Origin: Escherichia coli | GTDB taxonomy: Bacteria > Pseudomonadota > Gammaproteobacteria > Enterobacterales > Enterobacteriaceae | DNA length: 64,000 nucleotides | Reading direction: 5' to 3' (one strand) | NCBI RefSeq assembly: GCF_022846255.1 | Contig: NZ_AP025682.1 | The notes under the pieces: generated by a model | What the model saw: only the letters and a program-made list of their open reading frames with translations | What the model was told of the DNA's origin: nothing | Database searches by the model: none | Made by a program: the position numbers and the translations under genes | Part shown: one piece after another, positions 1 to 64,000 of the stretch | How positions within the stretch are numbered: position 1 is the stretch's first letter | Layout of the letters: each line of letters begins with the position of its first letter

Positions 1-752
1 GGCGGTGTGCCAAAGGCGTAAGCGATATCACTGGTCACGACATTGCCAGCATAAGGAATTACCTTCGTGTGGCGCAATGCCCCACCGGTATAAACGGCGA
101 TATCCATTGTACCACCACCGATATCGACAACGCAGACACCCAGTTCACGTTCATCTTCCGTCAATACCGAATAACTTGATGCCAGTCCGGCAAATATCAG
201 TTGGTCAACTTTCAGCCCACAACGTTCAACCGCTTTGACGATGTTTTTCGCCATATCGTTGTGACATGTGATCAGGTGCACTTTTGCCTGCATCCGCACG
301 CCCGAAAGTCCTACCGGATTCTTGATCCCTTCCTGATAGTCAATCGCATACTCTTGCGGGATCACATGCAGCACACGATGCTCATCGCGCACACGCACCG
401 ATTTCGCGGTATGGACGACGTTTTCCACATCTTCTTGCGTCACTTCTTCTTCAGAAATAGGCACCATACCAATTTCATTCTGGCAGCTGATGTGCTTACC
501 AGAAAGCGCCAGATATACCGAAGAGATCTGACAATCTGCCATCAATTCTGCCTGGTCAATGGCGCGTTGTACGCACTTGACCACGGATTCGAGGTCGTTC
601 ACCCCGCCTTTATCCATACCACGCGACGGGCAGCTGCCCACGCCAATGATATTGACCATACCGTCGGGCAGAACTTCCCCTACTAAAGCGGCAACCTTCG
701 CGGTACCAATCTCCAGTCCTACTACCAGTTTTCTGTCCGTCGCCTTGATCAT
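1..752 (-). CDS. ftsA: Cell division protein FtsA, N-terminal part (3' end lies beyond window start)
   Basis: Minus-strand frame open to window edge; ATG at 750-752 overlaps the ftsQ stop (ATGA); translation begins [25 protein letters not shown], matching FtsA. Confidence 0.9.
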
Positions 753-1579
753 TGTTGTTCTGCCTGTGCCTGATTTTGTTGCTGAGTAGATTCCTCTGGC
801 GGCAAGGGCGCCCAGCCTACTGCCGCTCCAGAGTCATAACGCAAATCAACGTAGCTAATCCGTTTGCCATCGGTTTGCGCCTGCTGCTGTAAAACCGGAT
901 AAAGTTCTACAAAGCGAGCCAAACGTTTCATCGTATCGCCCCGGCCAAGATTGAGCTTAATATCGTTATTCAGCGTCAACTGCCAGGAACGCCGCGCGGT
1001 CATCGCCGCTTCCTTCAGAGTAAATCTGTCCTTTGCCAGCATCTGCCCCATTTCGCGATAGCCCTGCAACACTTCATTGGCGCTGCCTTCCGGGCCATAC
1101 AGCATTGGAAGCACCTGCTTGCTGGTGCGATCTGGCGGCACGCTGAAGGTGTTTCCTTCCGCGTCTACCATATGTTGATCATTCCACCGCGCAATCGGCA
1201 CATATTCAACCAGATGAATCTTCAATTCATCAGGCCACTGCTTTCTGACGCTCACCTGCTTAATCCACGGCAGGCGTTGTTCTATTTGCGTCTGGATGAT
1301 GTTGACATCCTGGGTCATAAAGGTACCTGGCTCACCCAATGCCAGGATCGACTGCCGGATATCGTCATTACGCGTGTAATGGCGTTCACCGGTCAACACC
1401 AGCTTTGAGAGCGGCAGGCGTTGCGCATCTTCCATCCAGCCCAACACGACCCAGCCGCTCACCAACACTGTCGTTAAAACGGTCAGCAGGAAAAGGATCC
1501 CCGCCAGACGCGTTCCATTATTGCGGCGAGAAGAAACCTCTTCTTCGCTATTTCGCGTGTTCAGAGCAGCCTGCGACAT
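749..1579 (-). CDS. ftsQ: Cell division protein FtsQ
   Basis: Track ORF, 276 aa; full-length match to FtsQ as recalled; position between ddlB and ftsA. Confidence 0.96.
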
Positions 1580-1580
1580 A

Positions 1581-3969
<2,389 letters not shown>

Positions 3970-4022
3970 TCTTTACGCCATTAACTTCTTAAATTCATAC
4001 GATGCAAAAGGCATCGCTACAA

Positions 4023-5090
4023 TTACGCCCGGGCAGCCCGGCTCACTTCATTTGCCACTCGCTCGGTGGCATCCGGAATGGATGCAGCGCGGGCGCGTTC
4101 TGCCATGGTTAATAAGGTTTCTCGCGACCACCCGGCCAGGGTGTTGGCGACAGCATCCACGCTAAGCTGTGACTGCTCGATAATTTTGGCAGCGCCCGCT
4201 TTTTCCAGCGGTAGCGCATTCCAGTATTGCTGACGGTCTTTATGTTGAAACGGCACAAACAACGCCGGTAGTCCTGCCGCGGCGATTTCACTCACCGTTA
4301 ACGCACCGGAGCGGCAAACGACGACATCCGCCCACGCATACGCCGCCGCCATATCATCAATAAATTCCGTCACTTTATGCTGCGGTTGCCCCGCTTCGGC
4401 ATATGCCTGTTCAACGGTTTGTTGCGAACCTTTGCCGCTCTGATGCCAGATAGTGACTGAATCACCCAGTTTCGCAGCAACCTGCGGCATTGTCTGGTTA
4501 AGAATGCGTGCGCCCTGGGAACCACCCACTACCAACACACGAACCGGACCTTCACGTCCAGCCAAACGTTGCTGCGGCAACGGCAGCGCCAGCACATCGG
4601 TACGCACCGGGTTACCCACCACTTCCGCATTAGGAAAAGCACCTGGAAACGCCTGCATCACTTTGGTAGCAATCTTCGCCAGCCATTTATTGGTTAAGCC
4701 CGCAATACCGTTTTGTTCATGAAGTACAACCGGAATGCCTAACGACCACGCGGCCAGACCACCTGGACCTGATACATAGCCGCCCATACCGAGCACCACG
4801 TCAGGTTTGTACGCTTTCATAATCGCCCGCGCCTGACGCCAGGCGTTGAAGATACGCAGCGGCGCAGCTATCAGTGCTTTTATACCTTTACCACGCAGAC
4901 CAGAGATACGAATGAAATCAATTTCGATGCCATGTTTTGGCACTAAGTCCGCTTCCATACGGTCGGCAGTCCCCAGCCAGCGAACTTGCCAACCCTGAGC
5001 CATTAGATGGTGCGCAACCGCCAGCCCCGGGAATACATGTCCACCGGTTCCGCCTGCCATCACCATTAATCGCTTCCCTTGACCACTCAT
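4023..5090 (-). CDS. murG: Lipid II N-acetylglucosaminyltransferase MurG
   Basis: Track ORF, 355 aa, [29 protein letters not shown]... Confidence 0.96.
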
Positions 5091-6331
5091 CGTGAACCTC
5101 GTACAAACGCCTGCGCTTTCTCCAGACGCGTTTCATAATCAATACGCAACAGCATCATGATGGCTGTCGACATAATCAGTAAGCTCGAACCACCGTAACT
5201 GATCAGCGGCAATGTCAGACCTTTGGTCGGTAACATCCCCGCCGCCGCGCCTACGTTAACCAGCGCCTGGAAACTAAACCAGATACCAATAGAACAGGCG
5301 AGAAAACCGGAAAAACGGTGGTCAATTTCTAATGCTTTGCGGCCAATCGACATCGCGCGAAAAGCGACGAAGAATACCATTAAAAGTGCCAGCACCACAC
5401 CGACATACCCCAGTTCTTCGCCGATAATGGCGAAAATAAAGTCAGTATGCGCTTCCGGCAGATACTCCAGTTTTTGTACCGAGTTACCTAAACCTTGTCC
5501 CCACAGTTCACCGCGACCAAACGCCATCAACGATTGCGTTAACTGATAGCCGCTGCCAAAGGGATCTTCCCACGGATTCCAGAATGCGGTAACACGGCGG
5601 ATACGGTACGGTTCGGCGAGGATCAGCAACACAACCGCTGAAATGCCCATACCGATAATGGCAATGAACTGCCACAATTTCGCTCCCGCCAGGAACAACA
5701 TCGCCAGCGTAGTCACAAACAACACCACCACCGTACCAAGGTCTGGCTGTGCCAGCAGTAACACTGCCAACACCAGAATTACGCCCATCGGTTTCAGGAA
5801 GCCGCGCAGGTTATTACGTACTTCGTCGCCTTTACGCACCAGATAGTTGGCGATATAGCAAAACAGCGACAGTTTTGTCAGCTCCGCAGGCTGAATACGC
5901 AGCAAACCGAGATCGATCCAACGCGATGCCCCTTTAACAGAGCTACCCACTACCAGAACGATCATCAACAGGATGATTGAACCGAGTAGCATCGTAGCGC
6001 TGTAACGTTGCCAGAACTCCATCGGCAGACGCAGCGTAATGATCGCCAGAATGAACGCCAGGATCAGGTAGACGCCATCACGCTTAGCGAAGAAAAAGGG
6101 ATCGTTAGTCAAGCGTTGTCCGATAGGCATTGATGCGGACGTCACCATGATAAAGCCGATCGCCGCGAGGCCGAAGGTCAGCCACAGTAAGGTGCGATCG
6201 TACATGATCAGGCTGTCGGTATCTTTTTCCCGCGAGCCCATCACCCAGCCCTTTAGCGCCGTGGAGATCCAGACCAGAATACTGAATCCTGGCAGGCGCG
6301 GCATTTTCAGGCGAGGAAGAGATAAACGCAT
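5087..6331 (-). CDS. ftsW: Peptidoglycan glycosyltransferase / lipid II flippase FtsW
   Basis: Track ORF 5087..6334 ([10 protein letters not shown]...); trimmed to second ATG to give the 414-aa FtsW start MRLSLPRLK; stop/start overlap with murD; multi-pass membrane protein. Confidence 0.93.
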
Positions 6332-7647
6332 CAACCTAACTCCTTCGCCAGACGGGCAAACTCATTGCCTCGTTGTTCAAAGTTCTTGAATTGATCAAGG
6401 CTGGCACAGGCCGGGGAGAGCAGAACCATATCTCCTGGTTGAACACGCGGAGCCAGCAAGCGCATCGCCTGTTCCATGGTTTCGGTTTGTTCTGCCACTT
6501 CCGGGCGCAGTGCCGCCAGCTGTGCGCCGTCACGACCGAAACAATACAAACGTACGTTATCGCCATTCAGGTAACGTGCCAGCGGACTAAAGTCCGCCGA
6601 TTTACCATCGCCGCCCAGCAACAAATGCAGCGTGCCATCTACGTGCAGGCCATTGAGCGCCGCTTCCGTACTGCCGACATTGGTCGCTTTCGAGTCGTTA
6701 ATCCAGCGCACACCGTTATGTTCCAGCACCACTTCAAAGCGATGCGGCAAACCAGTGAATGTAGTTAACGCTTTCAGGCTACTGGCGCGTGGCAAACCAG
6801 CTGCGTCTGCCAGCGCCAGTGCCGCCAGCGCATTGGTGTAGTTATGCTGACCGGAAAGCTTCATCTCTTTCACGTTCAACACTTTCTCGCCTTTCACCCG
6901 CAGCCAGGTTTCACCCTGCTGATGATTCAAGTGATAGTCGCCCATATTGATACCAAAGCTAACGCAGCGTTCATCCGCACCGCGAATCGGCATTGTTAAG
7001 GCATCATCAGCATTAACCACGCAAATTTTTGCGTTTTCGTAAATGCGCAGTTTTGCTGCACGATACTGTTGTAAACCAAACGGATAGCGATCCATATGAT
7101 CTTCTGTCACGTTCAGAATGGTCGCTGCCACCGCCTGTAAACTGGAGGTGGTTTCAAGCTGGAAGCTCGACAGCTCCAGCACGTACAGTTCGCACTCATC
7201 ATCCAGCAGCATCAACGCAGGCAGGCCAATATTGCCACCCACACCAACGTTAACCCCCGCCGCTTTCGCCATTTCACCCACTAGCGTGGTGACCGTGCTT
7301 TTGCCGTTAGAACCGGTGATCGCCACAATCGGTGCTTGTGCTTCGCGGCAGAATAGCTCGATATCGCCAACGATTTCGATTCCGGCATCAGCGGCAGCGC
7401 TTAAGGATGGATGCGCCAGTGCAATACCGGGACTGGCGACAATCAGATCGGCCGCCATCAGCCATTCATCATTCAGACCGCCCGTGTGGCGTTCTACGGC
7501 TTCGGGTAATTTATCCAGGCCAGGCGGTGTCATACGCGTATCCATAACGCGCGGCGTCACACCGCGAGCGAGGAAAAAGTCCACGCAAGAAAGCCCGGTG
7601 AGGCCCAGGCCGATAATGACGACATTTTTACCCTGGTAATCAGCCAT
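6331..7647 (-). CDS. murD: UDP-N-acetylmuramoylalanine--D-glutamate ligase
   Basis: Track ORF, 438 aa, [18 protein letters not shown]... Confidence 0.96.
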
Positions 7648-7649
7648 GA

Positions 7650-8732
7650 TTAACGTACCTTCAGCGTTGCCAGACCAATCAGGACCAGCATCAGCGAAAT
7701 AATCCAGAAACGTACAATGACGCGCGGTTCCGGCCAGCCTTTCAGTTCATAGTGGTGATGAATCGGTGCCATGCGGAAAATACGTTGTCCGCGCAGTTTA
7801 AAGGAGCCGACCTGCAAAATAACCGACAGGGTTTCAACGACAAACACGCCGCCCATAATCACCAGCAGGAATTCCTGACGCAGCAGTACGGCGATAATGC
7901 CCAGCGCGCCACCTAACGCCAGCGAACCTACATCGCCCATAAAGACCTGCGCCGGATAGGTGTTAAACCACAAGAAGCCCAGCCCTGCCCCGACTATCGC
8001 GGTACAGACAATGACCAGTTCCCCGGCGTGTCGCAGATACGGTATGTGTAAATAGCTGGCAAAATTCATGTTGCCGGTTGCCCATGCCACCAGCGCAAAA
8101 CCACCGGCGACGAATACAGTCGGCATAATCGCCAGGCCATCAAGACCATCGGTCAGGTTTACCGCGTTGCCGGTGCCCACAATGACGAAGTAAGCCAGCA
8201 GAATGTAGAACAGCCCCAACTGCGGCATCACATCTTTAAAGAACGGGACCACCAGCTGCGTTGCAGGCGTGTCTTTCCCGGCAAGGTACAAAGCAAAAGC
8301 AACACCCAGCGCAATAACCGACATCCAGAAATACTTCCAGCGAGCAATCAACCCCTTGGTGTCTTTACGCACTACTTTGCGATAGTCATCAACGAAGCCA
8401 ATAACACCGTAACCGACCAGCACGACCAACACGCACCAGACATACGGGTTGGACGGGTATGCCCACAGCAGCACGGAGATCACAATCGCCGTCAGGATCA
8501 TAATCCCGCCCATGGTCGGCGTACCGCGCTTGCTGAAGTGTGATTCAGGACCGTCGTTACGCACCACCTGACCAAAGGAGAGTTTTTGTAAATGAGCAAT
8601 CATGCGCGGGCCCATCCACAATGAGATGAACAGCGCAGTCAGCAGGCTGACGATGGCGCGAAACGTCAGATAGGAAAAGACGTTAAAGCCGGAATAATAT
8701 TTGACCAAATGTTCGGCCAGCCAAACTAACAT
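7650..8732 (-). CDS. mraY: Phospho-N-acetylmuramoyl-pentapeptide transferase
   Basis: Track ORF, 360 aa, hydrophobic multi-pass protein; dcw synteny. Confidence 0.96.
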
Positions 8733-10084
8733 GTCCCATTCTCCTGTAAAGCGCGTACTACCTCTTCCATGGCAGCACTACGTGAACCCTTAACTAAAAT
8801 CGTAATTACCTGTTGCTCAGCAATCAGTGATTTAAGACGTGTGATAAGCGCAGTTTTATCGGCAAAATGTTCGCCAATGCCGCTGGCGGTACTGATAGCA
8901 TGGCTTTGTTTACCCACACTTAACACACGGTCAATACCCGCCGCCTTCGCCGCTTCGCCCACCTGTACATGGCAGGCCTCGCTTTCAGCGCCCAGTTCCG
9001 CCATATCGCCCACCACCAGCACACGGTAGCCCGGCATTTCAGCCAGTACCTGAACAGCGGCGGTCATGGAGCCGACGTTAGCGTTGTAGGAGTCGTCGAG
9101 CAGCAACTGATTTTCCGCCAGTTGAATGGGGAACAGACGGCCAGGAACAGCTTTCAGATTTGCCAGCCCCGCTTTAATAGCATCAAGCGTTGCGCCCACG
9201 GACATGGAGAGCGCAGCGGCTGCCAGCGCATTCGCAATATTGTGACGCCCCGGCAACGGCAGCAGAACATCGACGCTACCCGTTGGGGTTTGCAGCGTAA
9301 ATTCCGTACCGTGCGAGGTCACGTGGATATTGGTGGCGGTGAAATCGCTGTTGTTAGCATTCGGTGAGAAGCGCCACACTTTGCGTGAGCCAATCACACT
9401 CTGCCAGTTCAGCCAGTCGTTGTTGTCGGCATTCATAATGGCGATACCGTTTTCCGGCAGACCGGTAAAGATTTCGCCTTTCGCTTTCGCGACCCCCGCA
9501 AGCGAGCCAAAACCTTCCAGATGCGCCGCCGCCAGATTGTTGACCAGCGCCGCTTCCGGGCGAGTCAGACTCACAGTCCAGGCAATTTCACCCTGATGGT
9601 TTGCACCAAGCTCAATAACTGCGTAATCGTACTCTGGCGTTAAGCGCAACAGCGTCATCGGTACACCGATGTCGTTGTTGAGATTGCCTGCCGTATAAAG
9701 CGTGTTGCCACACTGGCTTAAAATCGCTGCCGTCATCTCTTTAACGGAGGTTTTGCCGGAGGAACCGGTCAGAGCAACCACGCGCGCCGGAACTTGCTGG
9801 CGAACCCATGCAGCCAGTTCACCAAACGCCAGACGAGTATCCTTGACGATTACCTGCGGCAGATCGATATCCAGCGGACGGCTGACCAGTAGTGCGCCCG
9901 CGCCGCCAGCTTTCGCCTGGTCGGCAAAATCATGAGCATCGAAACGTTCGCCTTTCAGGGCAACAAACAGGCAGCCCGGCGTCAGTTTTCGCGTGTCAGT
10001 GGTTACAGCATCAAGGGTGATATCTGCACCTTGCAGTTCACCGTTGAGAATATCGGTAAGTTGGCTAAGGGTTACGCTAATCAT
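8726..10084 (-). CDS. murF: UDP-MurNAc-tripeptide--D-alanyl-D-alanine ligase
   Basis: Track ORF, 452 aa; Mur ligase P-loop GSSGKTS. Confidence 0.96.
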
Positions 10085-11568
10085 GCAATCACCCCCAGCA
10101 GACGCGCCACCGTGACGCGATCGGAGTAGTCCAGACGCTGATTGCCAACAATCTGGTAATCCTCATGACCTTTGCCCGCGACCAGTACCACATCATTCTC
10201 TTTAGCCTGCATAACGGCGCAAGTCACCGCTTCAGCACGGCCTTCCATCACTTTGGCATGTCCGGCATCTAACATTCCCGCCAGAATATCGTTGATGATG
10301 GCACGCGGTTCTTCGGTACGCGGGTTATCGTCCGTTACCACCGCCACGTCAGCGAACTCTTCAGCAATTGCGCCCATCAGTGGACGTTTGCCTTTATCAC
10401 GATCGCCACCACAGCCAAAGACGCACCACAGCTTGCCCGCACAGTGCAGGCGCGCCGCCTGTAAGGCTTTTTCCAGTGCATCCGGCGTATGCGCGTAATC
10501 CACCACTACCGTCGGTTTGCCTGGCGCAGTGAACACTTCCATACGTCCACAAACCGGCTGCAGGCGTGCGGCAGTTTTCAGCAGGTCAGCCAACGGATAG
10601 CCCAGCGCCAGCAGCGTCGCCAGCGCCAGCAGCAAGTTGCTGACGTTAAAAGCGCCCATCAGATGGCTTTCAATTTCGCCATCGCCCCAGCTTGAGCTAA
10701 AGCGAATCGTCGCACCGCTGTCGTGATAGTTCACTTCTGTCGCTTTCAACCAGCGTCCGTGACAGTTCGGATTGATATGATCTTCCATTGATACCGCAAC
10801 CGCGTCCGGCAGTTTTGCCAGCCAGCGGCGGCCCACTTCATCGTCGGCGTTAATAATCGCCTGACCGCAATGATGCTCAGAATAAAGCAGCCATTTCGCG
10901 GCTTCGTAGTGTTCCATATCACCATGATAATCAAGGTGATCGCGGCTTAAGTTGGTAAAGACCGACGCCGCAAATTTCAATGCCGCCACACGGTGCTGTA
11001 CCAGTCCGTGGGAGGAAACTTCCATTGCGCAAAAAGTCGCGCCCTGATCCACCAGCCCCGCCAGCTCATGCTGAACATCGACTGCCGAACCGGTGGTATT
11101 TTCTGTCGGGATCACTTTCCCCAGCAGGCCGTTACCAACGGTGCCCATTACCGCGCTGGTTTCGCCAAGCAGTTGGCTCCACTGTGCCAGCAGCTGGGTC
11201 GTCGTGGTTTTGCCGTTGGTGCCCGTTACGCCTACAAGACGTAAATTGTCAGAGGGTTCATGGTAAAAGCGGCCCGCCAGTGCAGATAAACGCTCGTTGA
11301 GCTGGCTGAGATAGATGACCGGTACGCCGTGCATTTCACGGATTTCACCGTCGGTCGCCTCATCTTTCGCCTCTGCAATAATGGCAGCCACACCTTGCGC
11401 TATCGCCTGCGGGATATATCGACGCCCGTCCGCCTGATGACCTACTACAGCTACAAAGAGATCGCCCGCCGCAGCCACACGGCTGTCGAGTGTCATCTCT
11501 CGCAGTGCTCGCGAAGGTGCGTCTGGCACCCACGGAGCAAGAAGGTCGCGCAAATTACGATCTGCCAC
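10081..11568 (-). CDS. murE: UDP-MurNAc-L-Ala-D-Glu--meso-diaminopimelate ligase
   Basis: Track ORF, 495 aa; GTNGKTTTT motif; 4-nt overlap with murF. Confidence 0.96.
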
Positions 11569-13321
11569 CTGTCCCCTCGCCTTGATTAATCACAAATTCA
11601 TTTTTATCGCCCGTTGTCAGCGCATCCGGTTCAATGTTCATGGTACGCAATACGCCGCCCATGATGGCACCAAAGACCGGCGCGGAAACGGCGCCGCCGT
11701 AGTATTTACCCGCCTGCGGATCGTTGATAACAACAACCAGCGCGAAGCGCGGCTGACTCGCAGGCGCAACGCCTGCGGTATAAGCAATATATTTATTGAT
11801 GTAGCGACCATCCGGCCCGACCTTTTTCGCGGTACCGGTTTTAATGGCGATACGATAGCCTTTAATCGCCGCCTTCACGCCGCCGCCGCCCGGTAGCGCC
11901 ACGCTTTCCATCATATGCACCACGGTGCGAACAATGGATTCCGGGAAGACTCGTTCACCGGGAACCGGGGGGTCAACTTTGGTAATCGACAGTGGGCGAT
12001 AAATGCCGTAGCTGCCGATAGTTGCGTAGACTCGCGCTAACTGTAACGGTGTTACCATTAGCCCGTAGCCGAAAGAGAAGGTGGCCCTCTCTATGTCAGA
12101 CCACCGTTGTTTTTGAGGATATAAGCCACTGCGTTCTCCGACCAACCCCAAATTGGTCGCTTTTCCCAGTCCAAAACGTGAGTAAGTATCTACTAACGCT
12201 GAGGACGGCATCGCTAACGCCAGCTTGGAAACACCGACGTTACTCGACTTCTGTAATACCCCGGTCAGGGTTAATTCGCTGTAGCGTGCCACGTCTTTGA
12301 TTTCGTGGCCGTTAATTCGATAAGGAACGGTATTCAGTACCGAGTTTTCCCGCACTACGCCACGTTGCAACGCGGTCATCACCACCATCGGTTTAACCGT
12401 TGAACCCGGTTCAAACACGTCAGTGATGGTACGGTTACGCATCGCCTCTTTCGGCGTGCCACTCAGATTGTTTGGGTTGTATGACGGGCTGTTAGCCATC
12501 GCCAGCACTTCACCGGTGTTGACATCCACCAGCACGGCGCTACCAGATTCAGCTTTGTTAAAGGCCACCGCGTTGTTCAGTTCGCGATAAACCAGCGCCT
12601 GCAGGCGTTCATCAATACTCAGCGCCAGGTTGTGCGCCGCCTGACTGTCGGTGGAAGAGATATCTTCAATTACGCGACCATAGCGGTCTTTACGCACAAT
12701 GCGCTCACCCGGCTGCCCGGTAAGCCATTTATCGAAACTCTTCTCGACACCCTCAATCCCTTGGCTATCGACGTTAGTAAAGCCGATGAGGTGAGCGGTC
12801 ACTTCGCCGGATGGATAATAACGGCGAGATTCTTCACGCAGATGAATCCCCGGCAGTTTCAGTTTTTTGATGTACTCTGCCATGTCAGGGTTTACCTGAC
12901 GCGCCAGATAAATAAAGCGCCCTTTCGGGTTGGCGTTAATGCGGGCTGAAAGCTGATCCAGCGGAATGTTGAGTGCGTTAGCCAGCGCCTTCCAGCGATC
13001 ACCGACGCTGATACCGCCAGCGTCATGCACTTCTTTCGGGTCAGCCCAAATCGCTTTAACCGGCACGCTCACCGCTAACGGGCGACCAGAACGGTCAGTA
13101 ATCATGCCGCGGGAGGTGGAAACTTGCTGAACGCGAAGAGAACGCATGTCGCCCTCTTTCACCAGCATATCCGGGGAGATAACTTGTAACCACGCTACGC
13201 GTCCGAGCAGAAAAGCCAGCGCCAGGAGAATACAGCCGCATAACAACGCAAAACGCCAACTGATAAAGTTGGCATGTTCTTCCTGACGTTTTGGTTTCTG
13301 CGTTTTCGCCGCTGCTTTCAT
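11555..13321 (-). CDS. ftsI: Peptidoglycan D,D-transpeptidase FtsI (PBP3)
   Basis: Track ORF, 588 aa; STVK and KTG penicillin-binding motifs present in translation. Confidence 0.96.
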
Positions 13322-13336
13322 GCGTCGCGTTTATCC

Positions 13337-13702
13337 TTATTTTTGCACTACGATATTTTCTTGTGACGGATCAACATGCTGCATTTGCAGCTTTTCCGTG
13401 GCGATCCTTTCCACCCGGCTATGGTCGCCGAGCGCATTCTCTTCAAGGATCAGGTTGCGCCATTCAATGTCTAAAGCATCTCGCTCCAGCACCAGTTGTT
13501 CGCGCTGAGCGGTCAGTAAACGGGTATGGTGCGCCGTGGTTACCACGGTCACCGCCGTCAAAATAATGCAAATGAACAGGCAGAGTGGCAGCTTCCCAAA
13601 TCGCAAAAGATCGTCACCGATAACACCAGGCAATGCATGGCGCTCGTGGCTTCCCATCGATCCTTTAACTTTGCTTAGAGCTTCTGTCACTCTGCTGATC
13701 AT
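13337..13702 (-). CDS. ftsL: Cell division protein FtsL
   Basis: Track ORF, 121 aa, single TM segment, between rsmH and ftsI. Confidence 0.95.
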
Positions 13703-14640
13703 GCGTTCGTCCTCTCTGCAATACGCAGAACTGAACTACGGGCACGAGGGTTCTCAGCCACCTCTTCTTCGCCCGGCATTAACTTGCCTAGTGCTCGCAG
13801 CTGACGGCCACCCAGTTTTTTGAGCTGCTCTTCAGTCATCGGTAACCCTGCCGGAACTTGCGGACCACGGCTGTTTTCACGCATAAAGCGTTTCACAATG
13901 CGGTCTTCCAGCGAGTGGAAGCTGATGATCGAAAGCCGCCCACCCGGGGCCAGCACGTTGAGCGAGCTTTTTAGCGCCTGCTCTATCTCCTCCAGTTCAC
14001 TGTTTACCCAAATGCGCACCGCCTGGAAGGTACGGGTCGCGGGATGTTTAAACTTATCTTTCACCGGCGTTGCGGCAGCAACGACTTCCGCTAGTTCTTT
14101 GGTGCGGGTCATCGGTTGTTCGCGGTTTCGCTCGACAATGGCGCGGGCAATGCGTTTGGCGAAACGCTCTTCACCATAGGTTTTCAATACCCAGGCGATA
14201 TCGGCTTCTTCTGCGGTTTGTAGCCATTCAGCGGCTGACTGCCCACGGGTCGGGTCCATACGCATGTCCAGCGGACCATCACGCATAAAGGAAAAGCCGC
14301 GTTCAGCATCATCAAGTTGCGGTGAAGAGACGCCAAGATCGAGGAGAATGCCGTCGATCTTGCCGATAAGATCGCGCTCGGCAACGTATTCGCCCAGCGC
14401 GGAGAAAGGTCCGTGGATGATGGAGAAGCGCGGATCATCAATAGTCTTCGCAACGGCGATAGCCTGCGGGTCGCGATCGATCGCCAGCAAACGCCCCTCT
14501 TCGCCAAGCTGCGAGAGGATCAGACGTGAGTGACCACCGCGACCAAAAGTCCCATCAATGTAGATGCCATCAGGACGGATATTGAGGCCATTAACGGCTT
14601 CATCCAGCAGCACCGTAGTATGTTTATAGTTTTCCATCAT
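13699..14640 (-). CDS. rsmH: 16S rRNA (cytosine1402-N4)-methyltransferase RsmH (MraW)
   Basis: Track ORF 13699..14769 trimmed to internal ATG-ATG giving [16 protein letters not shown]... (313 aa), the known RsmH N-terminus; the upstream extension would overlap mraZ. Confidence 0.92.
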
Positions 14641-14641
14641 T

Positions 14642-15100
14642 TTATAGAGACAAGTCCTGCAGTCGCTCCGATAAGTCTCCAGTAGCCAACTGCTCTGCGT
14701 CGATATCTTCCTTGACCTGTTGATGCCAGGTTGTTTCATCCCACAGCTCAAACTTGTTGAACTGTCCAACCAGCATCACTTCTTTTGTCAGCCCGGCATG
14801 TTGCCGCAGTACTGGCGCGATTAACAATCGACCTGCGCCATCCATCTGACATTCGCTGGCATGACCTAACAGTAGGCGCTGCACACGGCGCTCAACCGGG
14901 TTCATGCTCGACAGACGCGATAATTTTTGCTCGATAATTTCCCATTCAGGCAGGGGGTAAAGCAGCAGGCACGGGTGATGAATGTCAATGGTGCAAACCA
15001 TTTGACCGGCAGCGTTCTCAAGCAGCTGTTCCCGATAACGGGTAGGCACTGATAAGCGCCCTTTGCTGTCGAGATTGACTAACGTTGCTCCCCGGAACAT
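14642..15100 (-). CDS. mraZ: Transcriptional regulator MraZ
   Basis: Track ORF 14642..15136 trimmed to [19 protein letters not shown]... (152 aa). Confidence 0.92.
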
Positions 15101-15119
15101 GCCAGCCTCACCCCTTATT

Positions 15120-15144
15120 CCCACTTTGCCCCACAATTTCCCAC
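15120..15144 (-). promoter_or_regulatory. Three direct GTGGG repeats at 10-bp periodicity just upstream of mraZ (candidate MraZ operator / Pmra region)
   Basis: Plus strand shows CCCAC three times at about 15120, 15130 and 15140; this matches the known MraZ binding architecture. Confidence 0.6.
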
Positions 15145-15701
15145 TGAAAGGAGTTTACGGAGCGGAGGAAAAGCTTGTCAAGCCAGTCACAAGGCATACC
15201 GAGGTAAAAAACCCGATGTTTACGGCTAATATCAGCGTTGTTTATTTTACGTCCAACGTGCGAAGCAAATTAACGTTATGAATAGCTGTAAGAAAAAATC
15301 CCTCATCGTCATCACCGTTTTAAAATGACTCACTATTTTCCACAGCAAATATAAAGTGTCAGTTTGCGACGCGAGCGGCATTTTAGGACATATCTTCCCC
15401 GGTTAACAGTCCCTGTTGCGTCTGTGTGGCGCTTGATGCCAGCGGGTTTGCGCAAAAGCAAAGAAAAGTGTTTGTTAAATCGGCAATTCATCTCTGCATG
15501 TAACAAAATAATGCAAAAACGCGCTATCGATATCACTTAATTATTGTGAATTTCAGCTGGTGAGGTAATTAACGGGCAGGTTTAAAAGCATTTATCAATA
15601 ATAGCCAGGAATAGTCTTATTTACTTTAAGGATATTGATGTCCATTCCCGTACTCAACGCGCCAGAGAGAAATTCACCTGGCGCGTATTTTTGTTCGCGG
15701 C

Positions 15702-16706
15702 TTAGCTACGGCTGAGCACGCCGCGGCGATAGAGATTACGTTTAATGCGCGTTAAACCAGGTTTTGGCTTACGCGGTTCGTCCAGGCTTGCCAGGACAAT
15801 CTCCAGCACACGCTCTGCGACATCGCGGTGACGTTGAGCCACTGCCAGCACCGGGCACTGTAAGAAGTCGAGCAGTTCGTTATCGCCAAAGGTGGCAATT
15901 GCCAGGTCAGAAGGCAGTTTGCCGTCACGACGTAGCGTGACATCCATCACCCCTTGCAACAACGCAAACGACGTTGTGAACAGTGCCTGCGGCATCGGAT
16001 GCGTTTCCAGCCATTTTTCGAATAACTGGGCAGCCGCCTCCCGCTCATAGCTGTTGGCATAAAGGAAATGCACTTCGCGAGGATCATCTTTCCAGGCAGT
16101 ACGGAAACCTTGTTCACGCAGGAAGCTGACAGAAAGCTCCGGCAGCGCGCCAAGATAAAGTACCGTCTCGGCGGGAAACTTACGTAACTCTTCCGCCAGC
16201 ATTTCGGCATCATCCTGATCGGCACCAACCACGCTGGTGAAGTGTTCACGATCGAGGGCGCGGTCCAGCGCGACAATCGGGAACGGGTCGTTAGCCCAGC
16301 GTTGATAAAAAGGATGCTCAGGTGGCAACGACGTCGAAACAATAATGGCATCAACCTGACGCTGTAAAAGATGCTCGATACAACGCATTTCGTTGTCGGG
16401 CTGATCTTCCGAGCAGGCAATCAGCAGTTGATAACCCCTTTGCCGCGCCTGGCGTTCAAGATAGTTAGCGATGCGGGTATAGCTGGTGTTCTCCAGATCG
16501 GGGATCACAAGACCAATAGAACGTGTGCGTCCAGCACGAAGCCCAGCTGCCACGGCGTTCGGGTGGTAATTGTGCTCACGCACCACAGCCATGACTTTTT
16601 CAACGGTTTTGTCGCTCACACGGTATTGCTTCGCTTTGCCGTTAATAACATAGCTTGCAGTGGTCCGCGACACTCCCGCCAGCCGAGCGATTTCATCCAG
16701 TTTCAC
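15702..16706 (-). CDS. cra: Catabolite repressor/activator Cra (FruR), LacI family
   Basis: Track ORF, 334 aa, [31 protein letters not shown]... Confidence 0.96.
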
Positions 16707-16832
16707 AATTGCCCCTTGCGTAAAATGTAAAAACCATAGCCATTGTACTGGTATGGGTTAAATTCATTAACATCTAAGCGCAGAAAATTAACTGCGGCAA
16801 CTGCTTTTATTCCAGGTTCCCACTGATTTCGC

Positions 16833-16860
16833 AAAAAAAGCCCAACGTGACATGTTGGGC
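16833..16860 (-). terminator. Candidate intrinsic terminator downstream of ilvH
   Basis: On the minus strand: GCCCAACATGTCACGTTGGGC hairpin followed by a T7 run, about 30 nt after the ilvH stop. Confidence 0.6.
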
Positions 16861-16885
16861 TGCAAATTGCGCATTGAGATCATTC

Positions 16886-17377
16886 TCAACGCATTATTTT
16901 ATCGCCGCGCGAAAGTCCGACTACACCAGAGCGAGCAACTTCCACAATTTTCGCCACATCGCGAATCGATGCTAAAAATGCATCAAGTTTATCGCTGGTG
17001 CCTGCTAATTGAACGGTATAAAGCGAGGGTGTGACATCGATAATTTGCCCACGGAATATTTCCGTATTACGTTTCACTTCGTCACGCCCGTAGCCGCTGG
17101 CCTGAATTTTCACCAGCATGATTTCCCGCTCAACATGCGCACCCTGCCCCAACTCGCTCACGCGTAATACATCGACCAGCTTGTGTAATTGCTTTTCGAT
17201 CTGCTCAAGCACTTTTTCATCGCCCACGGTCTGGATGGTCATACGCGATAATGTCGGATCGTCGGTTGGCGCAACGGTCAGGCTTTCAATGTTGTAGCCA
17301 CGCTGGGAAAAAAGGCCAATCACGCGGGATAACGCACCTGATTCATTTTCGAGTAAGACTGATAATATCCGGCGCAT
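16886..17377 (-). CDS. ilvH: Acetolactate synthase III small (regulatory) subunit
   Basis: Track ORF 16886..17407 trimmed to [19 protein letters not shown]... (163 aa). Confidence 0.93.
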
Positions 17378-17379
17378 AA

Positions 17380-19104
17380 TCAGGTTCTCTCCGTTTTGCT
17401 TAACCACATTTCATCCATTCCGCCCCCGCGAATCTGCATCGGGTAGACGTGCTCACTGCCATCGACGGTAACATCAACAAACACCAGGCGATTATTGCGC
17501 ACCTGTTCCAGCGCCTCGCTAAGTTTGCTTTCCAGTTCTTGCGGATGAGAGATCTGGATCCCGACGTGACCATAGGCTTCCGCCAGACGGACGAAATCGG
17601 GTAGTGACTGCATATAAGATTGTGAATGACGGCCGGAATAGATCATGTCCTGCCACTGCTTCACCATCCCCAGATAGCGGTTATTGAGATTCACCACCAG
17701 TACCGGCAACTCATATTGCAACGCGGTAGACAGTTCCTGAATGTTCATCTGAATACTGCCGTCGCCAGTGACGCAAACCACGGTTTCTTCTGGCAACGCC
17801 ATTTTGACGCCCAGTGCCGCAGGCAAACCAAAACCCATCGTGCCGAGGCCGCCAGAATTGATCCAGCGACGCGGTTTGTCGAATGGATAATAAAGCGCAG
17901 CAAACATCTGGTGCTGCCCGACATCGGACGTCACGTAAGCGTCTCCCTTCGTCAACCGCCAAAGAGTCTCGATCACCGCCTGCGGTTTAATCTTTTCACT
18001 GTAAGAGTCATATTTCAGGCACTGACGAGCGCGCCACTGTTCAATCTGCTGCCACCAGTCGCGGATCTCATCCAGCGGTTGATGGACGGATTCTTGCGAC
18101 AGGAGTTCAAGCATTTGTTCGAGGACCTGGCGAGCATCCCCCACAATCGGGATATCAGCAGTCACGGTTTTAGAAATGGAAGTAGGATCAATATCGATAT
18201 GCAGAACCGTGGCATTTGGGCAGTACTTCGCCAGATTGTTCGTCGTTCGGTCATCAAAACGTACCCCGACGGCGAAAATCACATCCGCGTTATGCATCGT
18301 CATATTGGCTTCGTAGGTACCGTGCATTCCCAACATGCCCAGTGCCTGACGATGCGTTGCCGGAAACGCCCCCAGCCCCATTAATGAGGAAACAACGGGC
18401 AGATTCAACGCCTCCACCGTTTCTTTTAGCTGCTGATGACAGCCCGCCGTGATTGCCCCACCGCCTACATAGACAACCGGTTTTTTTGCCGCCACCAGCG
18501 TTTGCAGAGCGCGCTTAATTTGCCCTTTATGCCCGGAGGTCGTGGGATTGTAAGATCGCATACTGACCGACTCCGGCCAGACGTAGGGTAATTTGTTCGC
18601 CGGATTAAGAATATCTTTCGGTAAATCAACGACCACGGGCCCAGGGCGACCACTTGCCGCCAGCCAGAAAGCCTTTTTCAGCACCTGCGGAATGTCTTCC
18701 GTTTGCTTAACCAGAAAACTGTGTTTAACCACCGGGCGAGAAATCCCCACCATGTCGCACTCCTGAAAGGCATCGTAGCCTATCAACGAGGTCGCTACCT
18801 GCCCGGAAAGGACAACTAATGGAATGGAATCCATATAAGCGGTGGCAATGCCAGTAATCGCATTGGTCGCCCCTGGACCCGACGTTACCAGCACGACGCC
18901 GACTTCCCCGGTCGCGCGCGCCAGACCATCGGCCATATGCACCGCCGCCTGCTCATGACGAACTAAAACATGATCGATACCACCCACGGTATGCAATGCA
19001 TCGTAAATATCAAGGACCGCGCCTCCAGGATAACCGAATACTTGTTTAACGCCCTGATCGATAAGCGATCGGACGACCATCTCGGCTCCAGACAACATCT
19101 CCAT
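17380..19104 (-). CDS. ilvI: Acetolactate synthase III large subunit
   Basis: Track ORF 17380..19194 trimmed to [28 protein letters not shown]... (574 aa); TPP-enzyme motifs. Confidence 0.93.
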
Positions 19105-19421
19105 GGCCTGCCTCACTGTTTGACGGAAAAAATGTGTAAAACACATTAACCGTCCGATCTTGCTTAAGCAATTGGCAGACAGAGACATAAACACGGGGTA
19201 ATAAGAATAAACAGGAGGAAAGGTGAAAAGAAACGATAAAATCCTCCATTACAGAGGATGAAATTGATAATAAATCGGCTGAATCCTACAACTTACAGCA
19301 ATTTCTCTATTTTTTTAATTAATCCTAAAATAGAGAGCACAAACATTCAGAATAAAATTCTACATTCAATAAAAAATGCAGAATAAACCAGACATTGATG
19401 TCTGACCTATTCTGCATTCAG

Positions 19422-20366
19422 TTAGCGTTTGCAAATTGAGACTAATTGCTCTTCCATCCACTGATGGCCTTTATCACGCCCGGCAGCTTCATGCCAGGAG
19501 AGATAACAGGTTCTGCTGTTTTGTTTTAACGGCAGCGGTAATACCTGTAACTCTAAGGATTCAGCGAATTCTTCAGCCAACCAACGCGGCGCAATAGCGA
19601 CCAGATGCGTTTGCGACACCACGCTAAGTACGCTCATCATTGCCATGCCCTGATACGCGATACTGGCTTGCTTATCTACCGTGTCATACCAGGTTTGACT
19701 AAATGATGCGAAACGATCGAGCGAAACCGCAGCGTGTTGTTCGTTATAAACATCATGCTTCAGTAACGGGCCTTTAATTGTTGGATGATTTTTGCTGGCT
19801 ACCAACACCATTTCATCTTTAAATAATGGCACACTGGTAAATTCAGGGCGATGGAAGTCTTCATAACTAATCACAAACTCCGTTTCCTGATAACGCAGCT
19901 GATGTTCAGTGTTCTGATTTAATGAAGACTTGAACATAACATGTATATTTGGCGCAATCTGCTCAATGTGATTATAAATCTGCGAGGTCAGAATGCTGTC
20001 TAACGGGCTGCAAACACAAAGATGAAATACACGTTCACTGCTCGCGGGTTCAAAACCTGAACCAGGCAATTCATTTTGTACTAGTTGCAATGCCTGACGA
20101 ACTGAGCCAAAAAGTTGAAATGCGCGAGCAGTCGGTTGAATACCACGGCCATAACGAACAAAAAGCTCGTCATTAAACATCACCTTCAGGCGTGCAACAG
20201 CGTTACTGACCGCAGGTTGCGACATTCCCAGAGCATGAGCGGCACGGGTGATGTTTTGCTCCTGCATCACGGCATCGAAAACGGTTAATAAGTTGAGATC
20301 GACCATGCGTAGCTGTGGCTTGCTTAACTCCGCCGTCTCTGGATGATCTGTTTGTACCTCTGGCAT
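19422..20366 (-). CDS. leuO: LysR-family transcriptional regulator LeuO
   Basis: Track ORF 19422..20450 trimmed to [33 protein letters not shown]... (314 aa). Confidence 0.92.
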
Positions 20367-21023
20367 ACTTAACTCCACTGTCACACTTAACTCCCTTTCC
20401 CTTATTGGAATGCAGAGAAATAATCCTCGAGAATATGATTTATCATGCATATAAAATAAGAAAAAGCAAAATGAGTAAAATTAGGAAAACATAAAGATAC
20501 AGGTTCTGATAAAAACAGAATCCACTGCCGAGCAAAGAGTTATTTACTACAGCATAATAATCCATAATGTTTTTGTTGCGAAAACAATCTAATCATAACT
20601 ACCACGAATACTCAATCATCCACAAAATGGATTAAATGTGCTTTTTAATAATTAATTTATATGTTTAATGCATTAATTCTTAACATTAATTGATCAATAA
20701 TATTCAGCAAATGAATATCAAAAAATTCGCAAAACATATAATTCAATACAAATCATCAAGATAGGTTTTGCAACGCGTGCATTTTATCCCCCTTTCCCTC
20801 GTTGATTAGATGCAAAAAATTATTCTGAAATATGTCAACCGATGAAAAGCATCGGCGGTTAAGCAGAAATTAATATCGCTTGTTTTAACCACCGCAGCAC
20901 AATTAGCTAATTTTACGGATGCCGAACTCACAATGGCGTGACGTTTTTATTGCTTCAGGGTTGACATCCGTTTTTGTATCCAGTAACTCTAAAAGCATAT
21001 CGCATTCATCTGGAGCTGATTTA

Positions 21024-21110
21024 ATGACTCACATCGTTCGCTTTATCGGTCTACTACTACTAAACGCATCTTCTTTGCGCGGTAGACGAGTGAGCGGCAT
21101 CCAGCATTAA
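21024..21110 (+). CDS. leuL: leu operon leader peptide (28 aa, four consecutive Leu codons)
   Basis: [28 protein letters not shown] is embedded at the end of track ORF 20919..21110; sits immediately upstream of the attenuator hairpin and leuA. Confidence 0.9.
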
Positions 21111-21130
21111 GCCAGCACGCAGTCAAACAA

Positions 21131-21159
21131 AAACCCGCGCCATTGCGCGGGTTTTTTTA
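21131..21159 (+). terminator. leu attenuator, rho-independent terminator
   Basis: AAACCCGCGCcattgCGCGGGTTT followed by a T-run, between leuL stop and leuA start. Confidence 0.85.
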
Positions 21160-21201
21160 TGCCCGAAGCGAGGCGCTCAAAAAGAGACAAGGACCCAAAC
21201 C

Positions 21202-23864
<2,663 letters not shown>

Positions 23865-23866
23865 TC

Positions 23867-25883
<2,017 letters not shown>

Positions 25884-25912
25884 TTTGTACACCGTCCGGC
25901 ACTCAATCGCCA

Positions 25913-26143
25913 AAAAGAAAAAAGCCAGCAGATAATCACTGCTGGCGTGGCGATTAACACCAATACTCAGTCACACATGATGTCCGCAAATCAGTAGTCA
26001 GAATGACTCCCCTCCCACTGCATCAGTTCTTCAAGCATGGTTAATCGTTGTGGGACGCTTAACCAACGCAACCAGCACAACTTCGCTATCGCGGTAAAAT
26101 AGTGCTGATAAAACTGACGCATGGGGCACCTCCTTGCTTCATC
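25913..26143 (-). ncRNA. sgrS: SgrS small RNA (glucose-phosphate stress); contains the sgrT ORF and a 3' hairpin plus U-tract terminator
   Basis: Minus strand begins GATGAAGCAAGG...; 3' region carries the GUGUGACUGAGUAUUGGUGU pairing segment and ends in GCCAGCAG...CUGCUGGC hairpin plus U-run; divergent from sgrR. Confidence 0.85.
25991..26122 (-). CDS. sgrT: SgrT small protein (43 aa) encoded within SgrS
   Basis: MRQFYQHYFTAIAKLCWLRWLSVPQRLTMLEELMQWEGSHSDY is the C-terminal part of track ORF 25991..26242; located inside the sgrS 5' region. Confidence 0.8.
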   Translation of the reverse strand: MRQFYQHYFTAIAKLCWLRWLSVPQRLTMLEELMQWEGSHSDY

Positions 26144-26210
26144 GTTAGGAATTATTGACTTAATATAGGGAAAATAAAATTGCTGTCTTTTGCGCAGGAG
26201 TTCCCCTTTT

Positions 26211-27866
26211 ATGCCATCTGCTCGTCTGCAACAACAGTTCATCCGCCTGTGGCAATGCTGCGAGGGTAAATCTCAGGAGACCACGCTCAACGAACTGGCA
26301 GCGTTACTGAGTTGCTCGCGTCGTCATATGCGCACCCTGCTCAACACCATGCAGGATCGCGGCTGGCTGACGTGGGAAGCGGAAGTCGGGCGCGGTAAAC
26401 GTTCACGCCTGACATTCCTCTATACCGGGCTGGCGCTTCAGCAACAGCGGGCGGAAGACCTGCTGGAGCAGGATCGTATCGACCAACTAGTGCAGTTGGT
26501 TGGCGACAAAGCGACTGTGCGGCAAATGCTGGTTTCTCATCTGGGCCGCAGCTTCCGCCAGGGGCGGCACATCCTGCGCGTGCTCTACTATCGTCCGTTG
26601 CGTAATCTGCTACCTGGCAGCGCATTGCGCCGTTCTGAAACCCATATCGCCCGGCAAATCTTCAGTTCGCTAACGCGCATAAATGAGGAAAATGGGGAAC
26701 TGGAAGCAGACATCGCACACCACTGGCAGCAAATATCACCGCTTCACTGGCGTTTCTTTTTGCGTCCAGGAGTCCATTTTCACCATGGTCGTGAACTGGA
26801 AATGGACGATGTGATCGCCTCTTTAAAACGAATCAATACGCTTCCGCTCTATTCGCATATTGCTAACATTGTGTCGCCGACGCCCTGGACGCTGGATATC
26901 CATCTCACGCAACCGGACCGCTGGTTGCCGTTACTGCTGGGGCAAGTTCCGGCAATGATCCTGCCGCGCGAATGGGAAACCCTCAGTAACTTTGCCAGCC
27001 ATCCCATCGGCACCGGTCCGTATGCGGTGATCCGCAACAGCACCAATCAACTGAAAATTCAGGCATTCGATGACTTCTTCGGTTACCGGGCATTAATCGA
27101 CGAAGTTAACGTCTGGGTTCTGCCGGAAATTGCCGACGAGCCAGCCGGAGGGCTGATGCTAAAAGGTCCACAGGGCGAGGAAAAAGAGATTGAAAGCCGC
27201 CTGGAGGAAGGTTGCTACTATTTACTGTTCGACAGCCGCACCCATCGAGGGGCGAATCAGCAAGTCAGAGACTGGGTAAGCTATGTGCTTTCTCCGACGA
27301 ATCTGGTCTATTTCGCTGAGGAACAGTACCAGCAACTGTGGTTCCCGGCTTATGGACTGCTCCCCCGTTGGCACCATGCCCGCACCATAAAGAGCGAAAA
27401 ACCGGCTGGTCTGGAAAGCCTCACCCTGACCTTTTATCAGGATCACAGCGAGCATCGGGTGATTGCCGGGATCATGCAGCAGATTCTGGCAAGTCACCAG
27501 GTCACGCTGGAAATCAAAGAGATCAGCTACGATCAGTGGCATGAAGGAGAGATCGAGAGCGATATCTGGCTTAACAGCGCCAACTTTACGCTGCCGCTGG
27601 ATTTTTCGCTGTTCGCGCACTTGTGCGAGGTGCCGCTGCTCCAACACTGTATTCCGATCGACTGGCAAGCCGACGCCGCCCGCTGGCGCAATGGCGAAAT
27701 GAACCTGGCGAACTGGTGCCAGCAACTGGTCGCCAGCAAAGCAATGGTGCCACTTATCCACCACTGGCTGATCATTCAGGGGCAACGTAGTATGCGCGGC
27801 CTGCGCATGAACACCCTCGGCTGGTTCGATTTTAAATCAGCGTGGTTTGCACCACCGGATCCATGA
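26211..27866 (+). CDS. sgrR: Transcriptional regulator SgrR
   Basis: Track ORF 26190..27866 trimmed to [22 protein letters not shown]... (551 aa). Confidence 0.93.
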
Positions 27867-27894
27867 TTGCTGGTTGATAACAAAATCACTACAC

Positions 27895-28005
27895 TAACGC
27901 CGTTCTCAACGGGGTGCCACGCAGCCGCGTGCGCTGAGAAAATACCCGTCGAACCTGATCCGGATAACGCCGGCGAAGGGATTTGAGGCTCCTTCTCAAG
28001 TCCTT
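27895..28005 (+). promoter_or_regulatory. TPP (thi-box) riboswitch in the thiBPQ leader (corresponds to SroA)
   Basis: CUGAGA ... ACCUGAUCCGGAUAACGCCGGCGAAGGGA thi-box elements read directly, immediately upstream of thiB. Confidence 0.85.
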
Positions 28006-28029
28006 TGCCACTCTTTTGTGAGGTGCAAA

Positions 28030-29013
28030 GTGTTAAAAAAATGTCTTCCCCTGCTGTTGCTGTGCACAGCGCCTGTTTTCGCTAAACCTGTTCTGACTGT
28101 TTATACCTACGATTCCTTTGCCGCTGACTGGGGACCTGGTCCGGTAGTCAAAAAAGCCTTTGAAGCAGACTGTAATTGCGAACTGAAACTGGTGGCGCTG
28201 GAAGATGGCGTTTCGCTTCTCAACCGTCTGCGGATGGAAGGCAAAAACAGTAAAGCCGATGTGGTGCTGGGGCTGGATAACAATCTGTTAGACGCCGCCA
28301 GCAAAACAGGGCTGTTTGCTAAAAGCGGTGTGGCAGCGGAAGCCGTTAACGTTCCTGGCGGCTGGAATAATGACACTTTCGTACCGTATGATTACGGCTA
28401 TTTCGCCTTCGTCTATGACAAGAACAAACTGAAAAATCCGCCGCAAAGCCTGAAAGAACTGGTTGAGAGCGATCAAAACTGGCGGGTGATTTATGAAGAT
28501 CCACGTACCAGTACACCGGGGCTGGGTCTGTTGCTATGGATGCAAAAAGTCTATGGCGATAACGCCCCGCAAGCCTGGCAGAAACTGGCGAAGAAAACTG
28601 TCACGGTCACCAAAGGCTGGAGCGAAGCCTACGGCCTGTTTTTAAAAGGCGAAAGCGATCTGGTACTGAGTTACACCACCTCTCCGGCTTATCACATTCT
28701 CGAAGAGAAGAAAGATAACTACGCCGCCACAAACTTTATCGAAGGTCACTATCTGCAGGTGGAAGTTGCCGCCCGCACCGCTGCCAGCAAGCAGCCAGAG
28801 CTGGCGCAAAAATTCCTCCAGTTTATGGTTTCTCCGGCTTTTCAGAATGCGATCCCAACCGGCAACTGGATGTATCCGGTAGCAAACGTCACTCTGCCTG
28901 CAGGATTTGAACAATTGACCAAACCAGCCACCACACTAGAGTTCACACCCGCCGAAGTGGCGGCACAACGTCAGGCATGGATTAGCGAATGGCAACGCGC
29001 CGTCAGCCGTTAA
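28030..29013 (+). CDS. thiB: Thiamine ABC transporter periplasmic binding protein
   Basis: Track ORF 28018..29013; trimmed to in-frame GTG giving MLKKCLPLLLLCTAPVFA... (327 aa, signal peptide); GAGG about 7 nt upstream. Confidence 0.9.
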   Translation: MLKKCLPLLLLCTAPVFAKPVLTVYTYDSFAADWGPGPVVKKAFEADCNCELKLVALEDGVSLLNRLRMEGKNSKADVVLGLDNNLLDAASKTGLFAKSGVAAEAVNVPGGWNNDTFVPYDYGYFAFVYDKNKLKNPPQSLKELVESDQNWRVIYEDPRTSTPGLGLLLWMQKVYGDNAPQAWQKLAKKTVTVTKGWSEAYGLFLKGESDLVLSYTTSPAYHILEEKKDNYAATNFIEGHYLQVEVAARTAASKQPELAQKFLQFMVSPAFQNAIPTGNWMYPVANVTLPAGFEQLTKPATTLEFTPAEVAAQRQAWISEWQRAVSR

Positions 29014-30599
29014 TTCCCGGCTGGTTAATTCCAGGCGTAAGCGCCGCCACGCTGGTGGTAGCGGTTGCACTGGCGGCGTTTCTCGCCCTGTGGTGGAACG
29101 CGCCGCAGGGTGACTGGGTGTCAGTCTGGCAGGACAGCTACCTGTGGCATGTGGTGCGCTTCTCCTTCTGGCAGGCGTTTCTCTCGGCGCTGCTCTCTGT
29201 CGTACCCGCAATATTCCTCGCCCGCGCCCTCTATCGCAGGCGCTTTCCTGGGCGACAGATGCTGTTGCGTCTGTGCGCAATGACCTTGATCCTCCCGGTG
29301 CTGGTTGCCGTTTTCGGCATTCTTAGCGTCTATGGTCGCCAGGGCTGGCTGGCCTCGCTCTGGCAATCACTTGGTCTGGAGTGGACCTTTTCGCCCTACG
29401 GCCTGCAAGGCATTTTGCTGGCCCATGTGTTTTTTAATCTGCCGATGGCTAGCCGTTTATTACTCCAGGCACTGGAAAACATTCCCGGCGAACAACGTCA
29501 GCTTGCCGCCCAGCTTGGGATGCGCGGCTGTCACTTCTTCCGCTTCGTCGAATGGCCGTGGTTACGGCGACAAATCCCGCCGGTTGCCGCACTAATCTTT
29601 ATGCTCTGTTTCGCCAGCTTCGCCACCGTGCTATCGCTGGGCGGCGGTCCGCAGGCGACCACTATCGAGCTGGCAATCTATCAGGCGCTGAGTTACGACT
29701 ACGATCCTGCCCGCGCGGCAATGCTGGCGCTGATCCAGATGGTGTGCTGCCTCGGGCTGGTGCTGTTGAGTCAGCGATTGAGTAAGGCCATTGCGCCTGG
29801 TACCACACTGCTGCAAGGCTGGCGCGACCCGGACGATCGTCTGCATAGTCGCATTTGCGACACGGCGTTAATTGTGCTGGCGCTGCTGCTGTTGCTGCCA
29901 CCGTTACTGGCGGTGATCGTCGATGGGGTAAATCGCCAGTTGCCGGAAGTGCTGGCACAACCGGTGCTGTGGCAGGCGCTGTGGACCTCGTTGCGTATTG
30001 CGCTGGCGGCAGGCGTATTGTGCGTAGTGCTGACCATGATGCTGCTATGGAGCAGTCGCGAACTTCGGGCGCGGCAGAAAATGCTGGCGGGTCAGGCGCT
30101 GGAGATGAGCGGCATGTTGATCCTCGCCATGCCGGGGATTGTGCTGGCTACGGGCTTCTTTTTACTGCTCAACAACACTATCGGCCTGCCACAATCTGCT
30201 GACGGCATTGTGATTTTCACCAATGCGTTAATGGCAATCCCTTATGCGCTGAAAGTGCTGGAAAACCCGATGCGCGATATCACCGCCCGCTACAGCATGT
30301 TGTGTCAGTCGCTGGGCATTGAAGGCTGGTCACGCTTAAAAGTGGTGGAGCTGCGCGCCCTGAAACGTCCACTGGCGCAGGCGCTGGCCTTTGCTTGTGT
30401 GCTGTCGATTGGTGATTTTGGCGTGGTGGCATTGTTCGGTAACGATGATTTCCGTACCCTGCCGTTTTATCTCTACCAGCAAATTGGCTCCTATCGCAGC
30501 CAGGACGGCGCGGTCACCGCGTTAATTCTGCTGCTGCTCTGTTTTCTGCTGTTTACCGTGATTGAAAATATACCGGGGCGAAATGTTAAAACTGACTGA
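28989..30599 (+). CDS. thiP: Thiamine ABC transporter permease
   Basis: Track ORF, 536 aa, multi-pass membrane protein; 25-nt overlap with thiB. Confidence 0.95.
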
Positions 30600-31281
30600 T
30601 ATCACCTGGCTTTACCACCATTTGCCGATGCGTTTTAGCTTAACGGTGGAACGCGGCGAGCAGGTGGCGATCCTCGGGCCAAGCGGCGCGGGTAAAAGTA
30701 CCCTGCTGAATTTGATCGCCGGTTTTCTGACGCCAGCCAGCGGTTCGCTGACTATCGACGGCGTTGATCACACCACGACGCCGCCGTCACTCCGTCCGGT
30801 GTCGATGCTGTTTCAGGAGAACAACCTGTTCAGCCACCTGACGGTCGCGCAGAACATCGGGCTGGGGCTAAATCCGGGGTTGAAACTAAATGCGGCGCAG
30901 CAGAAGAAAATGCACGCGATTGCCCACCAGATGGGGATTGATAATTTAATGGCGCGGTTACCTGGCGAGCTTTCCGGCGGTCAGCGACAGCGCGTGGCGT
31001 TGGCGCGTTGTCTGGTACGCGAACAGCCCATTTTATTGCTCGATGAACCGTTTTCCGCGCTCGATCCGGCGCTACGTCAGGAGATGCTGACGCTAGTGAG
31101 CACGAGCTGCCAACAGCAAAAAATGACGCTCTTGATGGTGTCGCACAGTGTGGAAGATGCGGCGCGGATCGCCACGCGCTCGGTGGTGGTCGCCGACGGG
31201 CGTATCGCCTGGCAGGGTAAGACCGATGAGTTGTTGAGCGGTAAGGCGAGTGCTTCGGCGCTGTTGGGAATTAAAGGTTAA
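30583..31281 (+). CDS. thiQ: Thiamine ABC transporter ATPase
   Basis: Track ORF 30562..31281 trimmed to [20 protein letters not shown]... (232 aa); Walker [13 protein letters not shown] signature LSGGQ. Confidence 0.93.
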
Positions 31282-31288
31282 TATGCAC

Positions 31289-31385
<97 letters not shown>

Positions 31386-31394
31386 GGCTATCCC

Positions 31395-32159
31395 CTAAAC
31401 CCCAACCACTTTACGCAAAATATCGATATACACCGGCATCAACGGGTGGCGAATTAACACCACCAGCGCCACCACGCCGATGGCAGAAATCAACGGCGTC
31501 AGCCACAACAAACGACCGCGGGACAAATAATGACTCAAACGGTCAGTCGCTTTACCGCTGCGCCATAACCGCCAGCACAGCCAGCCTCCAACCCACAAAA
31601 ACACCGCTGTTGCCAGCAGCAACCATTTAAACTCACCGCTCTGCATCCCGGCAGGAATATCGATCGCCGCACCCGCCAGAATCCCCGGCAGGAAGTAAAA
31701 CGGTGGCCACAGCAAGCAGCCGATAATATTCGGCGTAATAAATTTTGCCACCGGGAGATCCAGCATTCCCGCCACCATTGGCACCAGCGGACGCGTCGGG
31801 CCGACAAAACGACCGACCAGAATGGTGAACATGCTGTGCTGATGCAGCGCATGTTCGGTTTTATCGAGTAATGCTTTGTTCTTCTTCAGAAATGACCAGC
31901 GATGCAACGGCTTTTTAAAACGCCAGCCCAGCCAGAAGGAGATCCAGTCGCCCAGCAGGCAGCCAATAATCCCCGCCAGCCAGGCGTACCAGAAACTTAA
32001 CTCACCGCTGCCAATCAGTGCTCCCAGCCCCGCCATCAGCACCGTACCGGGTAGAATCAAACCGACCAGCGCCAGCGACTCCAGAAAGGCCACCAATAAC
32101 ACCGCCATCAATGAATACACGGTAGATTGGGTAATAAAGTGTTCCAGCAATGCTTGCAT
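31395..32159 (-). CDS. yabI: DedA-family inner membrane protein YabI
   Basis: Track ORF, 254 aa, MQALLEHFITQSTVYSLMAVLLVAFLESL... Confidence 0.95.
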   Translation of the reverse strand: MQALLEHFITQSTVYSLMAVLLVAFLESLALVGLILPGTVLMAGLGALIGSGELSFWYAWLAGIIGCLLGDWISFWLGWRFKKPLHRWSFLKKNKALLDKTEHALHQHSMFTILVGRFVGPTRPLVPMVAGMLDLPVAKFITPNIIGCLLWPPFYFLPGILAGAAIDIPAGMQSGEFKWLLLATAVFLWVGGWLCWRLWRSGKATDRLSHYLSRGRLLWLTPLISAIGVVALVVLIRHPLMPVYIDILRKVVGV

Positions 32160-32244
32160 AATGTGCCTGTCAAATGGACGAAGCAGGGATTCTGCAAACC
32201 CTATGCTACTCCGTCAAGCCGTCAATTATCTGATTCGTTACCAA

Positions 32245-32292
32245 TTATGACAACTTGACGGCTACATCATTCACTTTTTCTTCACAACCGGC
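32245..32292 (-). pseudogene. Displaced araC 3' remnant (last 15 codons plus stop: AGCEEKVNDVAVKLS*)
   Basis: Minus strand reads GCCGGTTGTGAAGAAAAAGTGAATGATGTAGCCGTCAAGTTGTCATAA, the canonical AraC C-terminus, about 1.8 kb away from the intact araC body. Confidence 0.85.
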
Positions 32293-32313
32293 ACAAAAGA
32301 CACCCTCTGCCTA

Positions 32314-32736
32314 TCATTCGATAGTCTCAAAATATTCCACCTGCAGAGAATCACGGTGCTCAATGATGCAATAACGCTGGAAATTATTTGCATAATCACT
32401 TTTATCATGAAAAAACCATATACAATCGTTTTGTAGACTCGGTCCCATTCTTTTCAAAAAATCTATTAGCTTTGCTTTCTGAAGAAAAATGTTATCTATA
32501 TTTCGCCATGTAACAATCACTCTTGTTTGCATATCATCAACATTATAGTAATAGCTATACTCGGCTACGTTTGATATGTTTGGCAAATTTCGCAAACTCT
32601 CTGGCGTATAAAGGAAAAATGGGGAAAGTTCATGCTGTGTATAGTGATGTTCCTTTGACATCAATGAGATATAAGCATAGAAAAATATAAAGAATAAAAC
32701 TAAAAATGATAATAAAATATAAATATATTTTGACAT
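32314..32736 (-). CDS. Hypothetical membrane-anchored protein, 140 aa (insertion gene B; candidate partner/immunity protein)
   Basis: Track ORF; N-terminal about 21-residue hydrophobic segment YIYILLSFLVLFFIFFYAYISL; ATG 6 nt after the gene A stop (translational coupling); AT-rich codon usage. Confidence 0.7.
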   Translation of the reverse strand: MSKYIYILLSFLVLFFIFFYAYISLMSKEHHYTQHELSPFFLYTPESLRNLPNISNVAEYSYYYNVDDMQTRVIVTWRNIDNIFLQKAKLIDFLKRMGPSLQNDCIWFFHDKSDYANNFQRYCIIEHRDSLQVEYFETIE

Positions 32737-32742
32737 CTCTAC

Positions 32743-33591
32743 TCACGACCTGTGCGGATAATGAGGGTTTAAGAAAAGAAAAAGCGGTCTTTCAAAGGGA
32801 GATTCTGAAAACTTTATAGCTCCCGAACTTGATAATGAACTATACAACTCATGATTTATTCTGTTTTTATCTTTATAATAATTAGTAACAGGTCTATTAT
32901 TATATTGATTATATAACAATGTTGAAAAAGACTCATCTAATGGCTTTATATAATTTAACCATTCTGGAAGCTTCTTTTTTATTAGTTGATTTTTTTTAAA
33001 AGGAGGATGGGTTGTAAATAAGAATGGCGTAAACTCAGTATTTTTAAAATTCCCTGGCGCTCCATATGTATCCCATATTTGTAAGGCTTTTGTGTAAGAT
33101 AAAGGTTTTGCCAATAAAAGTGGATCGGGGCCTGTTCCAAATACACGATAAAAACCAATCAAGTCTGAGACTAAATCTTCTGCACTAAATCCGCTATCAG
33201 TATACCAGTTAAAAATAAATGAGTTTTGCCATGCTTCAAACCTCTTCGCAGTTCCATACATTAACGTTAAGGCAACTCTTGCTTTAAGAGTGGGTGAAAG
33301 ACATGAACGAACCATAACCTTCGTATAAACACCGGTATGAAATGTAAGATCTACTCCTAATATTTTTTTCCGAATTCCCATTTCCTGATGATAATCAACA
33401 GGAAAATACCAATCATGAAATTCATCGTAATATGTTGAAAAATGTTCTTGCTCCAATTTTCTTTTTAATATTCTGGCATCTTGTCCCTGAGCATGCCCCA
33501 AATCGATCCAACCTAACTCTTCGGTATAAACTAATCCATACTTTTTCGTTGTTGCAAATATTCCATCAGTAATATCGTTACGTTTTCTCAT
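32743..33591 (-). CDS. Hypothetical protein, 282 aa (insertion gene A), no family recognised
   Basis: Track ORF 32743..33594 (GTG) trimmed to adjacent ATG; strong Shine-Dalgarno GAGGGGAG 6 nt upstream; no signal peptide or TM segment; Asn/Tyr/Lys/Ser-rich C-terminal third. Confidence 0.7.
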   Translation of the reverse strand: MRKRNDITDGIFATTKKYGLVYTEELGWIDLGHAQGQDARILKRKLEQEHFSTYYDEFHDWYFPVDYHQEMGIRKKILGVDLTFHTGVYTKVMVRSCLSPTLKARVALTLMYGTAKRFEAWQNSFIFNWYTDSGFSAEDLVSDLIGFYRVFGTGPDPLLLAKPLSYTKALQIWDTYGAPGNFKNTEFTPFLFTTHPPFKKNQLIKKKLPEWLNYIKPLDESFSTLLYNQYNNRPVTNYYKDKNRINHELYSSLSSSGAIKFSESPFERPLFLFLNPHYPHRS

Positions 33592-34070
33592 CACAATCTC
33601 CCCTCAAAAAAAACGTATAGCAAATAATATCAATAAGGAAAAATATTATTTTTCAATATTTTTTTGTATACAATTCATTTTATGAATGAATTTACAAAGA
33701 TAGCTGCGCCTGATGCCGCTACACTTTTGCCAGACCATGTTCTCCTCTGAGGGAGTAACTGGCGTTTTTCATAGAATGCCGTACTTTTTTCAACAACTGC
33801 CACATCGAACGGCATTTATGGTGGCGTGAAGTGCCTGCCATAACCGCTCAATGTGGTGTTCCTACGATGAACAAACCGCTTGATATATTCTCCTGATGCA
33901 ACCGGACAATATGTTCATGATGGGTATCCCGATACATAAGCCTTCGTTTTATTTTTACAAAAAGAAATCGTTGTCGATATTTTATCAAGAAAAAAAATAA
34001 TTCAGGTAAAACGATTCAACTAAAAATAACTAAAATTAATCCCCCGTGAAATATATAAATAACGTCAGAT

Positions 34071-34104
34071 GAAGAAAGCAAGGGGGTTCCCCCCCTTCTT
34101 TCTT
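34071..34104. terminator. Near-palindromic G5/C7 hairpin immediately 3' of the truncated araC stop (candidate terminator, possibly bidirectional)
   Basis: GAAGAAAGCAAGGGGGTTCCCCCCCTTCTTTCTT read directly; followed by a T-rich tract on the plus strand. Confidence 0.45.
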
Positions 34105-34105
34105 A

Positions 34106-34951
34106 TTATTCACAACCTGCCCTAAACTCGCTCGGACTCGCCCCGGTGCATTTTTTAAATACTCGCGAGAAATAGAGTTGATCATCAAAACCGACATTGC
34201 GACCGACGGTGGCGATAGGCATCCGGGTGGTGCTCAAAAGCAGCTTCGCCTGACTGATGCGCTGGTCCTCGCGCCAGCTTAATACGCTAATCCCTAACTG
34301 CTGGCGGAACAAATGCGACAGACGCGACGGCGACAGGCAGACATGCTGTGCGACGCTGGCGATATCAAAATTACTGTCTGCCAGGTGATCGCTGATGTAC
34401 TGACAAGCCTCGCGTACCCGATTATCCATCGGTGGATGGAGCGACTCGTTAATCGCTTCCATGCGCCGCAGTAACAATTGCTCAAGCAGATTTATCGCCA
34501 GCAATTCCGAATAGCGCCCTTCCCCTTGTCCGGCATTAATGATTTGCCCAAACAGGTCGCTGAAATGCGGCTGGTGCGCTTCATCCGGGCGAAAGAAACC
34601 GGTATTGGCAAATATCGACGGCCAGTTAAGCCATTCATGCCAGTAGGCGCGCGGACGAAAGTAAACCCACTGGTGATACCATTCGTGAGCCTCCGGATGA
34701 CGACCGTAGTGATGAATCTCTCCAGGCGGGAACAGCAAAATATCACCCGGTCGGCAGACAAATTCTCGTCCCTGATTTTTCACCACCCCCTGGCCGCGTA
34801 TGGTGAGATTGAGAATATAACCTTTCATTCCCAGCGGTCGGTCGATAAAAAAATCGAGATAACCGTTGGCCTCAATCGGCGTTAAACCCGCCACCAGATG
34901 GGCGTTAAACGAGTATCCCGGCAGCAGGGGATCATTTTGCGCTTCAGCCAT
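34106..34951 (-). CDS. araC: Arabinose operon regulator AraC, C-terminally shortened (281 aa; ends ...EFRAGCE*)
   Basis: Track ORF 34106..35002 trimmed to [23 protein letters not shown]...; matches AraC throughout but stops 11 codons early at TAATAA where the AT-rich insertion begins. Confidence 0.92.
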
Positions 34952-36990
<2,039 letters not shown>

Positions 36991-37000
36991 GGACACGACA

Positions 37001-38503
37001 ATGACGATTTTTGATAATTATGAAGTGTGGTTTGTAATTGGCAGCCAGCATCTTTACGGCCCGGAGACTCTGCGCCAGGTGACGCAACATGCGGAACACG
37101 TTGTTAATGCACTGAATACAGAAGCGAAGTTGCCCTGCAAACTGGTGCTGAAACCGCTGGGCACCACGCCGGATGAAATCACCGCTATTTGCCGCGACGC
37201 GAATTACGACGATCGTTGCGCCGGGCTGGTAGTGTGGCTGCACACTTTCTCCCCGGCCAAAATGTGGATCAACGGCCTGACCATGCTCAACAAACCGTTG
37301 CTGCAATTCCACACCCAGTTCAACGCGGCGCTGCCGTGGGACAGCATCGACATGGACTTTATGAACCTGAACCAGACCGCGCATGGCGGTCGCGAGTTCG
37401 GCTTCATCGGCGCGCGTATGCGTCAACAACATGCCGTCGTTACCGGTCACTGGCAGGATAAACAAGCACATGAGCGTATCGGCTCCTGGATGCGTCAGGC
37501 GGTCTCTAAACAGGATACCCGTCATCTGAAAGTCTGCCGTTTTGGCGATAACATGCGTGAAGTAGCGGTCACCGATGGCGATAAAGTTGCCGCACAGATC
37601 AAGTTCGGTTTCTCCGTCAATACCTGGGCGGTTGGCGATCTGGTGCAGGTGGTGAACTCCATCAGCGACGGCGATGTTAACGCGCTGGTCGATGAGTACG
37701 AAAGCTGCTACACCATGACACCTGCCACACAAATCCACGGCGAAAAACGACAGAACGTGCTGGAAGCGGCGCGTATTGAGCTGGGGATGAAGCGTTTCCT
37801 GGAACAAGGTGGCTTCCACGCTTTCACTACTACCTTTGAAGATTTGCACGGCCTGAAACAGCTTCCGGGTCTGGCCGTACAGCGTCTGATGCAGCAGGGC
37901 TACGGCTTTGCGGGCGAAGGCGACTGGAAAACTGCCGCCCTGCTTCGCATCATGAAGGTGATGTCAACCGGTCTGCAGGGCGGCACCTCCTTTATGGAGG
38001 ACTACACCTATCACTTCGAGAAAGGTAATGACCTGGTACTCGGCTCCCATATGCTGGAAGTCTGTCCGTCGATCGCTGTGGAAGAGAAACCGATCCTCGA
38101 CGTTCAGCATCTCGGTATTGGCGGTAAAGACGATCCTGCCCGCCTGATCTTCAACACTCAAACCGGTCCAGCCATTGTCGCCAGCCTGATTGATCTCGGC
38201 GATCGTTACCGTCTGCTGGTTAACTGCATCGACACGGTGAAAACACCGCACTCCCTGCCGAAACTGCCGGTGGCGAATGCGCTGTGGAAAGCGCAACCGG
38301 ATCTACCAACCGCTTCCGAAGCGTGGATCCTTGCTGGTGGCGCGCACCATACCGTCTTCAGCCATGCGCTGAACCTCAACGATATGCGCCAGTTTGCCGA
38401 GATGCACGACATTGAAATCACGGTGATTGATAACGACACCCGCCTGCCAGCGTTTAAAGACGCGCTGCGCTGGAACGAAGTGTATTACGGGTTTCGTCGC
38501 TAA
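37001..38503 (+). CDS. araA: L-arabinose isomerase
   Basis: Track ORF, 500 aa, [24 protein letters not shown]... Confidence 0.97.
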
Positions 38504-38525
38504 GTAGCCGCATCAGGTATGTAAC

Positions 38526-38689
38526 GCCTGATGCGACGCTGACGCGTCTTATCAGGCCTACACGCTGCGATTTTGTAGGCCGGATAAGCAAAGCGCATCC
38601 GGCATTCACCGCCTGATGCGACGCCGACGCGTCTTATCAGGCCTACACGCTGCGATTTTGTAGGCCGGATAAGCAAAGCGCATCCGGCA
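38526..38689. repeat. Tandem BIME: two copies of a 79-bp unit, each containing two REP palindromes, in the araA-araD spacer
   Basis: Unit GCCTGATGCGACGC(T/C)GACGCGTCTTATCAGGCCTACACGCTGCGATTTTGTAGGCCGGATAAGCAAAGCGCATCCGGCA at 38526-38604 and 38611-38689 (1 mismatch). Confidence 0.85.
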
Positions 38690-38702
38690 CGAAGGAGTCA
38701 AC

Positions 38703-39398
38703 ATGTTAGAAGATCTCAAACGCCAGGTATTAGAAGCCAACCTGGCGCTGCCAAAACACAACCTGGTCACGCTCACCTGGGGCAATGTCAGCGCCGTTGA
38801 TCGCGGGCGCGGCGTCCTGGTGATCAAACCTTCCGGCGTCGACTACAGCATCATGACCGCTGACGATATGGTCGTGGTCAGCATCGAAACCGGTGAAGTG
38901 GTTGAAGGTACGAAAAAGCCCTCCTCCGACACGCCAACTCACCGGCTGCTCTATCAGGCATTCCCGTCTATTGGCGGCATTGTGCACACACACTCGCGCC
39001 ACGCCACCATCTGGGCGCAGGCGGGTCAGTCGATTCCAGCAACCGGTACCACCCACGCCGACTATTTCTACGGCACCATTCCCTGCACCCGCAAAATGAC
39101 CGACGCAGAAATCAACGGTGAATATGAGTGGGAAACCGGTAACGTCATCGTAGAAACCTTCGAAAAACAGGGTATCGATGCAGCGCAAATGCCCGGCGTG
39201 CTGGTCCATTCTCACGGCCCGTTTGCATGGGGCAAAAATGCCGAAGATGCGGTGCACAACGCCATCGTGCTGGAAGAAGTCGCTTATATGGGGATTTTCT
39301 GCCGCCAGCTTGCTCCGCAGTTACCGGATATGCAGCAAACGTTGCTGGATAAGCACTATCTGCGTAAGCATGGCGCAAAAGCCTATTACGGCCAGTAA
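38703..39398 (+). CDS. araD: L-ribulose-5-phosphate 4-epimerase
   Basis: Track ORF, 231 aa, [30 protein letters not shown]...; AGGAG SD upstream. Confidence 0.97.
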
Positions 39399-39402
39399 TG
39401 AC

Positions 39403-39418
39403 TGTATAAAACCACAGC
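39403..39418 (+). promoter_or_regulatory. LexA (SOS) box upstream of polB
   Basis: CTGTATAAAACCACAG fits CTGT-N8-ACAG; about 55 nt upstream of the polB GTG start. Confidence 0.75.
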
Positions 39419-39427
39419 CAGTCAACC

Positions 39428-39460
39428 AAAACCAGGCTATACTCAAGCCTGGTTTTTTAT
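39428..39460 (+). terminator. Hairpin plus T-run between araD and polB (candidate araBAD terminator)
   Basis: AACCAGGCTatactcaAGCCTGGTT followed by TTTTTTATT. Confidence 0.55.
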
Positions 39461-39472
39461 TGGATTTTCAGC

Positions 39473-41824
39473 GTGGCGCAGGCAGGTTTTATCTTAACCC
39501 GACACTGGCGGGACACCCCACAAGGGACCGAAGTTTCCTTCTGGCTGGCAACAGACAACGGGCCGTTGCAGGTTACGCTTGCGCCGCAAGAGTCCGTGGC
39601 ATTTATTCCCGCCGATCATGTTCCCCGCGCTCAGCATATTTTGCAGGGTGAACAAGGCTTTCGCCTGACGCCGCTGGCGTTAAAAGATTTTCACCGCCAG
39701 CCGGTGTATGGCCTTTACTGTCGCGCCCATCGCCAGTTGATGAATTACGAAAAGCGCCTGCGTGAAGGTGGCGTTACCGTCTACGAGGCCGATGTGCGCC
39801 CGCCAGAACGCTATCTGATGGAGCGGTTTATCACCTCGCCAGTGTGGGTCGAGGGTGATATGCGCAACGGCGCTATCGTTAATGCCCGTCTGAAACCGCA
39901 TCCCGACTATCGTCCGCCGCTCAAGTGGGTTTCTATTGATATTGAAACCACCCGCCACGGTGAGCTGTACTGCATCGGCCTGGAAGGTTGCGGGCAGCGT
40001 ATCGTTTATATGCTGGGGCCAGAGAATGGCGACGCCTCCGCGCTCGATTTTGAACTGGAATACGTCGCCAGCCGCCCGCTGCTACTGGAAAAACTTAACG
40101 CCTGGTTTGCGACTCATGATCCTGATGTGATCATCGGTTGGAACGTGGTGCAGTTCGATCTGCGAATGCTGCAAAAACATGCCGAGCGTTACCGTATTCC
40201 GCTGCGTCTGGGGCGTGATAACAGCGAGCTGGAGTGGCGCGAGCACGGCTTTAAAAACGGCGTATTTTTTGCTCAGGCCAAAGGGCGACTGATTATCGAC
40301 GGTATCGAGGCGCTGAAATCCGCGTTCTGGAATTTCTCTTCATTCTCGCTGGAAACCGTCGCTCAGGAGTTATTAGGCGAAGGAAAATCTATCGATAACC
40401 CGTGGGATCGAATGGACGAAATTGACCGCCGTTTCGCCGAAGATAAGCCTGCGCTGGCAACTTATAACCTGAAAGATTGCGAGCTGGTGACGCAGATCTT
40501 CCACAAAACTGAAATCATGCCGTTTTTGCTCGAACGGGCGACGGTGAACGGCCTGCCGGTAGATCGACACGGCGGTTCGGTGGCAGCGTTTGGTCATCTC
40601 TATTTTCCCCGTATGCATCGCGCTGGTTATGTCGCGCCTAATCTCGGCGAAGTGCCGCCGCACGCCAGCCCTGGCGGCTACGTGATGGATTCGCGACCTG
40701 GGCTTTATGATTCGGTGCTGGTGCTGGACTACAAAAGCCTGTACCCGTCGATCATCCGCACCTTTCTGATTGATCCCGTCGGACTGGTGGAAGGCATGGC
40801 GCAGCCTGATCCAGAGCACAGTACCGAAGGTTTTCTCGATGCCTGGTTCTCACGGGAGAAACATTGCCTGCCGGAGATTGTGACTAACATCTGGCACGGG
40901 CGCGATGAAGCCAAACGTCAGAGTAATAAGCCGCTTTCGCAGGCGCTGAAGATCATTATGAATGCCTTTTATGGTGTGCTCGGCACCACCGCCTGCCGTT
41001 TCTTCGATCCACGCCTGGCATCGTCGATCACCATGCGTGGTCATCAGATCATGCGGCAAACCAAAACGTTGATTGAAGCGCAGGGCTATGATGTTATCTA
41101 CGGCGATACCGACTCAACGTTTGTCTGGCTGAAAGGTGCACATTCGGAAGAAGAAGCAGCGAAAATCGGTCGTGCACTGGTGCAGCACGTTAACGCCTGG
41201 TGGGCGGAAACGCTGCAAAAACAACGGCTGACCAGCGCACTGGAACTGGAGTATGAAACCCATTTCTGCCGTTTTCTGATGCCAACCATTCGCGGGGCCG
41301 ATACCGGCAGCAAAAAGCGCTACGCCGGACTGATTCAGGAGGGCGACAAACAGCGGATGGTGTTTAAAGGGCTGGAAACCGTGCGCACCGACTGGACGCC
41401 GCTGGCCCAGCAGTTTCAGCAGGAGCTGTACCTGCGTATCTTCCGCAACGAGCCATATCAGGAATACGTGCGCGAAACCATCGACAAGCTGATGGCGGGC
41501 GAACTGGACACGCAGCTGGTTTACCGTAAACGCCTTCGCCGTCCTCTGAGCGAATATCAGCGTAATGTTCCGCCTCATGTACGCGCCGCTCGCCTTGCCG
41601 ATGAAGAAAACCATAAGCGCGGTCGCCCCTTGCAATATCAGAACCGCGGCACCATTAAGTACGTATGGACCACCAACGGCCCGGAGCCGCTGGACTACCA
41701 ACGTTCACCACTGGATTACGAACACTATCTGACCCGCCAGCTACAACCCGTGGCGGAGGGAATACTCCCTTTTATTGAGGATAATTTTGCTACACTTATG
41801 ACCGGGCAACTTGGGCTATTTTGA
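39473..41824 (+). CDS. polB: DNA polymerase II
   Basis: Track ORF, 783 aa, GTG start, [21 protein letters not shown]...; B-family polymerase motifs (YGDTDS). Confidence 0.97.
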
Positions 41825-41988
41825 GCAAAAAAAAGAGTTCGCCAGATACCATTTTGATGCGTGACGAATGCTTTGCCATCCAGTACCATAGCGCCCTTTC
41901 CATTCCTGGACCTGAATAACACCACTACCTCATAAGCACGGTAGCGGGTGGTTATTGCCTGCAATTAAAGATATAGAGCCGAACACAT

Positions 41989-44895
41989 ATGCCTTTTACA
42001 CTTGGTCAACGCTGGATCAGCGATACAGAAAGCGAATTGGGACTTGGAACCGTTGTCGCGGTGGATGCGCGAACTGTCACTTTACTTTTCCCATCTACTG
42101 GTGAAAACCGTCTGTACGCACGCAGTGATTCCCCCGTGACCCGCGTGATGTTCAACCCTGGTGATACCATTACCAGCCATGACGGCTGGCAGATGCAAGT
42201 CGAAGAAGTAAAAGAAGAAAATGGCTTGCTGACCTATATCGGTACTCGCCTTGATACTGAAGAGTCCGGCGTAGCCCTGCGTGAAGTTTTCCTTGATAGC
42301 AAACTGGTGTTCAGCAAACCGCAGGACCGTCTGTTTGCCGGGCAGATTGACCGTATGGACCGCTTTGCGCTGCGTTATCGCGCGCGTAAGTATTCCAGCG
42401 AACAGTTCCGTATGCCGTACAGCGGCCTGCGCGGTCAGCGTACCAGCCTGATCCCGCACCAGCTCAACATCGCTCATGATGTTGGTCGCCGCCACGCGCC
42501 GCGCGTCCTGCTGGCTGACGAAGTGGGTTTAGGGAAAACCATTGAAGCCGGGATGATCCTGCATCAGCAACTGCTCTCTGGCGCTGCTGAACGTGTGCTG
42601 ATTATCGTCCCGGAAACCTTACAGCATCAGTGGCTGGTAGAAATGCTGCGCCGTTTCAACCTGCGCTTTGCTCTGTTTGATGATGAGCGTTATGCCGAAG
42701 CTCAGCACGATGCTTACAACCCGTTCGATACCGAACAGCTGGTTATTTGCTCGCTGGATTTTGCCCGTCGTAGCAAACAGCGTCTGGAACATCTCTGTGA
42801 AGCCGAGTGGGATCTACTGGTGGTCGATGAAGCGCATCACCTGGTGTGGAGCGAAGATGCGCCGAGCCGTGAATATCAGGCCATTGAACAACTGGCAGAG
42901 CACGTGCCCGGCGTTCTGCTGCTGACCGCAACCCCGGAACAACTGGGGATGGAAAGCCACTTCGCCCGTCTGCGTCTGCTGGACCCGAACCGTTTCCACG
43001 ATTTTGCGCAATTCGTTGAAGAGCAGAAAAATTATCGTCCGGTTGCGGACGCCGTTGCCATGCTGCTGGCTGGTAACAAACTCAGCAATGACGAACTGAA
43101 CATGCTCGGTGAGATGATCGGCGAGCAGGATATCGAGCCGCTGTTGCAAGCAGCAAACAGCGACAGCGAAGATGCCCAGAGCGCCCGTCAGGAACTGGTT
43201 TCGATGCTGATGGATCGCCACGGTACCAGCCGCGTGCTGTTCCGTAACACCCGTAACGGTGTGAAAGGCTTCCCGAAACGCGAGCTGCATACTATTAAGC
43301 TGCCACTGCCGACGCAGTATCAGACCGCTATTAAAGTCTCCGGCATTATGGGCGCACGTAAAAGTGCGGAAGATCGCGCTCGCGATATGCTCTACCCGGA
43401 GCGTATTTATCAGGAATTTGAAGGCGATAACGCCACCTGGTGGAACTTCGATCCGCGCGTTGAGTGGCTGATGGGCTACCTGACCAGCCATCGCTCTCAG
43501 AAAGTGCTGGTGATCTGCGCCAAAGCGGCCACTGCGCTGCAACTGGAGCAGGTACTGCGCGAACGTGAAGGTATTCGCGCCGCAGTGTTCCACGAAGGCA
43601 TGTCGATTATCGAACGTGACCGCGCTGCCGCCTGGTTTGCCGAAGAAGACACCGGCGCACAGGTACTGCTGTGCTCGGAAATCGGTTCTGAAGGACGTAA
43701 CTTCCAGTTCGCCAGCCACATGGTGATGTTTGACCTGCCATTCAACCCGGATCTGCTGGAGCAGCGTATTGGTCGTCTGGATCGTATCGGTCAGGCGCAC
43801 GATATTCAGATCCATGTGCCTTATCTGGAAAAAACGGCTCAGTCGGTGCTGGTGCGCTGGTATCACGAAGGTCTGGATGCATTCGAGCACACCTGCCCGA
43901 CCGGACGCACTATTTACGATAGCGTATACAACGATCTGATTAACTATCTGGCCTCGCCGGATGAGACCGAAGGCTTTGACGATCTGATCAAAAACTGCCG
44001 CGAGCAGCATGAAGCGCTGAAAGCACAACTGGAACAGGGGCGTGACCGCCTGTTGGAGATCCACTCCAACGGTGGCGAAAAAGCCCAGGCACTGGCAGAA
44101 AGCATTGAAGAGCAGGATGACGATACCAACCTGATCGCCTTCGCCATGAACCTGTTCGATATTATCGGTATCAATCAGGACGATCGCGGCGACAACATGA
44201 TCGTACTGACGCCGTCCGATCATATGCTGGTGCCGGACTTCCCTGGCCTGTCGGAAGACGGTATTACCATCACCTTTGATCGTGAAGTGGCGCTGGCGCG
44301 TGAAGATGCGCAGTTTATTACCTGGGAGCATCCGCTGATCCGCAACGGTCTGGATCTGATCCTTTCTGGCGATACCGGTAGCAGCACGATTTCACTGTTG
44401 AAAAACAAAGCGTTGCCGGTAGGTACGCTGTTGGTGGAACTGATTTATGTGGTTGAAGCCCAGGCTCCGAAGCAGTTGCAGCTCAACCGCTTCCTGCCAC
44501 CGACGCCGGTACGTATGCTGCTGGATAAAAACGGCAACAACCTGGCGGCGCAGGTAGAGTTTGAAACCTTTAACCGCCAGCTTAACGCGGTTAACCGTCA
44601 CACCGGCAGCAAGCTGGTTAACGCGGTGCAGCAGGATGTTCACGCTATCCTTCAGCTGGGGGAAGCGCAGATCGAGAAATCTGCCCGTGCATTGATTGAT
44701 GCAGCGCGTAACGAAGCCGACGAAAAACTGTCTGCCGAGCTGTCTCGTCTGGAAGCGCTGCGTGCAGTTAACCCGAACATTCGGGACGACGAACTGACCG
44801 CCATTGAGAGCAACCGTCAGCAGGTAATGGAAAGCCTGGATCAGGCAGGCTGGCGTCTGGATGCCCTGCGTTTGATCGTTGTGACGCATCAGTAA
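41989..44895 (+). CDS. rapA: RNA polymerase-associated Swi2/Snf2 ATPase RapA (HepA)
   Basis: Track ORF, 968 aa; helicase motifs DEVGLGKT and DEAHH. Confidence 0.97.
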
Positions 44896-44906
44896 CGGAG
44901 CCGAAG

Positions 44907-45566
44907 ATGGGGATGGAAAACTACAATCCGCCGCAGGACCCCTGGCTGATTGTCCTGTATCAGGATGACCATATTATGGTGGTCAACAAGCCGAGCGGTT
45001 TGTTGTCTGTGCCGGGGCGTCTGGAAGAGCACAAAGACAGCGTGATGACGCGCATTCAGCGTGATTATCCGCAGGCAGAATCGGTGCATCGTCTGGATAT
45101 GGCTACCAGCGGCGTGATTGTAGTGGCGCTGACCAAAGCCGCGGAGCGGGAGTTAAAACGCCAGTTCCGCGAGCGCGAGCCGAAAAAACAGTATGTGGCC
45201 CGCGTCTGGGGGCATCCATCCCCTGCGGAAGGTCTGGTGGATCTGCCGCTGATTTGCGACTGGCCAAACCGCCCGAAACAGAAAGTCTGTTACGAAACAG
45301 GTAAACCTGCGCAGACGGAGTATGAAGTGGTGGAATATGCGGCGGATAACACGGCAAGAGTGGTGTTAAAACCGATTACCGGGCGTTCGCATCAGCTGCG
45401 TGTGCATATGCTGGCGCTGGGCCATCCGATTCTCGGCGATCGTTTTTATGCATCACCAGAAGCGAGAGCAATAGCACCACGTTTGTTGCTACATGCAGAG
45501 ATGCTGACGATTACCCATCCGGCGTATGGCAATAGTATGACGTTTAAAGCACCAGCGGATTTTTAA
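44907..45566 (+). CDS. rluA: 23S rRNA / tRNA pseudouridine synthase RluA
   Basis: Track ORF, 219 aa, MGMENYNPPQDPWLIVLYQDDHIMVVNKPSGL... Confidence 0.96.
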   Translation: MGMENYNPPQDPWLIVLYQDDHIMVVNKPSGLLSVPGRLEEHKDSVMTRIQRDYPQAESVHRLDMATSGVIVVALTKAAERELKRQFREREPKKQYVARVWGHPSPAEGLVDLPLICDWPNRPKQKVCYETGKPAQTEYEVVEYAADNTARVVLKPITGRSHQLRVHMLALGHPILGDRFYASPEARAIAPRLLLHAEMLTITHPAYGNSMTFKAPADF

Positions 45567-45589
45567 TAGTCACGCTGGCGAAGTTCGAT

Positions 45590-45680
45590 AGGCCGGAGAA
45601 GGCGTTCACGCCGCATCCGGCAATTTTGCGCCGATTGCCTGATGCGACGCGGGCCGCGTCTTATCAGGCCTACACGTTGA
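45590..45680. repeat. REP palindromes between convergent rluA and djlA
   Basis: GGCGTTCACGCCGCATCCGGCA and GCCTGATGCGACGCGGGCCGCGTCTTATCAGGCCTAC motifs. Confidence 0.75.
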
Positions 45681-45683
45681 AAC

Positions 45684-46499
45684 TTATTTAAACCCTTTCT
45701 GCTGCTTTATCAGCTCATAGGCCTGCTGAATTTCCTGCGCTTTCTGCTTCGCCATCTCCATCATCTCTGGCGGCAAACCTTTCGCCACCAACTTATCGGG
45801 ATGGTGTTCACTCATCAGCTTACGGTAGGCACGTTTGATGGTGGTCGCATCATCCGTCGGCTTCACGCCCAGCACATTACAGGCATCTTCCAGCGTCGGG
45901 CCACGCTGCGCTTGCTGCCAGTTACCACCGCCAGATTGCTGCTGATAACCGCCGCCAAACTGTGCACCGCCCTGCATCATGCGCAAAAACTGGTCAAACT
46001 GGGCGCGGGAGATGCCTAACTCTTCGGCAATGACATACAGCACCGCCCGTTCATTCGGGTGCAGTGAACCATCAGCAAACGCCGCCTGAATCTGGATCTC
46101 CAGAAACATACGAATTAAGTCAAAACGACCAAAGCAGACACTGCGAAACTGGCGCATCTTTTCGCGCAGCGGGTAATTGTCTGATTTTCCCACCCGGAAT
46201 GCATTTTGCGCCGCAGTACGGGAAGCGCCATGCAGATTCATTCGGTCCATCAACTGACTGGCGATATGAATATCAGCCTCCGTGACGCGACCTTTGGATT
46301 TGGTTAAATGGCCCATCACTTCAAAAGTGGTGGCAAAAAACAGCGCCTGACGCTCACGCTGGTTGGCGAACCACGCCATTTTACGGCTACGGGCTTTATC
46401 AAACATATGGCCAATTAACAGGCCCAATACTACGCCCCAAAAGCCGCCGCCCATTATTAAGGCCACGGCCACGCCAATGATTTTTCCCCAATACTGCAT
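45684..46499 (-). CDS. djlA: DnaJ-like co-chaperone DjlA
   Basis: Track ORF 45684..46592 trimmed to [22 protein letters not shown]... (271 aa); C-terminal J-domain (HPD). Confidence 0.92.
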
Positions 46500-46753
46500 A
46501 TATTCCCCAAATCGACACACGGATATCAGGGCTATCTCCCACAATATAAAGGCGCTTTTACCCATTTCTGGCTGCGGTCTATTGTGAGACATCGCCTATA
46601 ATTTGCATTATCATACCTGTCATTCAATGCCGTGCCTAACACCACAGACGCTATTCGGACAGGATTAACACTAGCGTAGAGATGACGAGTACGTTAGTCT
46701 CTGACCGTTTGTCACGCGCAACGTTACCGATGATGGAACAATAAAATCAACGT

Positions 46754-49108
46754 ATGAAAAAACGTATCCCCACTCTCCTGGCCACCATGATTGCCACCGC
46801 CCTTTATAGTCAACAGGGACTGGCAGCCGACCTCGCCTCACAGTGCATGTTGGGCGTGCCAAGCTATGACCGTCCTCTGGTACAGGGCGATACCAATGAC
46901 TTACCCGTGACTATCAATGCTGACCACGCGAAAGGGGACTACCCGGATGACGCCGTGTTTACTGGCAGCGTGGATATCATGCAGGGTAACAGCCGTCTGC
47001 AGGCCGACGAAGTGCAGCTTCATCAAAAAGAGGCACCAGGACAACCGGAGCCGGTACGTACCGTTGATGCGCTCGGTAATGTCCATTACGACGATAACCA
47101 GGTGATCCTCAAAGGGCCGAAAGGCTGGGCGAATCTGAACACCAAAGATACCAACGTCTGGGAGGGTGATTACCAGATGGTGGGTCGCCAGGGTCGCGGT
47201 AAAGCGGACCTGATGAAACAACGTGGCGAAAACCGCTATACCATTCTGGATAACGGTAGCTTTACCTCCTGTCTGCCGGGTTCTGACACCTGGAGCGTGG
47301 TAGGTAGCGAAATTATTCATGACCGCGAAGAACAAGTTGCGGAGATCTGGAACGCCCGCTTTAAGGTGGGTCCGGTACCGATCTTTTATAGCCCGTATTT
47401 GCAGTTGCCGGTGGGTGACAAACGTCGCTCTGGTTTCTTGATCCCGAACGCCAAGTACACCACCACCAACTACTTTGAGTTCTACCTGCCATATTACTGG
47501 AACATCGCGCCAAATATGGATGCCACCATCACGCCGCATTATATGCATCGTCGTGGCAACATCATGTGGGAGAACGAATTCCGCTACCTCTCCCAGGCGG
47601 GCGCTGGCTTGATGGAACTGGACTATCTGCCTTCAGATAAAGTCTATAAAGATGAACACCCGAACGATGACAGTTCACGTCGTTGGTTGTTCTACTGGAA
47701 ACACTCCGGGGTCATGGATCAGGTGTGGCGTTTCAACGTCGACTACACCAAAGTCAGCGATCCTAGCTACTTCAATGACTTCGATAACAAATACGGTTCC
47801 AGTACCGACGGCTACGCAACGCAAAAATTCAGCATTGGTTATGCGGTGCAAAACTTCAATGCCACCGTTTCAACCAAGCAGTTCCAGGTCTTCAGCGAGC
47901 AGAACACCAGTAGCTACTCGGCAGAACCGCAGTTAGACGTTAACTACTATCAAAACGATGTCGGTCCTTTCGATACGCGAATTTACGGCCAGGCGGTGCA
48001 CTTTGTTAACACCAGAGATGACATGCCAGAGGCGACTCGTGTTCACCTGGAACCGACCATCAATCTGCCGCTCTCTAATAACTGGGGCAGCATCAATACT
48101 GAAGCGAAGTTGCTGGCAACCCATTATCAGCAAACCAATCTTGACTGGTATAACTCCAGAAACACGACCAGGCTGGCAGAGTCCGCTAACCGTGTAATGC
48201 CGCAGTTCAAGGTAGACGGTAGAATGGTCTTCGAGCGTGATATGGAAATGCTGGCGCCGGGCTATACCCAGACACTGGAACCACGCGCGCAGTATCTGTA
48301 TGTGCCATATCGCGATCAGAGCAAAATCTATAACTACGACTCGTCTCTGCTGCAATCTGACTACTCCGGCCTGTTCCGGGACCGGACTTACGGCGGTCTT
48401 GACCGTATTGCCTCCGCTAACCAGGTGACGACCGGTGTCACATCTCGCATATATGATGATGCTGCCGTTGAACGTTTTAATATTTCCGTTGGTCAAATCT
48501 ACTATTTCACGGAGTCTCGCACTGGCGATGACAACATAACATGGGAGAATGACGACAAAACGGGCTCACTGGTATGGGCAGGCGATACTTACTGGCGCAT
48601 CTCTGATCGTTGGGGATTGCGTGGCGGGATTCAGTACGATACACGTCTGGATAACGTAGCGACCAGTAACTCCAGCATTGAATACCGTCGGGATGAAGAC
48701 CGTCTGGTACAGCTGAATTACCGTTACGCCAGCCCGGAATATATTCAGGCAACGCTGCCTAAGTACTATTCCACTGCTGAGCAATATAAGAATGGTATTT
48801 CGCAGGTAGGTGCCGTCGCCAGCTGGCCAATTGCCGATCGTTGGTCCATTGTTGGGGCCTACTACTACGACACCAATGCGAACAAGCAAGCCGACTCTAT
48901 GTTAGGTGTGCAATACAGCTCCTGCTGCTATGCGATTCGCGTCGGTTACGAGCGGAAGCTGAACGGTTGGGATAACGATAAACAACATGCGGTATATGAC
49001 AACGCAATCGGCTTTAACATCGAACTTCGCGGCCTGAGCTCCAACTACGGTCTGGGTACGCAAGAGATGCTGCGTTCGAACATTCTGCCGTATCAAAACA
49101 CTTTGTGA
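46754..49108 (+). CDS. lptD: LPS assembly outer membrane protein LptD
   Basis: Track ORF, 784 aa, signal peptide [24 protein letters not shown]. Confidence 0.97.
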
Positions 49109-49160
49109 TTTGTTGATTTACCACGTAATCCGCAGTGCGGTTAATTGAAATGGAAAAAGT

Positions 49161-52254
<3,094 letters not shown>

Positions 52255-52256
52255 CG

Positions 52257-52634
52257 ATGATCAATTCGCCCCGAGTGTGTATTCAGGTTCAAAGCGTCTA
52301 CATTGAGGCCCAATCTTCACCTGATAATGAACGTTACGTTTTTGCTTATACCGTAACCATACGCAATCTGGGGCGAGCGCCAGTGCAGTTGTTGGGGCGT
52401 TACTGGCTGATCACCAATGGCAATGGCCGTGAAACCGAAGTCCAGGGCGAAGGAGTGGTTGGCGTCCAGCCACTTATCGCGCCTGGCGAAGAGTACCAGT
52501 ACACCAGCGGTGCAATCATTGAAACCCCGCTGGGCACCATGCAGGGTCACTACGAAATGATCGATGAAAATGGCGTCCCTTTCAGCATCGACATTCCCGT
52601 ATTCCGACTCGCCGTTCCCACACTCATTCATTAA
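52257..52634 (+). CDS. apaG: ApaG protein
   Basis: Track ORF 52203..52634 trimmed to [22 protein letters not shown]... (125 aa). Confidence 0.93.
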
Positions 52635-52640
52635 AAGAAT

Positions 52641-53489
52641 ATGGCGACATACCTTATTGGCGACGTTCATGGTTGTTACGATGAACTGATCGCATTGCTG
52701 CATAAAGTAGAATTTACCCCTGGGAAAGATACCCTCTGGCTGACGGGCGATCTGGTCGCGCGCGGCCCGGGTTCGCTGGATGTTCTGCGCTATGTGAAAT
52801 CCTTAGGCGACAGCGTACGTCTGGTGCTGGGTAATCACGATCTGCATCTGCTGGCGGTATTTGCCGGGATCAGCCGCAATAAACCGAAAGATCGCCTGAC
52901 ACCGCTGCTGGAAGCGCCGGATGCCGACGAGCTGCTTAACTGGCTGCGTCGCCAGCCTTTGCTGCAAATCGACGAAGAGAAAAAGTTGGTGATGGCCCAC
53001 GCAGGGATCACGCCGCAGTGGGATCTGCAGACCGCCAAAGAGTGCGCGCGCGATGTAGAAGCGGTGCTGTCGAGTGACTCCTATCCCTTCTTCCTTGATG
53101 CCATGTACGGCGATATGCCAAATAACTGGTCACCGGAATTGCGGGGGCTGGGAAGACTGCGTTTTATCACCAACGCCTTTACCCGTATGCGTTTTTGCTT
53201 CCCGAACGGTCAACTGGATATGTACAGCAAAGAATCGCCGGAAGAGGCCCCTGCCCCACTGAAACCGTGGTTTGCGATTCCTGGCCCCGTTGCTGAAGAG
53301 TACAACATCGCCTTTGGTCACTGGGCATCGCTGGAAGGCAAAGGTACGCCGGAAGGTATTTACGCGCTGGATACCGGCTGCTGCTGGGGTGGTACATTAA
53401 CCTGCCTGCGCTGGGAAGATAAACAGTATTTTGTCCAGCCGTCGAACCGGCATAAGGATTTGAGTGAGGGAGAGGCGGTAGCGTCTTAA
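52641..53489 (+). CDS. apaH: Bis(5'-nucleosyl)-tetraphosphatase (symmetrical) ApaH
   Basis: Track ORF, 282 aa, [20 protein letters not shown]...; metallophosphatase motifs GDxHG, GNHD. Confidence 0.96.
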
Positions 53490-53800
53490 ATCCCGTCGAG
53501 CATAAAATCTAATGCTCCTTTAATCAACGTTCGGTGCGCGCTGGCATCGCAAAATTTCGTTCCCAGCGCGTTAACTGGAACAGTTGCAGTCTCATGCGTC
53601 ATGAGCACATATTCTTTGCCGTCTACCAGTAAAAGGATTGGGTTAAGCCGTTCTGGTGGGCGAATACGGCTAAATCGTTCAATAGGTGTTAATGGAATAA
53701 CGATACGGCGATTAATCTCACCAATAATGTCGCTGGTAACATCAATAACAAAGGGAAACGCGGCGTTCCTGCCGCGACTGCGGTATACCGTAAATTGCAT
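53486..53800 (-). CDS. ccdB: CcdB-family toxin (gyrase poison), chromosomal copy
   Basis: Track ORF, 104 aa; MQFTVY..., [16 protein letters not shown] and C-terminal FMLDGI align with F-plasmid CcdB landmarks; 4-nt convergent overlap with apaH stop. Confidence 0.88.
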
Positions 53801-53802
53801 CG

Positions 53803-54036
53803 CTAGAAGCTCCGGTACTCATCAGAGAAACATCCGGTTTCATCAGCCAATTGATTTAACGCAGCGATAGCTTCTGCGTTCTCTTCACGCCAACGTGTTG
53901 CTGCATGTTTTTTAAGTTCAGCATTGAGCGCAACCGTAAGGGTGGCGCTCATATTTAAGCCTGCATCACGAGCGCGATTGACTAACTCACGGTCGACGGT
54001 GACGGTCACACTTTGTGTGGTACGTTTTGCAGTCAT
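53803..54036 (-). CDS. ccdA: CcdA-family antitoxin, chromosomal copy
   Basis: Track ORF, 77 aa; VTVTVD, RWREENAEA and C-terminal SDEYRSF align with F-plasmid CcdA; immediately upstream of ccdB. Confidence 0.88.
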   Translation of the reverse strand: MTAKRTTQSVTVTVDRELVNRARDAGLNMSATLTVALNAELKKHAATRWREENAEAIAALNQLADETGCFSDEYRSF

Positions 54037-54121
54037 GATCTCGTGCTCCTGTACAATTTATACGTCTAGTATACACGGATATCTGCACGTATCAGTGATG
54101 CCGGAATTCTAATATACAAAA

Positions 54122-56647
<2,526 letters not shown>

Positions 56648-56655
<8 letters not shown>

Positions 56656-57178
56656 GATGTGCCTCCTGCCATTCCAGCAGACGTTGCTTATAGTGCCGCG
56701 CCTGCCCTTCGAGGGTTTCGTCGTCACAAATAAAGGTGCAGTGCATGGCAAACGGTGGCAGCCAGTTCAGCCCGCAGTAGATTGCCGTCGCCTGTAGCGG
56801 CTGCGACAGCACATCAAAGCCCGGATGCGCACCAATCTCAAAATGGCTTTCCCCGCCGCCGGTCGTCACCGCCCACAGCAAATGTTTGCCGTGCAGCGCC
56901 GTGCCGCCGTGACCGTAAGCCCATCCGTGCGAGAAAACTTTATCGATCCAAAGTTTGAGGAGCGGAGGAATGCTGTACCACTGCATCGGGTGCTGCCAGA
57001 CGATCAGATCGGCACGAGACAGCGCCTCCTGTTCGGCGGCAATGTCGATATTGAAGTCAGGATAGAGTTGATAAAGAGAGCGAATTTCGACGCCTTCCAG
57101 CGTCCTTGCCTGTTCAAGCATCCGTTTATTCGCATGGGAATGATGCGGATATGGATGCGCATAAATTATAAGAATCAT
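56648..57178 (-). CDS. kefF: KefC ancillary flavodoxin-like quinone oxidoreductase KefF
   Basis: Track ORF, 176 aa, [23 protein letters not shown]...; 8-nt overlap with kefC. Confidence 0.95.
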
Positions 57179-57285
57179 AGGTAGCCCGCGTGATTACGCC
57201 TTTGTTTTCCCACAAAGTGTAGTCATATATTCACGCAGCTTATAGTCAATAATATTGATTCAGAAAAGAGAGAAATCTGAACAAA

Positions 57286-58617
57286 TTACCCCATTCTCTG
57301 CCCGCGGATCGTCATATTGCTGGTCTGCGCCAGTGACATCCCTCGAGTCTCCGGGGCAAACGCTACGGAAATCAACAAGCCAAACAGCGAGATACCCGCC
57401 CCCATTAGCATCGTGTTACTGATACCGTAATTATTGATAAAGATCGGCAGTGCCCAGGTCGATACAATAGTGCCAATACGGCTTAAGGACATAATCACGC
57501 CCACGGCAGAGGCGCGGATATCCGTCGGGAAGAGTTCATTAGGATAGAGCCACTGCAAATTACCCGGCCCACCAGAGAAAAAGGCATACACCGCAAAGGC
57601 CATCACTACCAGCCAGATCCCCATATCCGGGATCAGCCCCAAAACCGCCAGCGCCAGCGTCATCATGGCAAAGCTGCCAATCAACAATGGACGCCGTCCG
57701 GCAGTGTTTAGCCACAGCATCGGCGGAATACAGCCGAGCATAAAGAACAGACTAATCACCACGTTCCCCAGCGCCGCGTTTTTGCCAACCCCCAATCCTA
57801 ACAAACCAACGATTTGCGGGCCAAAGGTGTAAATGGCGAACATTGGGATCACCTGGCAGGTCCAGATGGCGGCAACAAACAGAACAAAAGGAAAATGGCG
57901 GCGATTAAACAGATCGCGAAAACGGGTTTGCTGCGGCTGCTCTTCCTCGAAAGCCACCGGTTCGCCAAACAGTTTTATCATCATCTCTTCGCACTCTTTT
58001 ACTCGCCCTTTGCGTAACAACCAGCGGGGAGATTCAGGCAGTTCGAATCGACCAATCAAAATCAATAAACAGGGAATCGCTGCGCTACCCAGCATCCAGC
58101 GCCAGCCGCCTTCCACATCATAAAGCCAATAGCCGACCAAATCGGCGCAGGTCGCGCCGACATACCACATCGCGGCGATAAAGCTGATGGAAAACGCCCG
58201 CTGACGGGTACTGGAGAACTCGGTGATCATTGAGGTGGCGATGGGATAATCCGCACCGATAACAATGCCGATAAGTACCCGCATCACCAACAGTTCGACG
58301 GGGGATGAGACAAACATCGTCGCCACCGATATCACGCCGATGGCGATGATATCAATGAGGAACATTTTGCGCCGTCCGACTTTATCGGAGATATAGCCAA
58401 ACAGCGATGTGCCAACGAACAGCCCGGCGAGCGTTCCCGCGCCCAGCAAGCCAATCCAGTCAGCGTCCAGTTTCAGCGCCGGAGTCAGTTGCTCCAGCGC
58501 CACGCCAATCATTACCAGTACATAACCATCCAGAAACGGACCACCGCTTCCCCACAGCAAAATGCGGCGGTGAATAGAGGAGAATTTAAGATCATCAAAG
58601 TTTCTGGACGGTTGCAT
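57286..58617 (-). CDS. yaaU: MFS transporter YaaU
   Basis: Track ORF, 443 aa, multi-pass MFS topology. Confidence 0.93.
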   Translation of the reverse strand: MQPSRNFDDLKFSSIHRRILLWGSGGPFLDGYVLVMIGVALEQLTPALKLDADWIGLLGAGTLAGLFVGTSLFGYISDKVGRRKMFLIDIIAIGVISVATMFVSSPVELLVMRVLIGIVIGADYPIATSMITEFSSTRQRAFSISFIAAMWYVGATCADLVGYWLYDVEGGWRWMLGSAAIPCLLILIGRFELPESPRWLLRKGRVKECEEMMIKLFGEPVAFEEEQPQQTRFRDLFNRRHFPFVLFVAAIWTCQVIPMFAIYTFGPQIVGLLGLGVGKNAALGNVVISLFFMLGCIPPMLWLNTAGRRPLLIGSFAMMTLALAVLGLIPDMGIWLVVMAFAVYAFFSGGPGNLQWLYPNELFPTDIRASAVGVIMSLSRIGTIVSTWALPIFINNYGISNTMLMGAGISLFGLLISVAFAPETRGMSLAQTSNMTIRGQRMG

Positions 58618-58675
58618 GGGTTATTCCTGTTTTTTTGCAATGAGAGTCAGTACGGCATTACGTATCAAACCAACA

Positions 58676-58963
58676 TCAGCCGTAACGGAACTCCACACCA
58701 AAGGTGCCGCGCGGGTATTCCCACTGTTCCAGCGCCGACCCCAGCCCCAGAATGCGACAGGTGCCGCACTCCAGACATCCGGCGTAATCGAAGCGCACAC
58801 TGCCGTCATCCTGCTTCTTGTACAGACCTGCGGGGCACGCTTTCACCAGCAGCTCCAGGGCCTGTTTATCGGCATCGGCCTTCATAACAATGTGCGGATG
58901 CTCTTCATCGACATTGAATTTATTGACGCCCAGTTTGACGTCCACATTGACGGGAGAAGTCAT
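58676..58963 (-). CDS. fixX: Ferredoxin-like protein FixX
   Basis: Track ORF, 95 aa, Cys cluster CPAGLY...CLECGTC. Confidence 0.95.
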   Translation of the reverse strand: MTSPVNVDVKLGVNKFNVDEEHPHIVMKADADKQALELLVKACPAGLYKKQDDGSVRFDYAGCLECGTCRILGLGSALEQWEYPRGTFGVEFRYG

Positions 58964-60246
58964 AAAACGGTCACTCCTTTCATGCCATCCTTGATCAGAT
59001 TGATGAAGCCCACTTTCTTGCCGTGGCGGAGGATTTTCTTGCGCATCAGTTCCGGCGCACTGCCGTCAATGGTGAACAGGTCACGCGCCACGCCCACCGC
59101 CAGTTCCGGGTAGCCGCTAAACATGCGTGGGTTATCAAGGAACGCCGGTAGTTTCTGGTACATGCGCATATCGCGCAGCGGGCCACTCTCAAGATGCTGA
59201 CGATATTCCGCGAGTTTTTGCTTACTGAAATCGTCGCTTTTCATCGCTGAAAGCACAGTTTTTGCTGCTGCTTCCCCGGCGGCAATCGCCAGATCCATAC
59301 CGCGAATGGTAAAACCGAGGTTCATACACATTCCGGCAGCATCACCGGCAATCAATACGCCGTCACCAACCAACTCCGGCAGCATGTTGATACCTGCTTC
59401 CGGCACTACGTGAGCGGAATATTCCACCAGCTTGCCGCCCGCGATCAGCGGTGCAACGGCCGGATGTTGTTTGAAATCTTCCAGCATTTGCGGCACCGAT
59501 TTTTTTGCGTCATGCAGATGATGCAAACCACAAACCAGCCCCAGCGACAGGGTATTTTCATTGGTATAAAGGAAGCCACCGCCCATCAGGCCATCGGTGG
59601 GTGATCCCGCAAACAGGCAAGCCGCGCCCTGATTACCCTGCAACTGAAAACGGTCTTCGATAACCGACTTCGGTAACTCGATCAGTTCCTTCACGCCAAC
59701 CGCCACATCCGTCGGTTTAACGCGTTTTGCCATCCCCAGCTTTTCGGCAAGGATGGAATTCACCCCATCAGCAAGGATCACCGTTTTCGCTTCAATCACA
59801 TCGCCATCGGCTTCTACACCGACGACTTTGCCATCGCGCTGTACGAGGTTATCGACGCGGATCCCGGTAATTAACTGCGCGCCCGCTTCTTCGGCCTGCT
59901 CCATCAGCCAGGCATCAAATTTACTGCGCAAAACGGAGTAAGAACGCTGGGATGGCGAGGTTTCGTCGCCGTTGCAGTAGTCCATAGTCATCGCTGACTT
60001 CTCCGTCATAAACGCAAGTTTTTCATGGGTGATCAGGCGTTCTACGGGGGCGGAGTCAGCGAAACCAGGAATAATGTGTTCCAGACTGTGGGCATAGAGA
60101 CGCCCGCCGGTGACGTTCTTGGCACCTGCGGAATTGCCTCGCTCGATAACTAACACTTGCGCACCTTCGCGGGCGAGCACCAGTGCGGCAACCGAACCGG
60201 CAAGCCCTGCACCGACGATGATGGCGTCAAAGATATCTTCGGACAT
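58960..60246 (-). CDS. fixC: Electron-transfer flavoprotein-quinone oxidoreductase FixC
   Basis: Track ORF, 428 aa, FAD-binding GxGxxG at N-terminus. Confidence 0.95.
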   Translation of the reverse strand: MSEDIFDAIIVGAGLAGSVAALVLAREGAQVLVIERGNSAGAKNVTGGRLYAHSLEHIIPGFADSAPVERLITHEKLAFMTEKSAMTMDYCNGDETSPSQRSYSVLRSKFDAWLMEQAEEAGAQLITGIRVDNLVQRDGKVVGVEADGDVIEAKTVILADGVNSILAEKLGMAKRVKPTDVAVGVKELIELPKSVIEDRFQLQGNQGAACLFAGSPTDGLMGGGFLYTNENTLSLGLVCGLHHLHDAKKSVPQMLEDFKQHPAVAPLIAGGKLVEYSAHVVPEAGINMLPELVGDGVLIAGDAAGMCMNLGFTIRGMDLAIAAGEAAAKTVLSAMKSDDFSKQKLAEYRQHLESGPLRDMRMYQKLPAFLDNPRMFSGYPELAVGVARDLFTIDGSAPELMRKKILRHGKKVGFINLIKDGMKGVTVL

Positions 60247-60296
60247 AAGAGCTCCCTGTCAGCGGCAGGGCCAAAATGCAGCCCTACCAGAGTGGA

Positions 60297-61238
60297 TCAA
60301 CGCGCTAAAGCTGCGGTCAGTGCCGGAAGGATCTTCACGGCGTCGCCAACAATGCCGTAATCCGCGAACTGGAAGATCGGCGCATTTTTATCTTTGTTGA
60401 TGGCGAAAATGGTTTGCGACGCATTAGCGCCAACCATGTGCTGGATCTGCCCGGAGATCCCCACCGCCAGGTACAGTTCAGGTTTCAGCATCAGGTTGGA
60501 GATACCGACATAGCGTTCGTGCTCCATCCATTTTTCGTTTTCCGCCACCGGACGAGAACAGGCCAACTCCGCACCTATCGCCTTGCAAAGCTGTTCTGCC
60601 AGCGCAATGTTCTCTTTGCTGCCAATACCGCGACCAACGCTGACCACCAGGCGGGCTTTGTCGAGATCGACGCTGTTGCTCTGACGCGCCTGGGTTGCCG
60701 TGCGGGTAATCGCCACAGCCGGAGCCTGCCACTCCACGGTGTGCGTTTCGCCAGTGCGTGACGCGTCTGGCTGAGCCGCATCGAACGTGCCGCTGCTGAT
60801 GGTCAGTACCGCATACGGCGTGGCAATGCGTTCTTCGCCAATCGCCAGACCGCCGTAAACCATGTGTTTCACTGTCGCTTTACCGTCCTGCACGCTAACA
60901 GCGCTGGCATCGTTAGACACCGCCGCGTTAAGGCGGTAACCCAGTTTCGCCGCCAGTAATTTGCCGCGACGGGTGTTTGGCAACAGCACCAGACCGTCTG
61001 CGCCGTGCTGGCGAATAGTGTCAGCCATGACACCGGCGTAATCTTCGATCATCCGCTCGTCCGGTTTGCCGCTTAATTTCCAGACATGATTAGCGCCGAG
61101 CTGGATTGCCTGTGTGCCGTCGGCATCATTGAGGACGAACGTGTTGATTTGATTAGCTAAAGCCTGCACACCGTTCATCAGTTCCGGCAGACGAGAAGGG
61201 GTATCGCTGAATACCCAGACTTGAGAAAACGTGTTCAT
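60297..61238 (-). CDS. fixB: Electron transfer flavoprotein alpha-subunit homolog FixB
   Basis: Track ORF, 313 aa, [24 protein letters not shown]... Confidence 0.95.
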
Positions 61239-61252
61239 AGCATCCCCTGTAA

Positions 61253-62023
61253 TTAAATGACTTTGCGAAGATTTTCAGCAAATGCGGCGATCTGTTCTTC
61301 GCCGTCGCCTTCAATCACGATGCGCTGACGCTCGCGCTGTTTCGGCGCGGCAACCTGTTGTTCTGACCAGGCTGCCTCTGCGTTAAAACCGATATCCGCC
61401 GCCGACCATACCTGGACTGGCTTTTTCGCCGCGCCGAGAATGGCTTTCATCGAAGGAATTTGTGGGGAGTTGATATCAGTGGAAACAGCAACAACCGCAG
61501 GCAGCGGAATGCTTAACGTTTCTGTTTCATCTTCCAGTTCGCGCTCAACGGTGAGGGTATCTGCCGTCAGGGAGATAATTTTGCTGACGCCGTTAACTGC
61601 CGGAATATTGAGGATTTCGCCTACCAGCAAACCAACCTGCTGGGCATAAAGGTCGGAAGAACCATCGCCACAGAGGATCAAATCAAAGCCTGCTTTCTGG
61701 GCGGCTGCAGCCAGTGCGCTCGCCGTTTGTTGCGGCAGTGCCTGCTCGAACTGGTCATCAATCACCACAATCAGTTCATCCGGACCGCGCGATAGCACAT
61801 CTTTACGCCCTTTGGCGTTGGTCAGGGCTTTACCGCCCACACTTAAGGCCGTCACCTGCGCCTCTGCTGCCTGTTGCTTTAGCTGGCAAGCCGCTTCAAT
61901 AGCGTTGAGATCGTATTGGCTTATTTTGGCATCGGCTTTGCTGAAGTCTAACGAACCATCAGCATTATTGACCGCAATATCCTGTTCATCAGGCACGCAC
62001 TTATAGCAAGTAATAATCTTCAT
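61253..62023 (-). CDS. fixA: Electron transfer flavoprotein beta-subunit homolog FixA
   Basis: Track ORF 61253..62086 trimmed to [25 protein letters not shown]... (256 aa). Confidence 0.93.
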
Positions 62024-62115
62024 TGCATCTCCAGAAATCATGAAGGAAACGTCGTTCATATCGGTGGTGTTAATTACAGATATCACGCCCTTTAATTTGG
62101 AAATAAAACTTTAAT

Positions 62116-62245
62116 CACCAATATTGAAAATGTCACACGCAGATAAATCCAACTTTCAATATTGTTAAGCTCCTCACCAATATTGAAAACATGGCGTAAA
62201 AAAAAGAAATTTTCAATATTGTTTTATGGATCACCAATATTGAAA
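62116..62245. promoter_or_regulatory. Five copies of the palindromic octamer CAATATTG in the fixA-caiT divergent control region
   Basis: CACCAATATTGAAA at about 62116, 62175, 62232 and TTTCAATATTGTT at about 62154, 62211; AT-rich intergenic region between divergent operons. Confidence 0.6.
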
Positions 62246-62492
62246 GTCAGATGCTATTTTTTTACTCACAACAGAGCATAACAAAATGATTAATAATCAA
62301 AATTAACGAAAAAATGCCCTCTATTCACCCGAAACAAAAATGTGATAACAATCACAGAATGCAGCTTATTGAATACCCATTATGAGTTAGCCATTAACGC
62401 GTCCACGAGGTTAATAATAATTATATTAAATGTTAACAAAAATAAAACAAACGGGAACGCAAAATAAATATTCGTTTTCACAGTGGAATTAA

Positions 62493-64000
<1,508 letters not shown>

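Follow-up and report, generated by a model that had tools for sequence, protein, structure and literature searches.

Direct repeats in the mraZ leader of Escherichia coli correspond to the known MraZ operator of the Pmra promoter

Eraso et al. 2014 (J Bacteriol 196:2053) reportedly found that purified MraZ bound DNA with three direct repeats lying between Pmra and mraZ. [quoted passage not shown] Related arrangements are found in distant bacteria. The B. subtilis repeats are three GTGG[A/T]G motifs with 4-nt spacers, and those of Mollicutes follow the scheme (AAAGTG[T/G]-N3) repeated three to four times around a GTG(G) core. In both groups the repeats adjoin the mraZ operon promoter and are needed for MraZ-dependent regulation, and in B. 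subtilis repression requires the repeats plus both DXXXR motifs of the protein. A cryo-EM study of M. genitalium (2026) resolved an opened MraZ oligomer with one subunit per box, in which a cradle-like motif enters the major groove and base contacts are made by Lys13, Arg15 and Arg86 (PMC12957436); that Mycoplasma structure concerns a four-box site and a protein given there as 28% identical to a homologue. In literature comparison, MraZ shares its DNA-binding fold family with the AbrB, SpoVT and MazE looped-hinge-helix ('swapped-hairpin') regulators. These also read short G/T-rich elements through arginines in the major groove but are without the MraZ ring-forming interface, and in the literature examined we met no fixed array of three boxes with a 10-bp period described for them.

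Here we consider the mraZ leader within a window, meaning the whole 64-kb stretch of E. coli DNA that was analysed. The locus is unambiguously that of E. coli mraZ: 701 bases around the repeats are 100% identical to several complete genomes and are found in 5423 of 5426 complete E. coli genomes. Along the minus strand the order is cra (16706-15702), a 601-bp spacer, mraZ (15100-14642), rsmH, ftsL and ftsI, the same as in E. coli K-12, where the promoter hexamers of Pmra, the repeats and the whole 50-nt leader are likewise the same as in the window. RefSeq labels the mraZ product 'division/cell wall cluster transcriptional repressor MraZ'. The features of the leader and promoter are as follows.

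14642..15100, minus strand: mraZ coding sequence, 152 aa, matching Pfam PF02381 (MraZ) in two stretches (E 4e-47)
15105..15114, minus strand: degenerate fourth 10-bp unit GGGGTGAGGC, keeping the phase of the repeats (in-phase match with 2 mismatches at 15110-15134)
15120..15144, minus strand: array of three direct repeats read as the MraZ operator, +2 to +26 of the Pmra transcript
15120..15124, minus strand: repeat 3, GTGGG, +22 to +26, AAA ahead
15130..15134, minus strand: repeat 2, GTGGG, +12 to +16, TTT ahead
15140..15144, minus strand: repeat 1, GTGGG, +2 to +6
15145, minus strand: Pmra transcription start, A (primers of Sun et al. 2021, PMC7876045, supplementary file 6)
15152..15157, minus strand: Pmra −10, TAAACT (consensus scan; mutagenesis primers, PMC7876045)
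15159..15202, minus strand: stretch of a published PdhR gel-shift probe (PMC3265435 Table 4), overlapping the −35 and the promoter spacer, not the repeats
15176..15181, minus strand: Pmra −35, TTGACA (consensus scan)

Positions 15144 to 15120 of the minus strand, which is the coding strand of mraZ, read GTGGGAAATTGTGGGGCAAAGTGGG, and the sequence ahead of the gene runs ...CTTGACAAGCTTTTCCTCCGCTCCGTAAACTCCTTTCA GTGGG AAATT GTGGG GCAAA GTGGG AATAA GGGGTGAGGCTGGC ATG. A first, sequence-only reading had described three GTGGG pentamers one helical turn apart, about 20-45 nt upstream of mraZ. Both statements are borne out by measurement: the repeats start exactly 10 bp from one another (at 15144, 15134 and 15124, minus strand) and extend from −44 to −20 relative to the A of the ATG (15100). 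The same reading gave the cra-mraZ spacer as roughly 600 bp and unusually long. Measured from the cra stop at 15702 to the mraZ start at 15100 it is 601 bp, a length exceeded in the annotated neighbourhood of about 50 kb by only one other intergenic gap and by none between co-directional genes; the remark is correct, yet it is a separate matter from the MraZ operator.

The full pattern GTGGG-N5-GTGGG-N5-GTGGG occurs once in the 64-kb window, both strands considered, and in none of 100 dinucleotide-preserving shuffles. The looser pair GTGG-N6-GTGG has five matches for 2.1 expected, two of the five being the operator itself. It is therefore the triple array and its conservation, and not any single pair, that carry the significance of the finding. 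The degenerate fourth unit contains the Shine-Dalgarno GAGG (15109-15106, minus strand). A full-text literature search for the operator sequence and for TGGGN returned nothing relevant.

The consensus scan depicts Pmra as a strong σ70-type promoter, the combination of TTGACA, an 18-bp spacer and TAAACT matching 10 of 12 consensus positions. Since the primers of Sun et al. 2021 set TAAACT as the −10 and C-A-G within cctttCAGtggg as the start-site bases (PMC7876045), the start corresponds to the A at 15145, six bases past the −10, which gives a leader of 45 nt. The Y−1R+1R+2 sequence at the mraZ start was termed sub-optimal by the same authors (PMC7876045). The sequence-only reading had proposed a comparison with the published Pmra start, and this comparison places the first repeat just one base past the A at 15145. 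A secondary source gives the start as '38 bp upstream of mraZ', against the 45 nt derived from the primers; it would fall at 15138, between repeats 1 and 2, and would lack a good −10. Whether the start is at 15145 or at 15138, the array overlaps the start region.

Several further observations concern the promoter itself. Its 18-bp spacer AGCTTTTCCTCCGCTCCG (15158-15175, minus strand) hardly varies between genera, an unusual property for a promoter spacer. Position 15164 lies within it and is C in the window and A in K-12 MG1655, C being the commonest base in the other genera examined and A being found in none of them. It is the sole difference from MG1655 in the 100 nt upstream of mraZ and leaves the repeats untouched. 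The spacer stretch 15158-15175 is covered by the published PdhR probe, on which PdhR binding in vitro was very weak, with a ChIP enrichment of 1.7-fold (PMC3265435). Overlapping the −35, CTTGTGACTGGCTTGACAAG (15183-15198, minus strand) carries the arms CTTGTGA / TGACAAG of a nearly perfect inverted repeat. The TGTGA-N6-TGACA within it is similar to a CRP site, the left arm being conserved only in Escherichia and close relatives, and mraZ has been listed among new CRP targets by genomic SELEX (PMC3105977).

The protein that would act on the array is intact. Both DXXXR motifs are present in the product of the adjacent gene (DSKGR, D11-R15; DGAGR, D87-R91), and the only residue that differs from K-12 MraZ, H41 here for Y41 (codon 14978-14980), lies outside them.

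Conservation was assessed in one scan of species-representative genomes, which yielded 80 Enterobacteriaceae loci with MraZ 88-96% identical, or 81 leaders when the window is included. GTGG-N6-GTGG-N6-GTGG is found in all 81 leaders, at a fixed distance from the −10 and with the same 10-bp period. The −10 hexamer itself is kept in 74-80 of the 81 leaders, depending on the position. The fifth base of the boxes behaves differently in the three repeats. It is G in 80/81 leaders for repeat 1 and in 80/81 for repeat 2, whereas in repeat 3 it is G in 1/81 (the E. coli window), T in 54, C in 15 and A in 11. The perfect third GTGGG, whose last G is at 15120 on the minus strand, is therefore restricted to E. 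coli among the 81 species compared. Between the boxes, TTT ahead of repeat 2 (+9 to +11) is kept in 79-81 of the 81 leaders and AAA ahead of repeat 3 in 81/81, and the remaining inter-box bases are variable. Because GTGG and the preceding TTT or AAA are invariant or nearly so while the other inter-box bases vary, the aligned leaders define the conserved unit as (A/T)3-GTGG, not GTGGG. The AAA and TTT before boxes 2 and 3 echo the AAA of the Mollicutes unit AAAGTG(T/G).

Leader length falls into two main classes, 43-45 nt and 52-54 nt. The longer class, found in about 20 species, has an additional unit, about 10 bp long, that follows repeat 3, precedes the ribosome-binding site and keeps the helical phase. 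An example is Buttiauxella, GTGGTGGAAA GGGGAATTTA AGGGTGAGGC. From these alignments, the array seems to grow by whole helical turns.

Within the species, positions 15101-15150 are identical in 4835 of 5423 E. coli genomes. The variants inspected in this stretch were a replacement of C by T at −1 and, in a single genome, a 5-bp deletion. That genome is E. coli WS3294A (NZ_CP035819.1), the only genome covering this stretch in the lowest identity band of the search. Its deletion, CAGTG aligned to 15141-15146, takes out the Pmra start A together with the GTG of repeat 1, and may represent either natural variation of the operator or a mistake in the assembly.

We read the array as the MraZ operator through which MraZ autorepresses Pmra, at a probability of roughly 93%, with binding and repression taken from the literature. 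Anatomy, position relative to the promoter, an intact cognate protein and conservation of the array were all observed directly at this locus. Three direct repeats that share a GTG(G/T) core are set apart by 6-nt spacers; they stand at the dcw promoter, downstream of the −10; mraZ with both DXXXR motifs is adjacent; and the array is conserved while inter-box bases vary. The sequence-only reading had matched the pentamers to the reported MraZ auto-repression operator, and the window array agrees with that operator in core, spacing and position. The MraZ operator is thus an already known element, and the finding is real, rightly located and rightly interpreted.

A different explanation of the same bases, which we consider improbable, is that a G-quadruplex in the non-template DNA or in the 5′ leader RNA controls mraZ, instead of or besides MraZ binding. 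The E. coli leader does contain a canonical motif, G3-N7-G4-N6-G3-N5-G4 at 15142-15111 (minus strand), that is, four runs of at least three G with loops of 1-7 nt. Moreover, in S. aureus a G-quadruplex downstream of the mraZ promoter has been reported to lower expression, and similar motifs have been claimed in Gram-positive and Gram-negative mraZ promoters (PMC11796246). Yet the E. coli motif depends on the G that ends repeat 3 and is accordingly present in one of the 81 leaders, whereas the conserved part of each box, GTGG, holds a run of two G. Quadruplex motifs are also no more frequent in the window than chance would provide (three against 2.3 expected from shuffles), the loops here are long (5-7 nt), and ViennaRNA with quadruplex energies, applied to the RNA leader only, leaves the motif out of the minimum-energy fold. 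An array of GTGG(G) boxes yields G-runs automatically, and the quadruplex motif is taken as a by-product of the G-rich boxes.

Beyond the Enterobacteriaceae, the homologous-protein search gave only close relatives, and six distant MraZ loci (63-36% identity) were drawn from cluster representatives. Four of them present three or four GTG/GTGG boxes in 10-bp phase right after a promoter-like −10. A fifth has two boxes at the end of a truncated contig, and in the sixth two in-phase boxes are followed by a third at a distance of 20 bp. TAAACT recurs as the −10-like element in two of the six. The 10-bp period of the window is also that of the B. subtilis and Mollicutes repeats, and the GTG(G) core is shared with both. 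Two differences from M. genitalium deserve mention: the box number is three in E. coli and four in M. genitalium, and the E. coli array lies wholly downstream of the −10, from +2, whereas the M. genitalium start site is inside box 1.

The position of the array also raises the question of RNA polymerase itself, and the repeats could in principle be mainly a signal of the initial transcribed region for promoter-proximal pausing, not a protein operator. The mraZ promoter indeed has a σ70-dependent, Gre-sensitive pause with a 14-15-nt RNA and a bubble of about 26 nt (PMC7876045), and the reported pause position maps inside repeat 2. The authors, however, tie this pause class to the −10, a 6-nt spacer and the start-site bases, not to downstream repeats (PMC7876045), and pausing would leave unexplained both the three 10-bp-phased boxes and the arrays in distant bacteria with different promoters. 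We therefore regard pausing as very unlikely to be the main function of the repeats, noting that a pause signal and an operator can coexist. Least plausible of all is that the array arose by chance or from the base composition of a leader rich in purines and of its ribosome-binding site. The stretch just ahead of the ATG is indeed rich in G, and the Shine-Dalgarno is overlapped by the fourth unit of the same phase. Even so, the triple pattern is absent from all 100 shuffles, similar arrays are seen in most distant MraZ loci examined, and the conservation of the array, with cores invariant in 81/81 species and variable bases between them, excludes chance.

Returning to the MraZ operator, the following mechanism may be proposed. 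An MraZ oligomer made from the gene just downstream would approach the DNA with one 'cradle-like' SpoVT/AbrB DNA-binding surface per subunit. Each such surface, composed of two DXXXR-containing half-domains, would read one GTG(G) box in the major groove. The one-subunit-per-box geometry is taken from the literature on the Mycoplasma genitalium complex and is applied here by analogy. Because the boxes are 10 bp apart and on one face of the helix, neighbouring subunits of a single oligomer could bind all three cooperatively. With the array at +2 to +26, bound MraZ would sit on the DNA which RNA polymerase has to grip and melt at Pmra, so that transcription of mraZ and of the division genes downstream would drop, constituting a negative feedback. 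As to the mode of repression in E. coli, we infer that MraZ sterically occludes the promoter or blocks promoter escape. A synthetic-promoter survey found that an MraZ site at +1 gave significant activation, not repression (PMC11806353), and overproduced MraZ is reported as an activator in M. gallisepticum; the sign of the MraZ effect may therefore depend on context.

The spacer between cra and mraZ has a structure of its own. Its length is 553-733 bp, mostly about 560-660, in 78 Enterobacteriaceae species, and it contains blocks whose conservation extends across species, listed here from the cra side towards Pmra.

15620-15608, minus strand: island E ATAAGACTATTCC, short conserved block
15514-15499, minus strand: island C GCATTATTTTGTTACA, short conserved block
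15409-15402, minus strand: island D CTGTTAAC, short conserved block
15385-15347, minus strand: island A TAAAATGCCGCTCGCGTCGCAAACTGACACTTTATATTT, near-invariant in the 78 species
15297-15261, minus strand: island B TTTTTCTTACAGCTATTCATAACGTTAATTTGCTTCG, conserved across species
15226-15204, minus strand: T-rich block, conserved, just upstream of the −35

Ten consecutive bases of island A, GTCGCAAACT, are 100% conserved in the 78 species. Spacing is tight, with 84-87 bp from island A to island B and, in all species, 101-104 bp from island B to the Pmra −35. In E. coli each island occurs once and carries no annotation, for island A across 5423 genomes. In K-12, islands A and B correspond to coordinates 89,349-89,387 and 89,437-89,473. 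Relative to K-12, the sequence upstream of the promoter has 12 differences; all of them fall within 15413-15668, which leaves islands A and B as well as the operator untouched.

Island A includes CTGACA in 60 of 78 species. At 16-18 bp past it, a hexamer with A2 and T6 is found in 61 of 78 species, compared with 24% at random positions; this weak −10-like hexamer is GAAAAT in the window and GATGAT or GAAGAT elsewhere. Given this pairing of CTGACA with a hexamer at promoter-like distance, a weak second σ70 promoter is probable, with a predicted start near 15328, about 180 bp upstream of Pmra. A 22-bp near-invariant block ahead of it looks like a regulator site. 'Two distinct promoters' have been noted across the mraZ promoter region in a preprint.

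Island B shows codon-like substitutions along an open frame, ...FFLQ(L/I)F(I/M)TLIC..., and a small hydrophobic protein (MTMRDFFLQLFITLICFARWT) was considered as a candidate. It was rejected because the frame, though kept open in other genera, has variable ends and lacks a conserved start codon. No annotation exists at island B in K-12 or RefSeq, YabR being located elsewhere, between leuO and ilvI. Since no start codon is conserved, island B is probably a DNA site, not a small protein.

Searches for RNA structure between island A and Pmra were negative. RNAalifold gave no consensus structure on either strand, and the sequences folded singly were no more stable than their shuffles (z-scores +0.9 and −0.4). 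In Rfam, the stretch 14900-15900 matched no RNA family at E <= 1. When islands A-C were compared by eye with consensus sites for PurR, Cra, LexA, NrdR, OmpR/RstA/CpxR, σ54 and σ28, no convincing full-site match was seen.

At the opposite end of the spacer, past the cra stop, 15658-15685 forms a hairpin (CGCGCCAG...CTGGCGCG) whose T-run is found on the plus strand, the cra strand having an A-run instead; it would terminate better in the antisense direction. A terminator of an antisense transcript was rejected here, an ordinary cra terminator being found at this place in other genera, and by this comparison the hairpin is read as the cra terminator.

It is tempting to speculate, albeit as a tentative and rather doubtful proposal, that the MraZ operator is the promoter-proximal end of a larger, undescribed and length-locked control region with at least five conserved islands. 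If true, control over transcription of the division cluster would lie with an upstream nucleoprotein assembly, or with a second transcript running through the MraZ operator, and not solely with MraZ. These upstream islands are a lead for dcw regulation and the sole part of the present analysis that might repay further work.

The value of the operator finding is otherwise confirmatory, in that a reading of raw sequence pinpointed a published regulatory site to the base. The refinements that accompany it are the unit (A/T)3-GTGG, a perfect third GTGGG seen only in E. coli among the species compared, and an array starting at +2 and overlapping the reported pause. Since mraZ and, downstream of it, many essential genes for division and the cell wall are expressed from Pmra, the operator is a control point for the timing and the amount of the cell's investment in division.

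Follow-up and report, generated by a model that had tools for sequence, protein, structure and literature searches.

Introduction

Among the closest known counterparts of the element considered here is the leu leader of Salmonella typhimurium, set out in the Gemmill/Keller/Calvo model and in the work of Carter et al. (1986) and Bartkus et al. (1991). It is described as having a protector hairpin, control codons of the rare CUA type, and pausing toward the end of its leader ORF. The leuL element itself has been reported to be a transcription attenuator that is sensitive to charged tRNA-Leu and has a protector hairpin, and at which RNA polymerase pauses close to where the leader ORF ends (PMC9291695). 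In that study the pause had a half-life of 27.9 s in vitro and was lengthened 1.7-fold by NusA in vitro, and pausing was not recovered in compensatory mutants of the hairpin. According to the account of Carter et al. (1986) that is given in PMC1183508, the Salmonella leu leader becomes less sensitive to leucine limitation when its CUA codons are replaced by CUG, and the significance of CUA as a rare control codon is taken from the same second-hand account. The response of read-through to charged tRNA-Leu in the E. coli and Salmonella elements is likewise taken from citations relayed in PMC9291695 and PMC1183508.

The trpL, hisL, pheL, thrL and ilvL leaders of enteric bacteria follow the same logic as leuL: codons for the amino acid concerned are abundant in a short leader ORF, an antiterminator and a terminator hairpin exclude one another, and pausing of the polymerase couples translation to transcription. 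They differ from leuL in their regulatory codon and are unrelated to it in sequence. The T-box leaders and other leucine-responsive leaders of Firmicutes likewise respond to tRNA charging, with a choice between a terminator and an antiterminator. They do so by sensing uncharged tRNA directly, through pairing between the leader RNA and the tRNA, and without a leader peptide.

In this study we analyzed a leader and hairpin found within a 64,000-nucleotide stretch of E. coli DNA (hereafter the window). Our reading, to which we give a probability of about 97%, is that they make up the leader (leuL) and attenuator of leuLABCD in E. coli, a ribosome-mediated transcription attenuator. This is an already known, textbook element, found in the annotation of essentially all E. 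coli genomes. To come upon it is of little consequence, since it is an ordinary element, and its presence mainly confirms that the window covers the E. coli ilvIH-leuO-leuLABCD region. In architecture and mechanism the element is the same as the Salmonella leader, from which it differs, when the two are compared by description, in that all four of its control codons are CUA, versus three of those in Salmonella (PMC1183508).

Identification of the leu leader and its genomic setting

The features that define the leader ORF and its surroundings are as follows.

20919 to 21110, + strand: mechanical 63-aa ORF with an ATG start, in which leuL is nested in frame (from the ORF list)
20961 to 20966, + strand: perfect -35 hexamer TTGACA, candidate leu promoter (from the sequence)
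21012 to 21015, + strand: Shine-Dalgarno-like GGAG, 8 nt before the leuL ATG
21024 to 21110, + strand: leuL leader peptide ORF, 28 codons followed by TAA (21108-21110)
21051 to 21062, + strand: Leu control codons, four CUA, which are leuL codons 10-13 (from the sequence)
21202 to 22773, + strand: leuA (2-isopropylmalate synthase), the first structural gene after the attenuator (from the ORF list and the RefSeq annotation of identical DNA)

As a short ORF with a ribosome-binding site, leuL is predicted to be translatable. The 12-mer formed by its four CTA codons occurs only once in the 64-kb window and was present in 0 of 100 dinucleotide-preserving shuffles. The Leu_leader model of Rfam (RF00512) matched the + strand at 21010-21158 with 147.4 bits against a gathering threshold of 50 (E 5.5e-34); the match spans model positions 1-148 of 148 and was also found in the gathering scan of the whole window. 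The Rfam scan gave no T-box match in the leuL region. A search of 5426 complete E. coli genomes placed the 361 bases around the element in 5399 of them, and in many of these the region is 100% identical and annotated as leuL (leu operon leader peptide) and leuA. The leuL-leuA junction had no match in 27 of the 5426 genomes, and three of the matches sit on records typed as plasmids.

Comparison with K-12 MG1655 (b0075) gave an identical leuL ORF and identical arms on both sides of the hairpin. The two elements have the same peptide, the same four CUA codons, the same protector, antiterminator and terminator arms and the same site upstream of leuA, and the only differences between them are T versus G at 20955, A5 versus A6 ahead of the terminator stem, and A versus T at ~21180. 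These are no more than strain-level polymorphisms outside the paired functional segments. An earlier reading of the window, made from its sequence only, had proposed a 28-codon leuL with four consecutive Leu codons, hidden inside a 63-aa ORF, and had named alignment to K-12 leuL as a check. Each of these points was borne out: the ATG at 21024 and the end of the TAA at 21110 are those of leuL as annotated in identical RefSeq DNA, the four CTA codons lie at 21051-21062, the in-frame nesting within 20919-21110 is seen, and the ORF and hairpin arms align with b0075 without a difference. Its broader assignment, to classic leucine attenuation control, agrees with the full-length RF00512 match, with the RefSeq and K-12 identities, and with the alternative pairing described below, which depends on the position of the ribosome.

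The order of the genes is ilvIH (ilvN/ilvI) on the - strand, leuO on the - strand, and then leuL-leuA-leuB-leuC on the + strand, with the start of leuA 43 nt 3' of the T-run of the hairpin. The TTGACA at 20961-20966 is probably the -35 element of the leu promoter, from which we infer a transcript start near 20996-20997, ~27 nt before the leuL ATG. This promoter was not called by a consensus promoter scan because its -10 hexamer is poor, which we put down to a limitation of the scan. The leuO-leuL intergenic DNA at 20400-20800 is strikingly A+T-rich, with 27-30% G+C versus ~50% in the flanking genes, and a segment between ilvI and leuO (19200-19400) is likewise A+T-rich, with 28.5% G+C.

Terminator, protector and antiterminator

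Three exclusive pairings, those of a protector, an antiterminator and a terminator, can be drawn in the leader RNA from the following elements.

21034 to 21097, + strand: protector (anti-antiterminator) hairpin (from minimum free energy, MFE, folds)
21065 to 21079, + strand: small pause hairpin CGCA-UCUUCUU-UGCG, three of whose four pairs are invariant in 52 leaders
21077 to 21082, + strand: GCGCGG, the antiterminator (preemptor) 5' strand, which spans leuL codons xxG-CGC-GGU
21077 to 21140, + strand: whole antiterminator, with a closing helix of 21077-21082 and 21135-21140 plus an internal branched hairpin
21129 to 21158, + strand: intrinsic terminator (attenuator), with a 12-bp stem (21129-21140 with 21145-21156) and a U7 tract (21152-21158)

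The terminator stem has the arms AAAAACCCGCGC and GCGCGGGUUUUU around a CAUU loop (21129-21156), with CCCGCGC and GCGCGGG as its core. On its own the hairpin folds at -19.3 kcal/mol (z = -5.0), and 0 of 200 shuffles were as stable. It occupies RF00512 model positions 120-148 and sits between the leuL ORF and leuA, as the attenuator class requires; the G+C-rich hairpin and T-run that had been noted after leuL were thus found as a 12-bp stem at 21129-21156 and a T7 run at 21152-21158, next to which position 21159 is an A. A simple consensus terminator scan did not report the 21129-21158 hairpin on the + strand. We guess that the T-run is taken up by the stem through its A/U extension, and we judge the miss to be a limitation of the scan and not evidence against the hairpin.

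The hairpin at 21129-21158 is nearly symmetric, reading A5, stem, loop, stem, T7, and it is therefore also terminator-like on the - strand, with sub-threshold Rfam hits there. The sub-threshold hits (Phe_leader, Thr_leader, rnk_pseudo, STnc350 and others) were dismissed, given that all of them fall on the generic terminator hairpin; the Phe_leader and Thr_leader models match just that part, at 24 bits and below their gathering thresholds.

The core of the protector is formed by GUCUACU (21049-21055), which overlaps the Leu codons, and GGUAGAC (21081-21087), and it encloses the small CGCA/UGCG hairpin. In the MFE folds the protector has an energy of -21.4 kcal/mol in its extended form and of -9.2 kcal/mol for the core. 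The MFE structure of the full leader combines the 5' protector hairpin with the terminator at -54.8 kcal/mol (z -4.7). Folding also gave a pairing of GCGCGG (21077-21082) with CCGCGC (21135-21140), which lies inside the 5' arm of the terminator.

The first test of the switch between these pairings used full-length folds in which the footprint of the ribosome was masked. In these equilibrium folds the terminator was always kept, even with a ribosome present, and we rejected them as a test because the terminator always won and because unphysical pairing across the ribosome was allowed. That the terminator wins at equilibrium means that the switch has to be kinetic, which is beyond what folding can show. 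Nascent transcripts were therefore modelled as only the RNA downstream of the stalled ribosome, ending before the 3' arm of the terminator. With the A site of the ribosome on any of the four Leu codons, six of the seven core bases of the terminator 5' arm paired with GCGCGG, in folds of -19.2 to -20.0 kcal/mol that all had the pairing of GCGCGG with 21135-21140. With no ribosome, none of the seven core bases was paired in the nascent fold. When the ribosome was placed at the leuL stop codon, GCGCGG lay outside its footprint, the protector core re-formed and held five of the six GCGCGG bases, and no base of the 5' arm paired with GCGCGG, the only pairs of the arm being three unphysical long-range ones across the ribosome. 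In these models, then, the leuL protector includes the control codons, and it is the position of the ribosome that would select the fold.

The sequence-only reading had proposed that the alternative structures be folded, and had made its case hang on whether any pairing could sequester the 5' arm of the terminator. Mutually exclusive antiterminator and terminator pairings were found, and the one that sequesters the arm, GCGCGG with CCGCGC, is switched on and off by ribosome position in silico. The proposed test was passed but is less discriminating than it sounds. The mere existence of an alternative pairing is weak evidence because an arm so rich in G+C finds a partner in 14-22% of shuffled leaders, at least six of the seven 5'-arm bases being sequestered in 14% of leaders in a 1000-shuffle test and in 22% in the per-locus test of the window. 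Across 98 related loci the mean fraction of the 5' arm sequestered was 0.81 as observed versus 0.60 when shuffled, so that the per-locus shuffle test of sequestration does not discriminate. The joint switch, in which the arm is sequestered if the ribosome is at the Leu codons but fully free if it is not, occurred in 0.8% of 1000 dinucleotide shuffles. For the testing of attenuators, this switch dependent on ribosome position and the frozen synonymous sites described in the next section discriminate much better than does the existence of pairing.

Conservation among leu leaders

Related leaders were collected by scanning a genome collection with a DNA pattern whose anchors were a CTA-led run of Leu codons and a leu motif, with none of the tested helices among them. 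The scan retrieved 120 loci. A short leader ORF encoding LLLL is present in almost all of them, which is partly a result of selection as the run of Leu codons was required. An alignment was then made of 52 distinct Enterobacterales leaders, which represent more than 25 genera and 49 distinct peptides. In this alignment the terminator had 96.5% of its cells paired and the protector core helix 94.8%, the latter including a compensatory pair seen as U-A in 36 leaders, C-G in 10 and A-U in 2. The closing helix of the antiterminator was paired in 52 of 52 leaders, and all six of its pairs are invariant, because of which there is no covariation evidence for or against it. The internal helix of the antiterminator was paired in only 58.5% of cases and is poorly supported, as is the outer stem of the MFE/Rfam structure, at 61%. 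These values suggest that it is only the closing helix of the predicted antiterminator that is well supported.

The segments GCGCGG, CCCGCGC and GCGCGGG (21077-21082 and 21134-21151) show no variation in any of the 52 leaders, in contrast to the loop, the flanks and the peptide. The residue before the Arg of leuL encoded within GCGCGG can be L, V, M, Q or A, yet the third base of its codon is always G. Similarly, the Arg itself is encoded by CGC in all 52 leaders, whereas CGC accounts for only 33 of the 144 other Arg codons (23%) in these ORFs. These frozen synonymous sites point to a constraint that acts on the RNA rather than on the peptide, and they lend the closing helix indirect support, as do the copies of the 3' arm seen in other clades (below). 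Each base of GCGCGG would have two alternative partners as well as a coding role, and a change in any of them would probably need at least three coordinated substitutions. More generally, helices that are shared by two alternative structures can be fully invariant across more than 25 genera, and hence invisible to covariation.

Outside the enterics the sequence of the terminator differs. Among 20 distinct terminator classes from other clades, seven have an exact copy of their own 3' arm upstream (p <= 0.05), against an expectation of about one; examples are GCGGG in Vibrio, GCGCGGG in Plesiomonas and TGCGGG at locus L074. The same exact-copy test was not significant for the Aeromonas and Burkholderiales leaders, and it may under-detect since it disallows G-U pairs and bulges.

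Two further groups of loci were observed in the course of this comparison. A distinct, conserved family of leader peptides, M..FSL.LLLLSPNGRSW, precedes leuA in Burkholderiales/Comamonadaceae (loci L017, L024, L029, L040, L044, L057, L090, L104 and L122). Its terminator also differs (GGCCCGTATGC/GCAGCGGGCC), and the exact-copy test gave no clear antiterminator for it. In addition, short LLLL leader ORFs and terminators precede leuA in MAG loci that are labelled Cytophagales, Planctomycetaceae/Planctomycetota and Verrucomicrobiota (L058 at 10254-10454, L084, L093, L014 at 6575-6781, and L107). Upstream of the terminator in L058 and L084 there is an exact 7-8 nt copy of its 3' arm, as found in 1 of 500 and 0 of 500 shuffles, respectively.

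Alternative explanations

Given that a 63-aa ORF with an ATG start does exist mechanically at 20919-21110, it could be argued that this is the true gene and that the 28-codon reading has an arbitrary internal start. We consider this extremely improbable. The start of the longer ORF at 20919 is upstream of the only good -35 hexamer (20961-20966), which would leave it off the leader transcript, whereas the internal ATG at 21024 has the GGAG 8 nt 5' of it, and both features are kept in relatives, with the ATG invariant in 52 of 52 Enterobacterales leaders and the GGAG columns largely conserved. Moreover, an in-frame stop lies no more than 17 nt upstream of the leuL ATG in 16 of the 52 relatives, and the annotation of both RefSeq and K-12 has 28 codons and not the 63-aa ORF. 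Upstream stops, GGAG, -35 position and annotation together effectively refute the 63-aa ORF as a gene. A second view would keep the hairpin and dispense with the switch: a constitutive or bidirectional terminator that insulates leuO from leuA, lying beside a small ORF that arose by chance, with no sensing of leucine. The near symmetry of the hairpin, with A5 upstream and T7 downstream and sub-threshold hits on the - strand, would suit such a terminator, as would the fact that the terminator wins all of the equilibrium folds and that an alternative pairing by itself arises not infrequently by chance. Against this, there is no co-directional gene upstream to be terminated, as leuO is divergent, and leuA, only 43 nt away, belongs to an essential biosynthetic operon that a constitutive terminator at this site would silence. 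The run of CTA codons is also not a product of chance, judging by its absence from all 100 shuffles, the ribosome-dependent switch arose in just 0.8% of shuffled leaders, and the Leu run, protector, GCGCGG and terminator are conserved together across the more than 25 genera. As the leu attenuator has in addition already been studied experimentally (PMC1183508, PMC9291695), an insulating terminator with no switch is about as improbable as the longer gene. None of the tests made gave evidence that contradicts the explanation of leuL as an attenuator.

A further suggestion, which would add to the action in cis and not replace it, is that the terminated leader RNA of ~160 nt or the 28-aa LeuL peptide also acts in trans. 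There is a precedent in another attenuator, as rnTrpL and peTrpL are reported to act in trans in Sinorhizobium (PMC6614838, PMC7298713), and the C-terminal half of LeuL (xRGRxxxxxQx) is conserved along with several RNA segments. At leuL there is nothing specific in favor of a trans function. The conservation is explained by the overlapping RNA pairings, the frozen synonymous sites are a sign of constraint at the level of the RNA and not of the peptide, and as many as 49 distinct peptides occur among the 52 leaders. If there were action in trans, the invariance of GCGCGG, CCCGCGC and GCGCGGG would stem in part from a constraint additional to the three-way pairing; two alternative partners for each base plus a coding role explain that invariance adequately. 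A trans function is therefore very unlikely, though slightly less so than the two views weighed above.

Proposed mechanism of leu attenuation

For leuL as a ribosome-mediated attenuator, the following sequence of events is proposed, in which the promoter and start site, the pausing, the response to tRNA charging and the termination are either as we infer them or as given in the literature. From a start ~27 nt upstream of the leuL ATG, RNA polymerase would transcribe the small hairpin and, as reported in the literature, would pause near 21091, letting a ribosome load on leuL. When charged Leu-tRNA is scarce, the ribosome would stall on the four CUA codons (21051-21062) with its footprint over the 5' strand of the protector, and this stall would free GCGCGG (21077-21082) to pair with CCGCGC (21135-21140) once the latter has been transcribed. 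With the core of its 5' arm occupied by GCGCGG, the terminator would not form, so that polymerase would read on into leuA. When charged Leu-tRNA is plentiful, the ribosome would reach the stop codon and the protector would re-form behind it, holding GCGCGG; the 5' arm would then be free, the 12-bp terminator and U7 tract would form, and transcription would end at ~21158. The leu leader differs here from the trpL, hisL, pheL, thrL and ilvL leaders, in that it is not the ribosome at the stop codon that would cover the antiterminator strand, as its footprint there does not extend so far, and the re-forming of the protector behind it would do this job.

The 50-mer of the published leuL pause (PMC9291695, supplementary file 2) maps exactly to 21043-21092, and its pause hairpin maps to 21065-21079. 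The pause site is ~12 nt downstream of the small hairpin, with G-10 at 21082, U-1 at 21091 and G+1 at 21092, where the assignment of -1 and +1 to 21091 and 21092 is our reading of where the 50-mer ends.

Other noncoding RNAs in the window

The Rfam scan of the window also gave matches to three RNAs at a distance from leuL. The small RNA SgrS was matched over its full length at 25917-26143 on the - strand (RF00534, 226.6 bits versus a gathering threshold of 37), a TPP riboswitch aptamer was matched at 27900-27999 on the + strand (RF00059, 66.1 bits versus 54.3), and the nucleoid-associated noncoding RNA 4 (naRNA4) was matched at 45591-45670 on the + strand (RF02564, 77.3 bits versus 59.5).

Follow-up and report, generated by a model that had tools for sequence, protein, structure and literature searches.

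How a strain of Escherichia coli comes to have leuD and sgrS almost abutting, when in K-12 the two genes are separated by setA, is the question raised by the stretch of DNA analysed here (64 kb, hereafter the window). The K-12 MG1655 record places sgrS at 77367-77593, setA at 77621-78799 and leuD at 78848-79453, an order that the original prediction had given correctly, and the 1,254 bp that separate sgrS from leuD are made up of 48 bp, the 1,179 bp of setA and a further 27 bp. In the window this interval is replaced by a spacer of 33 bp (25884..25916). A search by tblastn with K-12 SetA yielded no match in the 64 kb, so that no SetA orthologue of the SET family was found in the window and the predicted absence of setA from the junction was borne out. 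The gap had been put at about 30-40 bp, in agreement with the distances measured from the leuD stop at 25883, namely 28 bp to the U-tract of the sgrS terminator, 33 bp to the SgrS 3' end and 40 bp to the base of the terminator hairpin. The absence of setA is a structural difference established by alignment and not a statistical pattern, and a chance expectation is inapplicable to it. The window is part of an E. coli chromosome and corresponds, in reverse complement and with 96-98% identity, to about 40.4-104.7 kb of K-12 MG1655; an origin outside E. coli was ruled out by identities of 96-99% to E. coli references.

The genes on either side of the spacer are complete. The last gene of leuLABCD, leuD (25278..25883, + strand), terminates in a TAG codon at 25881-25883, and an Rfam Leu_leader is present ahead of leuABCD at 21010-21158 (+). 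The small RNA gene sgrS (25917..26143, - strand) is full length, with positions 1-232 of the SgrS covariance model (RF00534) matched on the - strand at 226.6 bits (E 2.4e-64; gathering score 37). Its intrinsic terminator (25912..25946, -) consists of a GC-rich stem of 8 bp at 25924-25946, six pairs of which are GC, followed by UUUUUUCUUU; the complete terminator tail on the RNA, from 25923 down to 25912, reads UUUUUUCUUUUU. Stem and U-rich tail together fit the predicted Hfq-binding module of SgrS. The base-pairing (seed) region is located at 25957..25982 (-; ACACCAATACTCAGTCACACATGATG on the + strand), within the conserved ptsG-pairing region near the SgrS 3' end, and this stretch of 26 nt is the same as in K-12; ptsG itself lies outside the window, and the seed was judged by identity to K-12 alone. 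As expected of a dual-function SgrS, sgrT (25991..26122, -) was found 5' of the seed, comprising 43 codons and a stop (MRQFYQHYFTAIAKLCWLRWLSVPQRLTMLEELMQWEGSHSDY) with an ATG at 26122 preceded by a Shine-Dalgarno sequence. A promoter-like site, identified as a consensus match only, is situated upstream of the sgrS 5' end at 26162..26189 (-). From its 5' end at 26143, sgrS is transcribed divergently from sgrR (26211..27866, +), which is intact, encodes 551 aa and has 96.3% nucleotide identity to K-12; the intergenic region between the two is 98% identical. Beyond sgrR lies a TPP riboswitch (27900-27999), with thiBPQ after it.

Apart from the missing setA, the arrangement resembles that of K-12, with sgrR divergent from sgrS, the same seed, a 43-codon sgrT, an intrinsic terminator, a convergent leuD and the same thiBPQ and leuLABCD flanks. 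Smaller differences were evident within these elements. The tail of the sgrS terminator in the window is 6U+C+5U, where 6U+C is a Citrobacter-like form, as opposed to 8U in K-12; sgrT is preceded by GGAGG as its Shine-Dalgarno sequence in place of GGGGG; and LeuD terminates in ...QPAFMR, as in Citrobacter and Salmonella, and not in ...QPAFMN. SgrT had been noted to differ from the K-12 protein, and 8 of its 43 residues do so (T12I, G32E and a C-terminal EGSHSDY against DDRNSES), giving 81% identity; T12I is the one difference from the protein of CFT073 and IAI39. Judged by sequence, the SgrR-SgrS-SgrT module of the glucose-phosphate stress response is intact and the SetA efflux-pump arm alone is missing.

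The passages of PMC4509938 and PMC9765468 that cite Sun & Vanderpool (2011) describe setA as co-transcribed with sgrS through read-through of the sgrS terminator, under the control of SgrR. No operon of the K-12 type is present in the window, where no setA follows on the same strand within approximately 30 bp of the sgrS terminator; with a convergent leuD 33 bp past the SgrS 3' end the read-through arrangement is impossible, as originally proposed. Read-through of the sgrS terminator would run antisense into leuD in place of making setA mRNA. In the opposite direction, a hairpin lies between leuD and setA in the outgroups and in K-12; no hairpin of this type was found in the window, and no terminator-like site was called on its + strand after leuD. 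The sgrS hairpin does not have the U-tract on both strands that characterises a bidirectional intrinsic terminator: on the + strand it is followed by GUGGCGAUUAAC, with no U-tract, and the U-tract occurs on the - strand only. An outer inverted repeat of 7 bp, AATCGCC (25905-25911) and GGCGATT (25950-25956), brackets the terminator hairpin, and its pairing on the + strand is kept in E. albertii through a G-U pair. Reading these features together, leuLABCD may be without an intrinsic terminator of its own, leu read-through could yield RNA antisense to sgrS and sgrT, thereby coupling leucine biosynthesis to glucose-phosphate stress by convergent transcription, and the repeat could form a stem that stabilises the 3' end of leu mRNA; this scenario is considered quite improbable.

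The setA-less junction is not confined to the strain from which the window derives. When 5,426 complete RefSeq E. coli genomes were surveyed with window 25600-26250 as the junction query, some match to the locus was obtained in 5,399. The query matched as one contiguous piece in 2,159 genomes, E2348/69, O157:H7 and an ST38 strain among them; in the remainder the match was broken in two at the junction. By megablast, K-12 setA was detected in 3,241 of the 5,426, in a single copy in every case bar one genome with two, and 3,228 of these were at least 99% identical to the K-12 gene. The sum of the two classes, 5,400, compared with 5,399 locus-matching genomes indicates that the setA-plus and setA-less states are complementary. 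For the 2,182 genomes without setA, sensitive blastn returned as its best match a stretch of approximately 150 bp of the paralogue setB at 72-73% identity. Since only setB, which is retained in essentially all E. coli, was matched in these genomes, setA has not been relocated within them; the search for a copy elsewhere that the original prediction had suggested thus found none among genomes with the setA-less junction. A recent strain-specific deletion, an assembly artefact or a relocation of setA would each account for the bare absence of the gene from the window, the sole observation that speaks for them. The recurrence of the same junction in 2,159 complete genomes and in three other species argues against the first two, the finding of setB but no setA-like DNA in setA-less genomes against the third, and the probability left to them is negligible.

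Annotation of RefSeq genomes is in agreement with the survey. In CFT073 (B2), IAI39 (F) and Sakai (E), all of which are without setA, leuD adjoins sgrT or sgrR, and the setA-less arrangement is annotated in more than 2,000 RefSeq genomes. The survey of phylogroups that had been proposed shows the setA-less allele to be the standard one in E. coli outside A and B1. Across some 16 kb the identity to CFT073 amounted to 99.1%, compared with 96.3-96.8% for IAI39, Sakai and K-12, which indicates that the window is B2-like. CFT073, O157:H7 Sakai and IAI39 have the same setA-less junction as the window and differ from it in detail, CFT073 by a copy of IS200C in the A-run of the junction, and IAI39 and Sakai by espY2 between thiB and sgrR. 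The IS200C copy (3935-4643 of the CFT073 locus, L084; corresponding approximately to window 25918-25923) sits in the A-run that encodes the sgrS U-tract, and six U are left after the stem. The type III secretion effector gene espY2 occupies 12049-13087 of the IAI39 locus (L085) and 6302-7470 of the Sakai locus (L086), and is lacking in the window (27867-28017), CFT073 and K-12.

The polymorphism of setA in E. coli, with the setA-less state in about 40% of genomes, has already been published. SetA was listed among the genes belonging to the A/B1 sublineage by González-Alba et al. (2019, PMC6896753), and Fig. 2 of Horler & Vanderpool (2009, PMC2760817), a comparison of synteny around SgrS, includes setA; a passage of the latter article gives the identity of SgrS between K-12 and CFT073 or O157 as 88%.

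Searching a collection of species-representative genomes with the SgrR of the window recovered 80 loci, 76 from outside Escherichia and four from within it; as the 80 did not include E. fergusonii, E. marmotae, E. ruysiae or the representative of E. coli, the map of alleles in the genus is incomplete. All 76 non-Escherichia loci possess a setA gene directly after the sgrS terminator, encoding a protein with 75-91% amino-acid identity to K-12 SetA, and throughout the scan setA was convergent with leuD wherever leuD was within reach. The genera concerned include Citrobacter, Salmonella (arizonae, diarizonae), Enterobacter, Klebsiella, Raoultella, Kluyvera, Leclercia, Lelliottia, Trabulsiella, Atlantibacter and Buttiauxella, among others. 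Split tblastn matches to setA were obtained in C. amalonaticus (L007) and Trabulsiella odontotermitis (L030), where the copies may be pseudogenes. An Enterobacter-like sgrR-sgrS-setA-leuD locus was also recovered from an assembly labelled Chryseobacterium sp. 18061 (L032), which is probably mislabelled or contaminated.

These loci bear on the proposal that the site was ancestrally empty, with setA purely a gain of A and B1 and the ancestry of the window never having had it. The empty site in phylogroups B2, D, E and F would be expected on that proposal, as would the description of SetA as 'acquired' by the A/B1 sublineage (PMC6896753). The occurrence of setA at exactly the same position in 76 of 76 loci outside the genus, convergent with leuD and after the sgrS terminator, indicates on the contrary that the empty site is derived at the level of the family, and a pure gain is regarded as very unlikely.

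Within Escherichia, setA was present in Escherichia sp. MOD1-EC7003, with 99% amino-acid identity to K-12, and absent from the locus in E. albertii, E. whittamii and Escherichia sp. E1V33. The junction in the latter three is that of the window, ...TTTATGCGTTAG TTTGTACRCCGYCCG..CTCAATCGYC AAAAAGAAAAAA GCCAGCAG..., the spacer differing from that of the window by 2-5 substitutions or a 1-bp indel. Identity to the window is 96% in the 3' part of sgrS, and in the flanks the divergence is at the level of species (sgrR 88-91%, last 100 bp of leuD 89-93%). The presence of the same scar in four species points to a single event, and the presence of setA throughout the family identifies that event as a deletion. 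The spacer has diverged between species about as much as the flanking genes, which suggests that the setA-less allele is old and has not spread recently. Comparison of the spacer with 42 leuD-setA and 75 setA-sgrS intergenic regions of the outgroups gave local alignments 1.5-3 sd above shuffles, the best being CCGTCCGGCACT with CCATCCGGCACT, an arm of the Citrobacter hairpin, and GCCAAAAAGAAAAAA with GCCAAAACGAAAAAA. As these scores scarcely rise, if at all, above those of the shuffled sequences, end points of the deletion are not claimed.

Taken together, these data make it highly probable that the window carries an inherited setA-less allele produced by one old deletion; A/B1 most likely regained the gene. 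The ancestral Enterobacteriaceae arrangement would have had setA directly downstream of sgrS. Early in the history of Escherichia a single deletion, about 1.2 kb in length, would then have removed the whole of setA together with its ribosome-binding site, and probably also the hairpin between the convergent leuD and setA, leaving the allele now carried by E. albertii, E. whittamii, E1V33 and, within E. coli, by phylogroups that include B2, D, E and F. Strains of A/B1, including K-12, would have regained setA at its original site when the interval was replaced by homologous recombination with that of another Escherichia lineage. Such an exchange, which may have run in either direction, is the most likely route. 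The assignment of setA to the A/B1 sublineage (PMC6896753) provides independent support.

A replacement of this kind is consistent with the pattern of divergence around the indel. Identity between the window and K-12 falls to 76-77% in the last approximately 80 bp of leuD beside the indel, compared with 96-98% further out, and on the other side about 75 bp of the sgrS 3' part are at 76% and the next 200 bp still at 93%, so that identity recovers within a few hundred bases. K-12 and MOD1-EC7003, on the other hand, are mostly 96-99% identical across roughly 25008-26386 and setA (one 200-bp interval is at 93.5%), and only 91-94% identical beyond these limits. The allele of the K-12 type, which is 98-99% identical to that of MOD1-EC7003 and which A/B1 shares with it, is a haplotype that diverges deeply from that of the window. 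Beside the indel it is the window type that is more outgroup-like: the LeuD ending FMR is found in the window, Citrobacter, Salmonella and Kluyvera, and FMN in K-12 and MOD1-EC7003, and the 3' 130 nt of sgrS are 84-86% identical to Citrobacter in the window type and 77-78% in the K-12 type. K-12 setA is on a long branch, with 76.5-78.6% identity to the Citrobacter and Salmonella genes as against 82-84% between these two, and its relatives are still ranked as in the species tree. With regard to a possible donor, no E. coli genome was more than 98.1% identical to the MOD1-EC7003 allele.

Two further patches of unusual similarity were observed in the vicinity. From the 3' end of leuC to the 5' end of leuD (25008-25407) the window is the odd sequence, 92-94% identical to K-12, MOD1-EC7003 and E. 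albertii, which are mutually 96-99% identical, and has a divergent patch of its own. At the 3' end of sgrR (27500-27800) K-12 is the outlier: the window is 82-91% identical to it, as against about 93% to both MOD1-EC7003 and E. albertii, and a further small patch of recombination is suggested. The locus is thus a recombination mosaic, and a simple tree-like reading of it is weakened accordingly.

The depth of the haplotype split is also what would be expected had both alleles been segregating in Escherichia since the deletion, setA having been passed down in A/B1 and the deletion allele having spread to the other phylogroups and species by homologous recombination. The divergence beside the indel (76-77%) exceeds that between E. 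coli and E. albertii within the setA-less allele (87-97%), the visible mosaicism of the locus fits a trans-species polymorphism, and the ranking of K-12 setA, nearest to Citrobacter and then Salmonella, with Klebsiella and Enterobacter further away, fits a long residence in an Escherichia-like lineage. In the E. coli phylogeny, phylogroups A and B1 together make up a derived clade that is nested within the species. Retention would consequently require setA to have been replaced by the deletion allele separately in E, D, F and B2. Moreover, the near-uniformity of setA across the 3,241 genomes that carry it fits one recent origin, and the gain of setA has been reconstructed on the A/B1 branch (PMC6896753). 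Both the retention of setA in A/B1 and the spread of the deletion allele are judged unlikely, though less so than the alternatives considered above; loss through an old deletion followed by regain in A/B1 is preferred.

The published studies of the sgrS-setA read-through operon and of attenuation at the sgrS terminator (PMC4509938, PMC9765468) describe K-12 and other A/B1 strains, and about 40% of sequenced E. coli, uropathogenic, enteropathogenic and O157 strains included, are without the SetA arm of the glucose-phosphate stress response. Because setA occupies a position that is ancestral and family-wide, the term 'acquired' as published for A/B1 setA needs qualifying, in that an old haplotype was regained or retained and not a new gene gained. 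What is added here concerns polarity only, namely that setA is ancestral at the site, that one old deletion extends across Escherichia species and that the A/B1 haplotype is divergent. Neither this caution nor the point of polarity alters the understanding of the system.

Other differences from K-12 were observed elsewhere in the window. An insert of about 1.8 kb (32299-34101) separates yabI from the 3' end of araC, with an overlap of approximately 25 bp at the joints. The insert contains two ORFs (32314-32736 and 32743-33594, both -) without a Pfam match; it is present in 486 of the 5,426 complete genomes, including IAI39, and a degraded fragment of an IS630-family transposase is found within it in matching genomes. 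In the intergenic region of araD and araA (38509-38689), overlapping blast matches offset by 85 bp reveal a tandem repeat of approximately 85 bp, the copy number of which is unlike that of K-12. The yabP-yabQ segment of K-12 (about 1.5 kb, K-12 58.2-59.7 kb) is missing, and in its place about 120 bp of REP-like palindromic sequence is located between rluA and djlA (45567-45685). Finally, a ccdB gene (104 aa, PF01845, E 6e-32) and a ccdA gene (77 aa, PF07362, E 1e-26) lie between apaH and folA at 53486-54036, where K-12 has no chromosomal ccdA/ccdB toxin-antitoxin pair; we take this pair to be the known ccdO157 locus.

Follow-up and report, generated by a model that had tools for sequence, protein, structure and literature searches.

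An Escherichia coli sgrS/sgrT locus of the CFT073/ST131 type and its relation to the setA-linked allele of K-12

In the window, a stretch of 64,000 nucleotides of Escherichia coli DNA, the minus strand between sgrR and leuD encodes SgrS, the sugar-stress RNA with which E. coli shuts down glucose uptake under sugar-phosphate stress and which also encodes the 43-residue SgrT. The features of the locus, with positions counted from the first letter of the window, are:

25278-25883, plus strand: leuD, convergent with sgrS and the boundary of the locus (Pfam Aconitase_C)
25912-25946, minus strand: Rho-independent terminator from the terminator scan, with the hairpin GCCAGCAG-UGAUUAU-CUGCUGGC at 25946-25924, followed by U6-C-U5
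25917-26143, minus strand: SgrS small RNA, 227 nt (Rfam RF00534), with its 5′ end at the G at 26143 and its 3′ end within the T-run 25923-25912
25948-25962, minus strand: small 5-bp hairpin UGGUG-UUAAU-CGCCA just before the terminator, from the predicted fold
25957-25982, minus strand: target-pairing region CAUCAUGUGUGACUGAGUAUUGGUGU, SgrS nt 162-187, 26 nt identical to K-12
25991-26122, minus strand: sgrT, 43 codons plus TGA (Pfam SgrT PF15894, 53 bits against a cut-off of 27, residues 3-37)
26129-26135, minus strand: Shine-Dalgarno sequence AAGGAGG of sgrT, 6 nt before the ATG, predicted not to be sequestered
26144-26210, no strand assigned: sgrR-sgrS intergenic region of 67 nt with the SgrR-dependent sgrS promoter, 66 of 67 nt identical to K-12
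26211-27866, plus strand: sgrR, the divergent transcription activator of sgrS, 551 aa (Pfam SgrR_N 148 bits, SBP_bac_5 75.9 bits)

A scan of the window with Rfam 15 at the gathering thresholds returned the SgrS family (RF00534) at 26143-25917 on the minus strand, scoring 226.6 bits where the gathering score is 37 (E = 1.3e-63); the match covered model positions 1-232 of 232 without truncation, and no pair in the alignment was flagged as non-canonical. An earlier note on this DNA, made from the sequence alone, had described the SgrS architecture on this strand (5′ end, sgrT ORF, pairing segment and terminator) and had named an Rfam score below the threshold as the result that would speak against it. 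The score came out on the opposite side, and all four elements were found where the note had placed them. There is a single copy of the 5′ end GATGAAGCAAGG in the 64 kb (26143-26132, minus strand), with 0 occurrences expected by chance, and the pairing segment GTGTGACTGAGTATTGGTGT likewise occurs once in the window (25976-25957, minus strand), again with 0 expected. The 43-codon sgrT ORF runs on the minus strand from the ATG at 26122-26120 to the TGA that ends at 25991 and gives the product MRQFYQHYFTAIAKLCWLRWLSVPQRLTMLEELMQWEGSHSDY, and the terminator hairpin at 25946-25924 (minus strand) has an 8-bp stem with 6 G-C pairs and a 7-nt loop and is followed by TTTTTTCTTTTT. The interval proposed for the RNA, 25913-26143, agreed with the Rfam match except that its 3′ limit lies 4 nt deeper in the T-run, which is immaterial. 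The label of a known element was correct, and so was the divergence from sgrR, which lies 67 nt upstream of sgrS on the opposite strand (Pfam SgrR_N). The minimum-energy fold of the RNA reached -84.1 kcal/mol, against -65.0 ± 4.8 kcal/mol for dinucleotide shuffles (z = -3.96), and the two 3′ hairpins form in it. We conclude that the locus is almost certainly sgrS of an E. coli strain with the CFT073/ST131-type allele, a 227-nt Hfq-dependent dual-function small RNA. It is intact, in the expected position and ordinary, and its allele has been known since 2009.

The gene order in the window is thiB-sgrR-sgrS-leuD, with a TPP riboswitch between sgrR and thiB (Rfam, Pfam); synteny of thiB (tbpA), sgrR, sgrS and leuD was the criterion used by Horler & Vanderpool for functional SgrS homologues (PMC2760817). 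RefSeq annotates sgrT, sgrR and leuD at matching positions in E. coli sequence that is 99.7% identical to the window. The sgrR DNA is 96.3% identical to that of K-12. The ORF list begins sgrR 7 codons early, at a TTG at 26190 (558 aa), an extension that would overlap the sgrS promoter region; annotation and conservation both place the start at the ATG at 26211. Three further Rfam matches on the plus strand, all expected in this chromosome region, were the leucine operon leader (21010-21158, 147.4 bits), the TPP riboswitch ahead of thiB (27900-27999, 66.1 bits) and the REP-derived element naRNA4/CssrE (45591-45670, 77.3 bits).

The sgrR-sgrS intergenic region is conserved and has been used for assigning the sgrS start site (PMC2760817). 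Stress induction of sgrS would depend on SgrR in this strain too, judging from the 66 of 67 intergenic positions shared with K-12. The hexamer AATAAT at 26156-26151 on the minus strand resembles a -10 element and, located at -13 to -8, is a candidate element of the sgrS promoter. No good -35 element was found in the intergenic region, which would suit an activator-dependent promoter. A minus-strand match of the promoter scan, AAGACA-16-TATATT, was rejected as the sgrS promoter; it stops 18 nt short of the conserved 5′ end, a poor position for the known start.

The target-pairing region CAUCAUGUGUGACUGAGUAUUGGUGU is predicted to be mostly single-stranded in the minimum-energy fold, and its last 5-6 nt form the 5′ arm of the small hairpin. 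The 26-nt block is invariant between the two E. coli alleles (see below) despite their diverged flanks, and 22 of its nucleotides are the same in all of 44 loci from Citrobacter, Salmonella, Klebsiella, Raoultella, Enterobacter, Siccibacter and other Escherichia. These loci come from 47 genome matches to a pattern of 19 specified bases; the other three, in Veillonella, Phormidium and a Woesearchaeota genome, are roughly as many as chance would give and were left out. As ptsG lies outside the window, pairing was computed with the K-12 leader, which is a reasonable substitute because the ptsG leader is nearly invariant in E. coli (at least 99% identity in 5379 of 5424 genomes). SgrS nt 156-197 and positions -45 to +15 of ptsG gave a duplex of -29.9 kcal/mol, equalled by 3 of 1000 shuffles. 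Its core, CUGAGUAU/AUACUCAG together with GGUGUU/AGCACC, lies over the ptsG Shine-Dalgarno sequence. Pairing of the full-length SgrS with 150 nt of ptsG in RNAduplex produced a meaningless whole-length duplex (-74 against a shuffle mean of -73) and was discarded in favour of the single-stranded segment. In E. coli EBJ001 (NZ_CP086336.1), a urinary isolate with a K-12-type sgrS, a 15-nt deletion (TGCCTGCATCATGTG) at about positions 3222-3240 of the locus compared removes the 5′ part of the pairing region and leaves sgrT and the terminator; this sgrS may be a natural pairing-impaired allele.

The small hairpin that follows has a calculated energy of -4.7 kcal/mol, against -4.6 kcal/mol for its K-12 counterpart GGUG-UAAAAU-CACC; the sequence differs and the structure is kept. 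It corresponds to a hairpin that is described, in work cited in PMC4509938, as part of the 3′ Hfq-binding module. The terminator hairpin is calculated at -14.1 kcal/mol (K-12, -12.6 kcal/mol), and its closing pair in the window is G-C. A tail of six U residues followed by C is also what Citrobacter, Salmonella and other Escherichia commonly have, and the terminator U-tail is required for Hfq binding (PMC4509938). The sequence elements of the Hfq-binding module, i.e. the terminator, the U-tail and the small hairpin, are thus all present, and Hfq would be expected to bind them. The same hairpin was considered as a bidirectional canonical intrinsic terminator that would also serve leuD, and this was rejected, as the plus strand has no T-run after the hairpin.

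In the 5′ part of the RNA, the sgrT ribosome-binding site differs from that of K-12. The K-12 Shine-Dalgarno sequence is AAGGGGG and lies in a GGGG/CCCC stem, whereas the window has AAGGAGG without the inhibitory stem-loop; the local 5′ hairpin over the ribosome-binding site was calculated at -0.4 kcal/mol in the window and at -6.0 kcal/mol in K-12 (GGGG-GUG-CCCC). In K-12 the stem-loop sequesters the ribosome-binding site and inhibits sgrT translation, and Horler & Vanderpool found it in just 3 of 15 strains (PMC2760817). Of 5399 complete E. coli genomes, 3348 have the exact 60-nt leader of the window (26101-26160) and 1421 have that of K-12. The remaining genomes, about 630, include O157:H7, whose leader differs from that of the window at one position, consistent with its published start-codon mutation. 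The leader of the window is the common form and probably the better-translated one. Since the consensus AAGGAGG is not hidden in a K-12-type stem-loop, SgrT output from this allele is probably higher than in K-12.

The only substitution relative to the nearest complete genome, T at 26088 (minus strand), changes Thr12 of SgrT to Ile and an Rfam C:G pair to U:G. Public databases list the exact Thr12Ile protein, from 52 contigs, under the name 'glucose uptake inhibitor SgrT [Escherichia coli]', and the change is therefore a minor circulating SgrT variant, not an error. The SgrT homologues of K-12, Salmonella, Klebsiella and Erwinia are known to inhibit PtsG transport (PMC4021124).

The RNA could in principle work as a riboregulator with sgrT silent or barely translated, which would make the locus single-function in practice. 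O157:H7, a member of the same allele family, carries a mutated sgrT start codon (PMC2760817), and K-12, with its ribosome-binding site sequestered, makes very little SgrT (PMC2760817, PMC4021124). In the window, however, the ATG at 26122 is intact and followed by 43 open codons, the consensus AAGGAGG stands 6 nt before it, the sequestering hairpin of K-12 is abolished (-0.4 against -6.0 kcal/mol) and the conserved SgrT core matches Pfam, and we regard a silent sgrT as improbable. The ORF track shows the sgrT frame solely as an over-extended ORF of 83 aa (25991-26242, minus strand), as the earlier note had remarked, and the idea that this longer ORF, returned by a mechanical listing with an ATG start, is the real gene and the 43-aa sgrT a truncation has next to no chance of being right: its ATG (26242) lies 99 nt upstream of the SgrS 5′ end and within the sgrR coding region of the other strand, the extension crosses the sgrS promoter, the Pfam SgrT match is restricted to the 43-aa part, and RefSeq annotates the 132-nt sgrT in thousands of genomes.

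We compared the 327 nt that separate the start codon of sgrR from the stop codon of leuD with 5426 complete E. coli genomes, 5399 of which had a match. The best match (99.7%) was E. coli Combat2C1, and ST131, O2:H6 and similar strains followed at 98.5-99.4%. The matches fell into two identity classes, one of 2158 genomes with at least 95% identity and one of 3241 genomes with 90-95%, K-12 being in the latter. This split has been described: SgrS of K-12 and of CFT073/O157:H7 are 88% identical, and the sgrT start codon of O157:H7 is mutated (Horler & Vanderpool 2009, PMC2760817). Between the window and K-12 we found about 91% identity over 293 aligned bases, in line with the published figure. 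The window shares its allele family, the length of the RNA, the type of 3′ end and the absence of setA with the CFT073/O157:H7-type SgrS, and ST131, O2:H6 and O157-like genomes are 98.5-99.7% identical to it over the 327 nt; it differs from O157:H7 in the intact ATG of sgrT.

K-12 SgrS is likewise 227 nt long and has the same 5′ end, and its 26-nt pairing block and terminator stem are identical to those of the window. SgrS nt 1-130 are 97.7% identical between the two, whereas nt 131-227 are only 72% identical. Outside the pairing core, this diverged region spans the C-terminus of SgrT (...EELMQWEGSHSDY in the window, ...EGLMQWDDRNSES in K-12), the spacer that precedes the seed, the small hairpin, and the loop and tail of the terminator (U6-C-U5 in the window, U8 in K-12). 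Downstream of sgrS, K-12 has setA, whereas in the window leuD follows directly. The SgrS RNAs of Salmonella and Citrobacter have a pairing core identical to that of the window and a terminator tail of the same 'ctgctggcttttttc' form; the Salmonella ribosome-binding site is unsequestered (PMC2760817), as is predicted for the window, and several Citrobacter species have a spacer and terminator very close to that of the window, 'taatcgcc(g/a)cgccagcag'. They differ in keeping setA after sgrS, in an SgrT of 40 aa and in a 5′ region of only about 72-78% identity. Between the two E. coli alleles, the stems carry base changes on a single side or none; the family structure is the one curated in Rfam.

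A tblastn search of the window found no SetA-coding DNA, and the K-12-type sgrS-setA operon is absent from it, with no effect on the SgrS family membership of the locus. The leuD stop codon lies about 30 nt from the sgrS T-run with no setA between them, as seen on comparison of 25884-25946 with positions 3198-4620 of the K-12 locus. In K-12, setA stands between sgrS and leuD and is co-transcribed through read-through of the sgrS terminator (PMC4509938). We found setA in 3241 of 5426 E. coli genomes and the K-12-type sgrS 3′ end also in 3241 (the counts were compared, not the lists of genomes), and this equality suggests that the K-12-type 3′ end and setA travel together. The divergence is confined to a tract that starts near nt 135 of sgrS, takes in setA and reaches some 70 nt into the 3′ end of leuD (80% identity there), and the flanks are 94-98% identical. 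Across the junction, identity has been retained in the 26-nt seed alone. A single recombination event appears to have produced the two E. coli sgrS alleles, with its left junction at about nt 135 (sgrT codon 37), and the diverged tract looks imported into the A/B1 lineage, for which gain of setA has been reported (PMC6896753).

Loci of other species bear on the direction of this exchange. All non-Escherichia genera sampled carry setA after sgrS wherever downstream DNA was retrieved. The absence of setA together with the window-type 3′ end was found in E. albertii, E. whittamii, Escherichia sp. E1V33 and the divergent strain SCPM-O-B-8794. Escherichia sp. MOD1-EC7003, compared with K-12, is 100% identical in the 3′ part of sgrS and 98.9% identical in setA, with just 91.9% identity in sgrR; a K-12-like tract next to a diverged sgrR points to interspecies transfer. 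Apart from this strain, no close match to the K-12-type setA tract, and hence no donor, was found among the 44 enterobacterial loci. K-12 setA is 73-80% identical to setA of other genera, and sgrR, where most of the gene aligns, 72-81%; as these values are alike, the source of the tract would be about as distant from the other genera as Escherichia itself. On these comparisons, the simplest reading would be that setA was lost early in Escherichia, that the window type is ancestral for E. coli, and that the K-12 type arose through homologous replacement from a diverged donor and later moved between Escherichia lineages. In the strain SCPM-O-B-8794 (NZ_JAATUR010000005.1), which is labelled E. 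coli, sgrR is 90.8% identical to that of K-12, compared with about 96% in typical E. coli and similar to the values of E. whittamii and cryptic-clade strains; it is probably a non-coli Escherichia lineage deposited as E. coli.

The missing setA and a 3′ third that is about 28% different from K-12 might also be taken as signs of a decaying, non-functional sgrS remnant left after setA loss, but we give this virtually no credence: the Rfam match spans the full model and has no pair flagged as non-canonical, none of the pairing core, the two 3′ hairpins and the U-run is missing, the allele has been kept in about 2158 complete E. coli genomes as well as in E. albertii, E. whittamii and other Escherichia, and the sole private change, C to U at 26088, turns an Rfam C:G pair into U:G.

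The locus is thus read as a working sgrS. The targets and mechanism of SgrS are established in K-12 and Salmonella, namely ptsG, manXYZ and yigL, and the action of SgrT on PtsG (review PMC4021124), and we infer them for the window allele by sequence identity. Accumulation of sugar phosphates would lead SgrR to activate the sgrS promoter. The small hairpin, the terminator hairpin and the 3′ U-tail would bind Hfq, and the single-stranded 3′ segment CAUCAUGUGUGACUGAGUAUUGGUGU would pair with the ribosome-binding region of the ptsG mRNA and also with manXYZ. Together with Hfq, this pairing would block translation and trigger RNase E decay, and synthesis of new glucose transporter would stop. The yigL mRNA would be stabilised by SgrS. 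The 5′ two-thirds of the RNA would be translated into the 43-aa SgrT, a direct inhibitor of the PtsG transporter already in place. Expression, Hfq binding and SgrT production of the window allele are all expected on these grounds, and nothing in the sequence counts against the SgrS/SgrT identity. Most experiments used the K-12 RNA, with which the 3′ third of the window allele shares only about 72% identity outside the pairing core, and the window allele may therefore differ from K-12 in stability, termination efficiency and secondary targets.

A stronger version of this, in which the two chimeric alleles differ in function and the setA-less form is not neutral but tunes the stress response differently, seems doubtful to us. 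If it were true, the candidate functional differences would be the C-terminal tail of SgrT, secondary target pairing next to the seed, Hfq binding and termination efficiency.

For annotation, the stretch is correctly described as sgrS (ncRNA) plus sgrT (43 aa), rather than as an 83-aa hypothetical protein. The RefSeq feature tables of three complete genomes, including K-12 and EBJ001 (NZ_CP086336.1), list the sgrT CDS and the TPP riboswitch and have no sgrS ncRNA feature. Scans that rely on CDS or ORF tracks would miss the sgrS RNA, since these tables omit it.

In the literature on the allele and on the gain of setA, we found neither the junction inside sgrS nor the link between setA and the 3′ allele. 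The mildly new point is that the sgrS 3′ allele appears coupled to setA, with a junction inside the small RNA gene, which is a modest refinement of the known picture. The allele of the window is found in about 40% of complete E. coli genomes, among them the uropathogenic ST131/CFT073 types and O157:H7. K-12, the strain of nearly all SgrS work, is atypical in this comparison, as it combines a minority 5′ stem-loop with the setA-linked 3′ end.

Follow-up and report, generated by a model that had tools for sequence, protein, structure and literature searches.

The TPP riboswitch of the Escherichia coli thiBPQ leader: predicted control of translation initiation and comparison across enterobacteria

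The closest described relative of the element considered here is the thiB (tbpA) riboswitch of Escherichia coli K-12. Binding of TPP by the K-12-type sequence has been shown by RNase H probing, by smFRET, and with the binding-site mutants G35C and G17C (PMC10578472, PMC11487190), and the tbpA riboswitch prefers to sense TPP cotranscriptionally (PMC11487190). Cotranscriptional SHAPE-Seq resolved an antisequestering stem that extends into the aptamer (PMC10578472). Nucleotides 95-99 (window 27994-27998), which repeat the 5' strand of P1 and are complementary to its 3' strand, are essential; when they were deleted or randomised, the switch was locked OFF (PMC10578472). At the other end of the leader, the toeprint at C144 was reduced 2.2-fold by TPP (PMC11487190). 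The secondary structures of the tbpA riboswitch and of the E. coli thiM riboswitch have been called very similar (PMC11487190).

The leader analyzed here lies in a 64,000-nucleotide stretch of E. coli chromosomal DNA, referred to below as the window, and all coordinates are positions within it. Positions 27900-28032 very probably form the 5' leader of the thiBPQ (tbpA-thiP-thiQ) mRNA and act as a TPP-sensing OFF riboswitch, mainly on translation initiation, with the thiB start at GTG 28030. The element itself is already known: it is annotated in RefSeq and in Rfam, and it has been characterised experimentally. For comparison, 80 enterobacterial thiB loci were fetched and the leader was located in 77 of them, giving 78 leaders with the window included; structures were tested on 51 distinct leaders without large P3 inserts, from many enterobacterial genera.

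Aptamer, promoter and operon

An original prediction, made from the letters of the window, had read a TPP riboswitch controlling thiBPQ in this leader and had pointed to the Rfam TPP model as the way to check it. That model (RF00059) is matched from end to end (model positions 1-105 of 105) by 27900-27999 on the plus strand, at 66.1 bits, above the gathering score of 54.3 bits (E = 9.2e-11 in a search of both strands of the 64 kb window against 4227 families). A RefSeq riboswitch feature occupies identical coordinates in two strains that are 100% and 96% identical to the window, the latter being K-12-type. We therefore took 27900..27999 (+) as the TPP aptamer (THI element) plus linker, as delimited by RF00059 and the RefSeq feature. 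Its helices follow from the cmscan alignment: P1 is formed by 27905-27909 with 27983-27987, P2 by 27910-27915 with 27942-27948, P3 lies at 27916-27934, and P4/P5 at 27954-27979, all on the plus strand. The optional P3a helix is absent, appearing as a 10-column deletion in the same alignment. The thi-box core, which the prediction had described as readable, can indeed be read directly. CUGAGA stands in J3-2 at 27934-27939, and ACCUGAUCCGGAUAACGCCGGCGAAGGGA at 27953-27981 agrees with the P4/P5 consensus ACCUGAUCYGGNUAAUNCCNGCGNAGGGA; both are invariant in the 51 related leaders. The P3 loop is the one place where the window aptamer departs from the K-12 type, and the window aptamer would be expected to bind TPP in the same way.

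The aptamer lies 31 nt upstream of thiB-thiP-thiQ, on the same (+) strand. The thiB (tbpA) coding sequence extends over 28030..29013 (+), encodes 327 aa, and coincides exactly with the RefSeq CDS. Its product scored 637 bits against NCBIfam TIGR01276 (thiB), and an alignment to PDB 2QRY ('Thiamine-binding periplasmic protein') covers its residues 18-327 (E 4e-208). Translated from 28030, it begins MLKKCLPLLLLCTAPVFAKPVLTVY and carries a predicted signal peptide, MLKKCLPLLLLCTAPVFA; on these matches it is identified as the periplasmic thiamin/TPP-binding protein. The permease gene thiP (28989..30599, +; NCBIfam NF006953 ThiP, 1190 bits) overlaps the end of thiB by 25 nt, and the ATPase gene thiQ (30583..31281, +; NCBIfam NF008039 ThiQ, 448 bits, aligned over 1-231 of 234) begins 17 nt before thiP ends. 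The true ATG of thiQ, at 30583, lies seven codons inside a mechanical ORF that opens at TTG 30562, and the RefSeq thiQ start in locus L083 maps to the same window position, 30583. With the Rfam match, the RefSeq feature, and the NCBIfam identification of ThiB, ThiP and ThiQ downstream, the predicted control of thiBPQ by a TPP riboswitch was borne out. A 40-aa ORF running antisense to the aptamer (27889-28011, -) is regarded as mechanical.

Transcription appears to begin at 27900..27902 (+), a position obtained by mapping published positions onto the window and not measured here. In the numbering of PMC11487190, +1 corresponds to 27902, and G35, G121, U130 and C144 then fall on the stated bases; in that of PMC10578472, +1 corresponds to 27900, and G17 and nucleotides 5-9, 85-89 and 95-99 do likewise. 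From the sequence and from the start implied by this numbering, the probable -10 hexamer of the thiBPQ promoter is TACACT (27890..27895, +), with a weak -35, TTGCTG (27867-27872, +), 17 nt to its 5' side. The sgrR stop codon (27864-27866) is directly 5' of the weak -35. The motif TACAMT is kept at the -10 position in related leaders. Because a promoter consensus scan of 27500-28400 found no sigma-70-like site, TACACT is called from the published start site and conservation only.

The immediate surroundings are common in the species. A 401-nt piece around the riboswitch is 100% identical to E. coli strain SK1144 and has matches in 5399 of 5426 complete E. coli genomes. The gap between sgrR and the riboswitch is about 1 kb longer in some E. 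coli strains than in the window; the additional sequence carries the T3SS effector gene espY2, and similarity to the window resumes at 27865.

Expression platform and timing of the decision

The proposed switch would pivot on an 8-nt switching sequence, CCUUUGCC (28002-28009), that can pair with either of two partners, each excluding the other. When TPP is bound, the helices P1-P5 of the aptamer (27905-27987) would be locked, leaving CCUUUGCC free to pair with GCAAAG (28025-28030) while a neighboring CUC pairs with the GAG of the Shine-Dalgarno sequence. Closure of this hairpin (28003-28030) would bury both the GAGG and the G of the GUG codon, and 30S binding would be poor. Without TPP, the linker UCUCAAGUC (27994-28002) would invade P1 once it has been transcribed; the resulting anti-P1 hairpin would then zip back through the 3' strands of P4/P5 (GGCGAAGG) and capture CCUUUGCC, so that the Shine-Dalgarno sequence and start codon would be open for a time, during ribosome loading.

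Whether TPP also acts on the amount of mRNA is a matter on which the two published studies disagree (PMC10578472, PMC11487190). TPP might additionally lower thiBPQ mRNA, with Rho, RNase E or some other factor acting on the early coding region when it is left untranslated. Such dual control is an addition to the main model and not an alternative to it. Transcriptional lacZ fusions with 12 codons were repressed 1.6- to 3.9-fold by TPP, and the repression persisted in a start-codon mutant and was lost in a Shine-Dalgarno mutant (PMC11487190). Against this, bicyclomycin had no effect on repression, and a translational-only conclusion was reached with a 4-codon construct (PMC10578472). We regard this second layer of control as quite possible and hold it only tentatively.

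Each of the structures that control of translation calls for is predicted in the window. The short anti-P1 hairpin (27980..28002, +) consists of GAUUUGAGG (27980-27988), a 5-nt loop, and UCUCAAGUC; it sequesters the P1 3' strand, is present in the unconstrained minimum free energy (MFE) structure, and has a predicted energy of -8.9 kcal/mol. Within this region, the 5' strand of P1 (UUCUCAA, 27903-27909) recurs at 27993-27999. The extended anti-P1, or antisequestering, hairpin of the ON state (27972..28009, +) is made by pairing of GGCGAAGG (27972-27979), which comprises the 3' strands of P5 and P4, with the perfectly complementary CCUUUGCC. This hairpin spans 38 nt, is stacked on the short anti-P1 stem, amounts to -19.8 kcal/mol alone, and is incompatible both with the aptamer and with the Shine-Dalgarno hairpin; it corresponds to the 'extended antisequestering stem' of PMC10578472.

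The sequestering hairpin of the OFF state (28003..28030, +) is predicted from CUUUGC (28003-28008) with GCAAAG and from CUC (28011-28013) with GAG (28020-28022), with an energy of -10.6 kcal/mol and a pairing probability of at least 0.9 for most bases. It pairs three bases of the Shine-Dalgarno sequence as well as the G of the GUG start, and in the full-length ensemble bases 28020-28022 were only 3-4% unpaired. The original prediction had supposed that the riboswitch hides the region of the Shine-Dalgarno sequence and start; the GAG and GCAAAG segments do lie in this hairpin with a pairing probability above 90%, and a mutation that weakens the sequestering stem abolishes the response to TPP (PMC10578472). 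The span that had been proposed for the element, 27895-28005, covers the aptamer and leaves out the Shine-Dalgarno sequence, the start codon, and most of this hairpin. The regulatory unit should thus be drawn to 28032, not to 28005.

Folding at successive nascent lengths gave an ordered series. The short anti-P1 hairpin was first seen at 101 nt, the extended antisequestering hairpin was the MFE structure at 110-122 nt, and from 131 nt onward the MFE structure combined P4/P5, the short anti-P1 hairpin, and the Shine-Dalgarno hairpin, the shift occurring once GCAAAG has been transcribed. This order in the model fits the published cotranscriptional switch. The unconstrained MFE structure of 27902-28050 (-48.4 kcal/mol) likewise contains both the short anti-P1 and the Shine-Dalgarno hairpins. 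At full length, an ON-type fold lies about 5 kcal/mol above the MFE structure in the absence of ligand.

The prediction had also proposed folding the leader with and without ligand-bound constraints. The Shine-Dalgarno hairpin was retained when the aptamer was enforced and was present when it was not, in keeping with sequestration; the accompanying difference in accessibility was modest, with a mean unpaired probability over 28020-28023 of 0.21 under the aptamer constraint, 0.31 under no constraint, and 0.43 when the antisequestering hairpin was imposed. The nearest-neighbor model therefore gives no clean two-state switch, since the full-length Shine-Dalgarno hairpin is predicted whether or not the aptamer forms. 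We dropped a simple equilibrium ON/OFF picture in favor of a kinetic one because Shine-Dalgarno accessibility in the constrained ensembles differs only modestly. As the full-length model favors the sequestered fold even without ligand, we infer that the decision is kinetic and made cotranscriptionally. On the same modeling, the lack of a clean equilibrium ON state agrees with published observations on this riboswitch, in which basal expression is low and regulation is a modest 2- to 4-fold (PMC11487190).

A thermodynamic switch, reversible after transcription and not decided kinetically during it, is improbable on balance. One equilibrium-refolding SHAPE replicate gave a similar ligand-dependent bifurcation (PMC10578472), and TPP supplied after transcription still produced some repression (PMC11487190), as such a switch would predict. 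An equilibrium switch would nevertheless have little ON state, because the ligand-free RNA already favors the sequestered fold by the margin given above; moreover, TPP binding was 5.7-fold more efficient cotranscriptionally, and pause-136 complexes were refractory to TPP (PMC11487190). We thus retain the kinetic, cotranscriptional decision as the preferred account.

Premature termination at an intrinsic terminator, as in most Bacillus TPP riboswitches, in place of a block to translation is very unlikely: the leader does end in a stem-loop, the sequestering hairpin, and a terminator-like site lies just inside thiB, yet hairpin 28003-28030 is followed by UGUUAAAAAAA and not by a U-run, a terminator scan found no terminator-like site in 27900-28030, and single-round in vitro transcription yielded only the full-length product at rising TPP (PMC10578472). 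The scan returned two hits in the region, at 27705-27722 (-) and 28052-28071 (+, just inside thiB), against 0.9 expected. Both were rejected as an expression platform, being at chance level in number and neither lying between the aptamer and the start codon.

The thiB start codon

Translation of thiB starts at GTG 28030, and not at the in-frame GTG 28018. This conclusion follows from the agreement of the RefSeq start, conservation in the 78 leaders, and the published toeprint and mutants. As the original prediction had it, a GTG start (28030..28032, +) is preceded by a Shine-Dalgarno GAGG (28020..28023, +), read from the sequence, with a 6-nt spacer; the RefSeq CDS begins at this codon, which is GTG in 78 of 78 leaders. 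In K-12, the mutation U130A (window 28031) nearly abolishes tbpA translation, G121C (window 28022) cripples the Shine-Dalgarno sequence and leaves expression low and unregulated, and the 30S toeprint at C144 (window 28045) lies 15 nt downstream of G129 (28030) (PMC11487190). Alignments to PDB 2QRY and NCBIfam, together with signal-peptide reasoning, were set aside as evidence here; the alignments begin at residue 6 or 18 and cannot tell the two starts apart.

The prediction had further remarked that the mechanical ORF track opens four codons upstream, and it does so at GTG 28018..28020 (+). This codon lies in the loop of the sequestering hairpin, where its third base is the first G of GAGG, and it has no Shine-Dalgarno sequence of its own, being preceded by CCACUCUUUU. 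The position is highly variable among the 78 leaders: TTG was found in 35, CTG in 20, ATG in 9, AAG in 4, CAG in 3 and TAG in 2, while TAA, TCG, CAA, AAA and GTG were each seen once, the single GTG being that of the window. A start-capable codon thus occurs in 45 of 78 leaders and a non-start codon in 33, with a stop in 3. The K-12-type strain has TTG. Of 5397 E. coli genomes, only 1039 agree fully with the window over 27975-28035; among the non-identical genomes, T at 28018 was verified in the K-12-type strain. The GTG at 28018 is a lineage polymorphism of what is usually TTG.

Were initiation to occur at GTG 28018, the precursor would be 331 aa long and begin MRCKVLKK, and GTG 28030 would be read internally as valine. 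The upstream codon is in frame, no stop codon intervenes before 28030, it is predicted to be 96% unpaired, and MRCK- would make an acceptable, positively charged signal-peptide N-region. We nevertheless consider this reading highly doubtful, given the absence of a Shine-Dalgarno sequence, the sharing of its third base with the GAGG that serves 28030, the 33 leaders with a non-start codon (3 of them a stop) beside an invariant GTG 28030, the TTG of K-12, the RefSeq start, and the toeprint and U130A results. The mechanical start at 28018 should therefore be replaced by 28030.

A weaker form of the same idea starts from the T-to-G change at 28018, carried by about one-fifth of complete E. coli genomes as judged by identity over 27975-28035. 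Since GUG 28018 is in frame with thiB and its place in the loop of the sequestering hairpin is always unpaired, it might conceivably allow a low level of riboswitch-independent initiation. We think this scarcely probable. If true, it would produce some ThiB precursor with a signal peptide longer by four residues (MRCK-), and it would provide the lineage with a basal thiamin uptake insensitive to TPP.

Related leaders and known systems

The OFF structure was 98.3% paired across the 51 leaders, compared with 29-51% when the partners were slid. The aptamer helices were 94-100% pairable (P1, P2, P4 and P5, 99-100% paired), the sequestering helix was kept in 98.8% of cells, and in the ON hairpin all 15 pairs were kept in 99.3% of cells, with no covariation. 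Compensatory changes were observed at five pairs, all in P3; P1, P2, P4, P5 and the sequestering helix are invariant. Because of this invariance the covariation test is uninformative for both helices of the expression platform, and all of its signal comes from P3. Both alternative helices are, on the aligned sequences, universally available, with conservation rather than covariation as their support. The Shine-Dalgarno region, AGGTGCAAAGTG, and CCTTTGCC are likewise invariant in the 51 leaders, with free variation in the intervening loop and in the codons that follow the start. Such a distribution is the pattern to be expected of sequence that pairs in two ways. The expression platform shows unusual invariance among the genera of enterobacteria, and a plausible reason is that one 8-nt sequence must pair with two different partners.

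P3 is a different matter in other genera. In 21 of the 78 leaders it is enlarged, the distance from P1 to CUGAGA being 51-230 nt as compared with 22-35 nt in the rest. The class in which this distance is 146-153 nt carries both GTGAATCCCCAGGAG and GTGACTGGGGTGAGCG, which we take, from the ERIC1R and ERIC2 primers, to be the two conserved ERIC cores. The ERIC insert folds as a long extension of P3. Leaders of this kind include thiB leaders from Citrobacter and Klebsiella. The insert in locus L014 matches a dispersed repeat of about 129 nt found at a median of 13 places per E. coli genome, and among the matches listed these places lie under no annotated feature. Shorter P3 inserts, in which the terminal ACATAC.../...GTGTATG stem is retained, resemble remnants of deletion, and two loci have a further nested insert.

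These inserts bear on annotation. At the gathering threshold, the Rfam TPP model gave no match in the four leaders tested with full-length inserts (L005, L010, L033 and L068); the leaders tested with shorter inserts (L011, L059 and L075) still pass it. In L010 the loop of the Shine-Dalgarno-sequestering hairpin contains a second ERIC, oppositely oriented, and the closing helix of this hairpin is still predicted. We found no description of ERIC in the thiB riboswitch in the searchable literature, including the paper on TPP riboswitches of ESKAPE organisms. The occurrence of ERIC inside two variable loops of a riboswitch, in several genera, may interest riboswitch annotators more than the window element itself.

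Among known systems, Bacillus-type TPP riboswitches have the aptamer family RF00059 in common with the window, but they use an intrinsic terminator as expression platform, and the leader studied here has none. The E. coli thiC riboswitch responds to the same class of ligand and likewise senses it cotranscriptionally, with a sensing window set by an anti-P1 stem (PMC11487190). The thiC leader is larger, and both termination by Rho and regulatory pausing at the start site are documented for it; thiC itself lies outside the window. The E. coli thiM riboswitch, compared here by published descriptions, is likewise a translational OFF switch in which TPP leads to a sequestered Shine-Dalgarno sequence. 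It serves another gene, its control at the mRNA level needs 34 codons as compared with 12 for tbpA, and it uses Rho (PMC10578472, PMC11487190).

Closest of all is the E. coli K-12 thiB (tbpA) riboswitch, which has the same locus (sgrR-thiBPQ), aptamer, linker, switching sequence, Shine-Dalgarno sequence, and GUG start. Five base differences separate the window from the K-12 type in 27902-28050, none of them at a paired base: the P3 loop at 27923-27925 reads AGC in the window and GUA in K-12; position 28018, in the loop of the sequestering hairpin, is G in the window and U in K-12, which turns an in-frame TTG into GTG; and 28047 differs synonymously within a thiB codon. Folding predicts identical structures and energies for the two leaders, and by this likeness the window variant would be expected to behave as a K-12-type riboswitch.

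ERIC-type repeats within the thiB leader

Many genomes of Citrobacter, Klebsiella, Raoultella and Pseudocitrobacter carry an ERIC-type repeat of ~120 nt in the thiB TPP riboswitch, within its P3 stem-loop (27916-27934 in the window). In the leader this insert falls between GGGGTGC and GCTGAGA, at ~825-1190 in the coordinates of the fetched enterobacterial thiB loci (L-numbers), and is of full length in L005, L010, L014, L033, L034, L037, L043, L049, L052, L060, L068, L070 and L073. Shorter forms were observed in L059, L064, L067, L075, L011, L012, L016 and L019, and in some loci inserts of 22-63 nt appear to be deletion remnants of the repeat. Both conserved cores of the ERIC primers (ERIC1R and ERIC2) were present in the insert. 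The insert is predicted to fold as a long extension of P3, and E. coli genomes contain matches to its sequence, with a median of 13 places in each. In L033 and L037 an additional insert of ~80 nt is nested within the first. No description of an ERIC-type repeat in the thiB riboswitch was found in the literature searched.

L010 (Citrobacter sp. wls619) has a further ERIC-like copy at ~1060-1190 of that locus, oriented oppositely to the first. It occupies the loop of the hairpin that sequesters the Shine-Dalgarno sequence, between CCUUUGCCACC and GAGGUGCAAAG, and the sequestering helix is predicted by RNAfold to remain closed around it.

Detection of the interrupted riboswitches

Four leaders with the full-length repeat (L005, L010, L033 and L068, one of which also carries a nested insert) were compared with L011, L059, L075 and L022 using the Rfam TPP model. 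At the gathering threshold there was no match in any of the four full-length leaders tested, whereas leaders whose P3 insert does not exceed 63 nt scored above threshold, at 59.6-68.1 bits. Annotation based on Rfam would thus miss these four riboswitches, and would probably overlook the remaining thiB leaders with full-length inserts as well. Elsewhere in the window, Rfam matches above threshold were obtained for the SgrS sRNA, which is divergent from sgrR (25917-26143, minus strand, 226.6 bits), for the leader of the leucine operon (21010-21158, plus strand, 147.4 bits) and for the REP-type element naRNA4 (45591-45670, plus strand, 77.3 bits).

Reading frames of the operon and its neighbours

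Successive genes of the operon overlap, thiB and thiP by 25 nt (28989-29013) and thiP and thiQ by 17 nt (30583-30599), an arrangement of the sequence that suggests translational coupling along the operon; with such coupling, control exerted where thiB translation begins could extend to the downstream genes. Over-extension of the mechanical ORF, as for thiB, was also observed in two neighbours: thiQ, which was opened at TTG 30562 and for which the annotated start, supported by NCBIfam, is ATG 30583, and sgrR, which was opened at TTG 26190 and for which the RefSeq length implies ATG 26211. A GTG-initiated ORF of 40 aa on the minus strand (27889-28011) is antisense to the whole aptamer; the sequence here is GC-rich and structured, and we regard the frame as a mechanical ORF.

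The G at 28018, which opens the mechanical thiB ORF, is a lineage polymorphism. Identity to the window over 27975-28035 was found in 1039 of 5397 E. coli genomes; the position is T in the K-12-type strain, and T there gives a TTG codon in Escherichia sp. (L003, L004) and E. albertii (L009). The position falls in the hairpin loop, and the predicted fold is unaffected by G.

Boundaries of the leader

In some E. coli strains the stretch from the sgrR stop codon to the riboswitch is ~1 kb longer than in the window. In the example of L083 (E. coli MMC-J-0078) the additional sequence spans 1496-2535, with similarity to the window resuming at 27865, and contains an annotated T3SS effector gene, espY2, on the opposite strand (1725-2294); the presumed thiB promoter is still joined to the riboswitch.

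A terminator-like hairpin followed by CCTGTTTTCG was observed on the plus strand at 28052-28071, within the signal-peptide codons of thiB; terminator-like sites in this region occur at chance level. Mapped onto the window, the +1 of the leader numbering falls at 27900 or 27902, the two experimental papers (PMC10578472, PMC11487190) differing by 2 nt. Twelve codons are reported to be sufficient for mRNA-level control by this riboswitch (PMC11487190), and the terminator-like hairpin sits just past them.

Follow-up and report, generated by a model that had tools for sequence, protein, structure and literature searches.

A probable composite islet between araC and yabI of Escherichia coli, and the length of the adjoining AraC

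In the stretch of Escherichia coli DNA analysed here (64 kb in length, hereafter the window), araC and yabI are separated by an insert of about 1.8 kb, which is AT-rich (24-38% GC, against 52-60% GC in the flanks). The earlier note on this DNA had described such an insert, and all of its parts have been found in the sequence, with slight corrections to the coordinates (Table 1). From yabI toward araC, the native intergenic region and a stranded piece of an araC 3' end are followed by two open reading frames, ORF140 and ORF283, which together are referred to as the cassette, then by a putative upstream region of the cassette, a relic of an IS630-family element, a relic of the pfkB/DHDPS/tctCBA islet, and araC itself. 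RNA genes were sought in the insert by Rfam and tRNA scans, and none was found. Positions 32160-32294, the stranded piece included, are 100% identical to the insert-free E. coli genome H25. Of the 5,426 complete E. coli genomes searched, 486 contain the entire 2,041-nt stretch at ≥80% coverage, which rules out an assembly artefact and confirms insert and remnant as genuine. Three example genomes listed, APEC O1 among them, are at least 99.8% identical over the 2,041 nt, and this type of insert state is clonal, with at least 98.7% identity in all copies seen. A literature search on araC together with yabI, or on AraC length, retrieved no paper describing the araC-yabI locus.

Table 1. Features of the yabI-araC region in the window.
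Feature	Coordinates	Strand	Basis
yabI, DedA-family membrane protein; conserved left flank	31395..32159	-	ORF; annotated yabI in APEC O1; adjoins araC across Enterobacteriaceae
Native E. coli yabI-araC intergenic region	32160..32244	.	Comparison with insert-free E. coli H25
Stranded remnant of a 292-aa-type araC 3' end	32245..32294	-	Translation; alignment with the empty locus stops at 32294
yabI-side repeat copy ttcacaaccggcac, matching the local E. coli araC end exactly	32281..32294	.	Repeat search; boundary shared with C. freundii, C. farmeri and Salmonella
ORF140, small protein with hydrophobic N-terminal helix; putative immunity protein or partner	32314..32736	-	ORF; partner in all genomes examined
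ORF283, DUF4056/CapCone-like; putative periplasm-acting toxin or T6SS-type effector	32743..33594	-	Weak Pfam match, motifs, hcp-adjacent paralogue
Putative upstream (promoter) region of the cassette	33595..33689	-	Motif by eye
Terminal relic of an IS630-family (ISEc33-like) element	33690..33897	-	73-80% identical to plasmid-borne IS630-family elements
Left-end relic of the pfkB/DHDPS/tctCBA islet	33899..34105	-	Alignment with the ST131-type islet from 33900 onward
araC-side repeat copy ttcacaacctgccc, 12/14 identical to the yabI-side copy	34109..34122	.	Repeat search; pfkB-islet-type araC allele
araC, 281 aa, ending ...EFRAGCE, then TAA TAA	34106..34951	-	ORF and translation

The stranded piece reads, in the coding direction, (C)GT GCC GGT TGT GAA, followed by an 11-codon read-through tail and TAA; the minus-strand translation of 32245-32295 is C-AGCEEKVNDVAVKLS and a stop, that is, a tail of the K-12 type. 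When the junction was aligned with an uninterrupted E. coli locus, as the earlier note had proposed, homology was seen to run through 32294, and thus the tail does lie on the far side of the insert as claimed there, with a length of 50 nt in place of the 48 nt given. The remnant opens with GT, the second and third bases of the native CGT codon for Arg277. The supposed synonymy of the remnant's TGT with the AGG of the intact gene fails, TGT being a Cys codon; AGG is synonymous with the native CGT, whose GT alone survives in the remnant. The observation that the last araC codons are repeated at both junctions was borne out: within the 64 kb of the window, TTCACAACCKGC is found at two places and no others, 32281 and 34109. 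In shuffled sequence the same string gave a mean of 0.03 matches, and two or more matches were obtained in 0 of 100 shuffles. The repeat can be extended to 14 nt with two mismatches, and a repeat search returned a 25-nt pair at 80% identity across the two junctions. Chance or artefact as the source of repeat and insert is ruled out by the 0.03 expected matches and the 486 genomes.

The two copies of the repeat are of different character. The araC-side copy shows TTT AGG GCx, as in the ST131-type allele, against TTC CGT GCC in insert-free E. coli; the bases just upstream of its core (AGG GCA) are non-native, and the sequence downstream is that of the pfkB islet. Judged by these bases, the araC-side copy in the window is part of the pfkB-islet araC allele and not of the cassette. 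On the yabI side the bases upstream of the core are native, whereas the reverse would be predicted for a simple att crossover into an araC of the K-12 type.

In C. freundii, C. farmeri and Salmonella, too, the araC-yabI gap holds a homologue of ORF283 (61-70% amino acid identity), and the position of the cassette is identical at the nucleotide level in these genomes and in the E. coli window. The C. freundii cassette is flanked by a perfect 17-nt repeat of the araC end (CGCTGGATGTGAATAAA), that of C. farmeri by a perfect 15-nt repeat (CGCGCCGGTTGTGAA), and that of Salmonella by a decayed one. In C. farmeri, a TGA follows the araC-side copy and the tail beginning GAAAAAGTG follows the far copy; the junctions of both Citrobacter species fit an order of gene body, core and element at one end, and of element, core and native tail at the other. 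As layout and boundaries agree between C. freundii, C. farmeri and Salmonella, the repeat genuinely marks the junctions of the cassette, and would go back to its first placement at araC; at 15-17 bp it is also unusually clean. The pattern of a target duplication or recombination core put forward in the earlier note thus stands as a junction signature, backed by the perfect Citrobacter repeats, but the bases found in the window misfit a simple att crossover. Trabulsiella and an Enterobacter species carry the cassette between araD and polB, from which it follows that the cassette has been moved or captured at least twice; similar repeats around the same cargo at other sites, for which the earlier note had suggested a search, were not evident at the araD-polB and Yersinia sites. 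Between genera, dS is saturated for the cassette and the flanking genes alike, so that synonymous divergence, tried as a test of vertical descent, gave no discrimination. Cassette alleles have diverged between genera as deeply as host genes, with no sign of recent spread. The saturated dS excludes a recent inter-genus transfer, and fits ancient vertical descent or ancient separate acquisitions alike.

The earlier note had treated the insert as one element; it is instead a composite of the cassette, an IS630-family end and a pfkB-islet relic, and its araC-side junction is that of the pfkB relic. The IS630 relic, of about 200 nt, is the sole mobility-related sequence in the insert and lies at the internal boundary between cassette and pfkB relic, not at an outer end; the RefSeq annotation of APEC O1 has a partial, frameshifted IS630 transposase at this place. 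The pfkB relic, which abuts the IS630-family end, comprises the first 13 pfkB codons (33899-33937; translation MYRDTHHEHIVRL..., against MYRDTRREYIVRL... in the islet), the region upstream of them and a terminator-like hairpin (34080-34097). Divergence extends into araC: the last 42 coding nucleotides (34109-34150) differ from insert-free E. coli at 14.3% of positions and the rest of the gene at 3.0% (Fisher p = 0.003), and these 42 nt and the pfkB relic depart from other E. coli alleles by 9.5-14%.

At least four contents of the araC-yabI gap have been found, namely empty, the cassette composite, the pfkB/tct islet and a fimbrial operon. The pfkB/DHDPS/tctCBA islet, 5.4 kb in length, is carried by 582 of the 5,426 complete E. 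coli genomes; the remaining genomes, about 4,300 when counted by subtraction, match the flanks only and are presumed insert-free. Relics are nested, with the 5' end of pfkB in the window and the 3' end of tctA beside the fimbrial operon in L005. The pfkB islet was also considered as a repeat-flanked element and rejected, as it replaces the whole intergenic region without a repeat in E. coli and in Klebsiella spallanzanii. In its alternative contents and nested relics the gap resembles recombination hotspots flanked by conserved core genes, at which islets are swapped via flanking homology; it differs from them in that a target-duplication-like repeat accompanies the cassette only, and none the pfkB islet. 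We consider it reasonably probable that 32295-34105 represents a composite genomic islet without a recombinase, in an araC-yabI gap that has long been variable. The locus is documented here as a hotspot of several states in which the relics of successive islets lie nested, and this can be useful for annotation and as a source of lineage markers.

The cargo of the cassette was compared with protein families. Searches of both proteins with NCBIfam, PADLOC and PHROGs gave nothing usable, and Pfam only a weak match of ORF283 to DUF4056 (PF13265; E = 0.46). Its relatives reach E ≤0.1 in 15 of 28 cases and E ≤0.001 in two, the best value being 1.8e-6. CapCone-DUF4056 is a branch of the Lipocone superfamily, and CapCone proteins are marked by a Gly placed six residues ahead of the active-site His and by S/GxxSxx before a conserved Asp (bioRxiv 10.1101/2025.01.14.632903); DUF4056 has also been named as a candidate effector in Salmonella SPI-6 (PMC11669294). 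In the ORF283 family, G27...H33 and D132-S-G-F-S-x-E-D139 are invariant in 28 sequences, and these residues (G27/H33; D132-S133-G-F-S136-x-E-D139) match the CapCone motifs. A 47%-identical paralogue is encoded directly after hcp in Rahnella, and no secretion gene adjoins ORF283 in the window. In every genome examined, the ORF283 homologue is followed by a partner ORF of 137-168 aa with a hydrophobic helix at its N-terminus; ORF140 is fast-evolving (dN 0.24-0.42), and ORF283 has a dN/dS of about 0.1. The region upstream of ORF283 shares, by inspection by eye and not by alignment, an 'atttg(t/c)t' motif with the cassette upstreams of Citrobacter, Salmonella and Trabulsiella. A protein of about 280 aa with G-x5-H and SxxSxxD, followed by a small, fast-evolving, membrane-anchored protein, is reminiscent of CapCone-type pairs; furthermore, the bicistronic layout, the AT-rich genes and the variable chromosomal spot are those of orphan effector-immunity pairs of the T6SS or polymorphic-toxin kind. 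ORF283-ORF140 is thus put forward as a putative conserved toxin-immunity pair, kept beside the ara genes in several genera.

That the insert encodes no recombinase, as the earlier note had pointed out, holds for the list of open reading frames and for the NCBIfam, PADLOC, PHROGs and Pfam searches; likewise, no tyrosine or serine recombinase was found in or adjoining the Citrobacter and Salmonella copies of the cassette. The cassette ends were inspected for terminal inverted repeats in four genomes, and none was convincing. A transposon or IS with target-site duplication is not supported as the origin of the insert, given the lack of terminal inverted repeats at the cassette ends in these four genomes and a transposase sequence confined to the internal IS630 relic. 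Integrative elements such as e14 and phage 21, both in icd, lodge in the 3' part of a protein-coding gene and bring along a replacement for it. The insert shares with them the location at a gene 3' end, the kept frame, the displaced native end beyond the insert and the direct repeat at the junctions. Unlike them, it has no integrase, it carries only two small genes as cargo, all that it offers as a replacement end is a stop codon, and the mismatch pattern in the window misfits an att crossover.

The history that we propose starts from the cassette, which would be the older part, placed immediately behind araC codon 281; beyond it come a copy of the final 12-17 nt of araC and then native downstream sequence, as in C. 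freundii, C. farmeri and Salmonella. The repeat would be a target duplication from the event that first placed the cassette at araC, presumably long ago. The yabI-side copy may have been kept identical to the local araC end by recombination with insert-free alleles, which would renew the flank as far as homology extends. In the E. coli lineage represented by the window, the left end of the pfkB/DHDPS/tctCBA islet would later have overwritten the araC-side junction, an IS630-family element would have inserted at pfkB codon 13, and a deletion, possibly IS-mediated, would then have removed the rest of the islet; the order of these events is the one that we infer. Taken together, overwriting, insertion and deletion would explain why araC ends in TAATAA with a hairpin behind it, why its final 40 nt or so are divergent and why the repeat is imperfect, and the remnant would be the read-through tail left non-coding beyond the cassette. 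No Escherichia with the cassette alone, that is, with no pfkB relic, was found, so the overwritten-junction step rests on the comparison with other genera. Four seemingly diverged E. coli protein clusters (P0039, P0033, P0017, P0036) were set aside, as all of them proved to be the same insert state with frameshifts.

Other origins were weighed against this history. The cassette might be, or recently have been, a site-specifically integrating one, which targets the last araC codons through a core of 15-17 bp, is served by a recombinase in trans and supplies its own stop. Identical nucleotide boundaries in four lineages would be in keeping with such behaviour, as would the perfect repeats of C. 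freundii and C. farmeri, each made of the lineage's own synonymous codons: perfect 15-17-nt repeats of lineage-specific codons would be equally expected from separate recent site-specific insertions. It would also agree with the stop that, in lineages of the 292-aa form, comes directly after the araC-side copy (TAA in E. coli, TGA in C. farmeri). Nonetheless we regard this origin as unlikely, given that no genome examined has a recombinase in or adjoining the cassette, that terminal inverted repeats are wanting, that no close copies were found on plasmids (the best match has 46% amino acid identity over 65% of the protein), that the inter-genus divergence is as deep as that of host genes, with no recent spread, that no repeat is evident at the araD-polB and Yersinia sites, and that the native bases upstream of the yabI-side core run counter to the outcome expected of an att crossover into an araC of the K-12 type. 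It is quite doubtful, too, that ORF283-ORF140 is a recombinase-less mobile cassette, inserting precisely after araC codon 281, mobilised in trans, with separate entries into Escherichia, two Citrobacter lineages and Salmonella; unless the cassette proves actively site-specific, no major concept is changed by the locus.

Another origin, improbable in our judgement, would have the whole composite built in another species and brought into insert-free E. coli in one step. The entry would have taken place by a homologous crossover inside araC and, at the Arg277 codon, by homology-facilitated illegitimate recombination, the join producing the duplication independently in E. coli. The divergence of the last 42 araC nucleotides and the pfkB relic from other E. 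coli alleles, the pure E. coli character of the yabI-side flank up to the breakpoint and the clonality of the insert state all speak for a single entry. However, the yabI-side breakpoint lies within 1-2 nt of that in Citrobacter and Salmonella, an unlikely coincidence for an independent illegitimate join, and a search of 80 species representatives turned up no donor of the composite. One point speaks against the history that we prefer, with its later overwriting of the araC-side junction: the divergence at the end of araC might come from an old linked allele and not from imported DNA, an AGR codon for Arg277 being present in E. albertii and Salmonella as well.

The earlier note had concluded that the insert shortens AraC by 11 residues and alters the regulator. 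AraC has 281 aa in both insert states of E. coli, with this insert and with the pfkB islet, and a ...GCE end (TAA AAA GTG AAT...) with no insert is seen in the C. freundii complex, Salmonella, Klebsiella, Kluyvera, Raoultella, Kosakonia, Enterobacter and others. The 281-aa ...GCE protein is the state of most non-Escherichia Enterobacteriaceae loci examined, with the insert absent; insert-free ends of this kind, which the earlier note had named as evidence against its reading, were thus found in related genera rather than in related strains. The 292-aa form is found in Escherichia and in the C. amalonaticus/sedlakii group, where GAA replaces the stop TAA, and the K-12 AraC is best read as a lineage-specific read-through in which one base of the stop codon has changed. 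The 281-aa ...GCE form is the usual enterobacterial AraC and, we are inclined to think, the ancestral one. A much less probable origin of the 11-residue tail of K-12 would be loss of such a mobile cassette through recombination of its repeats, the stop of the non-coding far copy having first drifted from TAA to GAA.

In the 292-aa protein the Pfam domains end at residue 278 (HTH_18), and 2K9S, a solved construct of the AraC DNA-binding domain, covers residues 175-281, so that the 11 extra residues lie outside both. The AraC of the window is complete through E281 and keeps the AraC_binding domain and both HTH motifs; its 281 aa are what is normal among enterobacteria, so that we take the regulator to be probably intact, with no functional truncation. 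Impaired function with altered arabinose regulation in this strain would be suggested by a protein 11 residues below the K-12 reference length, yet we hold it to be very improbable, in view of the same length in other genera, of the position of the missing residues, and of the 281-aa form in some 20% of complete E. coli genomes, APEC O1 and ST131-type strains included. The tempting misreading as a truncation is hereby corrected, and the oddity would be the tail of the K-12 and pBAD AraC. In C-terminus and length, the AraC of Salmonella and Citrobacter is the same as that of the window. There, a native TAA is followed by native intergenic sequence, whereas the window has TAATAA and the hairpin from the pfkB-islet flank and, unlike them, retains a fossil of the E. 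coli read-through tail at a distance of 1.8 kb.

On present evidence, the insert between araC and yabI does not amount to a novel type of system. It is most fittingly classed as a composite islet, situated at a recombination hotspot, whose cargo is an orphan putative toxin-immunity pair bearing a target-duplication scar. Hundreds of RefSeq genomes already contain the same structural variant, annotated as hypothetical proteins, and literature searches found no paper describing the variant araC-yabI locus. Elements of the e14/icd type integrate at the 3' end of a gene, a recombinase being the defining feature of that family. The insert resembles them in lying at a gene 3' end, but it differs in carrying no recombinase, and in the window the junctions do not seem to follow the logic of such elements either.

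The gene order is thiQ, yabI, a 1.9-kb gap, araC and araB (reading of 31800-35400 and ORF listing), and the insert has a GC content of 24-38% against 52-60% in the flanks. In the window, araC ends in a 15-residue stretch (not shown) followed by TAA TAA, while minus-strand translation of 32245-32295 gives C-AGCEEKVNDVAVKLS and a stop. In an alignment to an E. coli locus lacking the insert (L003), yabI-side homology reaches 32294 and restarts at 34102, so that about 21 nt of the empty site are common to both junctions; TTCACAACCKGC is found in the window only at 32281 and 34109, with 0.03 matches expected from shuffles. Reading, translation, alignment and repeat count thus bear out the insert, the stranded araC tail and the junction repeat proposed in the earlier note. 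The remnant is indeed present, but as 50 nt rather than 48, since homology to the insert-free locus extends to 32294; its TGT, taken for a synonymous codon, is instead a broken CGT (Arg277) codon. A sub-threshold Rfam match to naRNA4, a REP-type nucleoid-associated RNA, lies at 31341-31401 (34.6 bits; gathering score 59.5), in the short thiQ-yabI gap and overlapping the end of yabI.

Features of the araC-yabI region in the window
Feature	Position	Strand	Remark
yabI	31395-32159	minus	ORF listing
araC remnant	32245-32294		native-type 3' end
Insert	32295-34105		
ORF140	32314-32736	minus	
ORF283	32743-33594	minus	
IS630-family end relic	33690-33897		73-80% identity to ISEc33-like elements; RefSeq annotation
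Terminator-like hairpin	34080-34097		within pfkB-islet-homologous stretch
araC	34106-34951	minus	ORF listing

Megablast of 32160-34200 found the full insert in 486 of 5,426 complete E. coli genomes, APEC O1 among them, with RefSeq annotating two or three hypothetical proteins, a partial IS630 transposase and an 846-nt araC; in a second group of genomes the match was limited to the last ~180 nt of the query, at 87% identity. Strain H105 has in the gap an islet of 5.4 kb with genes for a PfkB-family kinase, a DHDPS-family protein and TctC/TctB/TctA, its araC likewise having 281 codons, and this pfkB islet occurs in 582 of the 5,426 genomes, including EC958. The other ~4,300, a figure obtained by subtraction, gave flank matches only and are presumed insert-free. 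A fourth state was seen in one GTDB representative (L005:9847-18229), where the gap contains a ~7.5-kb fimbrial operon of the chaperone-usher type that has an araC 3' end variant of its own; after it come a tctA 3' end relic and a spacer of pfkB-islet type adjoining yabI. This state was found in none of the 5,426 complete E. coli genomes. In Klebsiella spallanzanii (L080:9847-15424), a pfkB/DHDPS/tctCBA islet with 64-89% amino acid identity to that of ST131-type E. coli takes the place of the entire araC-yabI intergenic region, and has no repeat. The araC-yabI spacer is ~125 nt above the usual length in several Enterobacter, Raoultella and Kosakonia representatives (L043, L050, L053 and L055, at about 9846-10100), and in Yokenella (L057:9846-11126) an insert of 1.28 kb occupies it; both findings again point to a hotspot.

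The composite make-up of the insert emerges from a three-way alignment of the window, H105 and an insert-free genome. The left end of the pfkB islet has its homologue in 33900-34105, a stretch that takes in the hairpin, the region upstream of pfkB and pfkB codons 1-13 (MYRDTHHEHIVRL versus MYRDTRREYIVRL); homology ends at codon 13, where the IS630-family end starts, and ORF283 and ORF140 lie beyond it. Window and H105 are 92.5% identical over 33900 to 35300 (87% by megablast for the islet-flank part). Differences of araC from the insert-free state are concentrated in its last 42 nt (6/42 against 24/801; Fisher p = 0.003), where window and H105 have TTT AGG GCx in common and the insert-free state has TTC CGT GCC. 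Given the islet-end homology, the clustered differences and these shared codons, the araC-side junction of the window belongs to the pfkB-islet allele, an origin which explains why the repeat is imperfect. Just within the two boundaries of the IS630-family relic, 183 nt apart, stands an 18-nt imperfect direct repeat, GATAGCTGCGCCTGATGC (33699-33716) and GATATATTCTCCTGATGC (33882-33899), which may be due to chance or be the scar of an IS-mediated rearrangement.

ORF283 has 268 relatives in Enterobacterales. The ORF283/ORF140 pair lies between araC and yabI, on the araC strand, in C. freundii (L085-L088), Salmonella enterica (L089) and C. farmeri (L090), and between araD and polB, in the same orientation as araD and with no flanking repeat evident, in Trabulsiella odontotermitis (L091:5001-6279) and an Enterobacter species (L092:5001-6285). 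The pair has thus remained adjacent to the ara locus, in two distinct places; more distant pairs map to other sites, close to ndh in Yersinia and behind hcp in Rahnella. Between genera, identity of the cassette proteins is 61-79%, and E. coli is the outlier. Since synonymous divergence is saturated in cassette and flanks alike and dN/dS of ORF283 is ~0.1, the copies in different genera are old, and ORF283 is under purifying selection.

Several observations make a toxin-immunity function plausible for the pair. ORF283 matches DUF4056 weakly (E = 0.46), and 15 of 28 relatives score at E <= 0.1. Its invariant residues (G27, H33, D132-S-G-F-S-x-E-D139) fit a signature given for the CapCone families of the Lipocone superfamily, predicted toxins acting on lipid head groups (bioRxiv 10.1101/2025.01.14.632903), and a DUF4056 ORF in a bicistronic unit has been proposed as a candidate T6SS effector in Salmonella (PMC11669294). 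In Rahnella (L098:10226-12090), a 47%-identical paralogue stands directly after hcp and is followed by a 168-aa ORF, the classic Hcp-effector-immunity layout of T6SS, with a second copy of the pair 3 kb away; ORF140, for its part, has a hydrophobic N-terminal helix and is fast-evolving. A confident structural model gave no match among solved structures. In APEC O1 (L001:2084-2931), the ORF283 homologue, intact in the window, is annotated as two CDS (190 and 77 aa) and is apparently frameshifted, as are the versions in several large-database protein clusters.

Comparison with insert-free relatives gave 16 (Citrobacter) and 9 (Salmonella) nucleotides of empty site common to both junctions. The repeat is a perfect 17 nt in C. 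freundii (CGCTGGATGTGAATAAA) and a perfect 15 nt in C. farmeri (CGCGCCGGTTGTGAA), a member of the group with 292-aa AraC; here TGA comes after the araC-side copy and GAAAAAGTGAATGATGTGCCTGTGAAGATGTCATAA after the far copy, the same arrangement as in the window. The Salmonella far copy has decayed (GCT-ATTGTGAA). In all four lineages the yabI-side boundary falls inside the Arg277 codon, within 1-2 nt of one position. Decay would be expected in a non-coding 15-17-nt copy of ancient origin, yet two Citrobacter lineages have it perfect, and the E. coli far copy is identical to the local insert-free sequence, as is the whole 135-nt yabI-side flank (100% to insert-free genome H25). These facts would suit separate, site-specific insertion of the cassette in each lineage, and also an old insertion whose flank would be continually converted, up to the homology edge, by recombination with insert-free alleles. 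The old insertion is favoured, and separate insertion is judged improbable, because the cassette is without a recombinase in every genome examined, its ends carry no terminal inverted repeats, and there are neither close copies on plasmids nor signs of recent spread between genera.

The length of AraC was followed in araC loci from 80 species representatives, each reading frame being extended to its stop. The protein ends in RAGCE in the C. freundii complex, Salmonella, Klebsiella, Kluyvera, Raoultella, Kosakonia, Enterobacter, Pseudocitrobacter and others; here a TAA stop precedes AAA GTG AAT, and yabI follows ~120-130 nt downstream, without an insert. Escherichia (E. albertii, two further Escherichia sp. 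representatives and insert-free E. coli) and the C. amalonaticus/sedlakii group have GAA AAA GTG AAT GAT at the stop position, giving EKVNDV...S before the stop. The 281- and 292-aa forms hence differ by one base in the stop codon, and the distribution of TAA and GAA suggests that the longer is a derived, read-through form. Neither Pfam HTH_18, whose match stops at 278, nor the solved DNA-binding-domain construct 2K9S (residues 175-281) reaches the extra 11 residues. As this ending is usual in relatives and the extra residues fall outside both, the 281-aa AraC of the window, read earlier as shortened, represents the family norm; the finding is real and tidy, and corrects the idea of a truncated AraC. 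Insert and pfkB-islet counts combined, ~20% of complete E. coli genomes have the 281-aa form. Assemblies of Photorhabdus namnaonensis (L006) and Xenorhabdus szentirmaii (L007) each include a contig of ~6.5 kb whose araC is of the E. coli 292-aa type and 100% identical over 281 residues; contamination by vector or E. coli DNA is the probable source. In the representatives of Kluyvera genomosp. 3 and Citrobacter koseri NCTC10786 (L075, L078), araC is apparently frameshifted or disrupted, through sequencing errors or as real pseudogenes.

Follow-up and report, generated by a model that had tools for sequence, protein, structure and literature searches.

Between araC and yabI, in the window that we analysed (the whole stretch of 64,000 nt of Escherichia coli DNA), lie two small genes, each labelled 'hypothetical protein' by RefSeq, that we shall call A and B (Table 1). 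An earlier note, made from the sequence alone, had drawn attention to a gap of about 1.95 kb at this site, and indeed 1,946 nt separate the araC stop from the yabI start, compared with 85 nt in the K-12-type genome DL21. The extra DNA amounts to 1,807 bp, and its limits (32295-34101) fall close to the 32293-34108 first claimed. Its AT-richness was also borne out when GC was computed, at 0.28-0.39 along the segment as against 0.49-0.63 in the flanks, and 0.339 for the island as against 0.527 for the entire window. Both genes lie on the minus strand, in the same direction as araC and yabI, and encode proteins of 282 and 140 aa, as had been read; the TGA of gene A and the ATG of gene B do not overlap, being separated by 6 nt, but the translational coupling proposed for them is plausible. 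The ATG of gene A is preceded, 6 nt upstream, by the ribosome-binding site GAGGGGAG, and use of a GTG start would give an ORF of 283 aa (32743-33594). Neither protein has a match in PADLOC, NCBIfam or PHROGs, and single-sequence searches of Pfam return nothing for B and only a sub-threshold DUF4056 for A.

Table 1. Features of the araC-yabI interval, in positions of the window
Feature	Position	Strand	Description
yabI, flanking gene	31395-32159	-	DedA-family protein
araC 3'-end relic	32245-32293	-	..AGCE-EKVNDVAVKLS*; contains the yabI-side repeat copy, 32277-32293
Island	32295-34101		1,807 bp; GC 0.34; without counterpart in K-12-type genomes (alignment to DL21)
Gene B	32314-32736	-	140 aa; predicted periplasm-facing, inner-membrane-anchored immunity protein with a Mog1/PsbP/DcrB-like fold
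N-terminal transmembrane anchor of B	32659-32727	-	residues ~4-26; KD19 2.55; helix 2-26 in the model
Gene A	32743-33591	-	282 aa from the ATG at 33591; predicted CapCone-1 (Lipocone) toxin
CapCone-1 core domain of A	33136-33585	-	residues 3-152; predicted catalytic H33, E119, D139
IS630-family (ISEc33-like) transposase remnant	33690-33897	-	degenerate, ~200 bp; between araC and gene A
Terminator-like GC hairpin	34080-34097	-	immediately past the araC stop; consensus scan only
Direct repeat, araC-side copy	34105-34121	-	GGCAGGTTGTGAATAAT; final araC codons and TAA stop
araC, flanking gene	34106-34951	-	281-aa form, C-terminus ..FRAGCE*

The cassette is an old insertion at the stop codon of araC. 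The relic beyond gene B matches the K-12 araC tail identically and in register, and the insertion accounts for the difference in length between K-12 AraC and the 281-aa form found here, which is 11 residues shorter. This relic recurs beyond gene B in Citrobacter, where the homologous 17-bp direct repeat is perfect and bounds the cassette, while cassettes on the araD side show no flanking repeats of at least 12 bp. Within the repeat-bounded cassette, B is the sole gene besides A. The earlier note had seen no transposase inside, and here it needs correcting: the remnant between araC and gene A has 72-80% DNA identity to annotated ISEc33-like IS630-family transposase genes, and at this place in UPEC 26-1 RefSeq has a pseudogene, partial and frameshifted, of an IS630-family transposase. 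This remnant is missing from the Citrobacter cassette, in which only 167 nt separate araC from A. A test of recent import by flank divergence was not decisive, giving 0.94-0.95 beside the island, where the window as a whole has a median of 0.976 and its 5th percentile lies at 0.94.

Judged by its sequence, protein A belongs to CapCone-1, a family within the Lipocone superfamily. This toxin family is already known computationally, having been catalogued by Burroughs, Nicastro and Aravind (eLife 2025, PMC12419801), so the suggestion of an undescribed system has to be given up, all the more as the same paper tallies a PsbP/Mog1-like gene downstream of CapCone-1 in 89 loci. Residues 3-152 of A are identical at 149 of 150 positions to E. 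coli CAR16209.1, an entry in the paper's CapCone-1.tsv, and 'LGWIDLGHA' is present in 40 entries of that file (PMC12419801). The CapCone active site is defined as a His in H2, a Glu in H3 and an Asp in H4 (PMC12419801); homologs of A were gathered by word index (about 300) and as 727 cluster representatives, and H33, E119 and D139 proved invariant in a 23-sequence alignment and nearly so in 12 remote fusion proteins. The definition further asks for a Gly six positions before the H2 His, with an xD/DK motif four before it, and for S/GxxSxx before the H4 Asp, its Ser standing at -3 after an aromatic residue (PMC12419801). Protein A carries G27-W28-I29-D30-L31-G32-H33 at the first place and S133-G-F135-S136-A-E-D139 at the second, with G27, W28 and D30, and likewise D132, S133, G134, F135 and S136, invariant in the 23 sequences. 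One position departs from the pattern, since an Asn preceded by a small residue is expected four residues past the H4 Asp (PMC12419801), whereas A and its enterobacterial clade have S142-D143, with Asp where the CapCone clade usually has Asn; remote members do have S-N ('EDLVSNL'). Both of these columns, too, are invariant in the 23 sequences.

The AlphaFold2 model of A (pLDDT 81) places these residues as the definition would predict, with H33 starting helix 31-48, E119 ending helix 100-122 and D139 starting helix 137-151. Strands 20-23 and 27-30 come directly before the H33 helix and residues 1-19 form only short helical turns, in agreement with the beta-hairpin 'clasp' before H2 and the degenerate H1 that mark the clade. 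The CapCone domain is soluble, and A has no signal peptide and no transmembrane segment, its highest Kyte-Doolittle 19-residue window reaching 0.96. Pfam DUF4056, a sister CapCone family, is matched by 14 of the 23 A-family members at E <= 0.1, the strongest match reaching 1.8e-6, and Pfam gave no further family for them. In sequence searches of the PDB, single proteins gave nothing beyond chance matches and a fusion-protein profile matched the LysM portion alone, and no structural similarity to a solved Lipocone (TelC) was found. Literature searches by accession and by presumed locus tags returned irrelevant matches only. We also considered a papain-like amidase, prompted by a 'CxCGWID' motif in some relatives, but the Cys is not conserved and this candidate was rejected.

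Of 22 members of the family of the partner, B, 21 have an N-terminal anchor that is more positive on its N-side than on its C-side, from which the domain beyond the anchor is predicted to face the periplasm, and the predicted fold is Mog1/PsbP/DcrB-like, with periplasmic PA1624 and DcrB as best structural matches. No Pfam match at sequence level was obtained for any of the 22. At 70 of 80 loci the gene directly downstream of A is of the B family, in most cases overlapping A by ATGA, and five loci have tandem copies. Identity between E. coli and Citrobacter is 36% for B and 70% for A, and B evolves about twice as fast as its neighbour. The architecture of Imm-BamE, a membrane-anchored two-helix hairpin followed by three beta-strands, is not that of B. 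In Citrobacter, frameshifts in B are due to the length of a poly-A tract (A9, A8, A7) and may represent sequencing error or phase variation. We set these frameshifts aside as an argument against immunity, because producers of the related toxin TelC tolerate the loss of their immunity protein (PMC6193138).

The gene neighbourhoods and fusions of relatives of A speak of toxins and their delivery. In one Citrobacter locus the pair sits in the type VI secretion system (T6SS) core cluster itself, between tssH/clpV and vgrG (TssK-TssL-Hcp-TssH-A-B-VgrG), and in a Buttiauxella locus the order is araD-Hcp-A-B. In about 8 of 80 loci hcp is the gene directly upstream of A, among them those of Pectobacterium and of the long-form Buttiauxella relatives (53% identity); when a distance of up to 7 kb is allowed, 13 of the 80 have hcp. 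The A domain of the window stands alone; in relatives it also forms the tip of polymorphic toxins, fused to a TEN_YD-shell (Rhs core) in P0273, with a gene for a 116-aa lipoprotein-like product following, and to eCIS_core/DUF4157 (E = 5e-32) in P0260, and an RHS core protein is among the AFDB50 matches to A. Fusions to LysM occur as well, which suggests a peptidoglycan-related substrate. This is the context that the CapCone-1 paper describes, recovered here independently (a PsbP/Mog1-like gene downstream, hcp upstream, Rhs and DUF4157 fusions): its tallies are 94 for RHS, 21 for DUF4157 and 8+8 for HCP (PMC12419801). In addition, a T6SS effector role has been suggested for a DUF4056 bicistron in the VR2 region of Salmonella SPI-6 (PMC11669294). 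The paper on CapCone-1 is wholly computational, does not treat the E. coli locus studied here and describes the partner as a transport domain, where we argue for immunity (PMC12419801); no experiments on any CapCone protein were found in the literature searched.

We think that the E. coli cassette is, on balance, probably an orphan antibacterial effector/immunity pair of T6SS type, with a TelC/TipC-like action on undecaprenyl-linked envelope precursors. The layout agrees with the toxin/immunity operon, soluble protein plus membrane-anchored partner, that was first suspected: A has no Sec signal, and the adjacent, co-oriented B has predicted periplasmic targeting. TelC of Streptococcus intermedius, a lipid II phosphatase toxin of the T7SS with TipC as its immunity protein (PMC6193138), belongs to the same superfamily as CapCone-1 (PMC12419801) and is the only characterised toxin of that superfamily. 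By analogy, A would be a soluble enzyme with a His-Glu-Asp active site that separates a polyisoprenoid carrier lipid from its head group by cutting the phosphate link; its likely substrates would be lipid II or another undecaprenyl-diphosphate-linked envelope precursor at the periplasmic face of the inner membrane, and a cell under attack would be blocked in wall synthesis. Since A lacks an export signal, it should be harmless in the cytoplasm of its producer and should need the T6SS for delivery, most likely as Hcp-associated cargo, while B would bind and neutralise, in the periplasm, A injected by sister cells. TelC sets a precedent for such behaviour, being inactive in the producer's cytoplasm; cells without tipC are unharmed by their own TelC, and the loss of TipC matters only against toxin from neighbours (PMC6193138). 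TipC, moreover, resembles what is predicted for B in its N-terminal transmembrane segment and extracytoplasmic inhibitory domain, and in both cases the genes occur as tandem paralogs. A TLC/HPLC assay for lipid II phosphatase activity is available (PMC5892711).

The pair also has the look of several better-known systems. In Tae/Tai, Tge/Tgi and Tlde1/Tldi1, periplasm-acting T6SS cargo pairs of enterobacterial T6SS variable regions, a small effector without a signal peptide is followed by the gene for a periplasm-directed immunity protein, and such pairs are encoded beside hcp, in the clpV-vgrG interval or as orphans; A-B resembles them in its layout and in the hcp and clpV-vgrG contexts of its relatives. 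The difference is that Tae, Tge and Tlde1 effectors hydrolyse or cross-link mature peptidoglycan, whereas A is predicted to attack a lipid-carrier phosphate linkage. The chemistry would resemble that of colicin M, an E. coli toxin whose lethal act is to cleave periplasmic lipid II at its undecaprenyl-phosphate linkage and against which Cmi, an inner-membrane-anchored periplasmic protein, gives immunity. Colicin M, however, is unrelated to A in fold, is plasmid-encoded and is a released bacteriocin that enters via FhuA/TonB. No T6SS effector with a predicted TelC-like activity was found in the literature searched. A bolder claim, which we put forward tentatively and with less than even confidence, is that in A we have the first TelC-like phosphoesterase of lipid II/undecaprenyl-PP to be delivered by a T6SS, and that B founds a new family of transmembrane-anchored, Mog1/PsbP-like immunity proteins, in contradiction to the published transport label.

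The alternative that we take most seriously, although we consider it unlikely, is that this E. coli member of an effector/immunity family is an orphan no longer expressed or secreted, a relic that is inert, silenced and in decay. No T6SS genes lie beside it, hcp and vgrG included, the neighbours being araC, yabI and the thi and ara operons. The terminator-like hairpin past araC implies that gene A needs a promoter of its own, and none of the 12 promoter-like sites upstream of it, compared with 8.6 +/- 3.4 in shuffles, stood above chance; AT-rich island DNA of this kind may be silenced, and an IS630 remnant has settled within it. Gene A is split in about 12 of 60 sampled carriers, which marks the toxin as dispensable and decaying in some lineages. 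In Nissle 1917 it is frameshifted with gene B intact, and clusters of A sequences include a truncated 202-aa form (n=385) alongside the full-length one (n=963). Against this, the window has both genes intact with all the predicted catalytic residues of A kept, the cassette is at least 98.5% conserved across its 486 carrier genomes, and carrier strain 536 has a complete T6SS; orphan effector/immunity pairs far from the T6SS cluster are commonly functional. Those 486 carriers, out of 5,426 complete E. coli genomes (about 9%), have one copy each, always chromosomal. A distribution so restricted disposes of the notion that the genes are ancestral and universal, with K-12 as the exception.

The role of B is the other point on which opinions may differ. 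It might instead serve secretion, loading the CapCone-1 toxin onto the T6SS in the manner of an adaptor or chaperone, with immunity absent or encoded elsewhere, a reading that would sit well with the published annotation of the partner as a transport domain (PMC12419801) and that we regard as distinctly doubtful. The DUF1795 (Eag) chaperones, DcrB and PA1624 do have the Mog1/PsbP-like fold that is predicted for B. Adaptors of the known types (Eag, DUF4123, DUF2169) work in the cytoplasm, whereas B has a transmembrane helix, rather than a lipobox, as its anchor, with N-in polarity predicted across nearly the whole family and periplasmic proteins as its nearest structural matches. Nor does A offer the transmembrane helices or PAAR domain that an Eag-type chaperone would bind. 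The tandem arrays and faster evolution of B likewise speak against an adaptor, B occupies the downstream slot that Imm-BamE holds in other CapCone-1 loci, and the repeat-bounded cassette contains no alternative immunity gene. Taken together, this favours B as an immunity protein over the transport label.

An anti-phage or abortive-infection module, in which intracellular A would destroy lipid-linked wall precursors once B or another sensor detects infection, is very unlikely. Antiviral roles have been proposed for some standalone Min-Wnt and prok-TelC domains without secretion signals (PMC12419801), and A lacks a signal peptide too. The phage-defence idea of the earlier note nonetheless fares poorly here, with zero PADLOC matches at E <= 1, no defence genes nearby, relatives inside T6SS clusters, after hcp or as Rhs/eCIS toxin tips, and CapCone-1 filed under polymorphic toxins rather than antiviral immunity (PMC12419801). 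We would give equally little credit to a secretion-free suicide version for phylogroup B2/F E. coli, in which B senses envelope or phage damage and releases cytoplasmic A against undecaprenyl-linked precursors. A classical cytoplasmic toxin-antitoxin pair was dropped, including as a type II system, for B is membrane-anchored with a predicted periplasmic domain and no such family was found in Pfam or NCBIfam. Least probable of all is a housekeeping or adaptive role for A in modifying envelope lipids with B as its membrane partner: many Lipocone families do work in lipid, peptidoglycan and exopolysaccharide metabolism (PMC12419801) and the Yersinia, Serratia and Enterobacter pairs sit amid core genes without a T6SS nearby, but the cassette comes and goes between strains in E. 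coli and Citrobacter alike, even between Citrobacter genomes with identical AraC, several paralogous loci occur per genome, GC is low everywhere we looked, the partner evolves fast, relatives are linked to T6SS, Rhs and eCIS, and 'biological conflict' is the statistically enriched CapCone-1 theme (PMC12419801).

Pfam, NCBIfam, PADLOC and RefSeq give the two proteins no name beyond hypothetical, yet the predicted target of A, the lipid carriers of wall synthesis, represents a step shared with glycopeptide antibiotics, colicin M and TelC. E. coli provides a convenient model for the study of the cassette, which is intact in strains such as 536 and UTI89, disrupted by a natural frameshift in the probiotic Nissle 1917 and missing in K-12, and such work could decide between immunity and transport as the role of the Mog1/PsbP-like partner. 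In nature, the cassette may contribute to competition in the gut among extraintestinal pathogenic and commensal B2 strains.

The island, the AT-rich segment between araC and yabI, is a real addition to this chromosome. Alignment to DL21, a K-12-type genome in which the two genes lie 85 nt apart, leaves 1,807 bp that only the window has, and GC content is 0.28-0.39 along the segment as against 0.49-0.63 in its flanks (0.339 for the island overall, 0.527 for the window). It carries two genes that RefSeq calls 'hypothetical protein': gene A, whose probable start is an ATG at 33591 preceded by the ribosome-binding site GAGGGGAG, giving 282 aa, and gene B (140 aa), whose ATG lies 6 nt beyond the TGA of gene A. 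The ORFs, the GC drop and the alignment thus agree with the earlier note, which had proposed a two-gene AT-rich insertion here, but its statement that no transposase lies inside has to be corrected, since RefSeq annotates a partial, frameshifted IS630-family pseudogene that is confirmed as a remnant by 72-80% identity to ISEc33-like transposase genes. Of 5,426 complete E. coli genomes, 486 have the full island, in every case as one chromosomal copy with at least 98.5% identity; carriers include 536, UTI89, LF82, Nissle 1917, ATCC 25922, APEC O2:K1 strains and SMS-3-5, which are strains of phylogroups B2 and F.

Features of the window, in window coordinates
Feature	Position	Strand	Remark
Rfam matches	21010-21158, 25917-26143, 27900-27999, 45591-45670		leu leader, SgrS, TPP riboswitch upstream of thiB, naRNA4
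Replacement of setA	25878-25917		40 nt
thiP-thiQ		+	
yabI	31395-32159	-	
araC-end relic	32245-32293		non-coding, beside gene B
Window-only segment	32295-34101		
Gene B	32314-32736	-	ORF
Gene A	32743-33594	-	ORF
IS630-family remnant	~33690-33897		between araC and gene A
araC end, functional copy	34105-34121		
araC	34106-34951	-	
araBAD		+	
Repeated segments	38509-38689		araA-araD
apaH-folA segment	53463-54112		650 bp
ccdA/ccdB pair	53803-54036, 53486-53800	-	ORFs in apaH-folA segment

Elsewhere in the window, the segment between apaH and folA, absent from the K-12-type genome and unrelated to the island, holds a chromosomal toxin-antitoxin pair (CcdA/CcdB in RefSeq) found in 2,025 of 5,426 complete genomes. 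The sugar efflux transporter gene setA, which occupies ~1.26 kb between leuD and sgrT/SgrS in the K-12-type genome, is missing, and short stretches of the araA-araD interval align at multiple positions of the K-12-type sequence, which suggests repeated, perhaps REP-like, elements in a different copy arrangement. The Rfam matches are ordinary for the region.

On the sequence evidence, the island is a true insertion at the araC stop codon, because araC-end sequence lies on both sides of it (the alignment finds the last-codon positions of K-12 araC on either side), because Citrobacter has both a flanking repeat and empty sites, and because occupancy varies among Citrobacter genomes with identical AraC protein, seven of eight distinct places being empty. 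The empty Citrobacter site (locus L103, ~4331) reads ...CGCGCTGGATGTGAATAAAAAGTG..., and in the occupied one (locus L105) the cassette is bounded on each side (4331-4347 and 5821-5837) by a perfect direct repeat of 17 bp, CGCTGGATGTGAATAAA, which is single-copy in empty sites; in E. coli the two copies agree in 13 of the 17 positions. The insertion is old, or has been exchanged via its flanks, and is today a presence/absence polymorphism in E. coli and Citrobacter. There is no recombinase in the cassette and no integrase or transposase in or near that of Citrobacter L105, and the IS630 fragment is an additional acquisition of the E. coli copy. AraC has 281 aa in island carriers (ending ...AGCE*) and in Citrobacter, as against 292 aa in K-12, whose 11 extra residues, EKVNDVAVKLS, correspond here to the non-coding relic; K-12 and the relic read GAA where the functional araC copy reads TAA. 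In Leclercia, Trabulsiella, Enterobacter sp. ENT03 and Buttiauxella (loci L021-L024 and L026) the long-form cassette is likewise next to the ara genes but at their other end, between araD and polB, and flanking repeats cannot be detected there.

Protein A is almost certainly a member of CapCone-1, a family of the Lipocone superfamily. Scans of PADLOC, NCBIfam and PHROGs gave no match and Pfam gave DUF4056 alone, below threshold. A word-index search found ~300 homologs, and 727 cluster representatives fall at E <= 0.001; long forms (~280-290 aa) occur in Citrobacter, Salmonella, Trabulsiella, Leclercia, Enterobacter, Buttiauxella and Rahnella, and short forms (~230 aa) are spread across Enterobacterales. 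A literature search on DUF4056 led to the paper of Burroughs, Nicastro and Aravind (bioRxiv 10.1101/2025.01.14.632903; eLife PMC12419801), in which Wnt, SAA, VanZ, PTDSS1/2 and TelC are among 30 Lipocone families in all, with a helical 'cone', a His (H2)-Glu (H3)-Asp (H4) active site and a predicted activity of cutting or swapping phosphate-linked lipid head groups. CapCone families have Gly at -6 and an xD motif at -4 of the H2 His, and S/GxxSxx before the H4 Asp, while the wider clade has Ser at -3 of that Asp, usually after Phe, and a small residue and Asn at +3/+4 (PMC12419801). Protein A has G27-W-I-D30-L-G-H33, E119 and S133-G-F135-S136-A-E-D139-L-V-S142-D143, residues that do not vary among 23 sequences and hardly vary among 12 remote members, the sole departure being Asp instead of Asn at +4 of the H4 Asp in the enterobacterial clade. 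What argues for membership is that CAR16209.1, from the CapCone-1 source file, is identical to residues 3-152 at 149 of 150 positions, that 'LGWIDLGHA' occurs in 40 entries of that file, and that the sister Pfam family DUF4056 is matched by 14 of 23 family members at E <= 0.1 (best 1.8e-6), with no other Pfam family among the matches of the 23. The system is hence not the undescribed one that had been supposed, as the family was catalogued in 2025 with the E. coli member already in the published dataset. A structural comparison with TelC, the lipid II phosphatase toxin of Streptococcus intermedius, was negative, so the case for the superfamily link is that of the published profile analysis, together with the motifs.

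The family is likely to act in conflict or as a toxin. In P0273, a longer relative, a TEN_YD-shell/Rhs core ending '...YGYRFYNATIGRWLSRDPIEEYG' is followed by the protein A domain as C-terminal tip, with a small lipoprotein-like gene next downstream; in another, P0260, an eCIS_core/DUF4157 domain (E = 5e-32) is N-terminal to it, and other long relatives have LysM. A scan of a single genome for each species yielded 80 loci that were retained, nearly all from Enterobacterales: several genomes had 2-4 paralogous loci, and an Hcp homolog lay within 7 kb in 13 loci, directly upstream of gene A in about 8. For example, Citrobacter sp. On2M has TssK-TssL-OmpA-like-Hcp-TssH/ClpV-A-B-VgrG and Buttiauxella brennerae, whose long-form protein A is 53% identical to that of E. 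coli, has araD-TssD/Hcp-A-B-polB (both NCBIfam-confirmed), hcp thus preceding gene A; Pectobacterium cacticida has hcp-A-B-B. The pair of E. coli, Yersinia, Serratia and Enterobacter is an 'orphan' amid unrelated core genes; a complete T6SS lies ~170 kb from the island in carrier strain 536. The contexts found here (RHS, DUF4157, HCP, PsbP/Mog1) agree with the published CapCone-1 tallies, namely N-terminal RHS 94 and DUF4157 21, HCP 8 upstream and 8 downstream, and downstream PsbP/Mog1 89 and Imm-BamE 23 (PMC12419801). A Salmonella DUF4056 bicistron in the SPI-6 T6SS variable region 2 was independently flagged as a candidate effector (PMC11669294). Phage defence, which the earlier note also had in mind, was rejected for the pair, PADLOC giving no match and the relatives sitting in T6SS, hcp, Rhs and eCIS contexts; so was a classical toxin-antitoxin system, partner B being predicted to face the periplasm. 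In Serratia quinivorans (locus L016, 11211-12436) A-B is directly followed by a resolvase fragment and by genes for two proteins, one of 222 aa and a multi-TM one of 95 aa; this stretch may hold a further effector/immunity pair, as part of a small toxin islet by mfd.

Single-sequence searches detect almost no relatives of protein B. The small genes downstream of gene A in other genomes are its homologs, a family of 137-158 aa by profile search; in 70 of the 80 loci a member lies directly 3' of gene A, for the most part overlapping it at ATGA, and five loci have tandem copies. Protein B is 36% and protein A 70% identical between E. coli and Citrobacter, and for Yersinia and Rahnella the values are ~18-20% and 40-50%, so that protein B, judged by these identities, evolves much faster. 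Its topology and fold are predicted: a hydrophobic helix stands at the N-terminus of every member, its N-side being the more positive in 21 of 22, which predicts an N-in/C-out protein with a periplasmic domain. Known T6SS adaptors act in the cytoplasm, and this difference is one reason why we think protein B is probably an immunity protein rather than a transport factor. Others are its tandem arrays and fast evolution, the slot it shares with Imm-BamE of other CapCone-1 loci, the absence of any gene besides A and B from the sharp-boundaried cassette, and its intactness in Nissle 1917 (locus L013), where a 1-nt deletion at the equivalent of 33363 breaks gene A into two ORFs, one of 78 aa and one of 190 aa. 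The three-ORF annotation recurs in about 12 of the 60 carriers sampled, among them ATCC 25922, clone D i14 and IMT5155. A precedent for such a toxin and immunity pair is TelC/TipC, in which TipC combines an N-terminal TM segment with an inhibitory domain outside the cytoplasm, tandem paralogs of tipC occur, and cells without tipC are harmed solely by TelC from neighbours (PMC6193138). In Citrobacter gene B (loci L008-L011 and L105, ~codon 87), poly-A alleles are in frame (A9) or frameshifted (A8, A7), a difference that may reflect either phase variation or a sequencing error in the homopolymer; the TipC precedent also accounts for the tolerance of alleles in which B is frameshifted and A intact, loss of immunity mattering for neighbours' toxin alone.

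We propose that a T6SS delivers protein A, probably with Hcp as its carrier, to the neighbours' periplasm, although for active delivery in E. coli B2 we consider the chances even. There, protein A would cleave the phosphate linkage of an undecaprenyl-diphosphate-linked precursor; because of the TelC analogy and the LysM fusions lipid II is the leading candidate, and a somewhat doubtful one as the specific substrate. Protein B would meet the arriving toxin on the periplasmic side of the inner membrane and neutralise it. The island genes are a real, biologically meaningful conflict module, so that the toxin/immunity intuition of the earlier note was right.

Follow-up and report, generated by a model that had tools for sequence, protein, structure and literature searches.

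A two-gene cassette between araC and yabI in Escherichia coli as a candidate orphan type VI secretion effector-immunity pair

What is the function of two genes of hypothetical proteins that lie side by side between araC and yabI in Escherichia coli? In the window, that is, the whole 64-kb (64,000-nucleotide) stretch of E. coli DNA that was analysed, the gene order is thiBPQ, yabI, insertion, araC and araBAD, and the 3' end of araC is the point at which the island with the two genes, A and B, was inserted. RefSeq labels both of them 'hypothetical protein'. The original prediction, made from this DNA before the present analysis, had described B as a membrane protein coupled to A that could be either an immunity or partner protein or a membrane-disrupting effector, and the present analysis weighs these possibilities against a role in secretion and against the view that the cassette has no function at all.

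The composition profile delimits an inserted low-GC island of ~1.8 kb (32295..34105), with a GC content of 28-40% against 52-58% in the flanks. The island carries A, B and a fragment of an IS630-family transposase pseudogene, which is located upstream of A (33719..33858, minus strand; converted from the RefSeq annotation of strain S88, L001 4520-4659). On one side, the 281-aa araC (34106..34951, minus strand) ends in ...RAGCE at the island border, and AraC has become 11 residues shorter through the insertion; a terminator-like hairpin (34080..34097, minus strand) lies at the island edge directly 3' of the new araC stop codon. On the other side, the last 50 nt of a K-12-type araC are left as a remnant (32245..32294, minus strand), which encodes ...AGCEEKVNDVAVKLS followed by a stop codon. 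An imperfect 12-nt direct repeat, GC(A/C)GGTTGTGAA, is found on both sides of the island, with the copy in the remnant, GCCGGTTGTGAA (32281-32292, minus strand), corresponding to the 12 nt before the new araC stop codon, and the copy on the araC side reading GCAGGTTGTGAA (34109-34120, minus strand). Of 5426 complete E. coli genomes, 486 carry the island, in every case on the chromosome and as a single copy, and 485 of these copies show an identity of 99% or more. The carriers include S88, IHE3034, ABU 83972, APEC O18 and ATCC 11775, the first four of which, recognised by name, we take to be B2 extraintestinal pathogens.

B (WP_000049681; 32314..32736, minus strand) was recovered from both the ORF list and RefSeq as a 140-aa ORF with an ATG start and a TGA stop, precisely as it had been described, including the start 6 nt after the TGA of A and the N-terminus with K3 followed by hydrophobic residues. 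A ends at 32743, and the 6 nt between its TGA and the ATG of B occupy 32737-32742. At the A-B junction (32737..32750, minus strand), the minus strand reads ...AGGTCGTGAGTAGAGATG, where the TGA of A (32743-32745) lies inside GTGAGTAGAG and is followed by the ATG of B. The purine-rich ribosome-binding stretch of B therefore overlaps the stop codon of A, and translational coupling at this junction is likely, judging from its sequence. The junction GTGAGTAGAGAG-ATG is also present in Citrobacter. By our own estimate, a 140-codon open frame would arise by chance in DNA of ~30% GC with a probability of ~1e-5; moreover, the frame has homologues in many genera and a pN well below its pS, so the B ORF is real and more than a chance opening.

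Downstream of B, the araC remnant begins 19 nt after the B stop codon at 32314, slightly closer than the 21 bp originally given, and the ATG of yabI (32159) follows 154 nt from that stop. The earlier claim that no terminator precedes yabI held up, as no terminator-like site was found between the B stop codon and the yabI ATG. Read-through into yabI is therefore possible, and transcription of the insertion may feed into this gene, which also has two promoter-like sites of its own (32253-32225 and 32217-32189).

The family of B becomes visible only through its neighbour. A word-indexed search with B alone returned just E. coli copies and frameshifted variants, giving the misleading picture of an orphan gene. 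The B family was uncovered by gathering the ORFs downstream of A homologues and searching with the resulting profile. Against 1.84 billion representative proteins, the profile matched 282 clusters, defined at 50% identity, at E <= 0.001, of which 139 passed a cutoff of E <= 1e-10; nearly all are 130-150 aa long. One 3105-aa protein with 25 matches to the profile was set aside as unrelated, being a repeat protein that resembles the family in a short motif. Scans of B against Pfam, NCBIfam, PADLOC and PHROGs found nothing, none of 44 family members matched any Pfam family (DUF1795 included) at E <= 0.001, and neither the A nor the B profile found a significant match among the sequences of the PDB.

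Scanning one genome per species yielded 80 loci with an A homologue, in Enterobacterales, Vibrio, Cellvibrio and Alteromonadaceae, and a B-family ORF adjoins it in 76 of them. The gene proposed for immunity thus sits next to the gene proposed for the toxin, as is characteristic of effector-immunity pairs. In homologous pairs, the start of B usually overlaps the stop of A by 4 nt or lies within ~10 nt of it. Among the four loci lacking an adjacent B, A is disrupted in two (L055 and L078) and seemingly intact in the other two (L076 and L086). The pair occupies the identical araC-yabI site in Salmonella enterica and Citrobacter freundii, and other chromosomal sites in Yersinia, Serratia and Rahnella. 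Some genomes carry multiple A-B paralogue pairs, tandem arrays of two to four B copies follow a single A at several loci (L040, L052/L094, L054 and L070), and one B gene was found alone, without A. With the hydrophobic segment described below, this conservation in related islands means that neither of the two outcomes named beforehand as fatal to the original prediction, a missing transmembrane (TM) segment or an ORF not conserved in such islands, was encountered.

Between E. coli and Salmonella, A is 69% and B 45% identical. As synonymous sites are saturated, dN/dS cannot be computed and only the comparison of pN with pS can be used; for B these are 0.30 and 0.76, and in A as in B non-synonymous change falls well short of synonymous change. 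B is diverging faster than A and is still under purifying selection. In C. freundii, A is intact and B is frameshifted at a poly-A tract, which has 7 or 8 A in the assemblies where an open frame needs 6 or 9; the B frame beyond the tract is still open.

The N-terminus of B consists of M-S-K followed by 24 uncharged residues (residues 4-27; family median 22.5), and its hydropathy is high, with a top Kyte-Doolittle 19-residue average of 2.55. Hydropathy and the structural model agree on a signal-anchor TM helix at codons 4-27 (32656..32727, minus strand). The hydropathy and sequence scan of B detected neither a second hydrophobic segment nor a lipobox; the E. coli anchor has no cysteine, and lipobox-like motifs occur in 2 of 44 family sequences. 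Judged by the length of its uncharged stretch and the missing lipobox, B does not qualify as a protein with a Sec signal peptide (a short hydrophobic region with an SPase I site) or as a lipoprotein, which agrees with the earlier view of a signal anchor instead of a cleavable signal peptide. An N-terminal hydrophobic segment is found in 109 of 112 full-length B representatives. Across 44 diverse members, the N flank has a mean net charge of +2 and the 15 residues after the hydrophobic stretch one of -1.1, the N flank being the more positive in 43 of the 44. According to the positive-inside rule, these flank charges predict B to be an N-in, C-out signal anchor with its domain in the periplasm, the orientation that the original prediction had proposed. 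The cysteines of the soluble domain point the same way: 92 of the 112 representatives have none or two and 18 have one or three, with the conserved pairs C105/C123 in the E. coli clade and C-x5-C in others, and such a 0/2 pattern is typical of folding in an oxidising compartment.

An AlphaFold2 model of B, built with the 44-sequence family alignment, reached a pLDDT of 95.1 and a pTM of 0.84 and comprises a single helix (residues 3-26) followed by a compact alpha/beta domain. This predicted periplasmic domain (codons 28-140; 32317..32655, minus strand) contains Y32, Y40, T44, P52 and C105/C123, and in the model it has the antiparallel sheet packed by helices of Mog1/PsbP/DcrB-like folds, which account for many of the top structural matches. 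Among these matches, with their scores, are the extracellular domain of PknH (7.3), DcrB (7.0), TiME (6.8), PA1624 (6.8) and LpqN (6.1), followed by the T6SS chaperone SciW (5.9), Mog1 (5.7), PA0094 (5.4) and PsbP (5.0). The best ones are mostly extracytoplasmic, for example DcrB, the PknH sensor domain, LpqN and LppA. Flank charges, paired cysteines and extracytoplasmic structural neighbours together make it most likely that the 113-residue domain of B faces the periplasm, as predicted. Nearly all proteins returned by a Foldseek search against AFDB50 are uncharacterised and enterobacterial, and constitute the B family itself; a few of these neighbours are labelled DUF943, an assignment we rejected since no B member matches the DUF943 Pfam family.

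Gene A (32743..33591, minus strand) encodes a 282-aa, 33-kDa CapCone-1 protein that is proposed here as the toxin cargo of a T6SS. Its start is most likely the ATG at 33591, which is the RefSeq start and fits the conserved MSKR N-terminus of the homologues, and not the GTG at 33594 chosen originally. No TM segment or signal peptide was found in A, whose top Kyte-Doolittle 19-residue average is 0.96. Its homologues number hundreds and fall into a long (~283 aa) and a short (~234 aa) clade. The E. coli orthologue CAR16209.1 is listed in CapCone-1.tsv of a computational study of the Lipocone superfamily (eLife 2025;14:RP108061), and its 150-residue core differs from residues 3-152 of A by one substitution in 150; A has therefore already been catalogued as a CapCone-1 domain. 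In that study, DUF4056, CapCone-1 and CapCone-2 share a clade, ClaspCone-CapCone-TelC, with the lipid II phosphatase toxin TelC, and the CapCone motifs are given as a Gly six residues before the H2 His, an acidic residue in H3, S/GxxSxx before the H4 Asp, an aromatic-Ser three before the H4 Asp, and a small and a polar residue four downstream (eLife RP108061). The corresponding residues of A are G28 and H34, E120, S134-G-F-S137-A-E-D140 and S143-D144, invariant in 21 homologues except for F136 and D144, each of which is kept in at least 90%; the sequence of A thus carries the CapCone-1 motifs. The Pfam family DUF4056 (PF13265) matches A at E = 0.46 and reaches E <= 0.001 in just 2 of the 21 homologues, so that A is, by sequence, a member of the sister family CapCone-1 and not of DUF4056 proper. 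In a model of A (pLDDT 81), a small hairpin runs into H34, residues 61-96 make up a long hairpin, and residues 101-123 and 138-152 are helical. NCBIfam and PADLOC matched neither A nor B, and PHROGs matched B not at all and A once, at E = 0.16. Overall, A looks like an active toxin that is predicted to be cytoplasmic in its producer. Neither its place in this published family of predicted toxins nor the link of the pair to Hcp figured in the original prediction.

A link to type VI secretion comes from the relatives. In 9 of the 80 loci, from both A clades and including Vibrio ruber, A is directly preceded by a same-strand hcp gene, whose identity PF05638 bears out at L006, L094 and L095; such orphan hcp-A-B islands occur in Rahnella, in Pectobacterium (between bioD and uvrB) and in Vibrio. 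Besides hcp, clustering of the neighbours in the 80 loci found only housekeeping genes as recurrent neighbours of A-B, namely those for a DppF-type ABC ATPase, LysR/DeoR regulators, an SDR, PolB, RapA, RluA and Ugp. The E. coli island holds A, B and the IS630 fragment alone, with no hcp, vgrG or PAAR gene, and no T6SS gene was found near the A-B locus within the window. In B2 ExPEC strains, T6SS loci are usual. A Salmonella survey has proposed a DUF4056 ORF, part of a bicistronic unit in SPI-6, as a candidate T6SS effector. The published network data place HCP upstream of CapCone-1 in 8 loci, an N-terminally fused RHS in 94 and a 'PsbP/Mog1' protein downstream in 89 (eLife RP108061).

We consider the best explanation, at a probability of about 0.62, to be that A-B is an orphan T6SS effector-immunity cassette in which B, anchored in the membrane, is the periplasmic immunity protein. 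The pair would have been acquired horizontally between araC and yabI. A, a soluble CapCone-1 Lipocone enzyme without an export signal, would travel in or on Hcp, be fired by a T6SS whose genes lie elsewhere in the genome, and act in the periplasm of neighbours; its likely targets, as predicted from the Lipocone superfamily, would be a membrane lipid head group or a polyprenyl-linked cell-wall precursor. B would be translated together with A and insert into the inner membrane through its single N-terminal signal-anchor helix with the N-terminus inside. Its small acidic DcrB/Mog1/PsbP-fold domain would then be displayed at the periplasmic face, the compartment in which the toxin is predicted to act, and would bind and neutralise A injected by sister cells. 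With the domain of B predicted in the periplasm and A in the cytoplasm of its producer, the two would meet solely when A is injected into a periplasm. The immunity or partner role named in the original prediction is accordingly the part that is best supported, by the coupling of the genes in 76 of 80 loci, the hcp-A-B islands and the tandem B genes. Several points count against it. The E. coli island has no hcp, vgrG or PAAR gene. A, at 33 kDa, is larger than most known cargo effectors of the Hcp lumen. An essential immunity gene would not be expected to carry a frameshift as B does in C. freundii, except where the T6SS or A has lost its activity or slippage brings the gene back into frame. 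A further point is the similarity of the B model to Eag chaperones, which is real at the level of the predicted structure.

This similarity leads to an alternative in which B is an Eag-like T6SS accessory or adaptor, a 'transport-mediating' PsbP/Mog1 protein that loads or stabilises the CapCone-1 effector and is not an immunity protein. It has been put forward in print, since the downstream partner of CapCone-1 is labelled there as a T6SS secretion accessory (eLife RP108061). We regard it as unlikely for B, whose model comes closer to periplasmic or envelope proteins, DcrB among them, than to Eag chaperones. No B member matches DUF1795 or another Pfam family, and the TM anchor with its N-in bias would put the domain of B across the membrane from cytoplasmic A. 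Eag chaperones (DUF1795: SciW, EagT6/PA0094 and EagR) are soluble cytoplasmic proteins; their genes lie upstream of those for prePAAR/Rhs effectors, whose TM helices the chaperones shield. In contrast, B is TM-anchored and encoded downstream of an A that has no hydrophobic helix for such a chaperone to act on, and it does not have the features that define Eag/DUF1795 chaperones. Immunity is also favoured because tandem B arrays and a lone B gene are hallmarks of immunity genes, with which the paired cysteines agree as well, and because two-gene cassettes hold no other immunity candidate, so that a cassette with an accessory B would have no immunity gene. In addition, the charges of the two proteins are complementary, with a pI of 5.5 for the acidic B domain and of 9.1 for the basic A, which speaks for the same role. 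For the partner family as a whole, a periplasmic immunity protein is more likely than a secretion accessory, and this reading likely corrects a mis-assignment.

It is about equally improbable that the E. coli cassette is an inert or decaying remnant, or that B is a lone DcrB-like envelope protein with no toxin-immunity role in its host. The island has no T6SS gene and contains a pseudogene fragment of IS630, B is frameshifted in C. freundii, both proteins are annotated solely as hypothetical, and the fold of B resembles that of DcrB, an envelope lipoprotein not known as an immunity protein. Against decay, however, 485 of the 486 carrier genomes keep both ORFs intact at an identity of 99% or more, A retains every invariant residue of the catalytic motifs, and pN is well below pS in both genes. 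Orphan effector-immunity cassettes located far from a T6SS core are common. Finally, B might act as a toxic peptide that disrupts membranes or as a holin, or form the membrane part of a toxin-antitoxin or phage-defence pair with A. The small size of B, its single, very hydrophobic helix and its place in a two-gene cassette on a mobile low-GC island would suit this reading, but it is very improbable, because B combines its single anchor with a folded 113-residue extramembrane alpha/beta domain (pLDDT 95) unlike holins or type I toxins, neither A nor B belongs to a PADLOC or PHROGs family at a meaningful E-value, the genomic linkage is to hcp and not to phage or defence genes, and tandem duplication would be unusual for a toxin gene, so the membrane-disrupting effector of the original prediction was abandoned.

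If the effector-immunity reading is true, ~9% of complete E. coli genomes (about 1 in 11) carry an uncharacterised interbacterial toxin and its immunity protein at the araC-yabI site. Lipocone is a newly defined superfamily, and TelC is the sole biochemically studied member of its bacterial toxin branches; the E. coli A-B pair would be tractable for tests of substrate, mechanism and neutralisation. In addition, the B profile with its 282 clusters can be used to annotate genes that now have no Pfam, NCBIfam or PDB label.

The closest precedent is the computational description of CapCone-1 with a downstream 'PsbP/Mog1-like' partner, in which an orthologue of A is listed and HCP and RHS associations are likewise reported (Burroughs et al., eLife 2025;14:RP108061). 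Because of its fold, B corresponds to that partner. The toxin family of A had thus been catalogued computationally, and what is new here is the immunity reading of the partner family; the partner is a transport or accessory domain in the earlier study and a periplasmic immunity protein in ours, both readings being computational. TelC-TipC of Streptococcus intermedius offers a functional parallel. TelC, a lipid II phosphatase toxin of a T7SS from the same Lipocone clade as A (eLife RP108061), acts outside the cytoplasm, and TipC is a membrane-associated immunity protein at the outer face of the membrane, an arrangement to which we liken A-B. A wider proposal, which we hold only tentatively and at somewhat less than even odds, is that the B family forms an unrecognised class of T6SS immunity proteins, each a DcrB/Mog1-PsbP-fold domain held at the periplasmic face of the inner membrane, against Hcp-borne CapCone-1 enzymes that attack lipid II, undecaprenyl-phosphate-linked precursors or phospholipid head groups, in which case A-B would be the first Gram-negative T6SS counterpart of TelC-TipC.

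Among T6SS systems of Enterobacterales, Tae4-Tai4 and Ssp1/2-Rap are Hcp-linked effector-immunity pairs acting in the periplasm, with peptidoglycan amidases as effectors and soluble periplasmic immunity proteins that carry cleavable signal peptides. A-B resembles them in a small effector without a signal peptide, an adjoining downstream immunity gene, orphan hcp islands and a predicted periplasmic immunity protein. Unlike in these pairs, the proposed immunity protein B has a membrane anchor, and A is predicted to act on lipid head groups. DcrB (PDB 6e8a), an inner-membrane lipoprotein of Salmonella and E. coli, is held by a lipid anchor whereas B has a TM helix, and no toxin gene adjoins dcrB. 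Ssp4-Sip4 of Serratia marcescens is an orphan T6SS pair inserted in a housekeeping operon that combines periplasmic toxicity with a membrane immunity protein, as proposed for A-B. The two pairs are not the same system and belong to different families, since Ssp4 forms pores and is all-helical, and Sip4 spans the membrane with four TM helices.

The insertion that carries genes A and B truncates AraC to 281 aa, with a new C-terminal end ...RAGCE* (window 34106-34120). Of the K-12-type araC 3' end, 50 nt remain on the yabI side (window 32245-32294). The island is bordered on both sides by a direct repeat of 12 nt, GC(A/C)GGTTGTGAA, whose two copies are imperfect. Directly behind the new araC stop, within the island edge, is a GC-rich hairpin followed by a T-rich tail (window 34080-34097), and the island appears to provide a terminator for araC. 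At the other border, two sigma-70-like promoter matches for yabI are located in or beside the araC remnant (window 32189-32253). Based on these matches, yabI probably keeps its own promoter, whatever the read-through from gene B that the original prediction considered possible. An IS630-family transposase pseudogene fragment was also observed between the upstream region of gene A and araC (window 33719-33858), which may be a trace of the route by which the island moved.

The layout of the window recurs in Citrobacter freundii, in which a short araC is followed by the A-B pair and then by an araC-tail remnant (locus L002, ~5825-5840 and 7303-7345), and an A-B pair also occupies the araC site in Salmonella (locus L011). 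Therefore, the island or its junction is common to several genera, which suggests either an ancient insertion or transfer via homologous recombination in the flanks. The B homologue of Citrobacter freundii carries a frameshift at a poly-A tract (L002 7100-7160; L003 7105-7130; L004), which contains 7 or 8 A depending on the assembly, while 6 or 9 would be needed to stay in frame. The ~45 remaining codons are still open, and gene A is intact. The B homologue could have decayed recently or be subject to phase variation or transcriptional slippage, or the frameshift could be a sequencing error in the homopolymer.

At other loci, a single A gene is followed by a tandem array of B-family genes, with four copies in Pantoea sp. 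A4 (L040 8683-10845) and two copies each in Pectobacterium carotovorum (L094 10694-11587), Enterobacter sp. Ag1 (L054 8497-9698) and Photorhabdus khanii (L070 8666-9664). In Serratia quinivorans, the A-B pair is immediately followed by a resolvase fragment and genes for a protein of 222 aa and one of 95 aa with hydrophobic segments (L012 8211-9436); a small island with another effector-immunity pair may be present here. P0272 (L096 1011-1838) is a 275-aa protein containing a B-type anchor and domain at residues 2-137 and a C-terminal extension of ~138 residues belonging to no known family. Its gene follows one for a hybrid histidine kinase/response regulator, and the vicinity in L096 contains no CapCone gene. 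P0272 could be a B-family member that is an orphan or has been repurposed. P0161 is a giant repeat protein of 3105 aa with 25 matches to B-profile positions 74-114 (residues ~430-2700), which run through a short 'LxxWLxxxG...C...W'-like motif. P0161 was rejected as a B homologue, the similarity being judged a motif resemblance within a repeat array.

Among known families, DUF943, an annotation given to enterobacterial putative membrane proteins, is matched at the Pfam level by no B-family member. In the fold search against AFDB50, some structural neighbours of B, such as A0ABD5H1Y7 and A0A2I0FT96, are labelled DUF943. DUF943 may comprise related proteins that are anchored and periplasmic.
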